Shown here one piece after another: positions 1 through 64,000 of a DNA stretch of 64,000 bases (its first letter is position 1; each line of letters starts with the position of its first letter). The DNA is from Ruditapes philippinarum (taxonomy: Eukaryota). Both the position numbers and the translations under genes were made by a program. The notes beneath the pieces were generated by a model. The model was not told the DNA's origin and made no database searches. It worked only from the letters and a program-made list of their open reading frames with translations. The stretch covers positions 62,001 to 126,000 of the forward strand of contig NW_026863267.1 in NCBI RefSeq assembly GCF_026571515.1, in the 5' to 3' direction.

Positions 1-208
1 GTTTGTTGATATTTGTTCTCTTGTTTCTCTGACGGACCAAAAGTTTTGTTAATAAAACAATAACAAACAAAGTAATACATTGTATATCTTTAAAGTCATT
101 GGGCTTTATCTCTCATAACAAAAGAAAAGTGTAGGACATCTTTATTGCAATACATGTAATTTGCAAAGTTAATGAGATCCTTTAAAATTATTTTTATAAC
201 ATCCTTAG

Positions 209-1546
209 CTGTGGGTCAACCGTCTATCCTCAACGAGGAGCGTGTAGCTACGAATGGAAATACCGTAAACGATGATGAAGTAAAGACAAACGATGCCATC
301 GACACAGTCGAAACTGTCAATGTTGGAATCGGGAGGGATGTAAGCGAATATTTAACACCAGAGACCAATCAGTTAGAAATGCTAGAAGAAACTAAAGAGG
401 GTAAGATTTCCTATCTGGAAGAGTTATTTTACTTCTTATTCTCTGAGTGGCTGATAGGCTTATAATTCGATGGACTTGTTTAATTGCATTTTATTGGATA
501 CAAAGCTTAACAGATGCTGTTAAATCAGGCCTGCATGGTTGCACAAGTTGAAGTTTCTGTAAAATACCTTTCACTTAAACCAGTTGACTTCATGTTACAC
601 TTACAGTGTATAATTGAATATAAGAAGAATTGTCATTGGTCATTTTAAATTACAAACTAAAATATGGAAATCTAACTGGTCATTCAAAATAAAATATAAA
701 AGAAAAATTGCCTTTTTAAAAAAAAGATTTTAAGGATAGTTCTAAGTAAAATGTATAGGATACTTTTTTCCCCTATAAAATAAAATGTAAAGGATAGTTC
801 TAAAATAGAATGTACAGGATAGTTCTTTATCTTTCTAGTTAAAATGCTGAGATATTTAAGTTCTGTTTTTCTGTTGAAAATGTGTTAGAGTTAAATCGTA
901 TACATATACATGCACAGTGCGTTAACTGGAGTGCAGGTATTAGTTACCCGCACTCCAGAGCATGCCGATTCATTGGCTCACTTTTGCTGGGGTGGCAGAG
1001 ATAAATATCATATTCAGATGCTCATTCATTGGTTACTTTTTCTTGGGGTTTAATATTGTGACAACAGGAAACGTGTTTCTTACCATTGACTTTGATACAA
1101 AAGATTAATAATCAGATAGCCTTGTGTTTGGATGCTTTTTTATTACTTATGTCATTGTTATGCAGGCATTGCCAACATTTCATTTCGAAAACTTAGAAAT
1201 AACATATGCAAATTAAGCAGTTTTACTTTGGCCGAGTATCTTTTTATAGATAGTCCTTGTTTGTTGATATCTATTCTCTTGTTTCATAGAGGGGCTCAGG
1301 GGAAGGAGAATACAAATATAATTCTTAAACGTTTCTGATTGATTAAACGAAAATATTTTATTCATTTCAGGAGGTGCAGCACAAGAGGATGAACTTGTGT
1401 GCAAGATATGTTACATGGAGGAAATTTCAGTTGTGTTTCTTCCGTGTAGTCATATGCTTGCATGCGAAAGCTGTTCGAAGCTTCTCGAGCGTTGCGCTGT
1501 GTGTCGTGCCGTGATCAAGGCAATGCTAAAAGCCGAGATAAAGTAG
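209..1546 (+). CDS. IAP-type RING protein gene 1, 3' part only (last two exons 209-400 and 1371-1546; 5' exons lie upstream of the window)
   Basis: Acceptor ccttag|209, donor 400|gtaaga, acceptor tttcag|1371; both junctions phase 1. Last exon reads GGAAQEDELVCKICYMEEISVVFLPCSHMLACESCSKLLERCAVCRAVIKAMLKAEIK*, a C-terminal IAP-type C3HC4 RING. This exon is not in the ORF track. Confidence 0.85.
868..1153 (+). mobile_element. Non-autonomous Helentron-like repeat family R1, internally deleted copy in the last intron of IAP gene 1
   Basis: Homologous to 6649-6959, 29901-30190 and (reverse) 43491-43876. Contains the hairpin CTGGAGTGCAGGTA-ttagt-TACCCGCACTCCAG. Confidence 0.7.
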
Positions 1547-1727
1547 TCGTTTTGAAAAAATAAAACGACATGGAATTTAAACAAAAAATGGATCAATTTA
1601 TACATAAACTTTACTATCAGGTTGTTTTAGAAGATGTGATTTGTGTTTTAATGGAACTAACGATTTTCGGATAGCATCTTTGACTCGAGTACTTGTATTT
1701 ATTCATGTATATATATTAATTGTTTCA

Positions 1728-2020
1728 TACAGTAGGGGAAATCCGGATAAATACGGACGATTTTTGCACTTTGGTGTTCAATAACTTAGAGCAGAACGCA
1801 TAGCTTCGATCGACATACCAACACAAACTTATTTGTTCGGAAAACTATTTACACGGATATTTAGCATCTCATAAAGGCAGACATGTGTCCGAGATATTGC
1901 TAGTTATCAAAAATAAATTACCTCTTAAAACCGGGATAGTACGGACACAGTAGTAGAACTACGGACACAAGACGGGAAAATACGGACAATAAATATTTCA
2001 AAGGGGGAAGTACGGACACT
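1728..2020. mobile_element. One end of a probable Tc1/pogo-type DNA transposon with subterminal TACGGAC repeats
   Basis: Starts TACAGTAGGGGAAATCCGG; TACGGAC recurs five times (about 1754, 1940, 1960, 1981, 2011). No matching second TIR seen. Confidence 0.4.
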
Positions 2021-5000
2021 TATGTCTTTTTAAAAATAAGTCAATTCCACGCGTTTTAATACTCTATTGATCTATTCTAAACATGTACAAATGAGAAAAT
2101 CAACTTTGATGGAAATCTCCGCCTGCCCATTTCGTCGTTTTAATGCCCTGCAAGAACAACGTGAATGCATTAACATTTTATACATGAAATACATCAAGTA
2201 TGCTTTTTATATATTTTGGTCAATTTTATTAATACTTTTCAGTTAGTAATTTAGAAGTTGTTAGTATTCACATCATATGTATTGATTATTTTTAAGTAGA
2301 GAAATACGTAAGAAAGGAATAATTAAATATATAGTTTATGAATACTACAGTAAAATCTTTGAAAACCGGACCCTTTGAAAACCGATATTCTCTGAAAAAA
2401 GTATGGTAAACATATCATAAACGATCCTCTGAAAACTGGTCATCAATTTTAAATGGCGACTTTCTGTGTATGTAAATGTGAATAAAGATATACTTTAAAA
2501 AGGCGACATGTTCAATTACCAGTAATGGTCACCCGATATTAAACTATGCAGGCGAGAAAACACTTGTCAGTGTGTATGTGTTAATTTATTGACAAAAACA
2601 TTAAAGTCCTTTCATTATATTTATGTCTTCACCCGTGTAGGTATGATTTTTAAAATGTTTCAATTTGTTGGGTTTTTTTTATAGAAATAATTGGGAAACT
2701 TTAGTTAAATGATTCTTGTTTTTCTTAGAATTTTGATCTTGAAGCTATCTTTATTTGGACAATCATTTTATGTAAACAAAATGACAAAAATGCAGTTATT
2801 AAATATTTCAAAAGCCAATTAAAAGTTATATTTCAGACAATGTGTTGTACTTTTAATTTCAAATTTCTGATTTTTTCATGAATTTGCATAACAAAATTAC
2901 TCAAGACATGAGTAAATACAAATTGATTTAAACAAAGTCAATGTTCAAACACATCATAATTATCAGAGCAGAACAGAACAGAGTTTATTTCATAACATGT
3001 ACACACATAGGTACATTGTTATAACAAGCAATTTGAAATATAACTTTAGTTCACATATTTTACAATATAGGGAAAAACATAAAGAAAAAAATCAATACAA
3101 TACTGAGCAATGGGATATTTAATACATACAATGTAATACATCACATATACTGACAAAACTCCATTAATCAAATATATATTTATATCTATAAATTACGTCT
3201 GTAAATGAATAATGAAGAGCACTAAATTTAAGCGAAGAACAAACAATAACTTCACTTTTAATCGAATTAGTTGACAAAATATTTTCTCAATATGATATAA
3301 AGAACGTCACAGTATATATGATCAAAACAGCGTCATAATACTATTGAAGAGAAGATTTCTAGAGCTATCATTTCGTCTGATGTTTGCCTTTTTTTAAATA
3401 AGAACATAAGTTTGTAAGTACTTTATGGCTTTAAGATTGCAGTAATTCTGTAAATGTGGTCACACAAGGCCGAATGTAAAAATAACGCATAATATATTAG
3501 CTACGTAGATTTTCATAAGCACTGCATTTTAAAACAAACCCAATGTGAACACATTACTGACTTAACTTTGAAAAATAAAAATATTGTGACATTTCTTAGC
3601 AACGTAAGCGATTTAGGGCCACCAAAGCTCACTTGTTTTACCAAGTAGCTTTTAGTAGTACAATTTTAAATTTGGTGACCAATACTTTCTTTCATATATT
3701 TTTTCATGTTTTCTTAACATGTTTCATGTGTGAATCGATGACTGTGTTATTTGCAAAATGTTTATTTTGTTTAACTTAAGATCATTACATTGAATATTCC
3801 TAATAAAATACTAGCAAAAATATTAGTGTGAAATGTTTATTTCATTATCCCTTTAGCCTGTGATCACAAAAGGCAGTAATAACTCGTACATTACAATCAT
3901 ACCCGAACACACAACATCTTAAATATTTGATTAAAATGGTGTTGCGTTGAAAAAATGAAACAAAACAGCTGACTTATGAACGAATACATGGCTGTCTAAA
4001 CTCATACACACATGATTTTGTTCAATATGTTTCTTAAAATTTGCTTTAAACAGAAAATATCTCGTTCATGAAACATTTAACGTGTATTATACACAAAAAA
4101 AACAGCAATTGGTATCATATGATATACGAAACAAAACATGTATAAAGCTGGGTTTTTTTTTCTTCATAAAATCTTAGATCCAAATAAATGTTGACTTAAT
4201 AGGGTTTCTTAATGTTATTAAATATCAAACCGTGAAATCAGTATAAGATGGTTAATATTAAATGAGTGAAGATCAAGTTGTAAATCGATATCACGTTATC
4301 CTTCAATGACACTTGAAAAAGTAAAGTTGATATTTGTAAGATTGCCACATTTCGATGACTGGTTGAATTCCTCAAATAATGGGTTTCCGAACACGTCAGT
4401 CTTAAATAATGCTCAGGCCATATAGTTAAAAATACAAACAATTCAGTGTTGGGAATCCGTGCGTTTTTAAAATATATATCCGTACATTGAGGGATGTTCT
4501 CAATGTTCAGTAATGAAGAAATCTTGTCTACTACGTATTTAAAGGGGTATATCTATAGTTCGAAATTGAATTCACTAACCCGCGTGTTATATAAAGGATT
4601 TTCAAACAAACAAATACCCTCTATGCAAATTCACAATAAATTGTGATTTACTTGCGGAAATTCCGTTAAACCTGTATGCCTCAGATCAAGAAAAATTGAG
4701 AAATAAATTACTATTTAAGAAATAATTGACATTTTTATTTGCAAATAATGACTGGTTTTTCAGTATTTATCACCATGTTTCTTCAATGTGACTAACGCAG
4801 TAAAGGCTGTGTTTGCATATTTGTGCCATTTATAGTAATTCATTAAAAAAAATTGCCAGTTTTTAAATGATAATTTTAAAAGGTAATATATGCATGTATT
4901 ATCTGTGTTTATCTTTATCTAAATTTAAAAGAGATTATAGTGAAATAAATCATTTCATAAAAATAAAATTTCGAACAAAGCAATGCACAACATTTCTAAT

Positions 5001-5230
5001 TCATGCGTCAGCCGTTATATTTTTGGACTCAAAATACCTTGATGACCAAATCAGTTTTTACAGTTGCGATGAAGCAATCCCTTCTTCGAAACATTTGTAA
5101 ATTTCAAGAGTACACTTTTGCACATACATAATACATGTATGTATATATACATTTATTTATCTTACTTTTGAGAAGCCCTTGAAAATTGGGATCCCAAAAA
5201 ATAGAATCGAAGAGGAAACAATAAAACAAG

Positions 5231-8200
5231 ATGTCGGATACTGACATTGAGTTAGTTTTATTTGTAATTATTACTTTGATCATTGACGAGTTCCTGTGGC
5301 GATTTCTTTGGTTGTGTCTGAAAATTGTGAAATGCAAATTGCTGAGAGCGATACATTTCGTGACTGGAAAACTACGGCAGAACAAGACAAAATTAGGAAT
5401 ACTTCTACAAAGTTATAGCACAGCAATCGGTTTCCTCGTAGGCAAACGCTTCAGTAAAACTGTTAGTGACATAGACGAAGATGATAAAATGAAAAATGAA
5501 TGTGTTAGGTTTAAAACCTATAAAGGAGTTCCAGATGATTCACCGATGTCGACAGATAACGGAATTCCAGCAGTAAAGGTAAAGAATGGTCGATATTCGT
5601 CAACGGGTTCCTCTGCGACAAATAATGAAAAAACTGAGCACAGAACTCACAGAAATATGAGTGCTCAAACGGTTACAGATAAAGAACGCGGTGCATCTAA
5701 TAAAAGTACAATGGATGCACAAACATCTTATGGTAGAAGGACGAATAAAGAAAATTGTTTTGCACAATCAAACGATCCAAAAACAAGTAAACGGAACGTA
5801 AATCACACTGACAACAAGCCAAATATGACTAAGGTCAATCAAAAAGTCACGTGTAGAAAAGCTGGATTTGAAAGTGCAGCAGAAGACATGCTTCCGAAAG
5901 CCAAAGAAAAATATATAACTATTGAAGCACGACTGAATTCGTTTGCCAAATGGCCTAAAAGAAAGACAATAGATCCAGGACAATTGGCTAGTGCTGGACT
6001 GTATTATACAGGTAAACAATCATAATAATTATTTGTTCAAAACAAATTGAAGTGATTTATATCGAAACTTTATATTAATTTAGAAGGCAGTTCTTTGCTG
6101 CTACTCGCCATGATGCATTGGTGGCCATTGATATCGATCTGTCGGTCAATCCGTTTCCGGTCAATAACTTGAGACATAAGCTTATAACTCTATAACTTCA
6201 AAGGTGCATTGGTCTTGGGAAGAAGATGACCCCTATACATTTTGGGGTCAAGGGCTCAACAGATAGTGTAACATTGAACAAGTATTAGTTTGAGACCAAT
6301 GACTAAACAATTAAAGGGCCTTCAGTCCTCAAAGGTTCATTGATATTGGCCAGTAGATGACCTACTATTAATTTCGGGCTTACATGGTCAAAGTTTAAGT
6401 TCACATTGACCTTGTATTCCGAAAAGGTTTCATTTGATGACCTTTTCTGATTTTGGCAGTCAACAAAGTATCTCTTTTCCAGACCGTACCTTTAGTTGTT
6501 TCATTTAGTGAAATGAGATCCAGGCTCTCCACCTCGTCCGCGGGACACCTAAATAAATGCTGTTAAATATAAAATGTCCTTCTTTGAAGAGACGTCAATA
6601 TCAATATGCTTAAAATTTAACCTCTATGTTTTTCGTAGCTATAAGAAATTATTGCATCATAGTTTGGGGACCTTTCTGTTGAAAATGTGTTAGAGTGAAA
6701 TCGTATACATATACATGCACAGTGCGTTAACTGGTGTGCAGGTATTAGTTACCCGCACTCCAGAGCATCCCGATTGATTGGCTCACTTTTGCTGGGGTGG
6801 CAGAGATAAATATCATATTCAGATGCTCATTCATTGGTTACTTTTTCTTGGGGTTTGATATTGTGACAACAGGGAACGTGTTTCTTATTTTTGAATATGA
6901 TGCAAAAGATTAATAATCAGATAGCCTCGTGTTTCGATGCTTTTTCTATTACTTATGTCGTCAAAGAAAAATATATAACTATTGAAGCACGACTGAATTC
7001 GTTTGCCAAATGGCCTAAAAGAAAGACAATAGATCCAGGACAATTGGCTGATGCTGGACTGTATTATACAGGTAAACAACCGTAATAATTTATTTGTTAA
7101 AAACGAATAGAAGTGATACATATAGAAACTTTATATTATTTAGAAGGCAGTTCTTTGCTGCTACTCGCCATGATGCATTGGTGGCCATTGATATCGATCT
7201 GTCGGTCATTCCGTTTCCGGTCAATAACTTGAGAACGCATAAGCTTATAACTCTATAACTTCAAAGGTGCATTGGTCTTGGGAAGAAGATGACCCCTATA
7301 CATTTTGGGGTCAAGGGCTCAACAGATAGTGTAACATTGAACAAGTATTAGTTTGAGACCAATGACTAAACAATTAAAGGGCCTTCAGTCCTCAAAGGTT
7401 CATTGATATTGGCCAGTAGATGACCTACTATTAATTTCGGGCTTACATGGTCAAAGTTTAAGTTCACATTGACCTTGTATTCCGAAAAGGTTTCATTTGA
7501 TGACCTTTTCTGATTTTGGCAGTCAGGGCTTAAAAATTTAGGTCATATTGACCTTGTATGTCAAAACGGTTTCCGACCAATAACGTGACAACCAAAAAAA
7601 GTCTTTTCAGGGTCAAAGTTCAAACTCACATTAACCCTATACGTCAAAACAGTTACCGACCAGTTTCTTACACTGATGGGCCTTAAGCATAAGTCTTGGG
7701 TAGTAATTGACCTAATTGTTTTTTGAGTGACAGGGTTAATGTCACATTTACAGGTTGCAGGTATTACAAACGTGTCTTGTTAAAAGTGGATCGCTCGAAA
7801 AACTGTATCAAGTATTTTTTCGTCGAATAATTACATTTATGCTCCTTCATTTACAAAATACTATGACTTTCAGCTTGCTTTGGTGATGTCGTTGGTAATT
7901 CAATTTAGTTACTTTGAACCCAAACATGTTTTACAAACGTCTTTTGTAAAAACACCTTTTTATCATAGGTTACAGGGACATTGTTGCCTGCTTTGCTTGT
8001 AATGTTCAGTTACGTGACTGGGAACAGGAAGACGATCCCTACATAGTGCATGCTCGGTGGTTCCCGCATTGTCCGAATCTACTACATAAAAAAGGATCTG
8101 TGTTCATAGAGAGAAACCAGGTAGTTTATATAAAACACTTCATAAAAGGGCAAATTATTTTAGTATATCTTTCATGTTTTAAGCCAGCATCTTCTTAGGT

Positions 8201-9208
8201 CCGTACATTTTTTTACTTACTTCAGCTAAGTCTCATTGTTAAAAATATTACGAAATATGTATAATTTAGTACAAGAAGGGTAATATTATCATCTGTGTAG
8301 ATATTTGTTTTGAAAGATTTTTGGAAGATGTTTACTGCAACGACTTGACCAAAATAAAAAAAAACAAAAAACAAAAACACAAAACAAAAAAACAAAACGA
8401 TTTCATATATAGATATTATCCTTCCAGATCGTTCGCCCCAAAATCGCACAAGTGAAAACAATGAATAGAGGGGTATACACTTCGAGCACTCTAGGTAAGT
8501 GATGAACGTTACCGTATTAATTATGATGGCAAGTAATTGAATGCCCCACTTATACATGTATATATGAATATTTAAGGGGAAAACAGACTTCTCTGAATGT
8601 AAAGGCTCAATCATACCGAGTCTGCAATTTTCATGCAGTTTTGTTATGATTAATGCGTCCGAGGGATTACACTTTATCTAGATTTTTTTTTCACAAAATT
8701 TATACTTATTATACTAAACCAATAGTGGAAATGTACTGAATAAATTTAATTATGTGTTGTGTTCATAGTCTGTATGACACATCCTTCATGAAAAAATATG
8801 GTATACACTTTCACTTATACATTGATCGTGCTTCGTCATGATTCAAACAAAGATTTTTGACTTTCATGGGGGAAAATGTTTAAAATAGGCTTTTGATTTG
8901 TTTGGTGAAATTTGAGCGTGTTTCTTTTCAGAGATATTTTATTTCATTTTTTTGTTCATGATTCAGAACACAGACAGTCTTTGGTGGGCCATAAAAACAA
9001 TGGAACAGGACGTGGAGCAATCCAACAGAATGGAACCAATGAGTGCAGTGAAAGAGTACTTTGTAAGCTCTGCAAGATTGCCAAACGTAACATGTTGTTT
9101 GTTCCTTGTGGACATGTGGTTGTATGTGAAACTTGTGCTTCCATTTTACCTTCATGTTTGGTATGCAACGCGGAGATCTCTTACACCATAAAAACCTACA
9201 TACATTAA
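5231..9208 (+). CDS. Inhibitor-of-apoptosis protein (single BIR + C-terminal RING), 413 aa; exons 5231-6011, 7969-8120, 8428-8494, 8967-9208
   Basis: Exon lengths 781+152+67+242=1242 nt, intron phases 1,0,1, all GT-AG. BIR reads EARLNSFAKWP...LASAGLYYTG|YRDIVACFACNVQLRDWEQEDDPYIVHARWFPHC (Cx2Cx16Hx6C). RING reads CKLCKIAKRNMLFVPCGHVVVCETCASILPSCLVC...TIKTYIH*. In-frame TAA at 5222 precedes the ATG. Confidence 0.9.
6649..6959 (+). mobile_element. Repeat family R1 copy (internally deleted) abutting the duplicated BIR half-exon
   Basis: Aligns to 868-1153 and to the reverse complement of 43491-43876. Confidence 0.75.
6962..7525 (+). repeat. Near-identical local duplicate of 5902-6462 (BIR-coding end of IAP exon 1, its splice donor and the start of intron 1)
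   Basis: Direct alignment caaagaaaaatatataact...ttttggcagtca with few substitutions; second donor G|gtaaac at 7071/7072. Confidence 0.95.
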
Positions 9209-10104
9209 TTAAGGAAGGGAAACAAAATACCTTAAACTCTGTAAATATATTTCACAACTTGTGAGTTTGAATAACAATTGGTTGTATTTTTTTATGAAAT
9301 AGATTAATATATAATTTATATGATGTTTTGAAGAACTTTTGTATACATTGATACAATGTACTTACAATTAATATCAGACTTTGTATAAGTCTTACTTTTA
9401 CTATTCGTTGAAGATAATGTTTGAATTCTGATATTCACCAACTCATGAATATTTTGCTCACTTGTTGTAATAATTGGAAATCATCATCCCAAGTTAGTGG
9501 TATTTATTATTATTTAGCTCCCTTTTCAAAAGTGGTCATTTAAGAGTGATTACCTGATTGATATATATATATATGACAAATATGAAATAAAGTAGAGTAA
9601 ACAGATGTTGTTGGTGATCTGTCAAATTATTTTACACGTGTAAAGTTAAGGATTGTTGAAGTTTTAGAAATTATATTTTGTCCATTGAAATTGCTCTATT
9701 TTTCAAATTTCCTCGTCACATACTCTAACTTGTCATATAATAATACGTATTATTAAGTCAGCACAAAATTTTATCTTATTAGCGCATGTGCGAAATGTGT
9801 GGTGGAAAACAGTTACCACACTGTAACGGCACAGGAAGTTTTGTCAGAACAGAACAGACCAAACAGTTTATTCAAGACTTGTACAATAAATACAAGTTTA
9901 GTACATAAAAAGTCACAATAAAAAATAAGCACATTTTCACAAATTCATATTTTGAGAGGATGGCCTCTATTTAATTACAAGTAAAAGTAGTTCTTAATGA
10001 AAGTGCAAGTTTTGTATAATAAGCTAGTTTTTTTTCCAGAAGAATTTCACTTATATTGTATATAGTTTATTTTAGTTCAATTGTGTTGGAAGCCTGAGTT
10101 AATT

Positions 10105-10250
10105 GAAACCCTCTGGAACGGTTCCTGGAATCAACCAGTACCAAGCAATGAGTGTACAGTTTCTTGCTCAAGAAATTAGTGTTTAAACTAACGCGGCCAA
10201 CACTACTAGATCACTAATCTGACGCGTTAACCTCTCGGCCACGGCGCCAC
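10105..10250 (-). mobile_element. Decayed tRNA-derived SINE with a CORE-like central domain
   Basis: Minus strand reads GGCGCCGTGGCCGAGAGGTTAACGCG (A-box-like), then TTGAGCAAGAAACT...CATTGCTTGGTACTGGTTGATTCCAGGAAC, resembling mollusc CORE-SINE bodies. Recognised from memory, not by search. Confidence 0.5.
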
Positions 10251-13200
10251 TCCACATATTTTTTGTATTTAACGATTCAACAAGTTGACTTCGGTCCCAA
10301 ACCCCAACATAAAATTGGTCTAGCAAAGAGACAAATGGCTCTCACAGTAACTTTTGCTTGAGCTTTTATTTACAACACCTGATCAGTAACACATATAAAG
10401 CTTTCAAAGCTCTACCAACACGCTGTTTCTGGTTTAATGCAAAATTATAAGTATAATTAAAAACTACCTAGTTAATTTTAGCCGTTTTCAACTTCAAGGC
10501 GTAAGTCATTACACAAATATTTCTCTTATGACAACAAAGTATCTCTTTTCCAGACCGTACCTTTAGTTGTTTCATTCAGTGAAATGAGATCCAGGCTCTC
10601 CACCTCGTCCGCGCTCCTTCGTCTTTGGTACGTGTTTGCTTCACTTCCTCCGAAATAAATGTTCGTGAATAAAGTATAAAGTACTTTTAAGAGCCCAAAC
10701 AGCTCTCCTTAATAGCTCGCGCTCCTTACATAAGCTGAATTTGGCTACAATTAAACGATTTTCATTGTATTTCGTTGTTTTGATTATTTCAGGCATCACC
10801 CTTTTGACAGATATTTACACAGCACAACGGAAGGCTTCAAGTGCCGTAATGCAGACGTAAAATGTTGGCCCATACTGCACTTCAGTGTTGTAATTTTTTC
10901 TGATTATCCGAGATTATTGATTTTAAAACACGAAGTGTTGAAAATTGAGCACCGCTCAAGCCTGTGCTAAAGGGGATTAAAGGATGTTTTACATTTCCAT
11001 TATTTCTCATGTTTAGTTTTAATCAAACTGGGTCTGCAATCTTCATTTTGTAATGCTTCACCAAATTTCCAGATCTTTTTACCAGTTCGGTTCTTGACCA
11101 TTCTGTGTATTCGTTTCAACTTTATTTCCCTAACTAACTATCTAGCTAATCTTATTTCACTGACTTAGACAATTTCTATTTCCCCTTGAGAGGCCTCCTC
11201 TATATTGTCGTATAACATATGTTGTTACGCAAGGATTTGGATTGTACATAATGAAGTCCATCATTCAGCTACTTATTTTTTACTTCGAATCCTGTATATA
11301 TGATAATACAATACTAAAAGGCTGCAATACTACCCTTTACCCTACAGTACTAATTCTATTGCCGGTCTGAATGTTATCATTATGATAAAGAGTCTGTAGC
11401 TTCGACATTTCCTTTTCTTCGACCTGTAGCGACTTTTAAGACCCTAATTACATCTCAATAGTAAACAAACAATTATCTATTTTCTCCAAGATTTTCATTA
11501 AATTTGCATTTGAAGGAGATTTATTTGTCGATATATACGTATTTACAGGAATAGAATCACTATAGTGTATGATTAATGAGTCACATCTGACACATCTGGA
11601 TCATCGGAAAGCCTATTAAAGTTTAAGATTCAAATAGGACCGATTTATTTTAGAATTCAAGTGGTCGCGTAAATTGTCCAAATTTGCTTCAAACAATAAT
11701 TCATAGAACTGTCACTTGTTTTTTTTTTCTTCTTCAAAGTCATATTTTCATTAAGACTGGTCATGTCATTTCAATAACATCATTTACATATTTATTTCAT
11801 TGAAAAAAATAGCACCGATTTCTAGCTTGTAGTCACTTCAGTTTAAACAAAATCTATCAACTCCTTTGTTTACTTTCCATTGTGTCCAAATAGCTATGTG
11901 CATCTTTTGGTGAGTGTTTGCATAAGGAGAAAAAAGATATAGTCAAATTCTGGAAAAAGGCCATATATTTATAGAGGACTTTTAGAGATTTTAAGGTATG
12001 CATGTCAAATTTCTTACAACTTAGGATTCCGCCATTTTGGCTGCTTTATCTGAATGCAAAAGAAATGGAAAATGCGTACTTTTACAAGACTAAATCGTTA
12101 ATATTTGAAAAGTGATAAAAAAAAATAGTTTTGGATATTTTATAGATAATTTATGTATTAAATGATAAAAAGTCAGGTTCCTGCAATAACAGAAATTTTT
12201 TTGGAATAAAAATATACCTCATGTTGAAACGAAGCAATTAAGGCTTTTTTCTTTATAGTCAAATATCTAAATTTCGAAAACCATTATTCCCAACTAATTG
12301 TTATCTGACAATTTATTTACACAATTTGTAACATCTATGATAAGCTGCTCATCCACTTGATTTTGACGGCTGGGTATCTGTGTGGGTAAATTATGCATAA
12401 TATTCATGGACTCAGAAAGTTGGAAACTGATAAAGGTTGACGAATCACTCACAATTTTTCGTGTCGGATTCCAATGCACTTCTTATACTTTTCAGAATAA
12501 GAAATGTTTCCTTTTCATATACTACACTCTCTTCGCAGCTCACTGAATACGCTCACGTTACTTAAAGTGAGCGATAGTGGAACAAATTGACCGATGCGCA
12601 GGAGAGTATTCATATATATGTATGTGAAAGGCATTGCTGCGGCGTTGGCTCATCGTAGGAAACGTGTTACAGTTTCGCGTTTTCAGGTTACAGTATAAAA
12701 TTTTCAAGATGGAGGATAATTTATGGGACAAGAAGTAGGTGATTTTTTATTCAGGACCATGCTTCAAGTAGTTTAGTTTCTAAAGGATGTTTTTGTGCTT
12801 TGCTTGTAAGGAACAGAGTCCGGTATCTAATCATATATTTCTTCAGACCCTGCACCGTAGATTTATCTCTATATTGTCTCATAAATATGCAGATTTGACA
12901 GTTTGAAAATTTGAATCGAGAGACCAACGCATTTTTCTCCCATTCCGACATTATTTATGCATGCCTAGAAAAGTAAATCTGCAAAACGTTAGTCCTTTAT
13001 GTAAGGAAACGTTTATAAAAATAATCTGTTGAACCTATTTTCCTGTTCGTTAAATGCGTTTGAAAAAATAATGTTACAGTATAGAGCGAGGTGAATTTTG
13101 CAGGGTTTCAGCATAGACCTAGCGACTTTGATCCAATTTTGTTACAGTTTATATCCAAATTTCGGTTACAGTTTAGATACTTGCCAAATTTCAAACAAAG

Positions 13201-13472
13201 TCAGTGCATCCATTATCTTTATGAAATAACTCATACCTTTGTATTTAATACATTCTTGAAAGGTTGTATTACTTTTTTTCTTCAGCAGAAAAGTTATAGT
13301 TTGCTATTTTCCTTACTTTAAGTTCAAGATTGAGACTTTTTTCAGAATAAGAACTGTTTTCACGACAACAACAGAAACTTTTATCAAATTGTATGAAAGA
13401 TCATTGATTTCATTACACATAATAATAATGCCTATTAGTAATAAAACAAAGGAAAAAGAATCCTTAACAGAA

Positions 13473-13680
13473 GTCCAACACGGAAAACATGAAAATGTTG
13501 CACGCTCATTTGATTGAACCTGTTCATGGACGGTAGTGGTAACTGCAAGCTACCGTCCACGCCTCCTAGCACCGGCTTCAGCAGAATTCACATTAAACAT
13601 GAACTGGGAAAGTTTAGATTTTTTAACATCTGTGGATGTGTTTATATGGCGGTTTTATCATGGAACCTTCAATGTGACAC
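13473..13680 (+). mobile_element. Dispersed repeat family R2 (other copies 22795-22965 reverse and 32385-32570)
   Basis: Shared CCAACACGG...GAAAATGTTGCA...GGACGGTA...TACCGTCCACGCC..CTAGCACCGGCTT, with an internal GGACGGTA/TACCGTCC hairpin. Confidence 0.7.
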
Positions 13681-13994
13681 GTTATTGCCATTCTATGAAA
13701 AGCGGCATATTACCCCAGGTTAAAATTGCGTGTGCCCTGAACGAGAATACAATGAGTGAAACTAAAATAAAATGAAATTTTGAGAGGGGATCGGAGTTAA
13801 TGAAGCCTGCATACCACAGATAAGCTGTGAAAAGACACAGTTAAAAAAGCAGGCGATACGTACTCTAAGGGTGATTAAGTAGTATTTAAGTGAGAAATAC
13901 TGCAACCTTAACTTTTATTTTAAGGTGAATTTCCATCTACAATAATGTATTTAGTAAGTATTTACAAAAGGTTTGTTACGTTTTGCTTTCTTGG

Positions 13995-14225
13995 ATTTTA
14001 AGTTTCAACGACACTGAGGTCATGTGAAAACATTCCTGCTTAAGTGTAAAGAAAGACCCCATATACCCTTTGTGAAACTTGACTAGCACCTGACTAGAAC
14101 CACCGACCTTCCGTAAAGAAGCTTTATAAATTCCTCACGTACAAAGAAACCAAAGTGATGATGGGATTTCAACAACAGCAGTAAAAGAAAGATAATTTGA
14201 AATCGACGGCCTTATCCCGACTCTG
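13995..14225 (-). mobile_element. Decayed tRNA-derived (Meta-like) SINE
   Basis: TAGAACCACCGACCTTCCGT core shared with 28463-28483. Confidence 0.5.
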
Positions 14226-16377
14226 CTACTATTACGTACCTCCATCAGGCTCTCTGGAGAATATGTTGTATTTTTTCTGACCTTAATTCATACTCTATAA
14301 CTTTCAATCTTTCAATATTATTTTCTTTTTCAGAAACATGAAAACTTCTATTCAGAATGTCTGAAATAAAAAAAAAGTCTTTTAATTTAATAATGACAAA
14401 ATAAGCGTAACTTCAACAAAGAGGCATTCGAAATGACGCCATGCTCATACATGTACTTTGATTTGAATGCTTTTGGTTTGAGATGAGAAGGATATTTAAA
14501 CATTGTCTTTTTTCAAAATCTATGTTTTTGGTTTTCGTATCCCCGATTGCAACCGAAACCATTTAGAACAACTTTGGTAGAAAGTCATGTACATTTTCAT
14601 CACATTTAGTCAAGTAGTTACTGAGCGGATGAGATTGCACACACATGTGTACGACAGACGGACGAAAAGCCATCGGGCCAATAAGCTCACAGAGACTTAA
14701 AAGTCTATGTAACATTCATACATTTTACCTAGTATATACAGAAAATATCGAAGTCTAAGCTGTAACCGAAATCTGGGTATAAACTGTAACAAAATCAGAT
14801 AAAAATGGCTAGGTCTATGCTGTAACCCTGCACAAATCACCTCACTCTATACTGTAACATTGTTTATTTTATCAAACACATTTAACAAACCGGAAAATAG
14901 GTTCAACTGGTCATTTACTTTTATAAACCTTTCCTAACATAAAGGACTAACGTTTTGCAGATTTACTTTTCTAGGCATACATAAATGATGTCGGAATGGG
15001 AAAAAATGCGTTGGTCTCTCGATTCAAATTTTCAAACTGTCAAATCTGCATATTTTTAAGACAATACCGAGATAAATCTGCGGTGCAGAGTCTGAAGAAA
15101 TATATGACTAGATACCGGATTCTGTTCCTTACAAGCAAAGCACAAAAACATCCTTTAGAAACTAAACTACTTGAAGCATGGTCCTGAATAAAAATCACCT
15201 ACCTCTCTTCCCATAAATAATCCTCCATCTTGAAAATTCTATACTGAAACCGGAAAACGCGATACTGTAACACGTTTCCTACGATGTGGCTACGGCTTGT
15301 AATCGACTTGACTGAAAACTTTTTTTATACCGGATTTTGTTTATCGTGACTCTTGCTGAATGATAACTAATTTTCCAATCATTTGTTCTGATTTCAGCTT
15401 CTTCAATGATCATGGATTATGACTCTACTATTTTAAGGCACACCACATGTTTAGTGCTGAACCCTTTTTAAGTTTTTTTAAACACTACACTTTCCCATTT
15501 TGATTACATCTGACGGACAAAATGGAAGACTCTATGATTGACAGTTCTTAAAACCCCAAACGGGGCTTGAATTTTCAAAATTTTCGTCTTTGATCCTTTA
15601 TTTTGAAAACATTTTTTGTTTATTTATTGTCATTTAAACCCAAATGTTAGAATTTGCTTTGGTTATGTTTTAATTTTTTCACATTTTAAGAAAAAACATA
15701 AGCCTTAAATAAACCCCACTATGAAGTAAAAGAAATTTTTGTACAAAAAATTGTGTTCCTGGTAAGCTACATCATTATCACTCAAAAGATCCATTGATCA
15801 ATGGTTGCAACGAAGGAAAAGTGAAGTTAATTATGTTTTGTTGAACGCACATGATGTTTAGTCCAAACAATGTAAAAGTTTTGGAAGCTTACAATTTGTT
15901 TTAAAGGTAAATTATATAAAAAATATGCCTTTATTGTTATTTCTCTGCAGCTTTTTTATTTTTTATGTCTGGATATAATGTCGAAAACGTTCTTTATTGG
16001 CCATTCCACTGAACCACCTTCTGCATATGTTGCTTAAGCAATTAGAACAGTTTAAGTGATTTAGCAATTTTCATGGTAGTCAAAATACTTCGTTTACATT
16101 TTGCAACTTTTAGGACAAATAATTTCCAATTCTGATCGTTTCATGTAATAACCCACTATTTATAAGATATAGAACTCATGTTTGCATTTTCTAAATAAGG
16201 GGAAAATATTCGTTTCCGATATATAATGTGTCTTTTAAGGAACAGCTATTAGTAATTACTGAAAAATGTAACTTGCTCTTTATTGAACCTCTTATAATCA
16301 CATGACAAGCATATTTTTAAAAACTACTAAAAGTGAATCATTATTGTTTTCTGATTTACATATGTCTATTGTCTTAT

Positions 16378-16378
<1 letters not shown>

Positions 16379-16418
<40 letters not shown>
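16379..16418. repeat. (ATG/GAT)n microsatellite
   Basis: About 13 perfect units; accounts for the spurious poly-Met ORF 16302-16571. Confidence 0.95.
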
Positions 16419-16714
16419 CCGCTGCTTAGTTTAATTTTTAACCTCGTGTCAAATATACTGTTGACTCACTTAAATAGAAATTATAACAGTAAATTTCAAT
16501 GCCTTTTAAATTACTTATTTCATGGCAAGATACAACAAATTAGCAAAAAGAAGCTAAACGTATTCAAATAAACACTTTCAGATAAGGAATTAACAAAGTG
16601 GAATGTCCGAAAAACTTTTGAAACATCTGATTAAATAATGTGTAATTTCATTAGGAATGTCCAATAACATTTCGTCTTAAAAGTTGTGGCCTAAAAACGT
16701 CATTTGTGCAAATG

Positions 16715-18102
16715 CTAATCGGCTTTTAAAAGAACTCCGGTAAATAAGGACATATTATCTAGATAACCAGAATGTCCATCCATATGATTCACAAAGATTT
16801 CGTCACCGATTTTCGCATGAACTACAACTGTGTCCGACGCGCTGGCATGTTCACCATTTCCTGCAGTATTCGTGAATGGCCTTGCAATTCTCTTTCCATT
16901 TTTAACAATGTCCACACTCAAACGTCCAGCAGTATCCGAGAGAATGTTTAGGGAAAATAGATAAAGTCCGCTGATTGGACAATGGAAAATCCTGGTTGTT
17001 TGACTGTATGCATTGCCAGTATTTGTAATGACATCATCAAACTTTATAATTGACCGATTAGAAAATGGAAATTTTGTTGCAATTTTACAGAAAAGGCAAC
17101 TTGCTGCTTATTCTTGCTAACAACAACTGAAAGATTAAAGAAGTACATTGTTAACAAATAAAAATGTGAAAGCTCGAATGATTTTAGACATGTTCATGTT
17201 GCACATCACCTATGTATTGAATATTTGACACGCAGATTTAACACTGCTGTACTTAGGGGTTGCATCATTCGGGGGCCATTTTCCACTTCTGGTGGTCCTG
17301 TCACCTTCCAGCCGGTGTCGCTAAAAGTATTTGAATAAACGATCTCCTTTTCTAGTTATTAGTGTACGAGGATTGAATATCAGTATTAAAGGGTAGGTGG
17401 CACGTTGCAACAATTTGGATCTATCCACCATACCTCGAGAAATGTAAACGGATGTGTTCCTAATGGTCATACAAGCACACGGTATTCATTGGTAAATTAA
17501 AATAAGCTATTGGGCTTGTGGGTGCCCTTTCAACTTAACATTGTCATTAATTGTCAAGTTACTGGACAAGCAAATATAATATATTTCGGTTAAGTATTCT
17601 TCAAAACCTGTCATGAATAAAACCCTTGGTTTCCTTTCTATTGGAAAAGTTTTCCTATTCGTGTTTTAAATGCATTATAAGCAGTCTGTATTTTAAACTA
17701 TAAAATTCTAAACAGTATGTTAATGACCTTCATGTAAATATAACAGTTTTTAATTTGTCCCAACGGTGATATATACGTATGCAGTATATTGTCATTTGAA
17801 AATAGATACGCAGCTGATGTAAAACTTACCCTTAAGAAACAACATTAGCAGCAATGTCATAATAATCATTCAGAAATAAAACAAATGCGCTTACCGGTGC
17901 TGTTTATAAGTTGCGAATGGAGTGCTTCAAACTGGCCTTGTAGCTTATGAAGTTGAGACTCGAGTTGAAGTCTCAATGACTGTTCTTGCGATATGAGCTG
18001 TAGAAGAGCTAAGTGGTCAGAGCTCGAAATTGGCTCTGACTCAATAAACGCGTCCGACGCTGTTACAACAAATGCGTAAAATATCATCACTAAAATAGCC
18101 AT
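16715..18102 (-). pseudogene. C1q-domain-containing gene A (signal peptide + coiled coil + gC1q), frameshifted; exons 18102-17895 and 17126-16715
   Basis: Exon 1 reads MAILVMIFYAFVVTASDA...EQSLRLQLESQLHKLQ. Exon 2 reads QVAFSVKLQQN, then needs one extra base near 17070 to reach PFSNRSIIKFDDVITNTGNAY...CPISGLYLF...FTGVLLKAD*. Total 620 nt is not a multiple of 3. The TG.F glycine is replaced by R. Confidence 0.8.
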
Positions 18103-20702
18103 GTTTCCGTTTAGTATTTGAATACGTCGAGCACTAGATACACCGTACTATATATATATTTGATATTGTTTACTTAACTGCCGAATTTAAAAAATGAACA
18201 ATTTTAACCAATACCGTATATACTGTCTTTACTGGTGTTTAGGTAAACATGTTGCAATCTAATTAGATTTTTACGTTGGCTGGACGTCTACTTTGGTAGA
18301 CCGTCTCTTTATAAAGTTACATTTGACTACAGAATGAAAATTTAATTAAAAAAAACAAAAAACGAAAGGCATGCGGAAATGCATTCGGTACAACTCGCCA
18401 AATACGAATTATCAAAACGAGCTGGGGAAGCCACCTATGTTTCCGTTATCATAATTTAAATAATAATCATGTTATACAATTTTCATTTCGTTTCAAACTG
18501 TAGCATACGCCTTTGAGAATGGGATTCGAATATTAAAACATGCGGTTCCAATTGCCGAATGAACACATCTGCATATGATCTAAATTAAGAAATTCGATTT
18601 TTCATGTTTGGATGTTGAATCTGCTAAACCCTGGGCTATGAAATGAGGACGGTAGCTTTCATTTGAACAAGACAAATCAAACCAATTAGTTCAACCGGCA
18701 AAAACTTTAAATTTCAAATAATAACGTCTTCTCAAATCTATGATTGACGGGTGCTCTTTTACAAATTGTTTTACTGTATTTAACATAGTAGACGGTAAGC
18801 AACAACCTAAATTCCAGCTCTTCTGGCCAGTACAGAAATGTGTTTGTGTACGTATAAATTATAGCAGCGTTTACTAGAACAGTCAAAATAAAAATAAACA
18901 CTACCAAGTTACGCCTAGTTAATACTGATAACATACGTTATATATTTTAAACCAAACCGTCAAATACAGATAACAAGCGAGGTCTTAAGCACATGTAAAA
19001 TGGCTGCGAAGGAATGTGCACACAGTTGTGCACACTGCATACCTAATAAAACACTACCTCTACGAATGTCTCCTTAGATTTGCGCAGTTGTGAAAATTAA
19101 AATAAAAGGGGAAGCGTTACTGCACGGTAATTACATTCATTCCATACTAGTTCTCCATTTATACTGTGACAGGACGGGTACGCTTATATCAATTCCATGG
19201 GGCAAGCTTACCAATCATTGTGCCAGGAATCTTACACCACGTGTCTTATTGTATAGAGAGTGCTAAGAAGCTCGTAATGGTTTATCGTTATGCCTCGGAC
19301 ATTATAAATATTATCCCGAATAAACGATATATTAACCTTTAATAGACAAAGCATGAACACTATACTCTTACATTTGAACAAAAACATAAGGCATTAAAGA
19401 CATCATCTACCAAAATAAAAACCACGTCCTCACTTTTCTATATCAAAAGTTTGAATCCAGACCTATGTCAACACAATTCTATCCCAATAATTTCAAAAGA
19501 AAAATGCAAAACCATAAAATATATATATGATTGTTTAAATTTCTTGAAATTGAAGTTGTTTTCTAGTTTCTAGTGTTAAACAAATGGATAGATTGAAAAA
19601 TCCCGATGTTATTAACAGCTCTATTACCGATTCCTGTTGTCCGATGCAAAACAGTTCCCCTTAAATGCAGACAATGTGTCTACGCATGATTTCATTATAG
19701 CCTGTTTTAAGGTTAGCTTTCAAAAAAAAGCTAGTAGCGACTCGCATTGTCATTTATTTTTCATGCGGTGTGTTTAAATGCTCTTACAGTTTAACAACAA
19801 CCAGGATAATGATTGAATAAACAAAGAGGAACATTCCTTTAATAACGAGGGGGCAATTGGCCCAAAGCGGTCACATGAGGACTAAATGCATCCACATAGA
19901 AAGAATGAAGTTTCTACATATATGCACTTTCACTTTATGACCCGTTGAATATTTTTATATATAAGGTCGCAGTGACCTTGACAAATGTTTGTGGTAGGTA
20001 GAACTCATCAAGTAGTCTCTATATATGAAGTTTAATTGTCATTGTCATAGGTTAATTGGTATTTGAATGAGTGACAATAAGCACAAGTCCTGTACAAGTC
20101 TATTAAATCAAGTACCCTATTGGGTGGGGCGAATGTTGACTCACGGGGCATGATTAACATTTGTTTTGTATAAGTTCACAGGGCAATGCCACTTCAAATA
20201 TTTAAGCTCCAGGCATTTAGGTATCATAAATAAGACTTAAACATATTTTTTTTCTATGCAGGTTTATATAAATCATGACCCCATCCCCTTGGGGCGTGGA
20301 ACATTTTGATCAAAGGGACATGATTAAGAAACATGTACATTTTGTAGTGGTCTACAAGGCAATTTTTTAGTCATTTAAGTTTAAGAAAATAAGGCTTAAA
20401 TGTATGTTATTCCTAACTTAGTCCAAGTGTCCCCTTGACATTCATATGCAACAGACCGGAACCATTTGGACAACTTTGATTTTTTTGCTGGGGCGTTTTT
20501 GAAAAAAGCTTGGCACCCTTCACTGCTGTTAATTTACAGTCTGTTTGGGACACTGAATTTGAGAAAGTGACCCAGTTGGCTTATATAAGGTATGCAGTTC
20601 ATTCAGGTGTCTGCTTGTGCCTGAAATAATGCTTGAATGTGGCACCAGAGGTTTTATTTCACAAGTTAAAAAAGGCAAACTTGCTTTACTGGTTAAATAA
20701 AG

Positions 20703-20732
20703 CACGGATTTATATTACAATATAAATCCGTG
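20703..20732. mobile_element. 30-bp perfect hairpin flanked by a 7-bp direct repeat (collapsed TIR element)
   Basis: aataaag|CACGGATTTATATT-ac-AATATAAATCCGTG|aataaag. Confidence 0.7.
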
Positions 20733-23700
20733 AATAAAGGAAATCTAATTTAAGTGTAAATGTTATTAATTAAAAAAACACATGAATTATAACATTTTAT
20801 CATCATCATACTTGCTGCTTTTTAAAAATGGCGTTAAATAAATTTTGAAGTCCAGCTCAAACAGGTGAATCATATAAAAAGCTGGAAGCCAAGCTTCGGG
20901 TAAAATTTTGATGAATTTGGAGTTTTAAGGTATTTTCCTAAGTAAAATCCTAACGTAAATGAGGGAGTACACAGTTTCGATCGTTTAGTTTCGAATTTGC
21001 TAGGGTCAAATATACAAATGATAGACAATTTGGAAATTGAAGTTGATATTTGAGCTTCTAAATATTTACAGTTGCCATATTTCAAGTTTCAGTGGCTAGT
21101 ATTGTGATTCAGTTATTAAGCAAAATTGATTCTAGTAGTGTCTGACCCATACTTTTTAAGGGAGTACCTGTCAGATTCGAATATATTTTTCTATGGAGCT
21201 AGCTCTTAAATCAGCTCTTCAATTTAAAGGGTATGCAGAAGAATTAAAAAAGTGAAAAAAGGAGCTGCATATCAACCGGTTTGGATTTTATTTTCAGACT
21301 GTGCATTGTTTAAGAAAGAAGAAACAATGTAGCATGTAACTTTAATTATTTACGTTGATATAATTTTTATAGTTTTCTAAAAGGTGTAATTTTCTATTTT
21401 TGTCATTAATTTTCACGACAAAAACATTGAAAACCACGGGCCTGTGTGCCAAAAGACTAGAAAGTGGACATGTACTCGTATTGTTAATTGTTTACTGTGA
21501 GATATATATGTTTATGTTTATTATGAAATGCATTTATTTCAGGTGTGTGATTTCAGAATTGTGTGTAAGGTTTTGACGCAATCAGTTGTTTGCCGAGAAG
21601 CCTTGAAACTGTGTATCCCCCCCCCCCCTCTAATACGAGTCGGCATAAACTATTCTCATTACTTGTACAGTCCATTATTTGTATACGGAGATGAGAAAAC
21701 ATTGTCCTTCCATTTGAAGAGAAATGTTAGTAAAAATGATTTGCAACAAATCAAGAATTTAAATTGGGTCCCGAGATGAACAGCTGATAAAAGTGAATGA
21801 ATGTGTTATTGCTATTTTTGTTTACTATATTTTTTGTCCGCAGCTAAAAATAATTTCGGAAGCAAGAATTCCTTCCGGTTTCTATTATTTAAAGTTATTT
21901 ATTGGTTCCCTTTAGTGATTCGCAGCATGTCATATTAATGAATGAGGGCGGGATTATTTGTATTTTCTACAGGTAATAACTTATTATTTTGTATATTATT
22001 TTGTAGTACATAATGGGCAATGTATGTATTGAGTTAGAAAGCTGTAAATAGATTACCTGTCCGAAAATCTATTTATAGAAGTAGTTTCGAGTTATGGTAA
22101 TAAATAAAGAACTGGGGAATTTTGCAGGAATTCAATGAAATGCAAACATATTCAACAATAAATTGCACATTTTATAAATTTATCGAAAAAAATATAAGTA
22201 GGCCATTTTTTACGTATTGTTATTATATCATGGTATTATCATTTTGAAATTGTCTTTTCCGTAGTTTTTTTTCCGGTAAATTAATAGGTCCTTTATATTT
22301 TTCAGCCCTGATTGCACTTCTGACATTTTTTACCGTGAATATTAAAATCGACCTTGATTTTCCGATTTTTTGCTGTAAGAAGGTAATTCTATTTTGTTTG
22401 AAGGCATTCGGATTTACGATGTACTGTTGCCGAATACTGTGACATTTTAACAACAGAAACTATCGTCTGCAGTTTTAACATGAGGTGTTATTAGTTTATT
22501 GATACGAAAGTAAACACACTGGTTGGTCAGACGAGGATTTGGAAGTAATTCGACAAAATAGTACATTGATCTCCAAATAAATCAATTAACAATAGCTCTT
22601 TAATTATCACCAATGTCAAATAGCTTTTATATCTTTGACTCGCAGATGAATATGATGTTGGTGAATTTCCTCATACCTGTCTAAAATTCAGGTAACAAGT
22701 CTCCCATTTTTTTAATTGGGGACCATACGCCGCTTTTCATGGAATGGCACTAACGTGTCACATTGAAGGTTCCGTGTTAATCGCCGTATGAACACAACTG
22801 CGGTTGTTTTTAAATTAAATATTTCACCATTTTCATATTCTGCTTAAGCCGGTGCTAGGTGGCGTGGACGGTAGTTTGCACTTGACAGTACCGTCCATGA
22901 ACAAGCTCAGTCAAACCGAGCCTGCAACATTTTCAATTTTGCCGTGTTGGGCTTTTTTTAGGTATTCTTGTTTTTTTTTTCTATTTTTTCCATTGATAAA
23001 TAATTTTTCACCATATTAACATGCCATGCAAATTTATATCTGGTCATCAGATGTCTACTTGTTCATTTTCACTTGCTGCATGTCTTGCTTGGACGCCATT
23101 TGATACTTTGCATCAATGCCTTTCTTGTTATATCACGATATACCATTTGCCGCGAAACAAGTAAAAGACATCTTGAAAAATAAAGTCGATGAAACTTTTT
23201 GTTTTGGCTTATGTACATATGGATTTTTATATTTTGACCATGATTAGTTGTTGATATTTGTAGAAAATGAATACCATTGTAGGTGAAAAAAAAGTACATG
23301 CTTTGATATTTTTTTTATCTCATCTAATATTACTGACTACAGTAGTGACACAAACAGAACAATTCTGCACTACTGTCATGTCACACTACATTTACAATTA
23401 CTTTCCTTACCAGGTAGGCATCAGTGACAGAATATTTTTTTTAATTTAATACGAAAAGTATAATTATGCACATTCAAATGATTTACAAAACATCCGGAAT
23501 AAGGTACAATAGTACTTAATCTAAATAGACAATGACCTATGCGCAGGAATGATTTGGTAACATATCTGTTATGTGCGCATTTTTTTGCGCGGAGCTTCTC
23601 CATTGCTGCGTTGCAGCAATATTTGTACTTGTTGAACTTATATGTTTATTGAAAACTCGCAAAATAAATCGTGACACTCCGCAGTAAATCCTCCGTCTTA

Positions 23701-26430
23701 AAAATAATTCAAGACTCGCCTGCGAAATAAATTAGTTTCCTTTTAACATATTCAAGGTAAATAAAGATTTTATCTATAAAACTCCACTACATTTAATGTA
23801 TCAAAACCGATGAAAGAAATGTGTGAGCATAAAACCAATAGTTTTTCGAAAAGATATGTAAGGTGTCATGTCTTCACATTCAATTTGTCACGAATTCGCC
23901 TTGTTGAAAGCATGCAATGCTTTTGACATACTCGTAAACAACCAGACCCGCTTTTGTGCGACTCATTATAAATTGCGAGCACATTGATTGTTTGTTTTCT
24001 CAATTTCGGGATAAACAAGTGGTTCTTTTAAGTACAAAGTAGAAAGCATCATTTCCTTGGCACAGTCGCATTTCGGCTCCCCAGCTCCCCATATTGCGAC
24101 GGCCTATAAGAGTAATTTATTGTTATCGGGGATATGCATGCTACAGCAGTTGGCTCTTTTACATGGCCCGTGTAGGGTAACGATCTACTGAACCTCGAGT
24201 ATTTAAGTATTCTGCGAAAAGCCATAAATATTGCTAGTCTTGGAGTCGGGGATAAGATCTATTTACCCTGCATTATTTGGCGCCGTAAGCGGAAGTTGCT
24301 ATACCATGCTTTTATATCATTCAGAGATCAATGCTGATTAACACATCCTAAGTTTTGCGAAAAAGAGCCGAAAAATGCGATTGATAATCACACACCTTTT
24401 TTCGAATAAAAATATACATTGTATATATGAACGGAACAACAACCAAAACAGATTAATGTTGTCTATGTATAACTCTCTTATTCGATGATGAACTCTTTTT
24501 AGTTATTTGATGTCCACCGCTGAATAATATTAAGTTTTTGTCCACGTATTGTAAAGATCTTTAATTTTCCTTATACACCAAATTACAATTTGTATTAGTT
24601 TCAAAGGAAAAGAATAATTAACGTTTTCTTGAGGGTGTCAATGGAGTAGCCCGTATGGGTTTCGTGTGGCGAATTTAACCGGGTATACTTCTGTCATACT
24701 GGAGCACGCAAAGACGCTTCGATCTTTCGACTCGTTAAAGACTTATTTTATAAAGGAAACATCTTAATATATATTCCTTTGATTAGTTTCATTTAGAGTG
24801 AAAAATGTTTGTTCACAAAAATTTGACCTAGAAACTAAGATATTTGCATTTGAACATTTAGGTGACAATCAGTTTATAAATGCCACAACATGGATTTCAG
24901 TCAAAGCTAAAGTGTAATTTATTTATTTTTTAAAAAGCAAACATGCATGGGAAGTGTGATTTGTGTTTAAAGTTTTCGTTATCAGTATAAGGATATTTTG
25001 TTTTTCTAACGAGCGGCACCGCACAGGGTAAATGTAATCGACAGTGTAAATGAATGTGCAATTGATTATAGATGGAGCTTGGGTTTTTTGAGAAACCGAT
25101 TTGGAAGTTACTTGTTATAAAATGAATGTTAAAAACTTGCACCAATTGCTGTTATCTTAAGTTTAATAATGGTCCCAGTTAAACGAATCATCTCTAAATG
25201 CCTTGAACGAATATAATAGTTTTTATCGTACATAAATTATAAACATGGTACATGTAAGGGAATACATTGGGGAGTATTGGCCACACTTGTCGATAATGTA
25301 CTCGTGCATGTATGCGCCATAAACATTAACTTGTTATCCGAAGTTTAATTTTCTTCTTTATCCTTTGGTTATATGTACATGTATTGTATTCATTTTAATA
25401 CATTCATATAAATGTTGATAACTTTGTTTTATACATAACCCAACACTTTACATTTCTATATCAAACAATTACATGTACACATGAATAAATTATGTTACAA
25501 CATTATGACATTATTTGGCTGGTATAAAGAGAAAAAAGTTGACAAAAACCTTCCAAATACGATTTTAAAGTCGGATGTTAGTAACGTTTTCTACCTGTTT
25601 TATGTCCTTTGGATGACACAAGATTTCTTTCTTCGGGCCTTTGATCAAAGCTTACTTTGAGCACACACTTTGTTTATTCAATTTTTTTCTGGTGAATTAC
25701 CTAGGGAATATTTATACGATTAAACTGCATCAGCACAAAGCAATACATTATTATCTTATTGTCCATTATATATTTAGATGGCTATCAATCGAATTATGAT
25801 CACGGAAGTAGAGTAATGAAAACACAGAAGACACCGGAATATTTAGACGTGGAGTTGTTGGGACATATGATAATGCTAACGGATGTTTAACACCGCTCAG
25901 CTAAGACTGCACAAAGGTAGTAAATATGGTTATGCAATTTATTTCTTAGTTGCTGGGTTAATACAATGGACATGGAAACTTCATGTATGGTTTATTGGCA
26001 TTTTATTGGTTTCAATAACCAAATGATATAAACAAAGCAGACTACAGGTGAAACAAAAATATCTAAAAAAATATTCAAATAAGCAGGAAAAACATGGGAT
26101 TTTCAACTATAAATTAGGAGTTTGATTAAATACTTTCAGCATCAGATACATTTAAGATCATCAGTTCATGTCAGAAACTAGATATTAGACTTAAAGATGC
26201 ATACAACGTGCTTTTATCGTATTCACAGGAGATAATTTCATGAAATAAACAACAAAAGTTAAGCCTTTATAGAGCCTGGATAAAAATCTAAGATCATTGT
26301 CATAACTTTACAACACACTCTATATATGTTTTTATTGCATACATAGCAATTTTACAATGATACTTCAGAGCTATACAAAATATATTCTCGAACATTGTAA
26401 AGGGATAATGTTAACAAAATTATACGTCCG

Positions 26431-29051
26431 TTAATCGGTTTTTAAAAGAATACCGGTGAATGAGGACATTCCATAAATAATTGTTTTTTTATTGATAGTA
26501 TGATGATCTCCTAACAAAATATCAATATATATTTTGTCACCGATTTCTGCATGAACTACAACCGTGTCCGATCCGCTGTTGATAACCTTTCCATTAATTA
26601 TGATAACCGTTGCTATAATTGTTTTATTTTGAATCATTCTCAACATTATATTTTCAACATCATTCGAGAAAACGTTCAAGTAAAACAAGTAAAGCCCGCT
26701 CACTGGACAATGGAAAATTCCCGTAGTTGTATTGTATGCATTGCCAATATTTGTGATGACCTTAACAAACTTTAATACGGCCAACGTCCGATTGAACGTT
26801 TCAATATTGTGTTGTAGTTCTCCAGAAAAGGCAACTTGGCGTCCATTTTTGTTTACTACGGCTGCAACAGAAAGAAATTGCATTGGAATTGAATTAAGAC
26901 ACGTTTAAGCATGAACTATTATATATAATGAATATGTGCATGTAACAGATGCTTATAATATAAGGAATATCTCACAATAATTTATACATAACGATTGAAT
27001 ACCGCCGCATGAAGTAATAATTTCCAAATGGCGACTTACTTGGATGGTGTTATGACTATCCTATGGAATTTGAATTATAGTACCGTTGCAATTTTACTTT
27101 GTTTTAGGTGTTTTTAAAACCTTTGAGCCATTAGAAATTTAGGATAGGAAATTACCAATAAGATTGCACTTAGCATGAATTTCTGCGAATCATAAATGGT
27201 CAGGAATTCCCATCCTGAAATGAGTAAATCGGATCAACTATAGATAACAATTGCAGTTGTTTGGATTATTGTCGCCCTGTTATTGTCGTCCCGTATACTA
27301 CTTGTAGGCAACCCGTGTACCTAGAAGTATACTAGATATACCCCGACTCTCTCGAAAAAATACTTTTTGAATCCGTATTTTAACGCTATTTTACATAGTT
27401 TTATCAATTATATACATAGCAGTATATTTTTTAACAAATGTAAACTTTTTTTAAAAAATTCTGATCATAATCAACCTTTTTGTGCATCGAACACATTTTT
27501 GTGATGTCATGAAAATGGATGAATATAAGCAACAAATATAATAAACAACAGTAGAGCAGATTGACTTGGGACTATATTTGTTGGCGTAAGGGCTTACAGC
27601 CAAGCAACAATGGAAACGAAAGGGAGGAATGTAAGAAGGAATGCTGATAGAATTGTTGAAATTTACGTAAGATATTTTACTACATTATTTTTGGCGAGTT
27701 TCAAACAAATGAAATGAGTCGACGAAATGTTGAAACGGATTAGAGGCTGAAACTCTGTAGGGGGCAATTATACGGGATAACACGAAAAAGTAATAAAATA
27801 AGACTTCTTTGGAAAATAAAGTAATTGCCCGAATTTCATTCTAGTATAGCGTGTAATGGAAATTCAATTGCATTACTGCTCGGCATCGCCATTTCATACC
27901 GCTAATAAGTCTTCGAATGATTTGCACATTATGGATTCGAGACTACACATCTAGCGGTGTCTGTTGAAGCTCTAGAATCGTGGTTAGCTGGACTAATCGA
28001 ACATATATTGCATTCTTCAGCATGTCAATTGGATTAAAGTAAATGGTTAGCAACACATATGTTGTGAAACGCTTACTGGACGATCTCTTTACCGAGAGTC
28101 GTGTATCATTGAAGTCCACACAAAACCTGGATTCGTCAGTGAACAAGTACTGACGTTGAGAAGTTACACCCATGGTAACACATCAAAATGAAATTCAACA
28201 TTTTGATCTTCATCATTTGAACGTAAACGTTTTTCTATTGTTGTTGTTTTATTGGTTTAAAGTTGCATGCACTCTGTAAACGTCTTATGGCTAATTTTCA
28301 GCTTTACTGTTGGGCAGCCTGCGCATCCGCGCAGTCTGATCAGGATCCATGCTGTTCCCTATCAGTTTCTCTACTTGTTATAGGGTATATAAGCGAACAG
28401 CATGGATCATGATCAGACTGCATCCAATCGGTGCATTATTAAGGCACGAACGGGCACTTGAGTAGAACCACCGACGTTCCGTAGGCTAGCTTGGTAGCTT
28501 CCTTACATGAAAGAATTCAAAGTTCTTGCGAGATTCGGACCTACAGCGGTGAAGGACAAGTGATTTGAAGTCAACGACATTAAGCACTCGGCCACGGATG
28601 TAACATAATTATGTATACAGCCAATTGATCTCATTAAGTATGCGTAAACAGTTTGTCCTTTTTGACATCAAACATTAATGAGATTGTAAATGCGTTGGAC
28701 TATTCTTAACAAAGAGATAAAAAGAATCTATTAATTCGAAATAGAAATAGGAACTTGCAGTAGCAAATTCCTGCTTACATAAATCTGACCCACCCCATTA
28801 ACACTTGGAAAAGAACTAATACTGCTCATACAGAAAAAAACAAACTTACCAGAGTTGTTTGTAAGTGCTTGTACCTGTTCTTCTAGCTTTTGAAGTTTGG
28901 TCTCTAATTGAAGTCTCATAGACTGTTCGTTTGATATGAGCTTCAAAAGAGTTGACACGTCAGAGTTCGAAATATTTCCTGACACTACAAACGCGTTCGT
29001 CGACGTGAGACCTACTGCAAAAACAATCAACGCCAAAAAAGACATTTTCAT
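26431..29051 (-). CDS. Secreted C1q-domain-containing protein B, 210 aa; exons 29051-28850 and 26861-26431
   Basis: 202+431=633 nt, phase-1 GT-AG intron. Signal peptide MKMSFLALIVFAVGLTSTNA, coiled coil, and gC1q motifs VAFSG...KFVKVITNIGNAYNTTTGIFHCPVSGLYLF...FTGILL. Confidence 0.92.
27950..28165 (-). mobile_element. Decayed Tc1-like transposase fragment in the intron of C1qDC B
   Basis: YLFTDESRFCVDFNDTRLSVKR resembles the Tc1 first-Asp motif VLFSDESRF...DGR.RVWR. Confidence 0.6.
28250..28598 (-). mobile_element. Meta-like tRNA SINE interrupted by a partial palindromic MITE (28315-28420, same family as 55842-56078)
   Basis: Minus-strand head TCCGTGGCCGAGTGCTTAA..., core GGAACGTCGGTGGTTCTACTCAAGTG. 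Inserted CAGCCTGCGCATCCGCGCAGTCTGATCAGGATCCATGCTGTT. Confidence 0.6.
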
Positions 29052-29900
29052 GAGAAGTGTTTCAGTTAAATATCGGAATAATTTAGAAAACTAAAATGTC
29101 TACTGTGGGTTTTATATCATAAACTAATACAGTACATACCGTCTTTACTGGCCTTAACGTATATATAATTAAGTCAGTCTGAACACTTTTCATGGGTTTA
29201 TGGGCGTATAGTTAGGTATATATTGGCATTTAATTGACGACGAATGAAATAATAACTTGAATTTCATAAAAATTCGGAGACATCTTTAAGCTCTATTCCA
29301 ATTCTTATGGAAATGCATCAACCCGAGATTCGTAAAGATGCGGAATACTTCGCTACTTTCCGTCGTTTTTTGTGATCAAATGAACATCAATATGTTCTTG
29401 AACAGCAACTATCAACAATTTATAATAACATTCATGCTTAAACATTCCTTCTCATTTTAACTGTTTGTATATCTAATTGTTAAATAAATCATCCCAAAAT
29501 GTTTGATGTTTACATTACTTAATGAGTTTTTTACTGTAAAGAATACTTAAATTCATATAAGGACACACTGTAACATATAATGAATTATCGGTGATCGTGG
29601 TGGATCATAATTATTGTGATAAAGTATACAGATATTGCGCTGTATATTCATTGTAAATTTCATATCTAAATAAGCTCATTAATTCATCGGGAAGAAATTT
29701 GAATTATGAATCAACTGGGGCTACAAAAAAATCCTTGATTAACGGCTGCTCATTCATTGAATGTTTAACTGTATTTAATGTTTACAACTGCGTAATTATC
29801 TAAAATTGTATCACAAAAAGCTTATGTAAACGATAACCTAAATTCCAGTTCTTCTAGCTTACACTAAAATGTATTCATGTACGATTCAATGTCCTATCGT

Positions 29901-30190
29901 AAATCGTATAAATATATACATGCACAGTGCGTTAACTGGAGTGCAGATATTAGTTTTCCGCACTCCAGAGCATACCCATTGATTGGCTCATTTTTTTCTT
30001 GGGTTTACATATTGTGACGGAAGAGAAAGGGAAAGCGATAGAAATATTACATTCAGCTGATCGTTCATTGGTTACTTTTTTCTGGGGTTTCACAACAGGG
30101 AACGTGTTTTGTTTTTTGACTATGATTCAAAAGAGAAAGAACGTGATCTGATTTATACTTGGAGGCTACGCCCCTCGTACAAACCAGATA
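29901..30190 (+). mobile_element. Repeat family R1 copy
   Basis: Aligns to the reverse complement of 43491-43876, including the GGCTACGCCCC 3' motif. Confidence 0.7.
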
Positions 30191-30924
30191 CCAAACCATA
30201 AGCATCTTAAAAAGATACTCGGACGAAGTTAAACTGCTTTTACTTGCAAAGGTTATTTCGAATTTTTGTAATAGCATTTAATTTTTAGATCTAGGTAATA
30301 CTGCAAGATATGTTTCTATATGGAAATATCGTGTTTTTTGACTAACGTATTTCATGTACACATTAATATATGTTTTATTAATATGCAAAATATATCGAAA
30401 TTTTGAAAATATTATGAAAAATCATATATTACGAACACTGAACATAATCTACTGGTATCTAGGAATGCACACGTGAAATGTGTTGGTATTCGACAATTTG
30501 GACTAAAAATAGATTATCATTTGTAACACGATAAGTCTTATCCACTATTCCACTATCAATGAAACAATTCTTACGCCAGGCCGCCAACTTCACACATCTT
30601 AAGAAGATCTCGGTCAGAGACTTTAACTAAAAAATTTGTTACGATACCTCTTGAGACTATTTTATAATTTAAAAGTGTAAACGTTTCAGAACGATTCTTT
30701 ATATCACATGATTATACTAATTTTACAATGGCCAATGAGATTGTCAGATTTCACTTTGTAATTTTATAATGTCTTATAAAAAACCTAATCACTTCATTTA
30801 CAGCAAATCAAGCCGTTCTCAGACGGACTTTGTCCGGAAAAAAACTAAATCACACCAAGTTCTTGCTTTTAGTATTACTTTGTATAGGTAACCCAGTTTG
30901 TTTCATAGATATTGAATAACAAAT

Positions 30925-31500
30925 ATCAACTCAACTCAACTCAAATAATTTTATTAGCATAAAACAAATAACAAGTTTATAGCCATACAAAATATAACAA
31001 GTACGTTCAGTTATAATGGAAATACAGGCATGTTTATATAATTTACAGAAGAGTACTACAAAGACAAACACATAGTATTTTTTTCCTAAACATTTTACAA
31101 GGTAAGATTTTGTGTGATTACACAAACATAACATTAACATTTACAATATTATAAGGCAATGCTGCGTGAAGTTTAAGGAAAAGAAAGATAACTATACAGT
31201 ATAATGATGAATATTGGTGTTTATCTATGTATAATTAAATAAAAGCACTTCATACAAATGAAATTATGATTGGGAGACACGTAGTTTGTTGCAAAATGTA
31301 TGAATTTCGATAAACTTATAATAGTTGCATTTGATGTAGAAGACATATGATTTCTAAATTTTGTTAGCGTAGGCCAATGACAAGAATAGTTCTTCTTAGT
31401 TCTCTGTATTTAGGGCAAACTAACAGAAAATGATATTCATTCTCTAATATATTCATGTTGCATAATAAACAGTCCCTTTGATCTCGCGGTACATTGTCTA
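30925..31500 (-). mobile_element. 5'-truncated LINE (ORF2 C-terminus, 3' UTR, (TTGAG)n tail)
   Basis: Minus strand 31500-31382 reads IDNVPRDQRDCLLCNMNILENEYHFLLVCPKYRELRR, the Cx2C...EDExHFLLxCPxY zinc motif at the end of non-LTR ORF2. Microsatellite tail near 30926-30943. Confidence 0.7.
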
Positions 31501-32929
31501 TGAGAAGAGGTTCTGAAGCGGGCTAAAGCGTTTTTAAATCTTTCGTCAGTTATAACTTCCAAATACCGTTCTCATTCGAAAGCGTGTTTGAATTCTAAAC
31601 GTCTAAATATAACCACCTCTGAATACCATCTTTGGAGAAAATATTTAAAACAAAACCTAAAACACATAGATAATTAATGATTTTCATTTAATGATCGAAC
31701 ATGCAATATATCAACCAAAATCAGGAATTATGATATACATGTCCTTCATATTTTAGAGTTACATTTTAAATCAGGAAGTAAACAAATTCAAATAATTTCA
31801 AGTCTTATACGGCATTTGAAATTAGTTAAGAGATATCGTATGCCCATTTTATACACCAAAATGAATTTCGGCGAATATTCTTGTTCCATTCGTCTGTCCG
31901 TCCGTCTGTTAGAAGTACACTGTTCGTTCTGTATCTTTTGAAACGATAGAGTGAAATAGAAACTTCTTGGCAGAAATGTAAAGCATATTGAGGCGATGTG
32001 CATAGCATATGATTGACCGTCCCGAGTTCAAGGTCACACTTTTTATTCAGTCAATATTAATAAATAGTATATACTCGTATATATCGCATGAATCACTAGA
32101 TAAAGTACATGTTTTAGGTCAAATCTATGCGACCAGCACCTTTTCTTCGTACAAACATGTTTTCGGAGGGACGGTACATGTATGGCGAAAATATGCAAGT
32201 TTTCGTGTTTTCGCCTTCTCTTTGTCTTATATTCCTTGACAGACTAAAGGCTATAAACACGAGATACGAAAAAGCGTGACTTTTCCGTGCGTTTGACCGT
32301 TCGTTGGTGTTTCCAAAGACAACCAGAAATTAATCTCTTTTCTGCGACTTATCAAATAATAGATAAATACAGAATCCCTAAAGAAAGCCCAACACGGCAA
32401 AATTGAAAATGTTGCAGGCTCGGTTTGATTGAGCCTGTTCATGGACGGTACTGTAAAGTGCAAGTTACCGTCCACGCCCCCTAGCACCGGCTTAAGCAGA
32501 ATTCAACATTTAACATGAACTGGTAAAATTTAGAATTTTGAAACATCCGCAGATGTGTTCATATGGCGGTTAAAGACTGTTTAGATTTTATTAGGGTCAT
32601 CAGATTCAGAAATTATCCCAGAAGAAATTAAGGGTCCTTTGACATGCAAAATGTAAAGCAATATTACACTGAACGTCGGTTTACAAAGTCTCATAACAAA
32701 TTGCAAGTACTTTTAGTTGGAGAAGCACGAATATCAAGCACGTCATCCCTGCATTTGAAGTCAAAGAATGCTACAACTAGACCAGTGCGCCACCTCTACA
32801 TTTATAGATATTTTGCTATGGTTTAAATATTGTCGTGTTTGGTCACCCATATTGTGACCCTCCTGTAAAGTTAAGTCTTCTTATCAAGGCATCACAGATT
32901 AAGCAGTTACTCCCCTTTCACTTGGCGAG

Positions 32930-33240
32930 ATATGGCTCTTTTTATGCCCGGTGTAGGGTACAAACCCATATAAACCCAAACCCGTTTAATATACCATTCA
33001 AAAAACCATGAGTATTAGACAAAGCGAACCAGCAACCCATGCATTCCCGGGCGGTCGTTGCTATGTCATGCTTATACCATTTATTCAGAACACCTTGCCT
33101 TTATATCATTCATTTAGAACACATTGTCGTTATATCATTCATTCAGTACACATTGCCTTTATATCATTCATTCAGAACACCTTGCTTATTACCATCATCT
33201 ATTTCCGAAGTCTGACGGAAAGAGCCAAACTGTTGCGAGT
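32930..33240 (+). mobile_element. Non-autonomous element with subterminal inverted repeat, internal ~29-bp tandem repeats and 3' hairpin (relative at 24140-24383)
   Basis: TGGCTCTTT...AAAGAGCCA; about four TTATATCATTCATTCAGAACAC units; TTTCCGAAGTCTGACGGAAA hairpin, also seen near 45690 and 46120. Confidence 0.5.
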
Positions 33241-35633
33241 GATGATAACAACCCATTTTCAAAAAAAAAAATCAAATGTCATTGAATAAAACAACTAGAA
33301 CAAATTCTATCTTTAGTAGTTTATTTTAGTTTGCTGTCGTTTTTTGTTGTTGTTTTCGATCCAAAGATAACAGAGACTGATATATTATAAGATAATGTGC
33401 ACATTATATCTTGTTTACTGAAAACAATAAGGTTTTTGTCTATTTTGTAGTAAAATCTTAAATATTCCCCTCACATTGAATACAATCAGATTTACTATCC
33501 CTAAAGAATTTTATCTCGGCCAATCTGGACAGGCAGGCAATCCAGGAAGCAATGAAATTTATCCTTATGAACGTTTTTTTTTTTCAGCATGATAATTACA
33601 TTTGATTTCACATGTTATATAAATCTCTTTAGATTTTTTAAATGAACTATTTCAAAAAGAGTAATGAAGATCATGTGTCTTATTTTTACAATCATCATCT
33701 AAATGATGTTCGAGTCCGACGTGATCGCAAGGGTATTCTTTAAAATCGTCTTTTACATATTTTTTATCGCAATCTTGACCGCAAAGCTTAAAGCTTTTCT
33801 TTTTTTTTCATTAAAATCTATTTCATATATTTATTTTTACTTTTCACCGTCAATTGACTCAGAACTGTCTATGAACTTTTACTAAATTTCTATGTAGGGC
33901 GACTATGAATTAACTTTAACAAAATATGTTGATATTCTTTAACAAAATATGTTGATATTTGTGCACAAGTTTGGTTTTTTTTGTTTTTTTTTTTTCGTTA
34001 TCGGCCTCAATTTGATGATTTTAATCCATTTTACCCGGTAATTATCCACTACTCATGTAAAAAGGTTCTTAAAATTTAAACGGTTCCAGTTCAATGAGCA
34101 CATAGTAAAATGGATGGAATTCGAACATTCCTTACAATAACATTTGTTGTTGATTTGTTATAATATGTATAATATGGACGTTTTTTTTAAACGTATGCCC
34201 GGCGAAATATTTGCAAGTGTTTAAGGCATAAGCTTCTATTCAAATATTTTTGTAACTAGTTTTGTATAATATCATCCCATTTAAGTGAGAATAACGAACA
34301 CTTAAAATATCTTTTAAAAGATTTTATCTTTAACTGTATTTATTTTCCTTACTTCAGGATTCAATCACTTGTTTTGTTTCAAAGAATGCGATCTCAAGAT
34401 TACATAATGTTTAAAACAAGAAAACACGCACGCATTTTCTTCTTAAAAAATATTATTCTTTTACTTGATGGCCACACCTGAACAATATTAGTTGTTTGTA
34501 TAAGTATAAATGGTAATACTTGCATTTTTTTTTTAAAAATATGACAAATATATGACAAATTTTCTGCGAAAATTGTTTTCAACATTTGAACTGTACTGTT
34601 CCATTTAATTGTATGAACATAAAAGATTAGTTTCAATAATACAGTAACGCAAAGTACTATCAGAAACAGATGGCATAGTGGGCTTAATTTTAACACTGGC
34701 TATCCCACCCCTCAACCCACACCTCCCTACAAATCCAGAGTTCGATATCACCGATGGCCAGAGATTATTTGAATTGGAAACTGAGGACCTTAATGTAATG
34801 CTGCTGCCATTCTAATTAATTTCTCCAAAAATCTTGGGTTGAATTGCTGATAGATACTGTAAAAAATACCAGATCACTTTGGCCTCTTTGAAATTTTTCT
34901 GCAGCTCTTGCGCGAGACGCTTTCCTCATTTAGTTCATCATGAGCTTGATTAACTTCGTGAATTTTATATTTTCCACACCAGTCTCGTGTTTTTTCCTCA
35001 CTCAGTTTCTTTCATAGTAAGACAAAATGGCGAATTTATATAATGGGATTTTTTCTATTAAGGATAAATATTAGGGGTATCACGTTTATCCGTTTAATAG
35101 GGTTCAGTCGGTTTTTAGTCTAAAACCGGTCAGAAAATTCACTTATCGGTTATCGAACTTAGTATTAGACCAATAGCCAAAGAATTTGAGGAATGATTTT
35201 AAATATTTCATTTCTTTTACTTTGACAAGATATGACGTTTTGGTATTAATATCTTGAAATAAAAAAAAAAAGTTCTGTAACACTCAGGCAACCGCTAGTT
35301 TAGATATTTTAACTGCATACCATTCTTAAACATGTATATAATGTATATATTAGTAAGTTTCAAATTTGCATGCAACATTTTCATAACTATTTCATATCTA
35401 TGAAAAAAGTAAACACTATTTTAATGCTAATCGTGAAATCACATTTCTAAAATGATTTGGTTTCTTTATACAGTAAAGTACTTCAAAATAATTTTCGGCG
35501 TCACTTATAGAACATGATTTATTACAAGCCCATCTCCGTGACCTATTATATGTCCCCCGGACGGAGCAACACTTCTTTTCTTTTTGCAGGCCTTTCTTTT
35601 ATATGTACAGGTTTATCTTTTTTCAAAAAATAC

Positions 35634-35640
35634 TATAAAA
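35634..35640 (+). promoter_or_regulatory. TATA box of C1qDC C
   Basis: TATAAAA about 65 nt upstream of the ATG; the homologous position in gene D reads TATATAAA on the minus strand near 48950. Confidence 0.5.
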
Positions 35641-35701
35641 GTGATGTGTTACTTCCTTTGAGACAAAGCACATACCTAACGTTGACAAACTTCTTAAAAT
35701 C

Positions 35702-37660
35702 ATGACATATAATTCAATTGGAGTTTTTCTGTTTGTATTGCTTGCTGGATCCAACGCTTCTGTCGAGCATGAAAATGACCTAACACGTGAGTAATGTTTT
35801 TTCTCTAATTTCTAACTTACAAAACAATGAGTATAGGTCAAAGAAGACGATTGAACATAATTTCAGCGACGCCAAAAGTCCTTATTTGTTAATAAAACGA
35901 TAGATCATGCTATGTCACTTAGCTTATCAAGAACTGTTAATGTCTTCCAGATTTAAGGATATGAATAATTTGTAATAATTACTTATCACATATAAATATT
36001 TGCGTTAACTTGAATATGAACATATATGTACCTCTGTATGCTTCAAAATGGCAATTTTTATAATATTGATCATTAAGTGTTTTCATAATGGTCTTGTTCT
36101 TGGGCTGAAGACTGACAAGTAAACCTGAGGCCAAAGGCCGAAGACTGATATAACAGTCAAAACCCCAATAACAAGGTCATTATAAAAACACTTAACTATT
36201 GGCACTACAAATAATCTAAAAAAGTTAAGTACTTAGTGAATAAAAAATAACTTAATGAAATTCCGTTGTTGTGAGATATTGCAAATGAGACCCTTTTCAG
36301 TGAAAAAAAAACCAGATTCATAATGCCCGGGATGGGAAGCCAATAAAAATTCTCCAATCTCATAATAACCGAGTTTTCTCATAAAGGCCGTACTTTTTTG
36401 CATAATGCCGTGGTGTACTTCATATTAGCCTTATATTTGAAGTGAAAACTTGCCTTATACTGAAAACTTAATTAATAATTTTTTAAATTCTGCATGTATA
36501 ATAATGCTAGGGGATATCAAGCAGTAGCATCCAAACCGAGCCTACAGATTTTTGTTCTTTCTTTGCGTCTTTTAAGGTTACATTAGTTTCACATAATTTA
36601 AGATTAGTTTAGTACTTAATTTCGATTCTATATATTCGCATGTGGAAAATTTAAAAAGTTTATTTGAAAAATAATGTTCATTCAACTCTGATCTTTTATC
36701 GGTCTTGTCTGCTAGGGTACTAAGTGAAACAATTAACAACCGTGTACGAGTGCAAAAAGTTTGCTTATAAATGTACAAATCGTCATCTTGGTACAGTAAC
36801 AGGTTATATTAATAGGAGTTATTTCGTTATTGCATAAGTTTATGATTTGTTGAATGTAACGGATGGGGCACACATAAAATAACGTTTCCGATATTTTTCA
36901 CTTGAATCTAGATGATGGTACATCAAGAAAGATGGACGATTCCGCCATTGTGGCAAAGTTTAGACAACTAGAAAACCAGATCAAACTTCTTGAAGAAAAA
37001 CTTAGCACTGTAACATGTAAGTTGAAATTTATTTCCTTTCATGTTAAGATTATTATGATTGCAAATATATGCACAAAGATTTAACACTGTAAAATAACAA
37101 TGTACTGTAATTAGATTGATATTATTTGTTTTTAGATTTACTTGCTGTATGATTGGCATTCCATTTTTTAATATCTTGTAATCTTGTTGCTGACTTTTTT
37201 AGATATAGATCATCATTGGTCAATGAAAATTATTCTTTTTCTTGTAGCCAAACCGATACCAGATAACAGACAGATCGCTTTCTCCGGTACACTCAGCCGA
37301 AGAATTCCGAGGTCAGAATTTGGACAGATCGTAAAATTTGATGTTGTCACGACAAACATAGGAAACGCCTATGACGTAACAACAGGAATTTTCCAGTGTC
37401 CAGTATCTGGGTTATATCTGATATCAACCACCGTGCTTGGGGACAAGGACGCTTCTGCGATTGTGGAAACTCGACAAAATGGTAAACTGATCGCAAGGCC
37501 GCACTCGGGAGAAGGCGGATATGGCCACAAATCTGGGACAGATACAACTGTCATCCATGCAAATAAAGACGACAAAATTTCATCAAAAGTCATAGGTGGC
37601 TGGACTGCTTTTCTCGACCAATTTTCTAGGTTTACAGCAGTACTTTTGAAAACTGACTAA
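35702..37660 (+). CDS. Secreted C1q-domain-containing protein C, 200 aa; exons 35702-35786, 36912-37016, 37248-37660
   Basis: 85+105+413=603 nt, both introns phase 1. Exon 1 MTYNSIGVFLFVLLAGSNASVEHENDLT is not in the ORF track. gC1q reads IAFSG...KFDVVTTNIGNAYDVTTGIFQCPVSGLYL...FTAVLLKTD*. Confidence 0.88.
36066..36478. mobile_element. ~410-bp non-autonomous insertion in intron 1 of C1qDC C, absent from paralog D
   Basis: Flanks aaaatggcaat / ttctgcatgtat are nearly adjacent in gene D (about 48325-48365). Internal long hairpin TAAGTGTTTT...GGCCAAAGGCC...AAAAACACTTA. Confidence 0.65.
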
Positions 37661-38566
37661 AAACAAACAGATTTTACAACAAAAACACTAACATAATGTA
37701 AGAATTGCAACCATCACGTATCAATATACTTTTATTGTTGATAAGTTCAGAAAAAAGATGACAATTTTTTTTCTGTAATTTTACTTATTGGGCGCTGATT
37801 GTACCGTTAGTGTAGCTTGTTGTTTGCTTTCAAACGAAATAAAAACATATGATTACATGTGTGTACAGTGTCACTTTATTCGCTCCGTAAATTTTGATGA
37901 AATTATTTCCTACATGGCTAACCTTTCTGTAAAACATTTGTCATTTATTTGGTATGATTTTAAGGCGTATTATACAGGAATGCTCCTATTTACAAAAAAT
38001 TTACGTTTAAAAATGGCTTAAATTTTCCAATTCTATCAAAAATTATACGTAAGTCTTTCTGCCATAGACTTCGCTTTTTCATACAAGAAAGCAATCCTTG
38101 TAGCTTGATTATATACTTAGATGAAAGCGTGGCACGAAATATTGAACAGAGGGAATATCTGATTTATTAAATCTTGAAAGTTGCCATATGACTTTTACGT
38201 AACATAAAATCCAAAAAACATAAGTCTCACCAAAAATATTTTGTCAAATTTATTTTCAATATACAATATGTATTGCAATATACTTACAAATAATATGAAG
38301 AAACAGTGGATGTATACGCAACACAAATAAAGTAGGATGAGCACGTCCTTTAAACATTAATTATCAAAACATGTTACTGGTTTTTTCGTCTTGGTGTGTA
38401 CTCCTGAGAGAAGCACTATGGTATATGAATTTAAGATTGACCCTGATAATGAAATACTATGTTATAGTAACATTAAGGTATTGTATCACAATTAAGGTAT
38501 TGTTCTGCAAAGAATACCTATATACTATTTTGTGCATTTCAATAATTGGGCTAGAGAATTGTCAAG

Positions 38567-40036
38567 TTATATTTTAATGTATCCATTTTGTTTAGCTTTG
38601 AATTTTCTGTAAATAACGATTCCAATAAATGAAATCGAATAAAATATACTTAGAATAATTGACACTTGGAACAGTAAATCGTAATTTCCAGTTGTCTCTG
38701 ACGTGTACCCGCCGAAGTAACCTCCGAGGAAATTCCCAACTCCTTTTAATACATTCCATGTGGCGAATGACGGCGCGTAATCTTCCGTTCCGTAGATTTC
38801 GTACATAGCAACGGCTACGTGTGCATAGATGTTACCTATACATAGCCCGTTGATTAACGACGCGGCAAGAAGTCCGGCGTACGTGTCAACATACACTACA
38901 AGACCATGTGACACGGCCGTGACCAGAATCCAGTATCCCATATGAGTTGCACTACTAATTTTACACATGACCTTTGACACGGATCCCATTAGTCCACCAA
39001 TGAGGTTAGTAACGCCAATCATAGATATGAAAAACGAGCCGACTTGGCGTTCAAAACCTTTCAGTTCCACAAGATCAACAATAAAACGGCTTTCTGCAAG
39101 AGCAGTGAATGCTAAAATCACAGAATTCAATAATAGTAACCAAAATAATTTCTCTTTAAACAATGAAAATTTAAACAAGCTCTGTTTTGCAGACGCTGAC
39201 GTTTTGTTGGTGACATCCTTTGATGAATACCGTTGAGCAATGACCATCAACATTCCACATGGAACGGCGTTTAGACAAATAGCACCAATCACCATTAGAG
39301 CCCCATTCCAGTTATACGCTTCAATGCAAAGTTCCATAAAATAAGACATGGTAAACTGACCTAAACTTGAGCCTATTGAAACAAAACCGATCACCGCCGC
39401 TTTTTGGTTGTCAAAAATATCTCCGGCGACGACGAATGGTCCCATGTACACAATTCCAAAAGACGCACCAGACATGATTCCGACGAGAATTATAATCGTT
39501 GGCACATTTACTGCTAGAGAACTAACCGCCACACAAATACTGCCGACGACACCGCCAATAATAATACAGTAACCATATCCTATCTTCGACACTGGGAAAC
39601 TCCAAAGAGCACCACCCACGGCCAGTAAAGCTTCGAAGAAACTTTGGTTAAGTGCAACTAATGAACGGTCTGCCTCAAACACCCGAATCAACTGCGCGTA
39701 TAGAACGCTTAAACTGTACCCAAATCCCATTGATATCAAAATTGAAACCAAACACGCAAATACAACTAAAAGTTTTATCACAAAAGGTACCTCGTTATTT
39801 GATACGTTATGTCCTTCTTCTGTTGAATTGTCACTTATTTTGTCGTTATATTCAAATGACAAATTCTCTACAAACGCTTTTTCTCTTTCTCTCCAGCTTG
39901 AAGACGCTTCCGCAGCATTGTACATGACAGGCTCAGGCCATTCCTTCTCGATGTCTACGCCATTCTCCTCTTCTTTACCACTGTCAGTATAATGTTCGAA
40001 TTCCGAAGATAACAAGCGACGTTTCTCCTCTGACAT
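38567..40036 (-). CDS. Intronless MFS transporter, SLC16/monocarboxylate-transporter-like, 489 aa from the first ATG (MSEEKRRLL)
   Basis: About 12 hydrophobic segments in a 6+6 arrangement, with SLC16-like motifs (YNWNGALMVIGAICLN, FKFSLFKEKLFW, GGYTSETTGNYDLLF). The ORF-track start at 40084 is a TTG. Confidence 0.9.
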   Translation of the reverse strand: MSEEKRRLLSSEFEHYTDSGKEEENGVDIEKEWPEPVMYNAAEASSSWREREKAFVENLSFEYNDKISDNSTEEGHNVSNNEVPFVIKLLVVFACLVSILISMGFGYSLSVLYAQLIRVFEADRSLVALNQSFFEALLAVGGALWSFPVSKIGYGYCIIIGGVVGSICVAVSSLAVNVPTIIILVGIMSGASFGIVYMGPFVVAGDIFDNQKAAVIGFVSIGSSLGQFTMSYFMELCIEAYNWNGALMVIGAICLNAVPCGMLMVIAQRYSSKDVTNKTSASAKQSLFKFSLFKEKLFWLLLLNSVILAFTALAESRFIVDLVELKGFERQVGSFFISMIGVTNLIGGLMGSVSKVMCKISSATHMGYWILVTAVSHGLVVYVDTYAGLLAASLINGLCIGNIYAHVAVAMYEIYGTEDYAPSFATWNVLKGVGNFLGGYFGGYTSETTGNYDLLFQVSIILSIFYSISFIGIVIYRKFKAKQNGYIKI

Positions 40037-41230
40037 TTCTAACGTTATTGATTCAAAATTATCCGATGTTCGCACAAAAAACAAACGTGCTCAAAAGTAT
40101 TATTTCTTTATAAAATCAGCGCTCCTAGGAAATAATCGTGTTCTGGTATAAGTCAATTTATTTATGACAGTTTCAACAACTATATAGCGTTCTTTGTCCT
40201 TGTTTTAAACAATTTATTTTATTCAGAATTTATCTAACCGTAAGCAGTTTAATAACAAGTTTTGTTCTTATTACATATTGCGCTCGATGCTAACCAAAGT
40301 GTACAAATATATGACACAGTATGGTTACGCCAAGGAAAGGAACGTGTATTGAAGTACTTAAATATTTCATAATCTAAGTTAATATATTCGACGTCATTCA
40401 TACAGCTGTGATGATCCATACGAAATTTGTTTAATTCGATACTTGTTTACTCGAACTTTAGGAAAACAACTGAGGATTTCATCATAGGAATTGCAATCAC
40501 CTGTTTCAGTTTTTAATAGATTCAAGTTTAAAGTTTATTGGTGAATCGACAATGAATATTATCAATGGCCATTTACACACATACATTATGTATATGGCAG
40601 ACAATTTACATTGATATTAATATAAACAGTTACATATATATATTTTTTAAACATAATTATACAACTTAAGAAAAAACACAGAAATATACAATTTAATCAA
40701 CATTTATTTTAAACATCAAAGATAAATATTTATTTATTTGTTAAAAAGCGATAAGGAATTCCAAATAATTGTTTCCACGTTTCATCCTCTCATCTATAAA
40801 TTTCGCTATTTTCTCAAAAGAACTTATTTATGGCGTCTAATAAGGTACATGTAACTCATAAACTTGTCTTCTGCTGGAGATCAAAATACCGCGTTTTTTT
40901 ACATTTATATCAAATAATTTCACGTTGGTGCTGAGCTCTAACATGGTCTAAAACCAACATTTAAACTATTTAACTCATGGTTGCTCCTTTCTAAAGAAAG
41001 AATTTGACTTGTTTTTTTTTGTTTTGTTTTTTTGTTAGCAAAACACTCATACTATACACCCTAAAATTATCATTTTTAAAGTATACCGAACAAAGAAGAA
41101 CCATATACTGTTGAATGTTACTAATTTAATCTTAGGTGACTATGAGAATGACAAATCGAGTAATTATAATAATCAATCATGAAATTTTCTGAAAACTTTA
41201 AAGTACTTTTAATTATTTCATTCATTTTTT

Positions 41231-41273
41231 TTTATTTATTTATTTATTTATTTATTTACTTATTTATTTATTT
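41231..41273. repeat. (TTTA)n microsatellite
   Basis: About 10 units. Confidence 0.85.
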
Positions 41274-43490
41274 TGGAAAAGAAAATAATAACAGGAAAAG
41301 TCATCCTTATTGTAAAGGTTTATTTCTAAAATAAATAATGGGGCAGAAAATACACTTCTTTGATCAATTGTGTATTGTGTACTTGTTATGCACCGGGGGA
41401 AAACTGCACGGTTCAAACAAAGTTTAAAAGCCTTGAAGATTATGAATCTATATGATTATGCGGTATCATATTTAAACGGTGTGTTAACCTTTTACTGAAT
41501 TTTAATGAAACTTCAAAATGGCTGCACTCCATTTTGAATCGTTCGGTACATCCCGTATATTATGCAACTTCATCAGTCGAAATCTGACGTAAAGTGCCGG
41601 AAATTTGCGATGGTATGACGCACTTTAGTATGTTTTTACTTTTCTGGAGTGATTTCGAATTAATGTTTCTCAACCTTGAAAGAAAACTACACATTATCTG
41701 CTCTGAAAATATGCTTATATATTAAGTTGAGATGATAAAAATAATGTTAATAAGATTATGTTTACACTAGATATAATCTACAGTGGACAATGGTACAATA
41801 CATGATTACCAGCCTTTTATTTATTTCATAGTTACCAGTAAGGAAAAAACTGCTAAATAAATCGATTCTGTTGGAGTACAAAAAAGGAGAGTGGCCAAAT
41901 GATTTAGATGTCTTCCTCTAAAACGGTGGTCGTATATTTAAGCTCTATTAAAGTAAATGGTCTTGTTAAAGTTCTTCATGCGACACCAAAATGAAGGGTC
42001 GGGAACAAACTCGAAAGTGATTAAAAAGTCTCTCAGCCGACTTCACAGTCGGGCTTAAACTAAGAGAGTAAAAAACGTATAGAGGAACAAAAATAATTAT
42101 AATAAAAAACAAAACATTTATCTTTACACAAGTCTGGTATATGCTAACACTATAGTGGTATCCCATTGACGGCTTCACACAAATACATGTGTATATTTAT
42201 ACTGAAAGAATTCAAAAGCGAAGCTATCATAGCATTTAAGTTTTTTCTTTGTTTTTTTTTTTCTTTGTTTTTTTTTTAAATATTTTTTTTTAAATTTCAG
42301 CAACACATAGTTGCTCATATTTTTTACCCGTTATTGTAGAAAGTGGGGTCGGGAAACCATGCATCCACCTCTTCCGCTTACAATATTATACATATATCTT
42401 GAAATGTTGTTTTGACATATAATTAACAGTTGTTTTCTTTTTATTTTATGAGAACTTTAAATAAGAAAAAAGCTTGGCCTTAAATTTTCATAACTGCTTC
42501 TCCTTTGACCAATGGTTAACAATCTTATTCATCCGACGACTTGTAACATAAAATCCCAATTGTCATAAGTGAGCCCCATAGAATCATGACCCGGGTCATT
42601 ATAATATATTTTATTTAAAATAGTGACCCCACTTTTATAAAATAGTGATCCCCTTATATTTAAAATAATGACCCTCTATTTTATCTATAAAATATTGACC
42701 TCCACCTAATATTCTCTGTAAAGTCAACGTCATATTACAATTGCGTATACGTATTGTTGTTGTTATTGTGCCTGTTGCTGCTTCTGGTTCGGCCGTTGCT
42801 ATTGCCGCGACAACAGCTGACAAAACAAGGGTAAAATTTAGAGGTTCAGCTAAGAATAAGCGAACATCTTATAAAAATGAAGTTTAAATTACTAAATGCT
42901 TAATGCAAATTCTCCTTTGTGAAAGAGTGTTCATTTTCAGTGGGTTTCGGTAAAGTATGAGTTCAAATTCCTAAGCAAAGCAATCTTTTTTCTCCTTTTT
43001 TTCTTCATATTTTGCCTTCATTTAGGCAATTCAGCTATATAGGCCATCATCTTTTTTAGGTAAAAGGGTGTTTTGACTTAAATAAATCAATTATTAATGA
43101 ACTAAAAGTACCAAATACCGTGCATATTAAGCAAACATTTAATTTTATACGAGGTGCACTCTTACTCAAGTATATATGCTTAGTGCGCAATGGCGCTGTG
43201 ATATAGCATTCGTTTCGTATATGATCGGATCCCGGAAAAGTGGTTTAAGTTGTGCTTAGTTACTTTTCATTTTAATGAATGATACATTTTATTAACATAG
43301 AGCTACTTGAGAACATGAAGTTTTACACTGATTTGTATTCAGCATATTTCAAGTCAACTTAATGAGATAAATGACTGAACATTAGCAATTAAAGAAATAC
43401 ATTATGTGTAAATACAATCCAACTACAAAAGTGCAAAACTAGTTGAATTGACGTTTTGTTATTTATGATTGTACCTTTAAGTAAGCAAAG

Positions 43491-43876
43491 AAGTAATAGA
43501 AAGAGCATCGAAGCACGAGGCTATCTGATTTGTACGAGGGGCGTAGCCCCCGAGTATTTATCAGATCGCCGAGTGTTTGATGTTCTTTCTCTTTTGTATC
43601 ATAGTCAAACATAAAAACACGTTCCCTGTTGTCACAATATGAAACCCCGGCAAAAATGAACCAATGAACGAACATCTGAATATTATATTTCTGTCGCTTT
43701 CCCTTTCTCTGCAGTCACAACATGTAAACCCCTGAAAAATGAGCCAATCAATGGGCATGCTCTGGAGTGCGGGTAACTAATACCTGCACTCCAGTTAACG
43801 CACTGTGCATGTATATGTTTACGATTTAACTCTGACACATTTTCAACAGAAAGGGCCCCAAACTATGATACAATAA
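43491..43876 (-). mobile_element. Repeat family R1, longest copy (Helentron/HINE-like)
   Basis: Carries the CTGGAGTGC...GCACTCCAG hairpin and a 3' GC hairpin GGGGC-tac-GCCCC; non-coding. Confidence 0.7.
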
Positions 43877-43926
43877 ACATTTATGAAGCTCATCAATATT
43901 GTTAAATAAGAGGAGGATGTCCTTAA

Positions 43927-44565
43927 ATGGACCGTAAATGTCCGTTTACACGTAGATCTGCTTGGTTGTCTATTCAATCAGATTGTGCTGATCTCCGTCG
44001 TACTGTTGCGCATCTTCGCAAAGGCACAAGACCTTCAAAGAAGATTACAAATGTAAAATATATAAAGCGGTACTTTAATATAGCCTCACTGTCTCGAGAC
44101 GGACTCATTACTGTTAAAAGGAAATTGCCGTTTATGCCAAGTCAGGAATGTATTGTTGTTCCCCGACAGGTTCTCGCTTTTGACCGTCAGCCATTTAAAT
44201 CTGTCGTACAGAAATACTTTTATGCTTTGGATATGGACAAATCAATAGACATGGTCACTAAAGGTTGCCATCAGTGTGCATCCCTGGCAAAGGCACCGAA
44301 AGTGCGCGATGAGCAAAGCTCCGAGGATCCACCGTTGGATTAGCTTTTGCTGCTGATGTAATGAAGCGGGAACGTCAACTTGTTTTTGTAGTTCGAGAAT
44401 GTGTTACCTCGTTTACATTCACAAAGTTGCTAGAAAGTGAGCGTCATAATGACCTACGTGACGCTATCATACAATTATTGGCAGAGATTCACCTGCTTGA
44501 TGGTCCGTACGCTGTGATAAGAACCGATCCAGCTCCAGGTTTCAAAGCATTGGTAGATGACATCG
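43927..44565 (+). pseudogene. Gypsy-type LTR retrotransposon pol fragment (integrase), deleted and frameshifted
   Basis: IVVPRQVL...KYFYALDMDKSIDMVTKGCHQC (HH half of the HHCC finger missing), frameshift near 44335, then [23 protein letters not shown]...IRTDPAPGF (two catalytic Asp motifs). No LTRs seen. Confidence 0.8.
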
Positions 44566-44567
44566 TA

Positions 44568-44830
44568 TACGAAGGCTGTTCAATATATAATGAGACTGTC
44601 CCCATATATTTTATGCTTACATCATATATAACAAAATGTGGTATAATTATTGAACATAACTTATCCGGCATTTCAACCTTATATCTTATGTGTTTCGGGG
44701 AGGTGCGCTACATAATTGTTTTTATACTCTTACGTTTTCTTTTAATAAAATTGTATTTTACAACCGAGTCGACGGATTTTCTGCAGAAAATGGTCCGAGT
44801 GGGAGCATTCAGCAGGTGCGCAGGTGCGCG
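44568..44830 (+). mobile_element. Mariner-like terminal fragment truncating the integrase relic
   Basis: Begins TA-CGAAGGCTGTTCAATATATAATGAGAC, resembling mariner TIR starts. No partner TIR found. Confidence 0.45.
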
Positions 44831-44849
44831 ATGACGTAGAATCCTACCA

Positions 44850-46161
44850 TTGTATTTGACATCCAAAAGAAAACTAAGTCTGTTTTGGTACGAATATGAA
44901 AATATGTCTAACAACCATATTTTTAATTTAAATATGCCCACTTATGTACAATTTTAAACAAATTCCCCTCGGCATTTTGTACTTTCGGTGTCTACAACCA
45001 TTATAATAAATATACAAATAATGTATTGTTTCGTTTTGTATCATGAATTCACTTATTTTAGGTGGACATTTACTTGATATATTGGAAATAAACTTGTCAA
45101 CAACTCCCAGCATTAAATTACTATCTGTTTACGTGTCTAGTTTCTTAGCGTAGGTAAGACTGAAATACCGTATCTGTTCTGTGTATTCATACTATTGTGT
45201 TCGAGCAATCGGAACGTCCGCGGCTATTATCTATAATAACCTTGGAAACAATACGGAATGAAAGTAGTTCTACCGCGAGGTTTCAGATGTAAACATAAAC
45301 AAAGAATCTTCGATTATGTAAAACGAATGTATATATTTGACATCCGAAAGAAAATTTAGTCTGTTCTGTTTCGGTACAATTATGACATTTCTAATTTAAA
45401 TATGCCCACTGATGTACAATTTTAAACAAATGCGACTGAATGTCAACAGGTTGGCATTTTGAACTTAACCATAATAATAAATATATAAATACTTAGTAAT
45501 GTATTGTATGCTTTTGTATCTATGAATTCACTTCTTTTATGAGGACATTAACTAAATTAATTGGAGAGAAAAAACTTCTCAACAAGTCCCAGCATTAAAT
45601 TACTATTTGTTTTCAAATTTAGTTTCTTAGCGTAGGTTAGACCGAAATACCGCATCCGTTATGTGTATTCATACTATTGTGTTCGAGGTCTTTATCCGAA
45701 GACTGTCGGAAAGGGCCGAAAAGTTGCGATTGAGGACTTCGAACACCAATCGTAATAGTAATTTAATGTTGGGAGTTGTTTACAAGTTCATTGTAAAATT
45801 CCACCTAAATTCTAGAGTCTAATAAACAATACATTATTTCTATATTTATTATTAAGGTTGTAGAAACAGAAAGTATAAAAAACCAACTTGTTGACATTCA
45901 GTCGGATTTGTTTAAAATTGTGAAATTGTAAAATCAGTGGGCATATTTAAATTACAAATTGTTGTCAGAGATATTTTCAATCATAAGTGTACCGACTTTT
46001 CTTTTGGATGTCAAATATATACACTCGTTTTACATTATCTCTGTTTCTGTTTACATCTGAAACCACGTGGTAGAACTATTTTCAATCCGTATTGTTTCCG
46101 AGGTTATTATGGATAGGTCCTTTTCCGAAGACTGACGGAAAGGGCCGAAAAGTTGCGATTG
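44850..46161. repeat. Composite of two direct (about 44850-45205, 45330-45687) and one inverted (about 45760-46110) copy of a repeat unit, with a hairpin-terminus motif duplicated at 45689-45732 and 46117-46161
   Basis: Shared TTTGACATCC.AAAGAAAA, AATTTAAATATGCCCAC and GTGTATTCATACTATTGTGTTCGAG; TCCGAAGACTG.CGGAAAGGGCCGAAAAGTTGCGATTG occurs twice. Confidence 0.75.
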
Positions 46162-47141
46162 TCAATTTTGAAGCCATTTTTAGAAAGCAGCAAGAATTGC
46201 ATTTAGAGTAAAGATGTGATCATGTAAAAATAGAAAATAAATAGTTTTCATGATATCTTTTGAATCATTCATATTTACGCTGACGTTTAATTTACTTAAT
46301 CACGCTAAAGATGTGCATTTTCTATGAACGAAATGGTTTACACTTAAAAATGATCTTGTTATTTAGGGGAAGCCAACCAGTTTTCTTTTCAAAATGACTT
46401 CAAAGAGGATTTCACCTCAAACATTTTACAGTGCTTCCATGCAATAGTTGCTAACAAATTGTTTACGTCAGTCGGCAAGTGGAGATATCACTAATAATAC
46501 TATTTTGGAGAATAATGCAGCTTCACATATGCATTTTATACAAACAAACAATGCATATGGAAGTTTAAATGATGTACTGTATAGGGAGTCTACCCAAGGG
46601 GTAACTTGAATTAGGACTTGTCACTCATTCCAATATTTATTAACCTGTTACAATTAACTTTGATGAGTTCTACCTACCAATTTCAGGTCAAAAGGTCAAG
46701 GTCATTGGTACTTGATATATCAAAATTTCAATGGGTCATAAATGGAAAGTGCGTATACAAGGGACTTGATTTGTTCTATGTGAATAGATCTTGATATATC
46801 TAGTCCTCAGGTGACCGCTTTAGAGACAAATGGTCCCTTATAAAGAATGTAATTTTCCTCTTTGTTAATTTTATAATTATCCAAGTTGTTGTAAAAATAT
46901 AAATGGAATATATATATTCAATTTGACATTTAAACACATCAAATGAAACAGAAATGACAAAGCGAACGATTATTGGCTTTTTTAAAACATGTAAAAGCTA
47001 ACCTTATTTCGTTTAAATGCAACAAGAACTCATGTACATTAGAAAAGCTCGTTTGTCTTGATCTTCTTTTTTTTTAGAACTTGTCAACAATAAAATTATA
47101 TTTATAACGTGATAGTTACAATTCATACATATTGTTAGCGT

Positions 47142-48888
47142 TTAGTCAGTTTTTAAAAGTACTGCTGTAAACCTAGAAAAATGGTCAAGATGATCAGCAT
47201 GGCCAAATGCGACTTTGGAAGAAATTTTGTCGCCTTTGTTTGCATGGATGACACTTGTATCTGTCCCAGATTTGTGGCCATATCCGCCAATTCCCGAGTG
47301 CGACCTTGCGATTAGTTTACCATTTTGTCGAGTTTCGAGAATCACAAAACTGCTCTTGTCCCCGAGCACGGTGGTTGAAATCAGATATAACCCAGAAACT
47401 GGACACTGGAAAATTCCTGTTGCTACGTCATAAGCGTTTCCAATGTTTGTCGTCACAGCATTAAATTTTACGATCTGTCCAAATTCTGAGTTCAGCATTG
47501 GTTGGCTGAGTGTACCTGAGAAAGCGACCTGTCTGTTATCTGGTATCGGTTTGGCTACAGGAAAAAAAGAGTAATTTTCACTGACCAACTTAATACATTT
47601 GAAGTTTCCTTATCAAGTAAACCGGAAATATATAAAAATCGCGCGAAAAAAATAGATCAAATATATTTGAAAGGGTCTGTTACAAGATATTAATTACTGG
47701 AATGCCAACCATAAAGCAAGTAAATATAAAAACAAGTAATATCAATTTAATTGCAGTACATTGCTATTGTACTGTGTTAAATCGTTGTGTATTATTGCAA
47801 TCATAATAAACTTTACATGAAAGGAAAGCAATTTCAACTTACATGTTCCAGTGCTAAGTTTTTCTTCAAGACGTTTGAACTTATTTTCTAGTTGTCTAAA
47901 CTTTGTCACAATGACGGAATCGTCCATCTTTCTTGATGTACCCTCATCTAAATTCAAATAAAAAATAGCGGAAAAGTGATTTTATGTGTGCCTCATCCGT
48001 TACATTCAGCAAATCATAAACTAACGAACTCCTATTAATATAACCCGTTACTCGATATATGCCTTCAGTTTATAAACAATCTTTCTACACTCGTACAAGG
48101 CTGTTAATTGTTTCACTAAGTACCCTGACAGACAGCACCGATAAAAGACCTGAGTTGAATGAACATTAATTTTCAAATAAACTTTTTGAATATGCGAATA
48201 TTAGGTACTGAACTTATCTTAAATTATGTGAAACTAATGTAACCTTAAAAGTCGCAAAGAAAGAACACAATGCTGTAGGCTCGGTTTGGGTGCTACTGCT
48301 CGATATTCCCTAGCATTAACATACATGCAGAATCTAATAATATACCTAATAACCATTGCCATTTTTGATGCATACGTAGGTACATATAAAGTCATATGTT
48401 AATATTTGATTTAAACAATGTGAAACGTAAATAATTATGTGGCACAGTTATCATTACAAATTAATCATATCCTTAAATCTGGAACACATTAACAGTTCTT
48501 GATAAGCTAAGTGACATAGCATGATCTATCGTTGTAGATCACTTCATTCATTAACAAGACTTTAGTATGGACTTTTGGCGTCGCTGAAATTATGTTCTTA
48601 ATCCTTTGTCCTGTTTGATCTTTACACATTGATTGATAAGTTAGAAAATCATCATTACTCACGTGTTATGTTATTCAATTTTTCTTCAAGAATTTTGTTC
48701 TGATCTTTCAGCTCTCTGAACTTTCTTTCCGCTTCAGCATTGTGTAGAAGCCTTTGCGTTCGTTCATCTGAGATCACGTGAAATAAACTCAAGTACTGAG
48801 AAAGACACATGCCATTTTCATGCTCGTGCGAAGCATTAGATCCAGAAAGCAATACAAACAGAAAAACTCCAATTGAAATATATGTCAT
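47142..48888 (-). CDS. Secreted C1q-domain-containing protein D, 247 aa; exons 48888-48663, 47947-47843, 47554-47142
   Basis: 226+105+413=744 nt, both introns phase 1 GT-AG. Signal peptide MTYISIGVFLFVLLSGSNA, two coiled-coil segments, and a gC1q paralogous to gene C. Confidence 0.92.
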
Positions 48889-49302
48889 GATTTTAAGAAG
48901 TTTGCCAACGTTAGGTATGTACTTTGTCTCCTAGAAAGTAACACACCGTTTATATAGTGATCTAAAAAAACGTGTACATGTAAAAGAAAGGCCTGCAAAA
49001 AGAAAAGAAGTGTTGCTTCGCCCGGGGACATATATTAGGTCAGGGGATGGGTTTTATATGTATTCTATTCTATAGGTTTCGCCGAAAAGTGTTTTGAAGA
49101 AGTTTACTGTATAAAGAAACCAAATCATGTTAGAAATGTGATTTCACGATTAGCAATGATATAATATGTTAACGTTGTTTTCTTCACAAACATATATATT
49201 CACTATAACAAAAAGTTTTATGTATATTTGAAACTTACAAACAAATACATTATATACATATTTAAGAATGATATACTGTTAAAATATATAAACAAGAGGT
49301 GG

Positions 49303-49862
49303 AAATTAAAACTGTTCTATAGAATTTCTTTAAACTTGGCATGTTGTTAGAATATGATAACAGAAACATTTTTTTTTCAAACGTTTGGGTCACCGTTCTC
49401 GTTTTTGAGTTATCTACCCCTGAATCAGAATCTTCTACTTATTTGAGGTCATTTAAAGGGCAGATAACTTATACATATGCAAATGAATTCTTGTTTTTAC
49501 TTCTGGATAATGTTTTTCTTTTTATTGTTGAATACAATACATAATTAAATGCATTTTCTTATATCGTTTCTGTTAATTTTTTCAATGGAAATAACGGTAC
49601 TTTAAATTCATAAAAATTGGCCAATTTTGCATATTGACTAAGACGAATGTAAGCTTCATGAAAAAAGATAGAAAAAAAATGTATTGTTTCGCTTCATTGA
49701 AAATTATCTGCCCTTGAATTTAACGAAAAAGTCCAATTCAAGGGCAAATAACTCGAAAATAAGAACGGTGACCCCAAATTTATTTCCGTTTAAAATGTTT
49801 TTGCTATCATATTCTAATAACATGCCAAGTTTAAAGAAATTCTATTGAACAGTTTTAATTTT
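49303..49862. mobile_element. MITE with ~130-bp terminal inverted repeats upstream of C1qDC D
   Basis: AAATTAAAACTGTTCTATAGAATTTCTTTAAACTTGGCATGTT ... AACATGCCAAGTTTAAAGAAATTCTATTGAACAGTTTTAATTT; not present in the left arm. Confidence 0.75.
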
Positions 49863-51227
49863 GTCTATATAAAAACTCTGGAAAACGTCTAAGATACTGG
49901 TGTGGAATATGTAGAATTGACGATGTTAATGATGAACCAAAGAGGAAAGCGTCTCGCGTAAGAGCTACAAAAAAGGTTCAAAGAAGTCAAAGTAATTACC
50001 GCTTTTGTGATATAATTCAAAGTATCTATCGGCAATTCATACAGGCGACTAACCAAATTGATACCAACATTCCTCAGATCTTGTACTTGAACGTGCCAGG
50101 ATGAATCACCATTTCCCATCCAAGTCATAACCTCTGGACAGCAGTTGTAGCGAGCTCTGGATCTGAAGGGAGATGTGGGTTGAGAGGTGAGGAAACAAGT
50201 GTTACAACAAGTCCACTGTGTCATCTGTTTCTGATACATTTTTGCGTTACTGCATTATTAAAACAAATCGTTTATGTTCATAAATTAAAGTGGACCAGAA
50301 CACTTGAAATGTTGGATAAAATCTTCGCAGAAAAATTGTCACATTTTTATTAGAATACAGATGCAAATATTCTGATTTATACCTCAAACAACTAATATTG
50401 TTGTGGCCATCAAGTATAAGAATAATATTTTTAAAAAGACAAAAATTGCGTGTTTACTTATTTCAAACATACCGTAATCTTGAGATCGCAATCTTTCAAA
50501 CAAAAAGTTTTTGAATCCTTAAGTAAGGAAATTATATAAAGTTAAAGATAAAATCTGTTAAAGCATATTTTAATTGTTCGTTATTCACACTAAAATGGGA
50601 TGATATTATACAAAACTAGTTACAAAAATATTTGAATAGAAGCTTACTTACGTCTTAAATATCGAATTCAGCTTAGAAAAATAACCTCATTTGCAAATGT
50701 TCCCACGGGCATACGTTCGAAAAAAAAACGTGCATATTATTACAAATCAACAACAAAATTTCATTGTAAGAAATGTTTGAATTCTATTTTAATTTGTGCT
50801 ACCTAAACAGGAAAATAAATAAATCAAACACGTCAAAATCTTAACAGTTAATTTTACGTACCTTTTTACATAAGTACATGTAGTTGATAACCATTAACCA
50901 TTGGGAAGTAAAGTTAATTAAAATTATCAATTTGAAGGCCAATAAATAAAACGTGTCACATATATCAACATATTTTGTTAAAGTTAATACTTTGCCTTTC
51001 CTTTTTCTATAATGAACCTTTTTAGAACACGGTCCGTTGCTATGCAAAATCGACCGGATGTAGTATTTTTTTACGCATGCCGCAATCTGGATAGGGCAAA
51101 AGATATTTTCATAGACAATTCTGAGTCAATTGACGGTGAAAACTAAAATAAAAGTTATGAAATAGCTTTTAACTTGTGGCCAGAATTGCAATAAAAAGAT
51201 ATGGAAACGATGATTCCCTTGCCAACA

Positions 51228-51540
51228 CGTCGGACCACAGACACTTGGGGTTTGGAGCTCAAAACGCCTTTAAAATCCAAATAAAATGCATATTTGTCAA
51301 TCCCAGCACATGTACTGATCATATATATCAAAAAAACTTAATATAAGCCGTTTTGAACAAAATTCATATTTCAACATCTATAATTATTATAGATGTTGAA
51401 ATATGAATTTTTTTCAAAACGGCTTATATTAAGTTTTTTATTTATATGATCAGTACATGTGTTTGGATTGACAAATATGCATTTTATTTGGATTTTAGAG
51501 GCGTTTTGAGCTCCAAACCCAAAGTGTCTGTGGTCCGACG
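51228..51540. mobile_element. 313-bp near-perfect spacerless palindrome (foldback MITE)
   Basis: CGTCGGACCACAGACAC...CATCTATAAT-t-ATTATAGATG...GTGTCTGTGGTCCGACG, centre at 51385. Confidence 0.9.
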
Positions 51541-52129
51541 CGAAAATCATTAAAATAATTGTTGTAAAAATATGGAAATCTATTTATTATCAAGAAAAAT
51601 GATCTACTTTATTCTTTTTGAAATAGTTCATATAAAAACAAATACATTTTTTATATTACATATGAAATCGAAGTTAATTATCATGCTAAAAAAGGCCAGC
51701 ACATGTGATAATAATACAGGTTCTTGAAAAAAGTAGGTCTTACGCAAAGTTATATTGATGTCCTTGGCAATTTATGAATTTACAAGTGTTTCCTTTTTCA
51801 ATACATTTTTCATATCATTAAACATTTTTCTGTGCTATATACTAATTACAATTTAATCAATTATAAAATTGTAACTTATAGTGTTGTTCGGTCCACATAA
51901 TTTTCGTCCCAAGACGATTCGTTAATATAGCTGTATTTATATTTTAGTGATAGTAAAATACAATAATTGGAAAGAATAGCAAACAACATAATACATATCC
52001 ACATCGGTAGTCAAAATCAATTTGATATTTATTTCCTGGTAAATCGAAGAAATATTCCTGTATAATAAATCATACCAAATATAAGGCAGGAAACAGGAAG
52101 TTAAGCCTGGTAATTAATAATTAACTTAA

Positions 52130-53038
52130 CTAATAAAGATGTTTCATTCTAAATAACTAAGCTCTAGCTCTTTGGTTTTTTAAAAGATTTTTTTTGAAAG
52201 TTTTTACATAATGCATATAAGGAAAATCAATAAGCCCCTTGGGCAGGGCCAATTTTGACCCAAGGGATTTTATTTGAACAAACCTGGTAGACACCCATTA
52301 GAAGATTTTTCATGCTAAATATCTTAGCTCTAGATCTTTGGTTTTTTTAATGAAGATTTTTTAAAAAGTTTTTACTATATACATGTACATATAAGGAAAA
52401 TCAGCGACCCCTGGGACGGGGCCAATTTTGATCCCATGGCTTTTATTTGAACAAACTTGGTAGACACTCATTAGCTTTTAGTGTTTCTTGAAAGAAGATT
52501 TTTTTAAAGCTTTTACTATATACATATAAGGAAAATCAAAGACCCCCCAGGGCGGGGCCAATTTTGACCCCATGGTTTTTATTTGAACAATATTGGTAGA
52601 CGCCCATTGGAGGATGTTTCATGCTTAATATCTAAGCTCTCGCTCCTTGGTTTGTTTTTAAAGAAGAATTTTTAAGTTTTTACTATAATCAATGATCTTC
52701 CCAGGTGTTGTCATTTGACCCAAGGGCTTTTATTTAAACAAACTTGGTAGACATTTACTAGAAGATGTTTCATGCCAAATATCTAAGCTCAGCTCTTTTT
52801 CAAAAAAGTTTTTTCTTTCGGTTGCCATGGCAATCACAGGTCTGCATGAACAAATTCTTGAACACACATTTTAAAGGTGACCTCCAAAGGAACATTCCTG
52901 TGAAGTTTGATAAAATTGGCTTAATGGTTTATGAGTAGATGTCGTTTAAAGTAAAAGTTTACGGACGGACCACGAACGGCTGGGCGAATTGTGATCACAA
53001 ACGCACACCTTGTCACTTTGTGACAGGTGAGCTAAAAA
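52130..53038 (-). mobile_element. Pearl/Helentron-associated (HINE-like) element carrying ~4 tandem ~135-175-bp core repeats
   Basis: Terminus on the minus strand TTTTTAGCTCACCTGTCACAAAGTGACAAGGTG, then a GTCC-type microsatellite. Tandem units CATATAAGGAAAATCA...GGGCCAATTTTGACCC...TTTGAACAAAC.TGGTAGAC at about 52214, 52388, 52522 and 52690. Confidence 0.8.
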
Positions 53039-54409
53039 CAGGAAATGAATACATACAATTAAAATGATTTTGAAATAAACTTATAATAATAATGCTCTCA
53101 AAATGTAGGTCCGTACGCTATATAATCACTGCCCTTTTTAAGGTTTACATTGCTCGAATGACGTTGAGACCACTGTAATACACTTAATTCTACCGCATTT
53201 TGTGGGAACAGATCAGGGCTAGTTTAAAACCATTTATAATATTAAATTATATATTTTTAAAGAATTACAAATTTCATCCTTACTGAGAGCCCATTGATAA
53301 GTCCAGAAAAAAATGTGAAATTTTCGTTATAACTCTTGATTGCATGCGGGGATATAAATTACACAAGAAAGGGGAATAACTGAAACAGTTATAATGAGAA
53401 ATGGTTCATTAAGGTTTGCTTCCCTTTGTAAAGCCGTTTTCGTACAAAATTACTTTTATCTGGGACAAAAAATATTTTAGGTTCCAGCTTTTATCTATTA
53501 ATTTACAGGAACAATATATAAAAAAATATCTTGCTGCGCACATCGAATTTTCATCTCACATGTGTTGAAACTTTTTACGATGAAAGTAATCTCGCAACAG
53601 ATTATATGCGTGGTGAATATTTAAAACACATGTCATTTTACCACAACGGGTGGCCATCTAGCATAAGATAATAAGGGGTTGTGAAACACTGGACCAGGAG
53701 TAAGAAGAGTGAATTCTTGTATCATAATCCTAGATCTGGCATTCTTTTCTTGAGATTTAATCTAGAAGAAGGAAATGTTAAATAGTGATAACGGTAGAAT
53801 AAAAATAATAATAAAGCAAATAATATCAAATCTTCAACTTAAAATAACTTGGAATACATCGGCGATAAAGCCTATTAACGTTTTTTAGTGTTTCTATAAT
53901 AAGTCCTTGTTATTAAAAGTGCGGTCTTAAGTGGTTTACATGATTGTGGAGTAGATCAGATTAAGAAAAAAGACCAAGTTGTTTCGCGTTTGGATGTTAA
54001 AATATACTAAAAAGTACACATTTTATTGAAAAAGTTGGTATAAAGTTAAAACACAAACATGTATATAACTAGATTCATGCAGATCTACATCTATTAATTA
54101 TTAAAATATAACACTCGCTGACTAGATCCACATGTTACTTCCGTACTAGACTTACTTATCGCAGAGAATCTCTGTATATACAATGCTTGTTAATCTTGAT
54201 CAAATTAGTGCTATCAATGAATTTAGATAACGAGAGGTCCAACAAAACTTTTTTTTAAAATATTTGAAGGCGTAGATCTATGTGCTATGTATAGTTATAC
54301 AAAATAAATAAATATATAACGCGCCTTTAACACAAATATGATACAATTTTTCATCCAAAAACTTGGCTCTAACATATTTCTCGCGCTTTCACATATACAT
54401 GTATCAGAT

Positions 54410-54560
54410 TTCGTGCCACGCATGCAACTTGCTCGAGAACCAATCACATAACACGCGCCGAAATTTGCGCAGGCTATACAACTCATTTCCGTTTCCACGT
54501 TGACAATTTTTGATTGGTTTTTACAATCACGTGGACAAAATAGTGGCATTTGATTGGTTA
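54410..54560 (+). promoter_or_regulatory. Putative calumenin promoter: three CCAAT boxes and three CCACG cores; non-coding first exon probably ending at 54690 (aag|gtatga)
   Basis: CCAAT at 54440, ATTGG at 54513 and 54553; CCACG at 54416 and 54495, CGTGG at 54530. Acceptor ttttgcag|54841 lies just before the ATG. Confidence 0.5.
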
Positions 54561-54844
54561 AAAGTTGATCAGCGTCCGTATGAGGCATACACATAAAGTT
54601 GAACTAAAAAGTTACATCAGAAACATTTGTTGATTTCTTAGAATTCACACAACTTAAGAGTATTTCTGGAATAAAATCAATTGTGAAAAGGTATGATGAT
54701 AAGTTAAATTACATGACACCATTCAGATATTGATCAGAATCGCGAGCAAATCGTATGAAAAACACAGCTGTCAAAACTTTGATCTTAATCATTAAACGCT
54801 TATTGATAAAATTGAAGATTTATATGTGATTATTTTGCAGAAAA

Positions 54845-57800
54845 ATGAAGTTATACACAGCCAGTTTAGCACTTGCTTTGCTCTCTAGCAGCCTTTCATC
54901 AGCACTTCCTCCTAAAGAACACAAAGAACGTGTGCACGAACAGGTAAAGTTCTTACATTTGTTAAATTTAAAACTGAAAGAACTATTTAACAGTTTAAGA
55001 CTGAAATGGATAATGACAATACTCAGGATAACAAAACTTAATTGACATTTGTCAGTTTTATTTTTTATTAATGAGTTTGCTGAAAATTATTGCAGGTGAC
55101 ATGCTTCCCTAGGTCATTGTTTCAACAATATGTTTTTAATGCTATTTTATATCTCTTTAAAATTCAAATCTTTGACTTTGATATAACATTTGAAAGGTAT
55201 ACATTCAGTGTAAAAAATTAGGATTTGAATTGACTAGGCTGGACCAATAGATTGGAATATTCACTAGCCCAAAAGACATTTCACTAGCACGATTCATTTG
55301 TTCAAAACAGTTGTTTATATTGCCTCTGAAAATAGGAAGCCTGTTCGGGCTTGTTACTGTAAAAAGTTGGTAGCCCGAGGAGAAATTTTGTAGTCAGGGG
55401 CTATGGGACTACTGCTAATTTCAAACACTGTACATTCATGCACTCAAAAGCTTTGCGTGAAATAATAAAATGGAAGGTTAAACAATTACATGATTCAATG
55501 TTTACAGTTATATATAAAGAAACATAACATGATTAAAAAAAAAGTTGGAAAATGTATGTTCAAGATTTCGAAGAGATAGAACACTAGCTATTATCAAAAC
55601 TCTCTTCATCAAAAGTTTTACAATTTTCATAAAAAATTATTTCAAGAAGCTGATCATGAAAGAATCCTTTTGCTTTATTTAGAAATTAAGTGATCAAGAT
55701 CATGAGAAGGAAGGTGAGCACAACAACGACTATGACCATGATGCTTTTCTTGGTCAAAAAGAAGCCAGAGATTTTGATCAACTTACACCAGAAGAAAGCA
55801 AGGAAAAACTAGGGTGTGTATACCATAATAAAGTTAATATTTGAGCCGCGTTACGACAAAACCAACGTAATGGGTTTGCGACCAGCATGGATCCAGACCA
55901 GCCTGCGCATCCGCGAAGTCTGATCAGGATCCATGCTGTTCGCTTACAGACCCTATAACAAGTAAAGAAACTGAAAGCGAACAGCATGGATCCTGATCAG
56001 ACTGCGGGGATGTGCAGGCTGGTCTGGATCCATGCTGGTCGCAAATCCAATATGTTGGTTTTGTTGTGAAGCGGCTCATTTGATTTTAGCCAGATTCTTT
56101 GAGGATAAGAAGAGTAAATTATGTCATTGAAATTGTATGGATGATTTAAAGAAAATTCTCTTATACTTTGATTTTTGAATGGTGATGTACTTAGTCAGAT
56201 CACGGTCGAAGATAACCAAATCACATGACTCAGCGGAGACAGTTTTCGGTAAAGTTGGTCAGACTAAAGACCATTCTATTTGTAAGACCCTGATGGATGT
56301 AATTCACTAATTGTCACGGTTCGGAACTGTTCACTTAATAGGGGAGAAGATGTGTAAGCGGCCGGATAGCTCAGTCTGTAGAGTCAAGGAACGGTATTCT
56401 GAGGGTCCCGGGTTCGAGTCCCTGTCAGGCTGCATATTTTTTCTCACCCTGTGACACAATACTTTGATTTTGGTGCTTTGTGCCATTTTATATATACCTT
56501 GTTTTAAAATGATGTACACAATTACAACAAGATTAAATAAATGTGTGTAGTTTTGTTATTATTTAAAAATTCACAATGTATCTAAGTTAAATTCTTCACA
56601 AAGTATTTTCTTGGAATCCACAAGCGTTTGCAGTGCTGCCAAAGTGATTTTATATATATTGGTTAAATGAATTTCTTTACAGAATAATTGTGGACAAAAT
56701 AGACAGAAACCATGATGGTGTTGTAACTGAGGACGAGTTACAACATTGGATTCAGTATGTGCAGAAGAAATACGTCATCGAGGATACAGATAGAATGTGG
56801 AAAGAGCATAAACTGGATGATGCAGGCTTGAGCTGGGAATCGTACAGAAAAAATACTTATGGCTATGAATATGGTAAATCTTGATATCTTTTTCATTTTG
56901 TAATATCCATGGTGGTCTTTGTAATCTAAATAGATGCTTTTCACATACAAATTATTACCTCCCTTGGCTGTCATTTTAGGGGTTATTCCCTATAAGAATC
57001 TTACACCGGCTGCCGGTACAGACCGGAATATCTAGCTCGAGGGTAACTGTTTACAGCGGTAACGAGGCTCTGTCGAGTTTCCGCTAAACAGTTACCCGAG
57101 AGCTAGATATTCTCGTCTGTACCAACAGCTGGTGTTTGATTCTTTTTCTTGCATATAACATGTCAATTATTTTCGGAACAGAAATTATGAAAACTGATAT
57201 TCTCATTACGCACTTTTTTTTTATAGTAGTGTATGAACATAGAACTTCATTCATAACGAAAAATGACGTCATCCTAAGAACGCGATTCATTCATAAAAGG
57301 CGCGCGTCAATGACGTCATTTAAAGCACGCGACTTGTCTTACATGGGGGATGTAAGACAGAGTTTTCTAGCACCGGTGTAAACGGTTGATAATCCTGTCT
57401 GAGATGCAAGAAAATATATTCTTGCATATCAGACAGGATAATCTACTGTTAACACCGGTGCTAGAAAAAACGCCCCATGTAAGACAAGATTATTTAGTGT
57501 TTCTCATTTCTGAAAAAGAGCCCTTCTGATAGAAAAGTTGTTTTTTAAGAAAAATCTCCAGAACTCGTAAACCATACTGTAAACTTTGTTTAAATTTTGC
57601 ATACAGGTATCCTTTAAGGTATATAACTGACCTATGTTGTTAATTTTATAGTTCCTTATAGTGCCCGTTAGGGGGCTCATACCTTAAAATGATGTCATTG
57701 ACACATGCTTTTTATGAATGAATCACGTTCTAAGGATGATGTAATTTCTGTTCCGAAAAAAATTGACATGTAATATTCAAGAAAAAGAATCAAACACAGG

Positions 57801-60800
57801 CTGTCAGTATAGAAAGGAATATCTAGCTTTTTGGTAATTGTTAAGCAGAAACTAGGCATAGCCTCTTTACCACCATAAACAGTTGCCCTCAAGCTAGATA
57901 TTCCGGTCAGCAACAGCAGCCAGTGTAAGATTCTTATATATGCTAAAGATAAGATAAAAATCTCTCATAATTCTATCATCTTCAAATTCAATAAATGATT
58001 TACTTGTTATGTGAAATGAATGACTGATTTTGCAGTATTTATCACTACATTTTTACTGCATTAGTAAACCAGGAAGGGCTATTTTGACCACTGTTTGGTA
58101 ATTATAAATTACCATTTGCAATGTGTAAATTATTTTCTTTGTTCACTTGACAATATTTCACTTTTTAAATACATTTTCAAAATTTCATGAAAATTAGCAT
58201 AAATCTGGAGGCATGCCACTTTAAATCAAACAAAAACAGTAACACTAACATATTTCCAACATAAAAAGTAAAAATTATAGCCTTGATGATATCAATACAT
58301 TGTTATGCTGATGAACCATTTAGGCTTGCTTGATGCATTATGAATTTCACAACCTGTATGGCTACTAAATTATGAATAGTTTGAGCCGCATCACAACAAA
58401 ACCAACATAGTGCGTTTGCGACCAGCATGGATCCAAACCAGCCTGCGCATCCGCGCAGTCTGATCAGGATCCATGCTGTTCGCTATCAGTTTCTCAACTT
58501 GTAATAGGGTTGGTAAGCGAACAGCATGGATCTTGATCAGACTGCGCAAATGCACAGGCTGGTCTGGTTCCATGCTGGTCGTAAACCCATTATGTTGGTT
58601 TTGTTATGACACGGCTCAATTTTGTTTTATAGATCCTGAAGAGGCAGAGGATTTTAGTGAGATGGTAAACAGAGATACACGTAAATTTAAACAAGCCGAC
58701 GAGAATGGCGATGGGTATCTATCTAAAGAAGAATTTGCTTCCTTCTTACATCCTGAAGAACACGAGCATATGAAAGATATTGTTGTTTTAGTAAGTTGTT
58801 ATTTATTGATATGAAATAACCACCAGCTTGACTTAGTAGCACTAAATTCTTCTAAATTTGCAAAAAAAAATTTAAGAGAAAAAATTTTTAAGTTGTGAGT
58901 CTTGAAGGTTTATAAACTTTAAATCTGACTATTTAGAATCATAGGTTCATGTATGGCTTAAGCAGTTCATGCGATAATATGGATGTTTGATATTTTAAGT
59001 ATTTTGGGTGCGAGTTTCTTTCATAGATATTTACTTTTTGGTGTTTTAAGGTCAATTAAGGCTACTGTAGGTCAAAGTGGCTGAGGCTTATAATAGATTT
59101 TTCTTCTCATCCTGTAGTAGGGCCATGTTTGTTGTTTTGCCAAAGCACCTTAAATCAGCATGTAACAGTGTTACCAATAGATTCTCTCCATGATTAATGA
59201 TATTTTGGTTGGTTTTCCCAGTTTAACCAGGGTTATAAACAAACTTTAACAGTTACAACTTTGGTAATAAAAGGTTCAACAGGTTGAAATGTCTATCATC
59301 TTGAAGCTACATGTACAAGGCTAAGAGTTTGTTTGTACCTCTGGTGGATAAGCCTACATTTTCAGAGTTCCTGATAACATCTATATTCTTGTTTGAACTT
59401 TTCCCTGATGAATTTTGTAACAGATTTGCTCTGCTTTGCAATTGAAACTGTCCTTTCAAAGTAAAAAGGGATTTCATTCTCAAGATACAAAAATTGAGGT
59501 TCCATCAGTATAGAGCCTGGTCAGACTGCATGTTGGTAAAGGTATTCTTGTCAGTTTCTTTGAGAACTTATTTTGAATTATTTAGAAGAACTACCCATTT
59601 GTGCTTAATGCTCTTGTACTCTGTCCTGTTTTTGTTTTGTGTCCTACTGGGCTTTTTGCCGGTGGTCGTGTGTTGCTGGGTAGTGTTGCTGGGTAGTGTT
59701 GGGGGATGTGCTCATAAAATGCTGCCCTTTCTTGTAGATCTATGCTTTCATATTTTACTGCTTTAGATTTGAAAAAGGTTTTAAGAAGTTGAAGCAGTTG
59801 CCTTGCTTGTGGAAAGTATTAAACTGTACTTTTCTGTCTGCTCATTTAGACTGTACTGCACGGAATTCTCATTATCTTGATTGTGTCCAGTGGTATTGGC
59901 CGGTGATGTCAGCAAAATGATGTCATAGAATAATGTCAACATCATTGATTGACTTTGCGATATATTTTTGTGTCTAATATCTTTTGTTATAAAATTTGCA
60001 TGAATTTATTAGTTGTGTATATATTCTGGTACTATTTAACAAAACTGTTTGGAAAAAATTTCAATCCGTTTTTCAACCACAATGTCCACAGTCTAACATT
60101 GTTTTATGAATAGGCAGGACTAATAGGTTCTATATGTATAATATATATGAGAAAAAAAAAATGTTTTTAATACAAACATATAATTTTGTCATTTTCAGGA
60201 AACAATGGAAGATATAGATAAAGATAAAGATGGTAAAATCAGTTTAGATGAATATATAGGTATGTGAAACAAAGTATTCACCATTTTTTAATTACTTTAT
60301 CCCTGCTTATCCCACTTTAGGTCAGGTGGACAGATATTTATATTTGAGAAATGAAACTTTACAATTAGGTGAAGGTTACTAACAAAGACCCATAACTCTT
60401 GCATTTAAAGTTAAACTGAATTATCTCCCTTTTGTGAAGTAAGAAAAAAAGGTTTGTTAATACTTTGTAAACAGTGTTATCTTCTACCTTGCTGAGATTA
60501 TGTAAGGGCACTGTTTTTAGACAGCTTCCATTTGTATGCAGGACTCATTTCTTTTAATAATCAAAGTGTTTCGTATTTTTATGTAACATACTGTATAAGT
60601 GGATATTTATGCGTCACAAAAAATTTTGCGAATGTCTAAAAGTGCCATTATTGTAATTGTCCTATTCACTTGTTTAATACCTTAATTATTTATATAACTG
60701 TTTGCAACATACATTGACTAGGTTTGATAAAGGACCTGATTACACATTTCTTCGACATATTTTGAAATATTCTTTTGCTATATGAATAACCTATTGTGTT

Positions 60801-63045
60801 ATTAAGACATATATTGTTTCATTAAAACATTTCGGATTGAAAAGACCAAACTTATATAAACAAGCAATGAGAAAAAAATAATCTTAGTATCTGAACAGTC
60901 AAACTTATTCATCTAAGTTGCTGTATGAAAACTTGTTTTCAAATGATAGTTCTAAGAAAGTTTGCCTAAAAAGAAATAATTTTTGCATGCTCAAATATTT
61001 GAGAAAACATGATGTACTTTCAAATCGCAAAAATCACAAATATTTCCACGTCGCAAAATTATACAGTATTATAGAATTCTTGAGGCTATTCTGAATATTG
61101 AGGCTATTCTGAATATTGAGGCTATTCTGAATATTGAGGCTATTCTGAATATTGGGGCTATTCTGAATATTGAGTTTATTTTGAATAATTAATAGCTTAG
61201 AGTGATGAGACAACATTCACATTGTACATGTATAATGAAATGATATCCTCTTGGCTTACCACAGAACAGGAAATGATCATTTTAATATTGCTATGGTCAA
61301 GTTATGGTTGAGTACTTTTAAAAAAAGTGATCATCATTTTATGTAGAAATAAATTTTAGTGCTGTATGAATAAATCATAAAATTGACATATGCTTATACT
61401 TGTATACAAATTTTTAATGGTCTAACGGGCTATGGTATATTTTGTGGTGATGTCAAATCATTGTCTGCACTGTTTGTTATTCACTAAATACAATGTACTT
61501 ATATTGAAATTTTCCCTAGAAATGACCAGTGGTTTTTTCTACTGGTATATTGAATCATGGACAAGTCAGATAATTTAAATGTACAGGGCCAAAACACCCT
61601 TTTTGGGGAAGGGGCCTCAGCCTTTTTCTTGGGGAAAATATGCATTTTTGGCATACTTTGGGAAAAAGGGTCTCAAATTTAACACAAACATAAGTTATTC
61701 ATGATATTTACACTGATATTGGCCAGTATTGGACAAAGAATAAGAATTAAATTTAGTATGAAATCAGAGGAAGAATCTTTGCATGTAATGAGATAATTCT
61801 TCAAATTTGGAGGTTTAAAGGAGGAATTCCAAAATTTTGGAGTGAAAAATTCTGTATATTTTCAGTGTTTATTTGAAAATGTGTGAAATAACAAAGAGCT
61901 AGGTTCATTAATCACCAAAATTGGCCCCACCTCAGAAATTGATGAAAACCTCTCTAATAATAGTTTAAGATGTCTAATGGATAAAATTAACTTTGTTGAT
62001 CGTAAATACCTAACAATGACATCACGTCATCCTTTAATTAAGGCAATCAATCAATTTAGCGAGAAAAGTCAATGTCTGGAGCTATATTGTGAATTTTGAC
62101 ATCATTTTGAAAAGAATAAAAACCAACCCCAACAACTAGCCTGTGAGAATTTAATCCATTTATGAACAGAAAACAATTTTCTATTCCAACACCTGGATTT
62201 GTGGTTTTCTCAAAATTTTGAAGAAATAGTCTCTCATGATAAAATGTCTGAAATTAACAAATTGCATCTACAGCGGATATATATAATGAAGAAGATGATG
62301 ATGACGATGATGATGACGACGATGAAGAAGATAGTGATAAAGACGGGGTACCGGATTGGGTGGAGTCGGAGAAAGATCAATTTAAAAACTTCCGAGACAA
62401 AAACATGGACGGCTACCTCAATCTCGAGGAGGTCCGAGCTTGGGTCATACCAGAAGATTATGATAATAGTAAAGAAGAGACGAAACATTTATTCCGAGAA
62501 TCGGATGTGGATAGGGTTGGTTTTATTAAGCCTTGTCTATGTACAAATCATGTTTGCACCAAAATGGGCTTTTCTTCAGACACACTTTCATTCAAAATTG
62601 AAACAAAAATTAGTTAAATGTAAACATATCTGTTTTCATTTTTATTGCACTTTGGTTTTTAAGAATTTTTTAGAGTTGAAACATTATTTAAAATTTTCCA
62701 ACACTTTCAAAAATCAGATAAAATCAAAATTTACCATGAAATGAAAGTCCTTTCAAAAGACAGTCCATTTTGGTCAAATAATGAGTTTTAACAACCAGTT
62801 TCTTTGCAGTTGTAATAATATTTTATTGGTTTGTGTGCGCACTTTTAGGTGATATGTGGCCAAATAAAGACGAGGAAGAGCCTGAATGGGTAAAAGGAGA
62901 AAGAGAACAGTTCTCTAGTTATCGTGACACCAACGGCGACGGCTTCATGGACAAAGATGAAGTGAAAAACTGGATTATTCCACCAAATTATGATCATTCC
63001 GAGGCAGAGGCTAAACATTTAATCTATGAAACTGATGAAAATAAG
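54845..63045 (+). CDS. CALU: Calumenin/reticulocalbin (CREC family multi-EF-hand secretory-pathway protein), 3'-partial; exons 54845-54943, 55683-55813, 56683-56873, 58633-58790, 60199-60259, then 62274-62515 OR 62849-63045; last exon beyond the window
   Basis: Signal peptide, [28 protein letters not shown] loops [36 protein letters not shown] and [12 protein letters not shown], plus FLHPEE and [11 protein letters not shown]. Intron phases 0,2,1,0,1 are consistent. Confidence 0.93.
55842..56078. mobile_element. Palindromic MITE in a calumenin intron
   Basis: TGAGCCGC...GCGGCTCA with ~100-bp arms; second copy at 58382-58618. Confidence 0.85.
56312..56456 (+). mobile_element. 145-bp solo LTR containing a tRNA-like sequence (Helenus-type TRIM LTR)
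   Basis: taat|TGTCAC...GTGACA|caat. Internal 56358-56433 has A-box TAGCTCAGTCTGTAGAG, B-box GGTTCGAGTCC and acceptor-like pairing GCGGCC/GGCTGC. Confidence 0.7.
56991..57939. mobile_element. Two copies of one non-autonomous element joined tail-to-tail (foldback) in a calumenin intron
   Basis: TATAAGAATCTTACAC...ATGCAAGAA / TTCTTGCAT...GTGTAAGATTCTTATA; the right copy is interrupted at about 57490-57690. Confidence 0.75.
58382..58618. mobile_element. Palindromic MITE (same family as 55842-56078) ending 14 nt before a calumenin exon
   Basis: TGAGCCGC...ACGGCTCA followed by attttgttttatag|58633. Confidence 0.85.
60590..61068. mobile_element. MITE-like element with short TACTGTATAA / TTATACAGTA termini
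   Basis: Imperfect TIR TACTGTATAAGTGGATATTT...TTTTGCGA versus TCGCAAAA...AAATATTTCCAC...TTATACAGTA. Confidence 0.5.
61081..61172. repeat. 18-bp minisatellite (TGAGGCTATTCTGAATAT)x5
   Basis: Direct tandem units; accounts for the spurious LNIQNS ORF 61034-61216. Confidence 0.95.
62274..62515 (+). CDS. CALU: Calumenin alternative (acidic) exon 'a'
   Basis: ctacag|CG...AGG|gttggt, 242 nt, phase 1 to 0. Reads [81 protein letters not shown]. Confidence 0.8.
62849..63045 (+). CDS. CALU: Calumenin canonical exon 'b'
   Basis: ttttag|GT...AAG|gttcgt, 197 nt, phase 1 to 0. Reads [66 protein letters not shown]. Confidence 0.9.
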
Positions 63046-64000
63046 GTTCGTTTAATTTTGACTCGGAAAATTAATGGGAAACGAGGGTTCGGAAGGAGTT
63101 AATGGTTACAGTTATAATTATCGTTAGTGGTGGTAGTAACTTGTCTGTTCTAAATTTGTTCGTTTTTTTGGTTTTTGCATGCTTTTGGAATGAAGTTTTG
63201 TTCCATGTAATTTATATATTGCTAATTTAAAAAAAAAAAAAAATACGTTTAAATGGTGCATGTATCTATGTATGGTATATTTATACTCAAGATAAAAGGC
63301 GTATCAGTTGCATGCTTTATGGTGACAGTAAAAAAAAAACATAATTCATCAAAAGAAACAAAATGGAAACTTAAATATAAGATTTGGTTTCAAATATGTG
63401 ATTTTTTTTTTTTTTTTTTTTTTGAGACTGACAGAAAAGTTGGATTTGAGACCAACAGAAAAGTTTGAAATAGAAGGGTTTTTTTTGAATTTTTAGTAAA
63501 AGTGGCTATCAAAAAGTGAAAATTTCCATAAGGTGAAATAGGAAATCAACTTTCCTTTTTTTTTTCTTTTTTTTTTATAAAAAAGTTGATTTCCTATCTG
63601 GAAAATAGTTAACTGCCCACTATACATGTAAGAGAAAGTACTGTATAAGTTAACTACCCATCAAAAAAGAAAATGCTAAATTTCACGTATGCTACCTTCC
63701 CATTAGAAAGAGAGAACAATGTATAGAAAATAAATCAATATTTAAGTAAGAACAGGTGCTCTTGTAAATGTATTGATTGTTGATTGTGTGAAGAACAAAA
63801 ACACATTAAGACTTGAGATTTTATCGAAATTTAAAATGACTGTCATTAGATTAAATTCAACAGTATCACATTACATGCAGCTGTTAAAATGCAAAATTGA
63901 TCCACTTTTAGGATGTCAGGTGCTTAAGTAATTAGGTGTTCGTACTTAAACACAAATATTTTCCTTGTTATTCAACTTATTTGGAGTACAGTAAATTACT

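What the first reader, a model, noticed from the sequence alone, without database searches (positions are those of the whole stretch)
62274..63045. Calumenin carries a frame-locked mutually exclusive exon pair that switches a poly-Asp tract in or out
Seen: two tandem paralogous exons, 333 nt apart, encode the same penultimate EF-hand region. Both have intact 12-residue loops ([12 protein letters not shown] vs [12 protein letters not shown]) and both are phase 1 to 0, so including both or skipping both shifts the frame. Exon a is strongly diverged yet open, adds EE-D10-EEDSDKD, and has a weak acceptor. Known: vertebrate calumenin has mutually exclusive exons near the first EF-hand rather than here, and poly-Asp tracts typify mollusc shell-matrix proteins (Aspein/Asprich type). 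Inference: a splicing switch that gives an ER Ca2+-binding protein a high-capacity acidic isoform, possibly for mantle calcium handling or biomineralisation.
Basis: partly seen in the sequence, partly recalled or inferred. Interest (0 to 1): 0.82.

Follow-up and report, generated by a model that had tools for sequence, protein, structure and literature searches.

The report
Clam calumenin mutually exclusive exon pair
A clam calumenin gene carries two alternative copies of one exon, used one at a time in its mRNA, and one copy adds a run of acidic residues; the switch is real and shared across molluscs, but a role in shell building is not shown.

Summary
Exon a (62274-62515) and exon b (62849-63045) are homologous: 48% identity over 52 residues, E 3e-20. 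Both are phase 1 to 0 and lie 333 nt apart in a six-EF-hand calumenin-like gene that ends in HDEF.

RNA contigs from public runs join the upstream exon (ends 60259) to either a or b, and join either one to the last exon. No a+b joint was listed in four runs. One run that expresses the gene had no exon a contig.

The exon-a isoform is already in RefSeq as "calumenin-B-like isoform X1 [Ruditapes philippinarum]". The pair is old. Acidic a-type exons occur in annotated calumenins of many bivalves and gastropods and of Octopus. Four gene models read a then b in tandem, including one from an annelid tubeworm. Two gastropod cDNAs differ only by an a-type or b-type block and a 30-nt insert.

Exon a is under purifying selection but changes about 3.4 times faster than b. 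It swaps EF-hand 5, the first four residues of the EF6 loop, and a disordered acidic linker.

The shell hypothesis is untested. It is weakened by conservation of a-type exons in Octopus and a tubeworm, which build no mollusc-type shell. This is a new member of a known kind, of moderate interest.

The parts
58633..58790 (+). Constitutive exon encoding EF-hand 3
   Evidence: GT..AG joint 58790>60199 in RNA contigs of all four runs; sequence.
60199..60259 (+). Constitutive 61-nt exon (EF-hand 4 loop [12 protein letters not shown]). It ends one base into a codon and is the shared donor for exons a and b.
   Evidence: Sequence. Joint 60259>62849 in four runs, and a loose end at 60259 in X8 that reads the first 26 bases of exon a.
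62274..62515 (+). Exon a, 242 nt, phase 1 to 0. It encodes the acidic linker, EF-hand 5, the entering helix of EF6 and the first four residues of the EF6 loop. Weak acceptor; donor AGG|GTTGGT.
   Evidence: RNA contigs cover 62336-62520 in X1, X4 and X8 and run on into last-exon sequence in X1 and X8. Identical in RefSeq-named protein P0248.
62288..62344 (+). Acidic tract EE-D10-EE-DSDKD (GAT/GAC/GAA codons)
   Evidence: Translation; tandem repeat 62286-62325; pLDDT below 50 at residues 222-236 of the AlphaFold model of P0248.
62396..62431 (+). EF-hand 5 loop of exon a ([12 protein letters not shown])
   Evidence: Canonical D, N, D, G and E at loop positions 1, 3, 5, 6 and 12.
62516..62848 (+). 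333-nt intron between exons a and b
   Evidence: Zero contig depth at 62604-62757 in all four RNA runs. Not conserved with the orthologous intron of L010.
62849..63045 (+). Exon b, 197 nt, phase 1 to 0. Canonical calumenin-type EF-hand 5 region; donor AAG|GTTCGT.
   Evidence: Joined to 60259 and to the last exon in all four runs. Identical in P0256.
62926..62961 (+). EF-hand 5 loop of exon b ([12 protein letters not shown])

Best explanation
This is a pair of mutually exclusive homologous exons in the single calumenin-type (CREC family) gene of a clam, most likely Ruditapes philippinarum.

Every mature mRNA takes exon a or exon b between the EF-hand 4 exon and the last exon. The choice replaces the EF4-EF5 linker, all of EF-hand 5, the entering helix of EF6 and the first four residues of the EF6 loop (DVDR against DENK).

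Exon b gives the canonical form that resembles the single EF5 exon seen in arthropod and vertebrate calumenins. Exon a gives a form with a roughly 15-residue longer, disordered acidic linker and a diverged but intact EF5. Net charge of the exon product is -24 for a and -11 for b.

Exclusivity is enforced at least by the reading frame. Both exons are 2 mod 3, so a+b gives a stop 14 codons into b, about 150 nt before the last junction, which makes the transcript a candidate for nonsense-mediated decay. Skipping both gives a protein truncated after 13 out-of-frame codons, without EF5, EF6 or HDEF.

The following steps are inferred, not shown:
- The choice is regulated through the weak acceptor of exon a, which would need an activator.
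- The acidic isoform has more low-affinity Ca2+ binding capacity, or altered partner binding, in the ER and secretory pathway.

The duplication is ancient. It predates the split of bivalves and gastropods, and probably that of cephalopods and annelids too.
For: Anatomy.

RNA:
- Introns have zero depth and constitutive exons are joined at GT..AG, so the runs behave as RNA.
- 60259 is joined to 62849 in all four runs.
- X8 has a contig that runs from 60259 into the first 26 bases of exon a.
- In X1 and X8 the exon-a contig continues into the same last-exon sequence that follows 63045.
- No 62515>62849 joint is listed.
- X19 expresses the gene but has no exon a contig.
- 18 runs from 12 studies hold exon a, and 6 sister runs hold none of its sampled words.

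Proteins: P0248, named calumenin-B-like isoform X1 of R. philippinarum, sits on a contig of 152585 bases, the same length as this window's contig, and carries exon a exactly. P0256 carries exon b.

Conservation:
- Ten exon-a-like ORF clusters at 55-100% identity keep the acidic tract, the loop and the donor.
- L010 has the a and b exons in tandem with the same phases.
- Between the window and L010, pN is 0.18 for exon a and 0.053 for exon b, with pS 0.74-0.84, which is saturated.
- L017 and L029 are two cDNAs of one gastropod, about 99% identical (98.7-99.8%) in the shared parts. They differ by a 227-nt a-type block against a 215-nt b-type block, both 2 mod 3, and by a separate 30-nt insert.
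- a-type exons occur in named proteins of 10 bivalve, 9 gastropod, 1 cephalopod and 1 annelid species. Four gene models read a then b.
- In the exon tree, all 18 a-type exons form one group together with one long-branch Owenia exon, with support 85/89. The a label needs 2 changes against 14 for shuffled labels.

Structure: EF5 and EF6 are modelled with block-mean pLDDT of about 79-92, and the acidic tract has pLDDT below 50.
Against: Absence of an a+b transcript rests on assembled contigs of four runs, and contigs drop rare variants. Nonsense-mediated decay has not been shown in this animal.

Tissue or stage regulation is only suggested by presence or absence among coded runs. No binding or functional data exist for either isoform.

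With 55 columns, the AU test rejects neither a single a clade (p 0.15) nor a clam-specific a+b clade (p 0.17). The Octopus and Ridgeia a exons are long branches that move in the quick tree. For those two taxa, the ancient origin rests on shared architecture rather than on the tree.
Confidence: 0.85

Rival explanations
1. The a isoform is a biomineralisation isoform. Mantle or larval shell-field cells would switch to exon a to make a poly-Asp calumenin that handles calcium for the shell or enters the shell matrix.
For: Calumenin is listed among shell matrix proteins of Crepidula fornicata (PMC9365450; supplement entry 120526, 332 aa). The nr protein called calumenin-like [Crepidula fornicata] (P0198, 331 aa) is a-type. 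Calumenin rises after shell damage in Mya truncata (PMC6111077). Exon a use varies between runs.
Against: a-type exons are kept in Octopus vulgaris and in the tubeworm Ridgeia, which build no mollusc-type shell. The a isoform keeps the HDEF retrieval signal. The tract is about 15-20 acidic residues in an otherwise ordinary CREC protein, not an Asp-dominated protein. There is no peptide-level or tissue-level evidence, because the runs are coded.
Confidence: 0.15
2. Exon a is a recent, lineage-specific duplicate in venerid clams, and the acidic exons of other taxa arose independently.
For: The AU test does not reject a clade uniting the clam a and b exons (p 0.17). Acidic low-complexity tracts evolve easily.
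Against: Within the genome, a and b are only 48% identical, with saturated synonymous sites. The bivalve and gastropod a exons group together in both trees. They also share the order a then b, the phase, the position of the acidic insert and the IPEDYD motif, against IPPDYD in b.
Confidence: 0.03
3. Exon a inclusion is splicing noise or an unproductive decoy, with no protein function of its own.
For: Weak acceptor, and no exon a contig in some runs.
Against: The frame is open and the EF loop canonical in every orthologue seen. pN is far below pS. Exon a contigs are present in 18 runs from 12 studies. The a-only mRNA is in frame through to HDEF (P0248).
Confidence: 0.03
4. Exclusivity is imposed by competing RNA base-pairing (a docking and selector arrangement) rather than by the frame and splice-site strength.
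For: An 18-nt, 83% complementary pair links 62119-62136 in the upstream intron with 62507-62524 across the exon a donor (I17).
Against: The duplex energy is not better than shuffled introns (fraction 0.12-0.24), and no equivalent pairing exists in L010 (fraction 0.93). Introns are not conserved between the two species.
Confidence: 0.07

Closest known systems
Mutually exclusive homologous exons of vertebrate CALU (calumenin-1 and calumenin-2/crocalbin)
   Same: Same protein family (CREC, six EF-hands, HDEF end). Same device: two tandem homologous exons, one used per mRNA, swapping an EF-hand region.
   Different: The vertebrate pair encodes the first EF-hand and arose in jawed vertebrates (PMC4494069). 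The pair here encodes EF-hand 5 and the start of EF6, adds an acidic linker, and was seen here only in molluscs and one annelid; the arthropod and vertebrate calumenins in the search showed only b-like exons. It is therefore an independent event.
RefSeq isoform models of mollusc calumenin (for example calumenin-B-like isoform X1 of Ruditapes philippinarum, isoforms X1/X2 of Physella, Pecten, Saccostrea and Mercenaria, and isoform X1 of Aplysia)
   Same: These models already contain the a or the b exon. P0248 is this gene's a isoform, residue for residue in the exon a region.
   Different: They are automatic predictions without description. No paper in the searched library describes the exon pair, its exclusivity or its age. 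Some deposited models fuse a and b into one protein: P0189, P0204, P0211 and P0226.
High-capacity acidic Ca2+ buffers of the ER/SR lumen (calsequestrin, calreticulin C-domain) and Asp-rich shell proteins (Aspein/Asprich); comparison from general knowledge
   Same: A disordered run of Asp/Glu residues in a lumenal or secreted Ca2+-binding protein.
   Different: The tract here is only about 15-20 residues, sits between two EF-hand pairs, and is optional by splicing. The protein is otherwise a standard CREC member with a retrieval signal. No homology to those proteins was found.

Membership tests
CREC family (calumenin/reticulocalbin) | Multiple (six) EF-hand motifs | tested here: met
   EF-hand Pfam matches on the exon peptides: one exon passes the curated cut-off, the others fall below it because they are fragments. 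Full-length P0248 and P0256 carry precomputed EF-hand Pfam families. The AlphaFold model shows the helix-loop-helix units.
CREC family (calumenin/reticulocalbin) | C-terminal HDEL-like retrieval signal | tested here: met
   The last exon (L009 4854-4958, outside the window) ends in HDEF then a stop. Both P0248 and P0256 end the same way.
CREC family (calumenin/reticulocalbin) | N-terminal signal peptide | tested here: inconclusive
   The first exon begins with a hydrophobic stretch after the start codon, modelled as helix 2-20. No signal-peptide predictor was available.
CREC family (calumenin/reticulocalbin) | Sequence homology to named calumenins | tested here: met
   1357 full-length relatives at E <= 1e-30. 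The 120 listed are either unnamed or named calumenin, reticulocalbin-3 or hypothetical protein; they include P0248, which holds this window's exon a.
Mutually exclusive homologous exons | Adjacent tandem exons that are homologous | tested here: met
   333 nt apart, 48% identity, E 3e-20.
Mutually exclusive homologous exons | Same phase, so the frame is kept only when exactly one is used | tested here: met
   242 and 197 nt, both 2 mod 3. Stops follow double inclusion or double skipping.
Mutually exclusive homologous exons | Mature transcripts contain one or the other, never both | tested here: met
   a-only and b-only contigs share the same flanks, and no a+b joint appears in four runs. P0248 and P0256 match the two forms. 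A gastropod cDNA pair, L017/L029, shows the same. Limit: contigs cannot exclude rare a+b forms.
Mutually exclusive homologous exons | Both copies conserved across species | tested here: met
Vertebrate CALU exon 3/4 pair (orthology) | Same exon position (first EF-hand) | tested here: not met
   The pair here is at EF5. No duplicate of the EF1/EF2 exons exists in this gene. The vertebrate pair dates to jawed vertebrates.
Asp-rich shell matrix proteins (Aspein/Asprich type) | Protein dominated by Asp, secreted into the shell, no ER retrieval signal | tested here: not met
   The acidic tract is confined to about 20 residues of a 328-aa CREC protein that ends in HDEF.
Asp-rich shell matrix proteins (Aspein/Asprich type) | Mantle-specific expression | not testable with these tools
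   Run identities and tissues are coded, and read laying was limited to one call.

The most novel reading that the evidence does not exclude
The a/b switch may be an ancient lophotrochozoan device, older than the mollusc-annelid split. It would toggle the single calumenin gene between a canonical ER-resident form and a high-capacity acidic form that travels with secretory cargo. In shelled molluscs the acidic form would have been recruited into calcifying secretions; the Crepidula shell proteome entry is a-type.
Probability: 0.15. Interest if true: 0.65.

Novelty: new member of a known kind. Interest (0 to 1): 0.4.

Why it matters
The CREC family now has a second, independent case of mutually exclusive EF-hand exons, besides vertebrate CALU. 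This one appears to have been kept for hundreds of millions of years in molluscs, and probably in annelids.

It gives a clean natural experiment on the C-terminal EF-hand pair and on an acidic linker in a secretory-pathway Ca2+-binding protein. The two isoforms differ in one defined module and can be compared directly.

It also flags a practical point. Several deposited gene models fuse both exons, and expression or proteomic studies that report "calumenin" in stress, immunity or shell repair do not separate the two isoforms.

Tried and rejected
Exons were searched one by one by reference, and the full-length isoforms used are database proteins (P0248, P0256) or unbroken cDNA loci (L017, L029).
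- RNA pairing between the upstream intron and the exon a donor (I17) is not better than shuffles and is absent in L010. Rejected as evidence.
- Intron conservation between the window and L010: none.
- The idea that exon a corresponds to the vertebrate reticulocalbin EF5 exon (both preceded by Ala, YIAD) was rejected. Vertebrate RCN exons group with vertebrate CALU (95*), not with a-type.
- AU tests on the 55-column exon alignment are underpowered and decide nothing (p 0.15 and 0.17).
- dN/dS proper could not be computed because synonymous sites are saturated. Only pN and pS are given.
- Contig depths for a and b were in the same range in the three runs that hold exon a. The tool warns that contig depth cannot rank parts of a gene, so no isoform ratio is claimed.
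- An Rfam scan of the introns at 58800-62270 found nothing.
- No other paralogous exon in the gene and no second copy of exon a in the genome.
- The earlier scan note near this place (an SLC16-like gene at 38567-40036) has no bearing on this finding.
Full report
**What is in the sequence**

The window is G000:C11754:62001-126000. The region holds the 3' part of a calumenin-type gene on the + strand. Its exons are:
- 58633-58790, encoding EF-hand 3;
- 60199-60259, encoding the EF-hand 4 loop and ending one base into a codon;
- exon a, 62274-62515;
- exon b, 62849-63045;
- a last exon just outside the window (L009 4854-4958, window-equivalent 66853-66957), which ends in HDEF and a stop.

Exon a has AG at 62272-73 and GT at 62516-17. 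Exon b has AG at 62847-48 and GT at 63046-47. The intron between them is 333 nt.

Exon a encodes 80 full codons, with the tract EE-D10-EE-DSDKD and the loop [12 protein letters not shown]. Exon b encodes 65 codons with the loop [12 protein letters not shown]. The two peptides are 48% identical over 52 residues, E 3e-20. Both lengths (242 and 197 nt) are 2 mod 3.

Exon b read in the frame left by exon a stops after 14 codons. The last exon read in the frame left by skipping both stops after 13 codons, counting the junction codon. No other exon of the gene is duplicated, and exon a has no second copy in the genome.

**RNA evidence**

Eighteen public runs from 12 studies hold most sampled words of exon a. 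Six runs from the same studies hold none.

Four runs were laid on 58600-63200. Their contigs cover exons and leave most intron bins at zero; depth inside introns falls on repeat-like segments. They join 58790 to 60199 at GT..AG, so they behave as RNA.
- In all four runs, 60259 is joined to 62849.
- In X8, a contig leaves 60259 and continues with the first 26 bases of exon a. The joint itself was dropped by the tool's repeat filter at the GAT tract.
- In X1 and X8, the exon-a contig runs past 62515 into the same sequence that follows 63045 in the exon-b contigs. That sequence is the start of the last exon.
- The exon-a and exon-b contigs in X1 (301 and 256 letters) are the size expected for two arms of one assembly bubble with shared flanks.
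- No 62515>62849 joint is listed.
- X19 comes from the same study as X1 and expresses the gene, but has no exon a contig.

Contigs cannot prove absence, and the tool warns that their depth is not a measure of level. I therefore claim only three things: a-only and b-only mRNAs exist, a+b was not seen, and exon a use differs between samples.

**Database proteins**

I did not build a joined protein. Searches were made exon by exon or with unbroken cDNA loci.

A full-length search returned P0248, named calumenin-B-like isoform X1 [Ruditapes philippinarum]. Its source contig has 152585 bases, the same length as this window's contig. Its sequence carries exon a exactly, followed by the last exon. 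P0256, from Logan, carries exon b in the same context. The window is therefore most likely from the Manila clam, and its a isoform is already an automatic RefSeq model.

**Conservation**

A word search with exon a found ten clusters of ORF fragments at 55-100% identity. All keep an acidic tract, the EF loop and a GT right after the exon end.

A scan of metagenome contigs gave L010, which holds an a-type exon (62% identical to exon a by tblastn) and a b-type exon (91%) in tandem with the same phases. Between the window and L010, non-synonymous differences per site are 0.18 for a and 0.053 for b. Synonymous sites are saturated at 0.74-0.84. Both exons are under purifying selection, and a changes about 3.4 times faster.

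L017 and L029 are two metatranscriptome cDNAs of one heterobranch gastropod, about 99% identical (98.7-99.8%) in the shared parts. Each has a full ORF ending in HDEF. They differ by a 227-nt acidic a-type block against a 215-nt b-type block, placed exactly after the same split codon, and by a separate 30-nt insert.

Named proteins with a-type exons come from:
- bivalves: Ruditapes, Mercenaria, Dreissena, Saccostrea, Crassostrea angulata, Mytilus coruscus, Pecten, Ylistrum, Sinanodonta and Solemya;
- gastropods: Elysia (two species), Aplysia, Physella, Biomphalaria, Candidula, Littorina, Crepidula, Batillaria and Patella vulgata;
- a cephalopod: Octopus vulgaris.

Four gene models read a then b in a row: Crassostrea angulata, Solemya velum, Elysia marginata and the annelid Ridgeia piscesae. 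All arthropod and vertebrate sequences in the list have only the b-like form.

**Exon tree**

The tree used the 55 residues after the acidic linker. All 18 a-type exons fall in one group, together with one long-branch Owenia exon, with support 85/89. The a label needs 2 changes against 14 for shuffled labels.

The alignment is short, and the AU tests decide nothing. In a second, quicker tree, the Octopus and Ridgeia a exons wander as long branches, while 16 bivalve and gastropod a exons stay together.

I conclude that the duplication predates the bivalve-gastropod split. Its presence in the cephalopod and annelid lineages is supported mainly by shared architecture: the acidic insert at the same place, the order a then b, and the same phase. 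Vertebrate reticulocalbin exons group with vertebrate CALU, so exon a is not their counterpart.

**How it most likely works**

*Shown:*
- The swap replaces the EF4-EF5 linker, EF-hand 5, the entering helix of EF6 and the first four residues of the EF6 loop (DVDR or DENK, before the shared DGVLTKQE).
- Both versions keep canonical loop residues.
- The exon products differ in net charge, -24 against -11.
- In an AlphaFold model of P0248, EF5 and EF6 are confidently folded, and residues 222-236, the acidic tract, have pLDDT below 50. The tract is thus a flexible linker between the EF3/4 and EF5/6 pairs.
- The frame lock makes any product other than a-only or b-only defective.

*Inferred:*
- Exon b is the default choice, because the exon a acceptor is pyrimidine-poor (45% against 65-75%) and would need an activator.
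- a+b transcripts, if made, are removed by nonsense-mediated decay.
- The acidic form offers additional low-affinity Ca2+ sites, or changes partner binding, in the secretory pathway.

A candidate RNA pairing across the exon a donor is no better than chance and is not conserved.

**The shell hypothesis**

Literature shows calumenin among Crepidula shell matrix proteins, and shows its rise after shell damage in Mya. The Crepidula calumenin-like protein in nr is a-type.

Against a shell-specific role:
- the a exon is kept in Octopus and in a tubeworm;
- the protein retains HDEF;
- the tract is short.

Tissue use could not be read because the runs are coded. I rate this reading at about 0.15.

**Comparison with what is known, and novelty**

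The vertebrate CALU exclusive exons encode the first EF-hand and arose in jawed vertebrates (PMC4494069). This pair is at a different position and, in these searches, was seen only in molluscs and one annelid, so it is independent.

The isoforms exist as automatic models in RefSeq. Four literature searches found no description of the exon pair. I class it as a new member of a known kind: a real, ancient, regulated exon switch, of moderate interest. Its biomineralisation link remains a lead to be tested.

**Limits**

- The last exon lies outside the window.

Noticed in passing
L017 587-591 / L029 529-555: The two gastropod cDNAs also differ by a 30-nt in-frame insert (ten residues, DADNGGLSSN) between EF-hands 2 and 3. 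This points to a second alternative splicing event, a micro-exon or an alternative splice site, in the same gene.
   Followed up: partly
L024 3007-3207 and 4607-4804; L011 663-860: A contig of an unidentified animal (JAAUYG010272829.1) has an intact Glu-rich first exon followed 1.4 kb later by a b-type exon with two in-frame stops. Another contig of the same project (L011) has that b exon intact. This may be a decayed copy or haplotype.
   Followed up: partly
L013 1271-1479 and 1861-2057: Another unidentified animal (JAAUYA010034235.1) has a tandem pair of EF5 exons with the same phases, but the first copy is not strongly acidic. It could be an a-type exon without the tract, or an independent duplication.
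   Followed up: partly
P0204, P0211, P0189, P0226 (database proteins): Deposited gene models of Crassostrea angulata (isoform X3, 400 aa), Solemya velum, Elysia marginata and Ridgeia piscesae contain both the a and b exons in one protein. They are probably mis-joined models, or rare seven-EF-hand forms that use an internal donor.
   Followed up: no
P0043 (database protein): A 243-aa model from an unnamed source repeats the same EF5 exon plus what looks like read-through intron twice, nearly identically. This suggests a very recent tandem duplication or an assembly artefact in another organism.
   Followed up: no
window 59370-59680: An intronic segment has very high contig depth in all four RNA runs. 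It is a dispersed repeat with a core of about 130 nt. The first look found 794 candidate copies in the genome, and the 39 other copies scored are 77-88% identical. No Rfam match.
   Followed up: partly
window 55778-56079 and 58303-58573: Introns carry copies of a repeat whose ORFs share a motif (…AWILIRLR…[11 protein letters not shown]…WFC), on both strands. It is probably a transposable-element fragment.
   Followed up: no
window 62452: All three runs that hold exon a read G instead of A. The change is synonymous (Pro CCA to CCG), so it is a polymorphism relative to the assembly.
   Followed up: yes
L014, L015, L025, L027 (metagenome contigs with about 5 kb upstream flank): Several host-derived contigs in host-associated metagenomes hold only a b-type EF5 exon, with no a-type exon within 5 kb upstream. 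The source animals are unknown, so it is unclear which lineages lack the pair.
   Followed up: no
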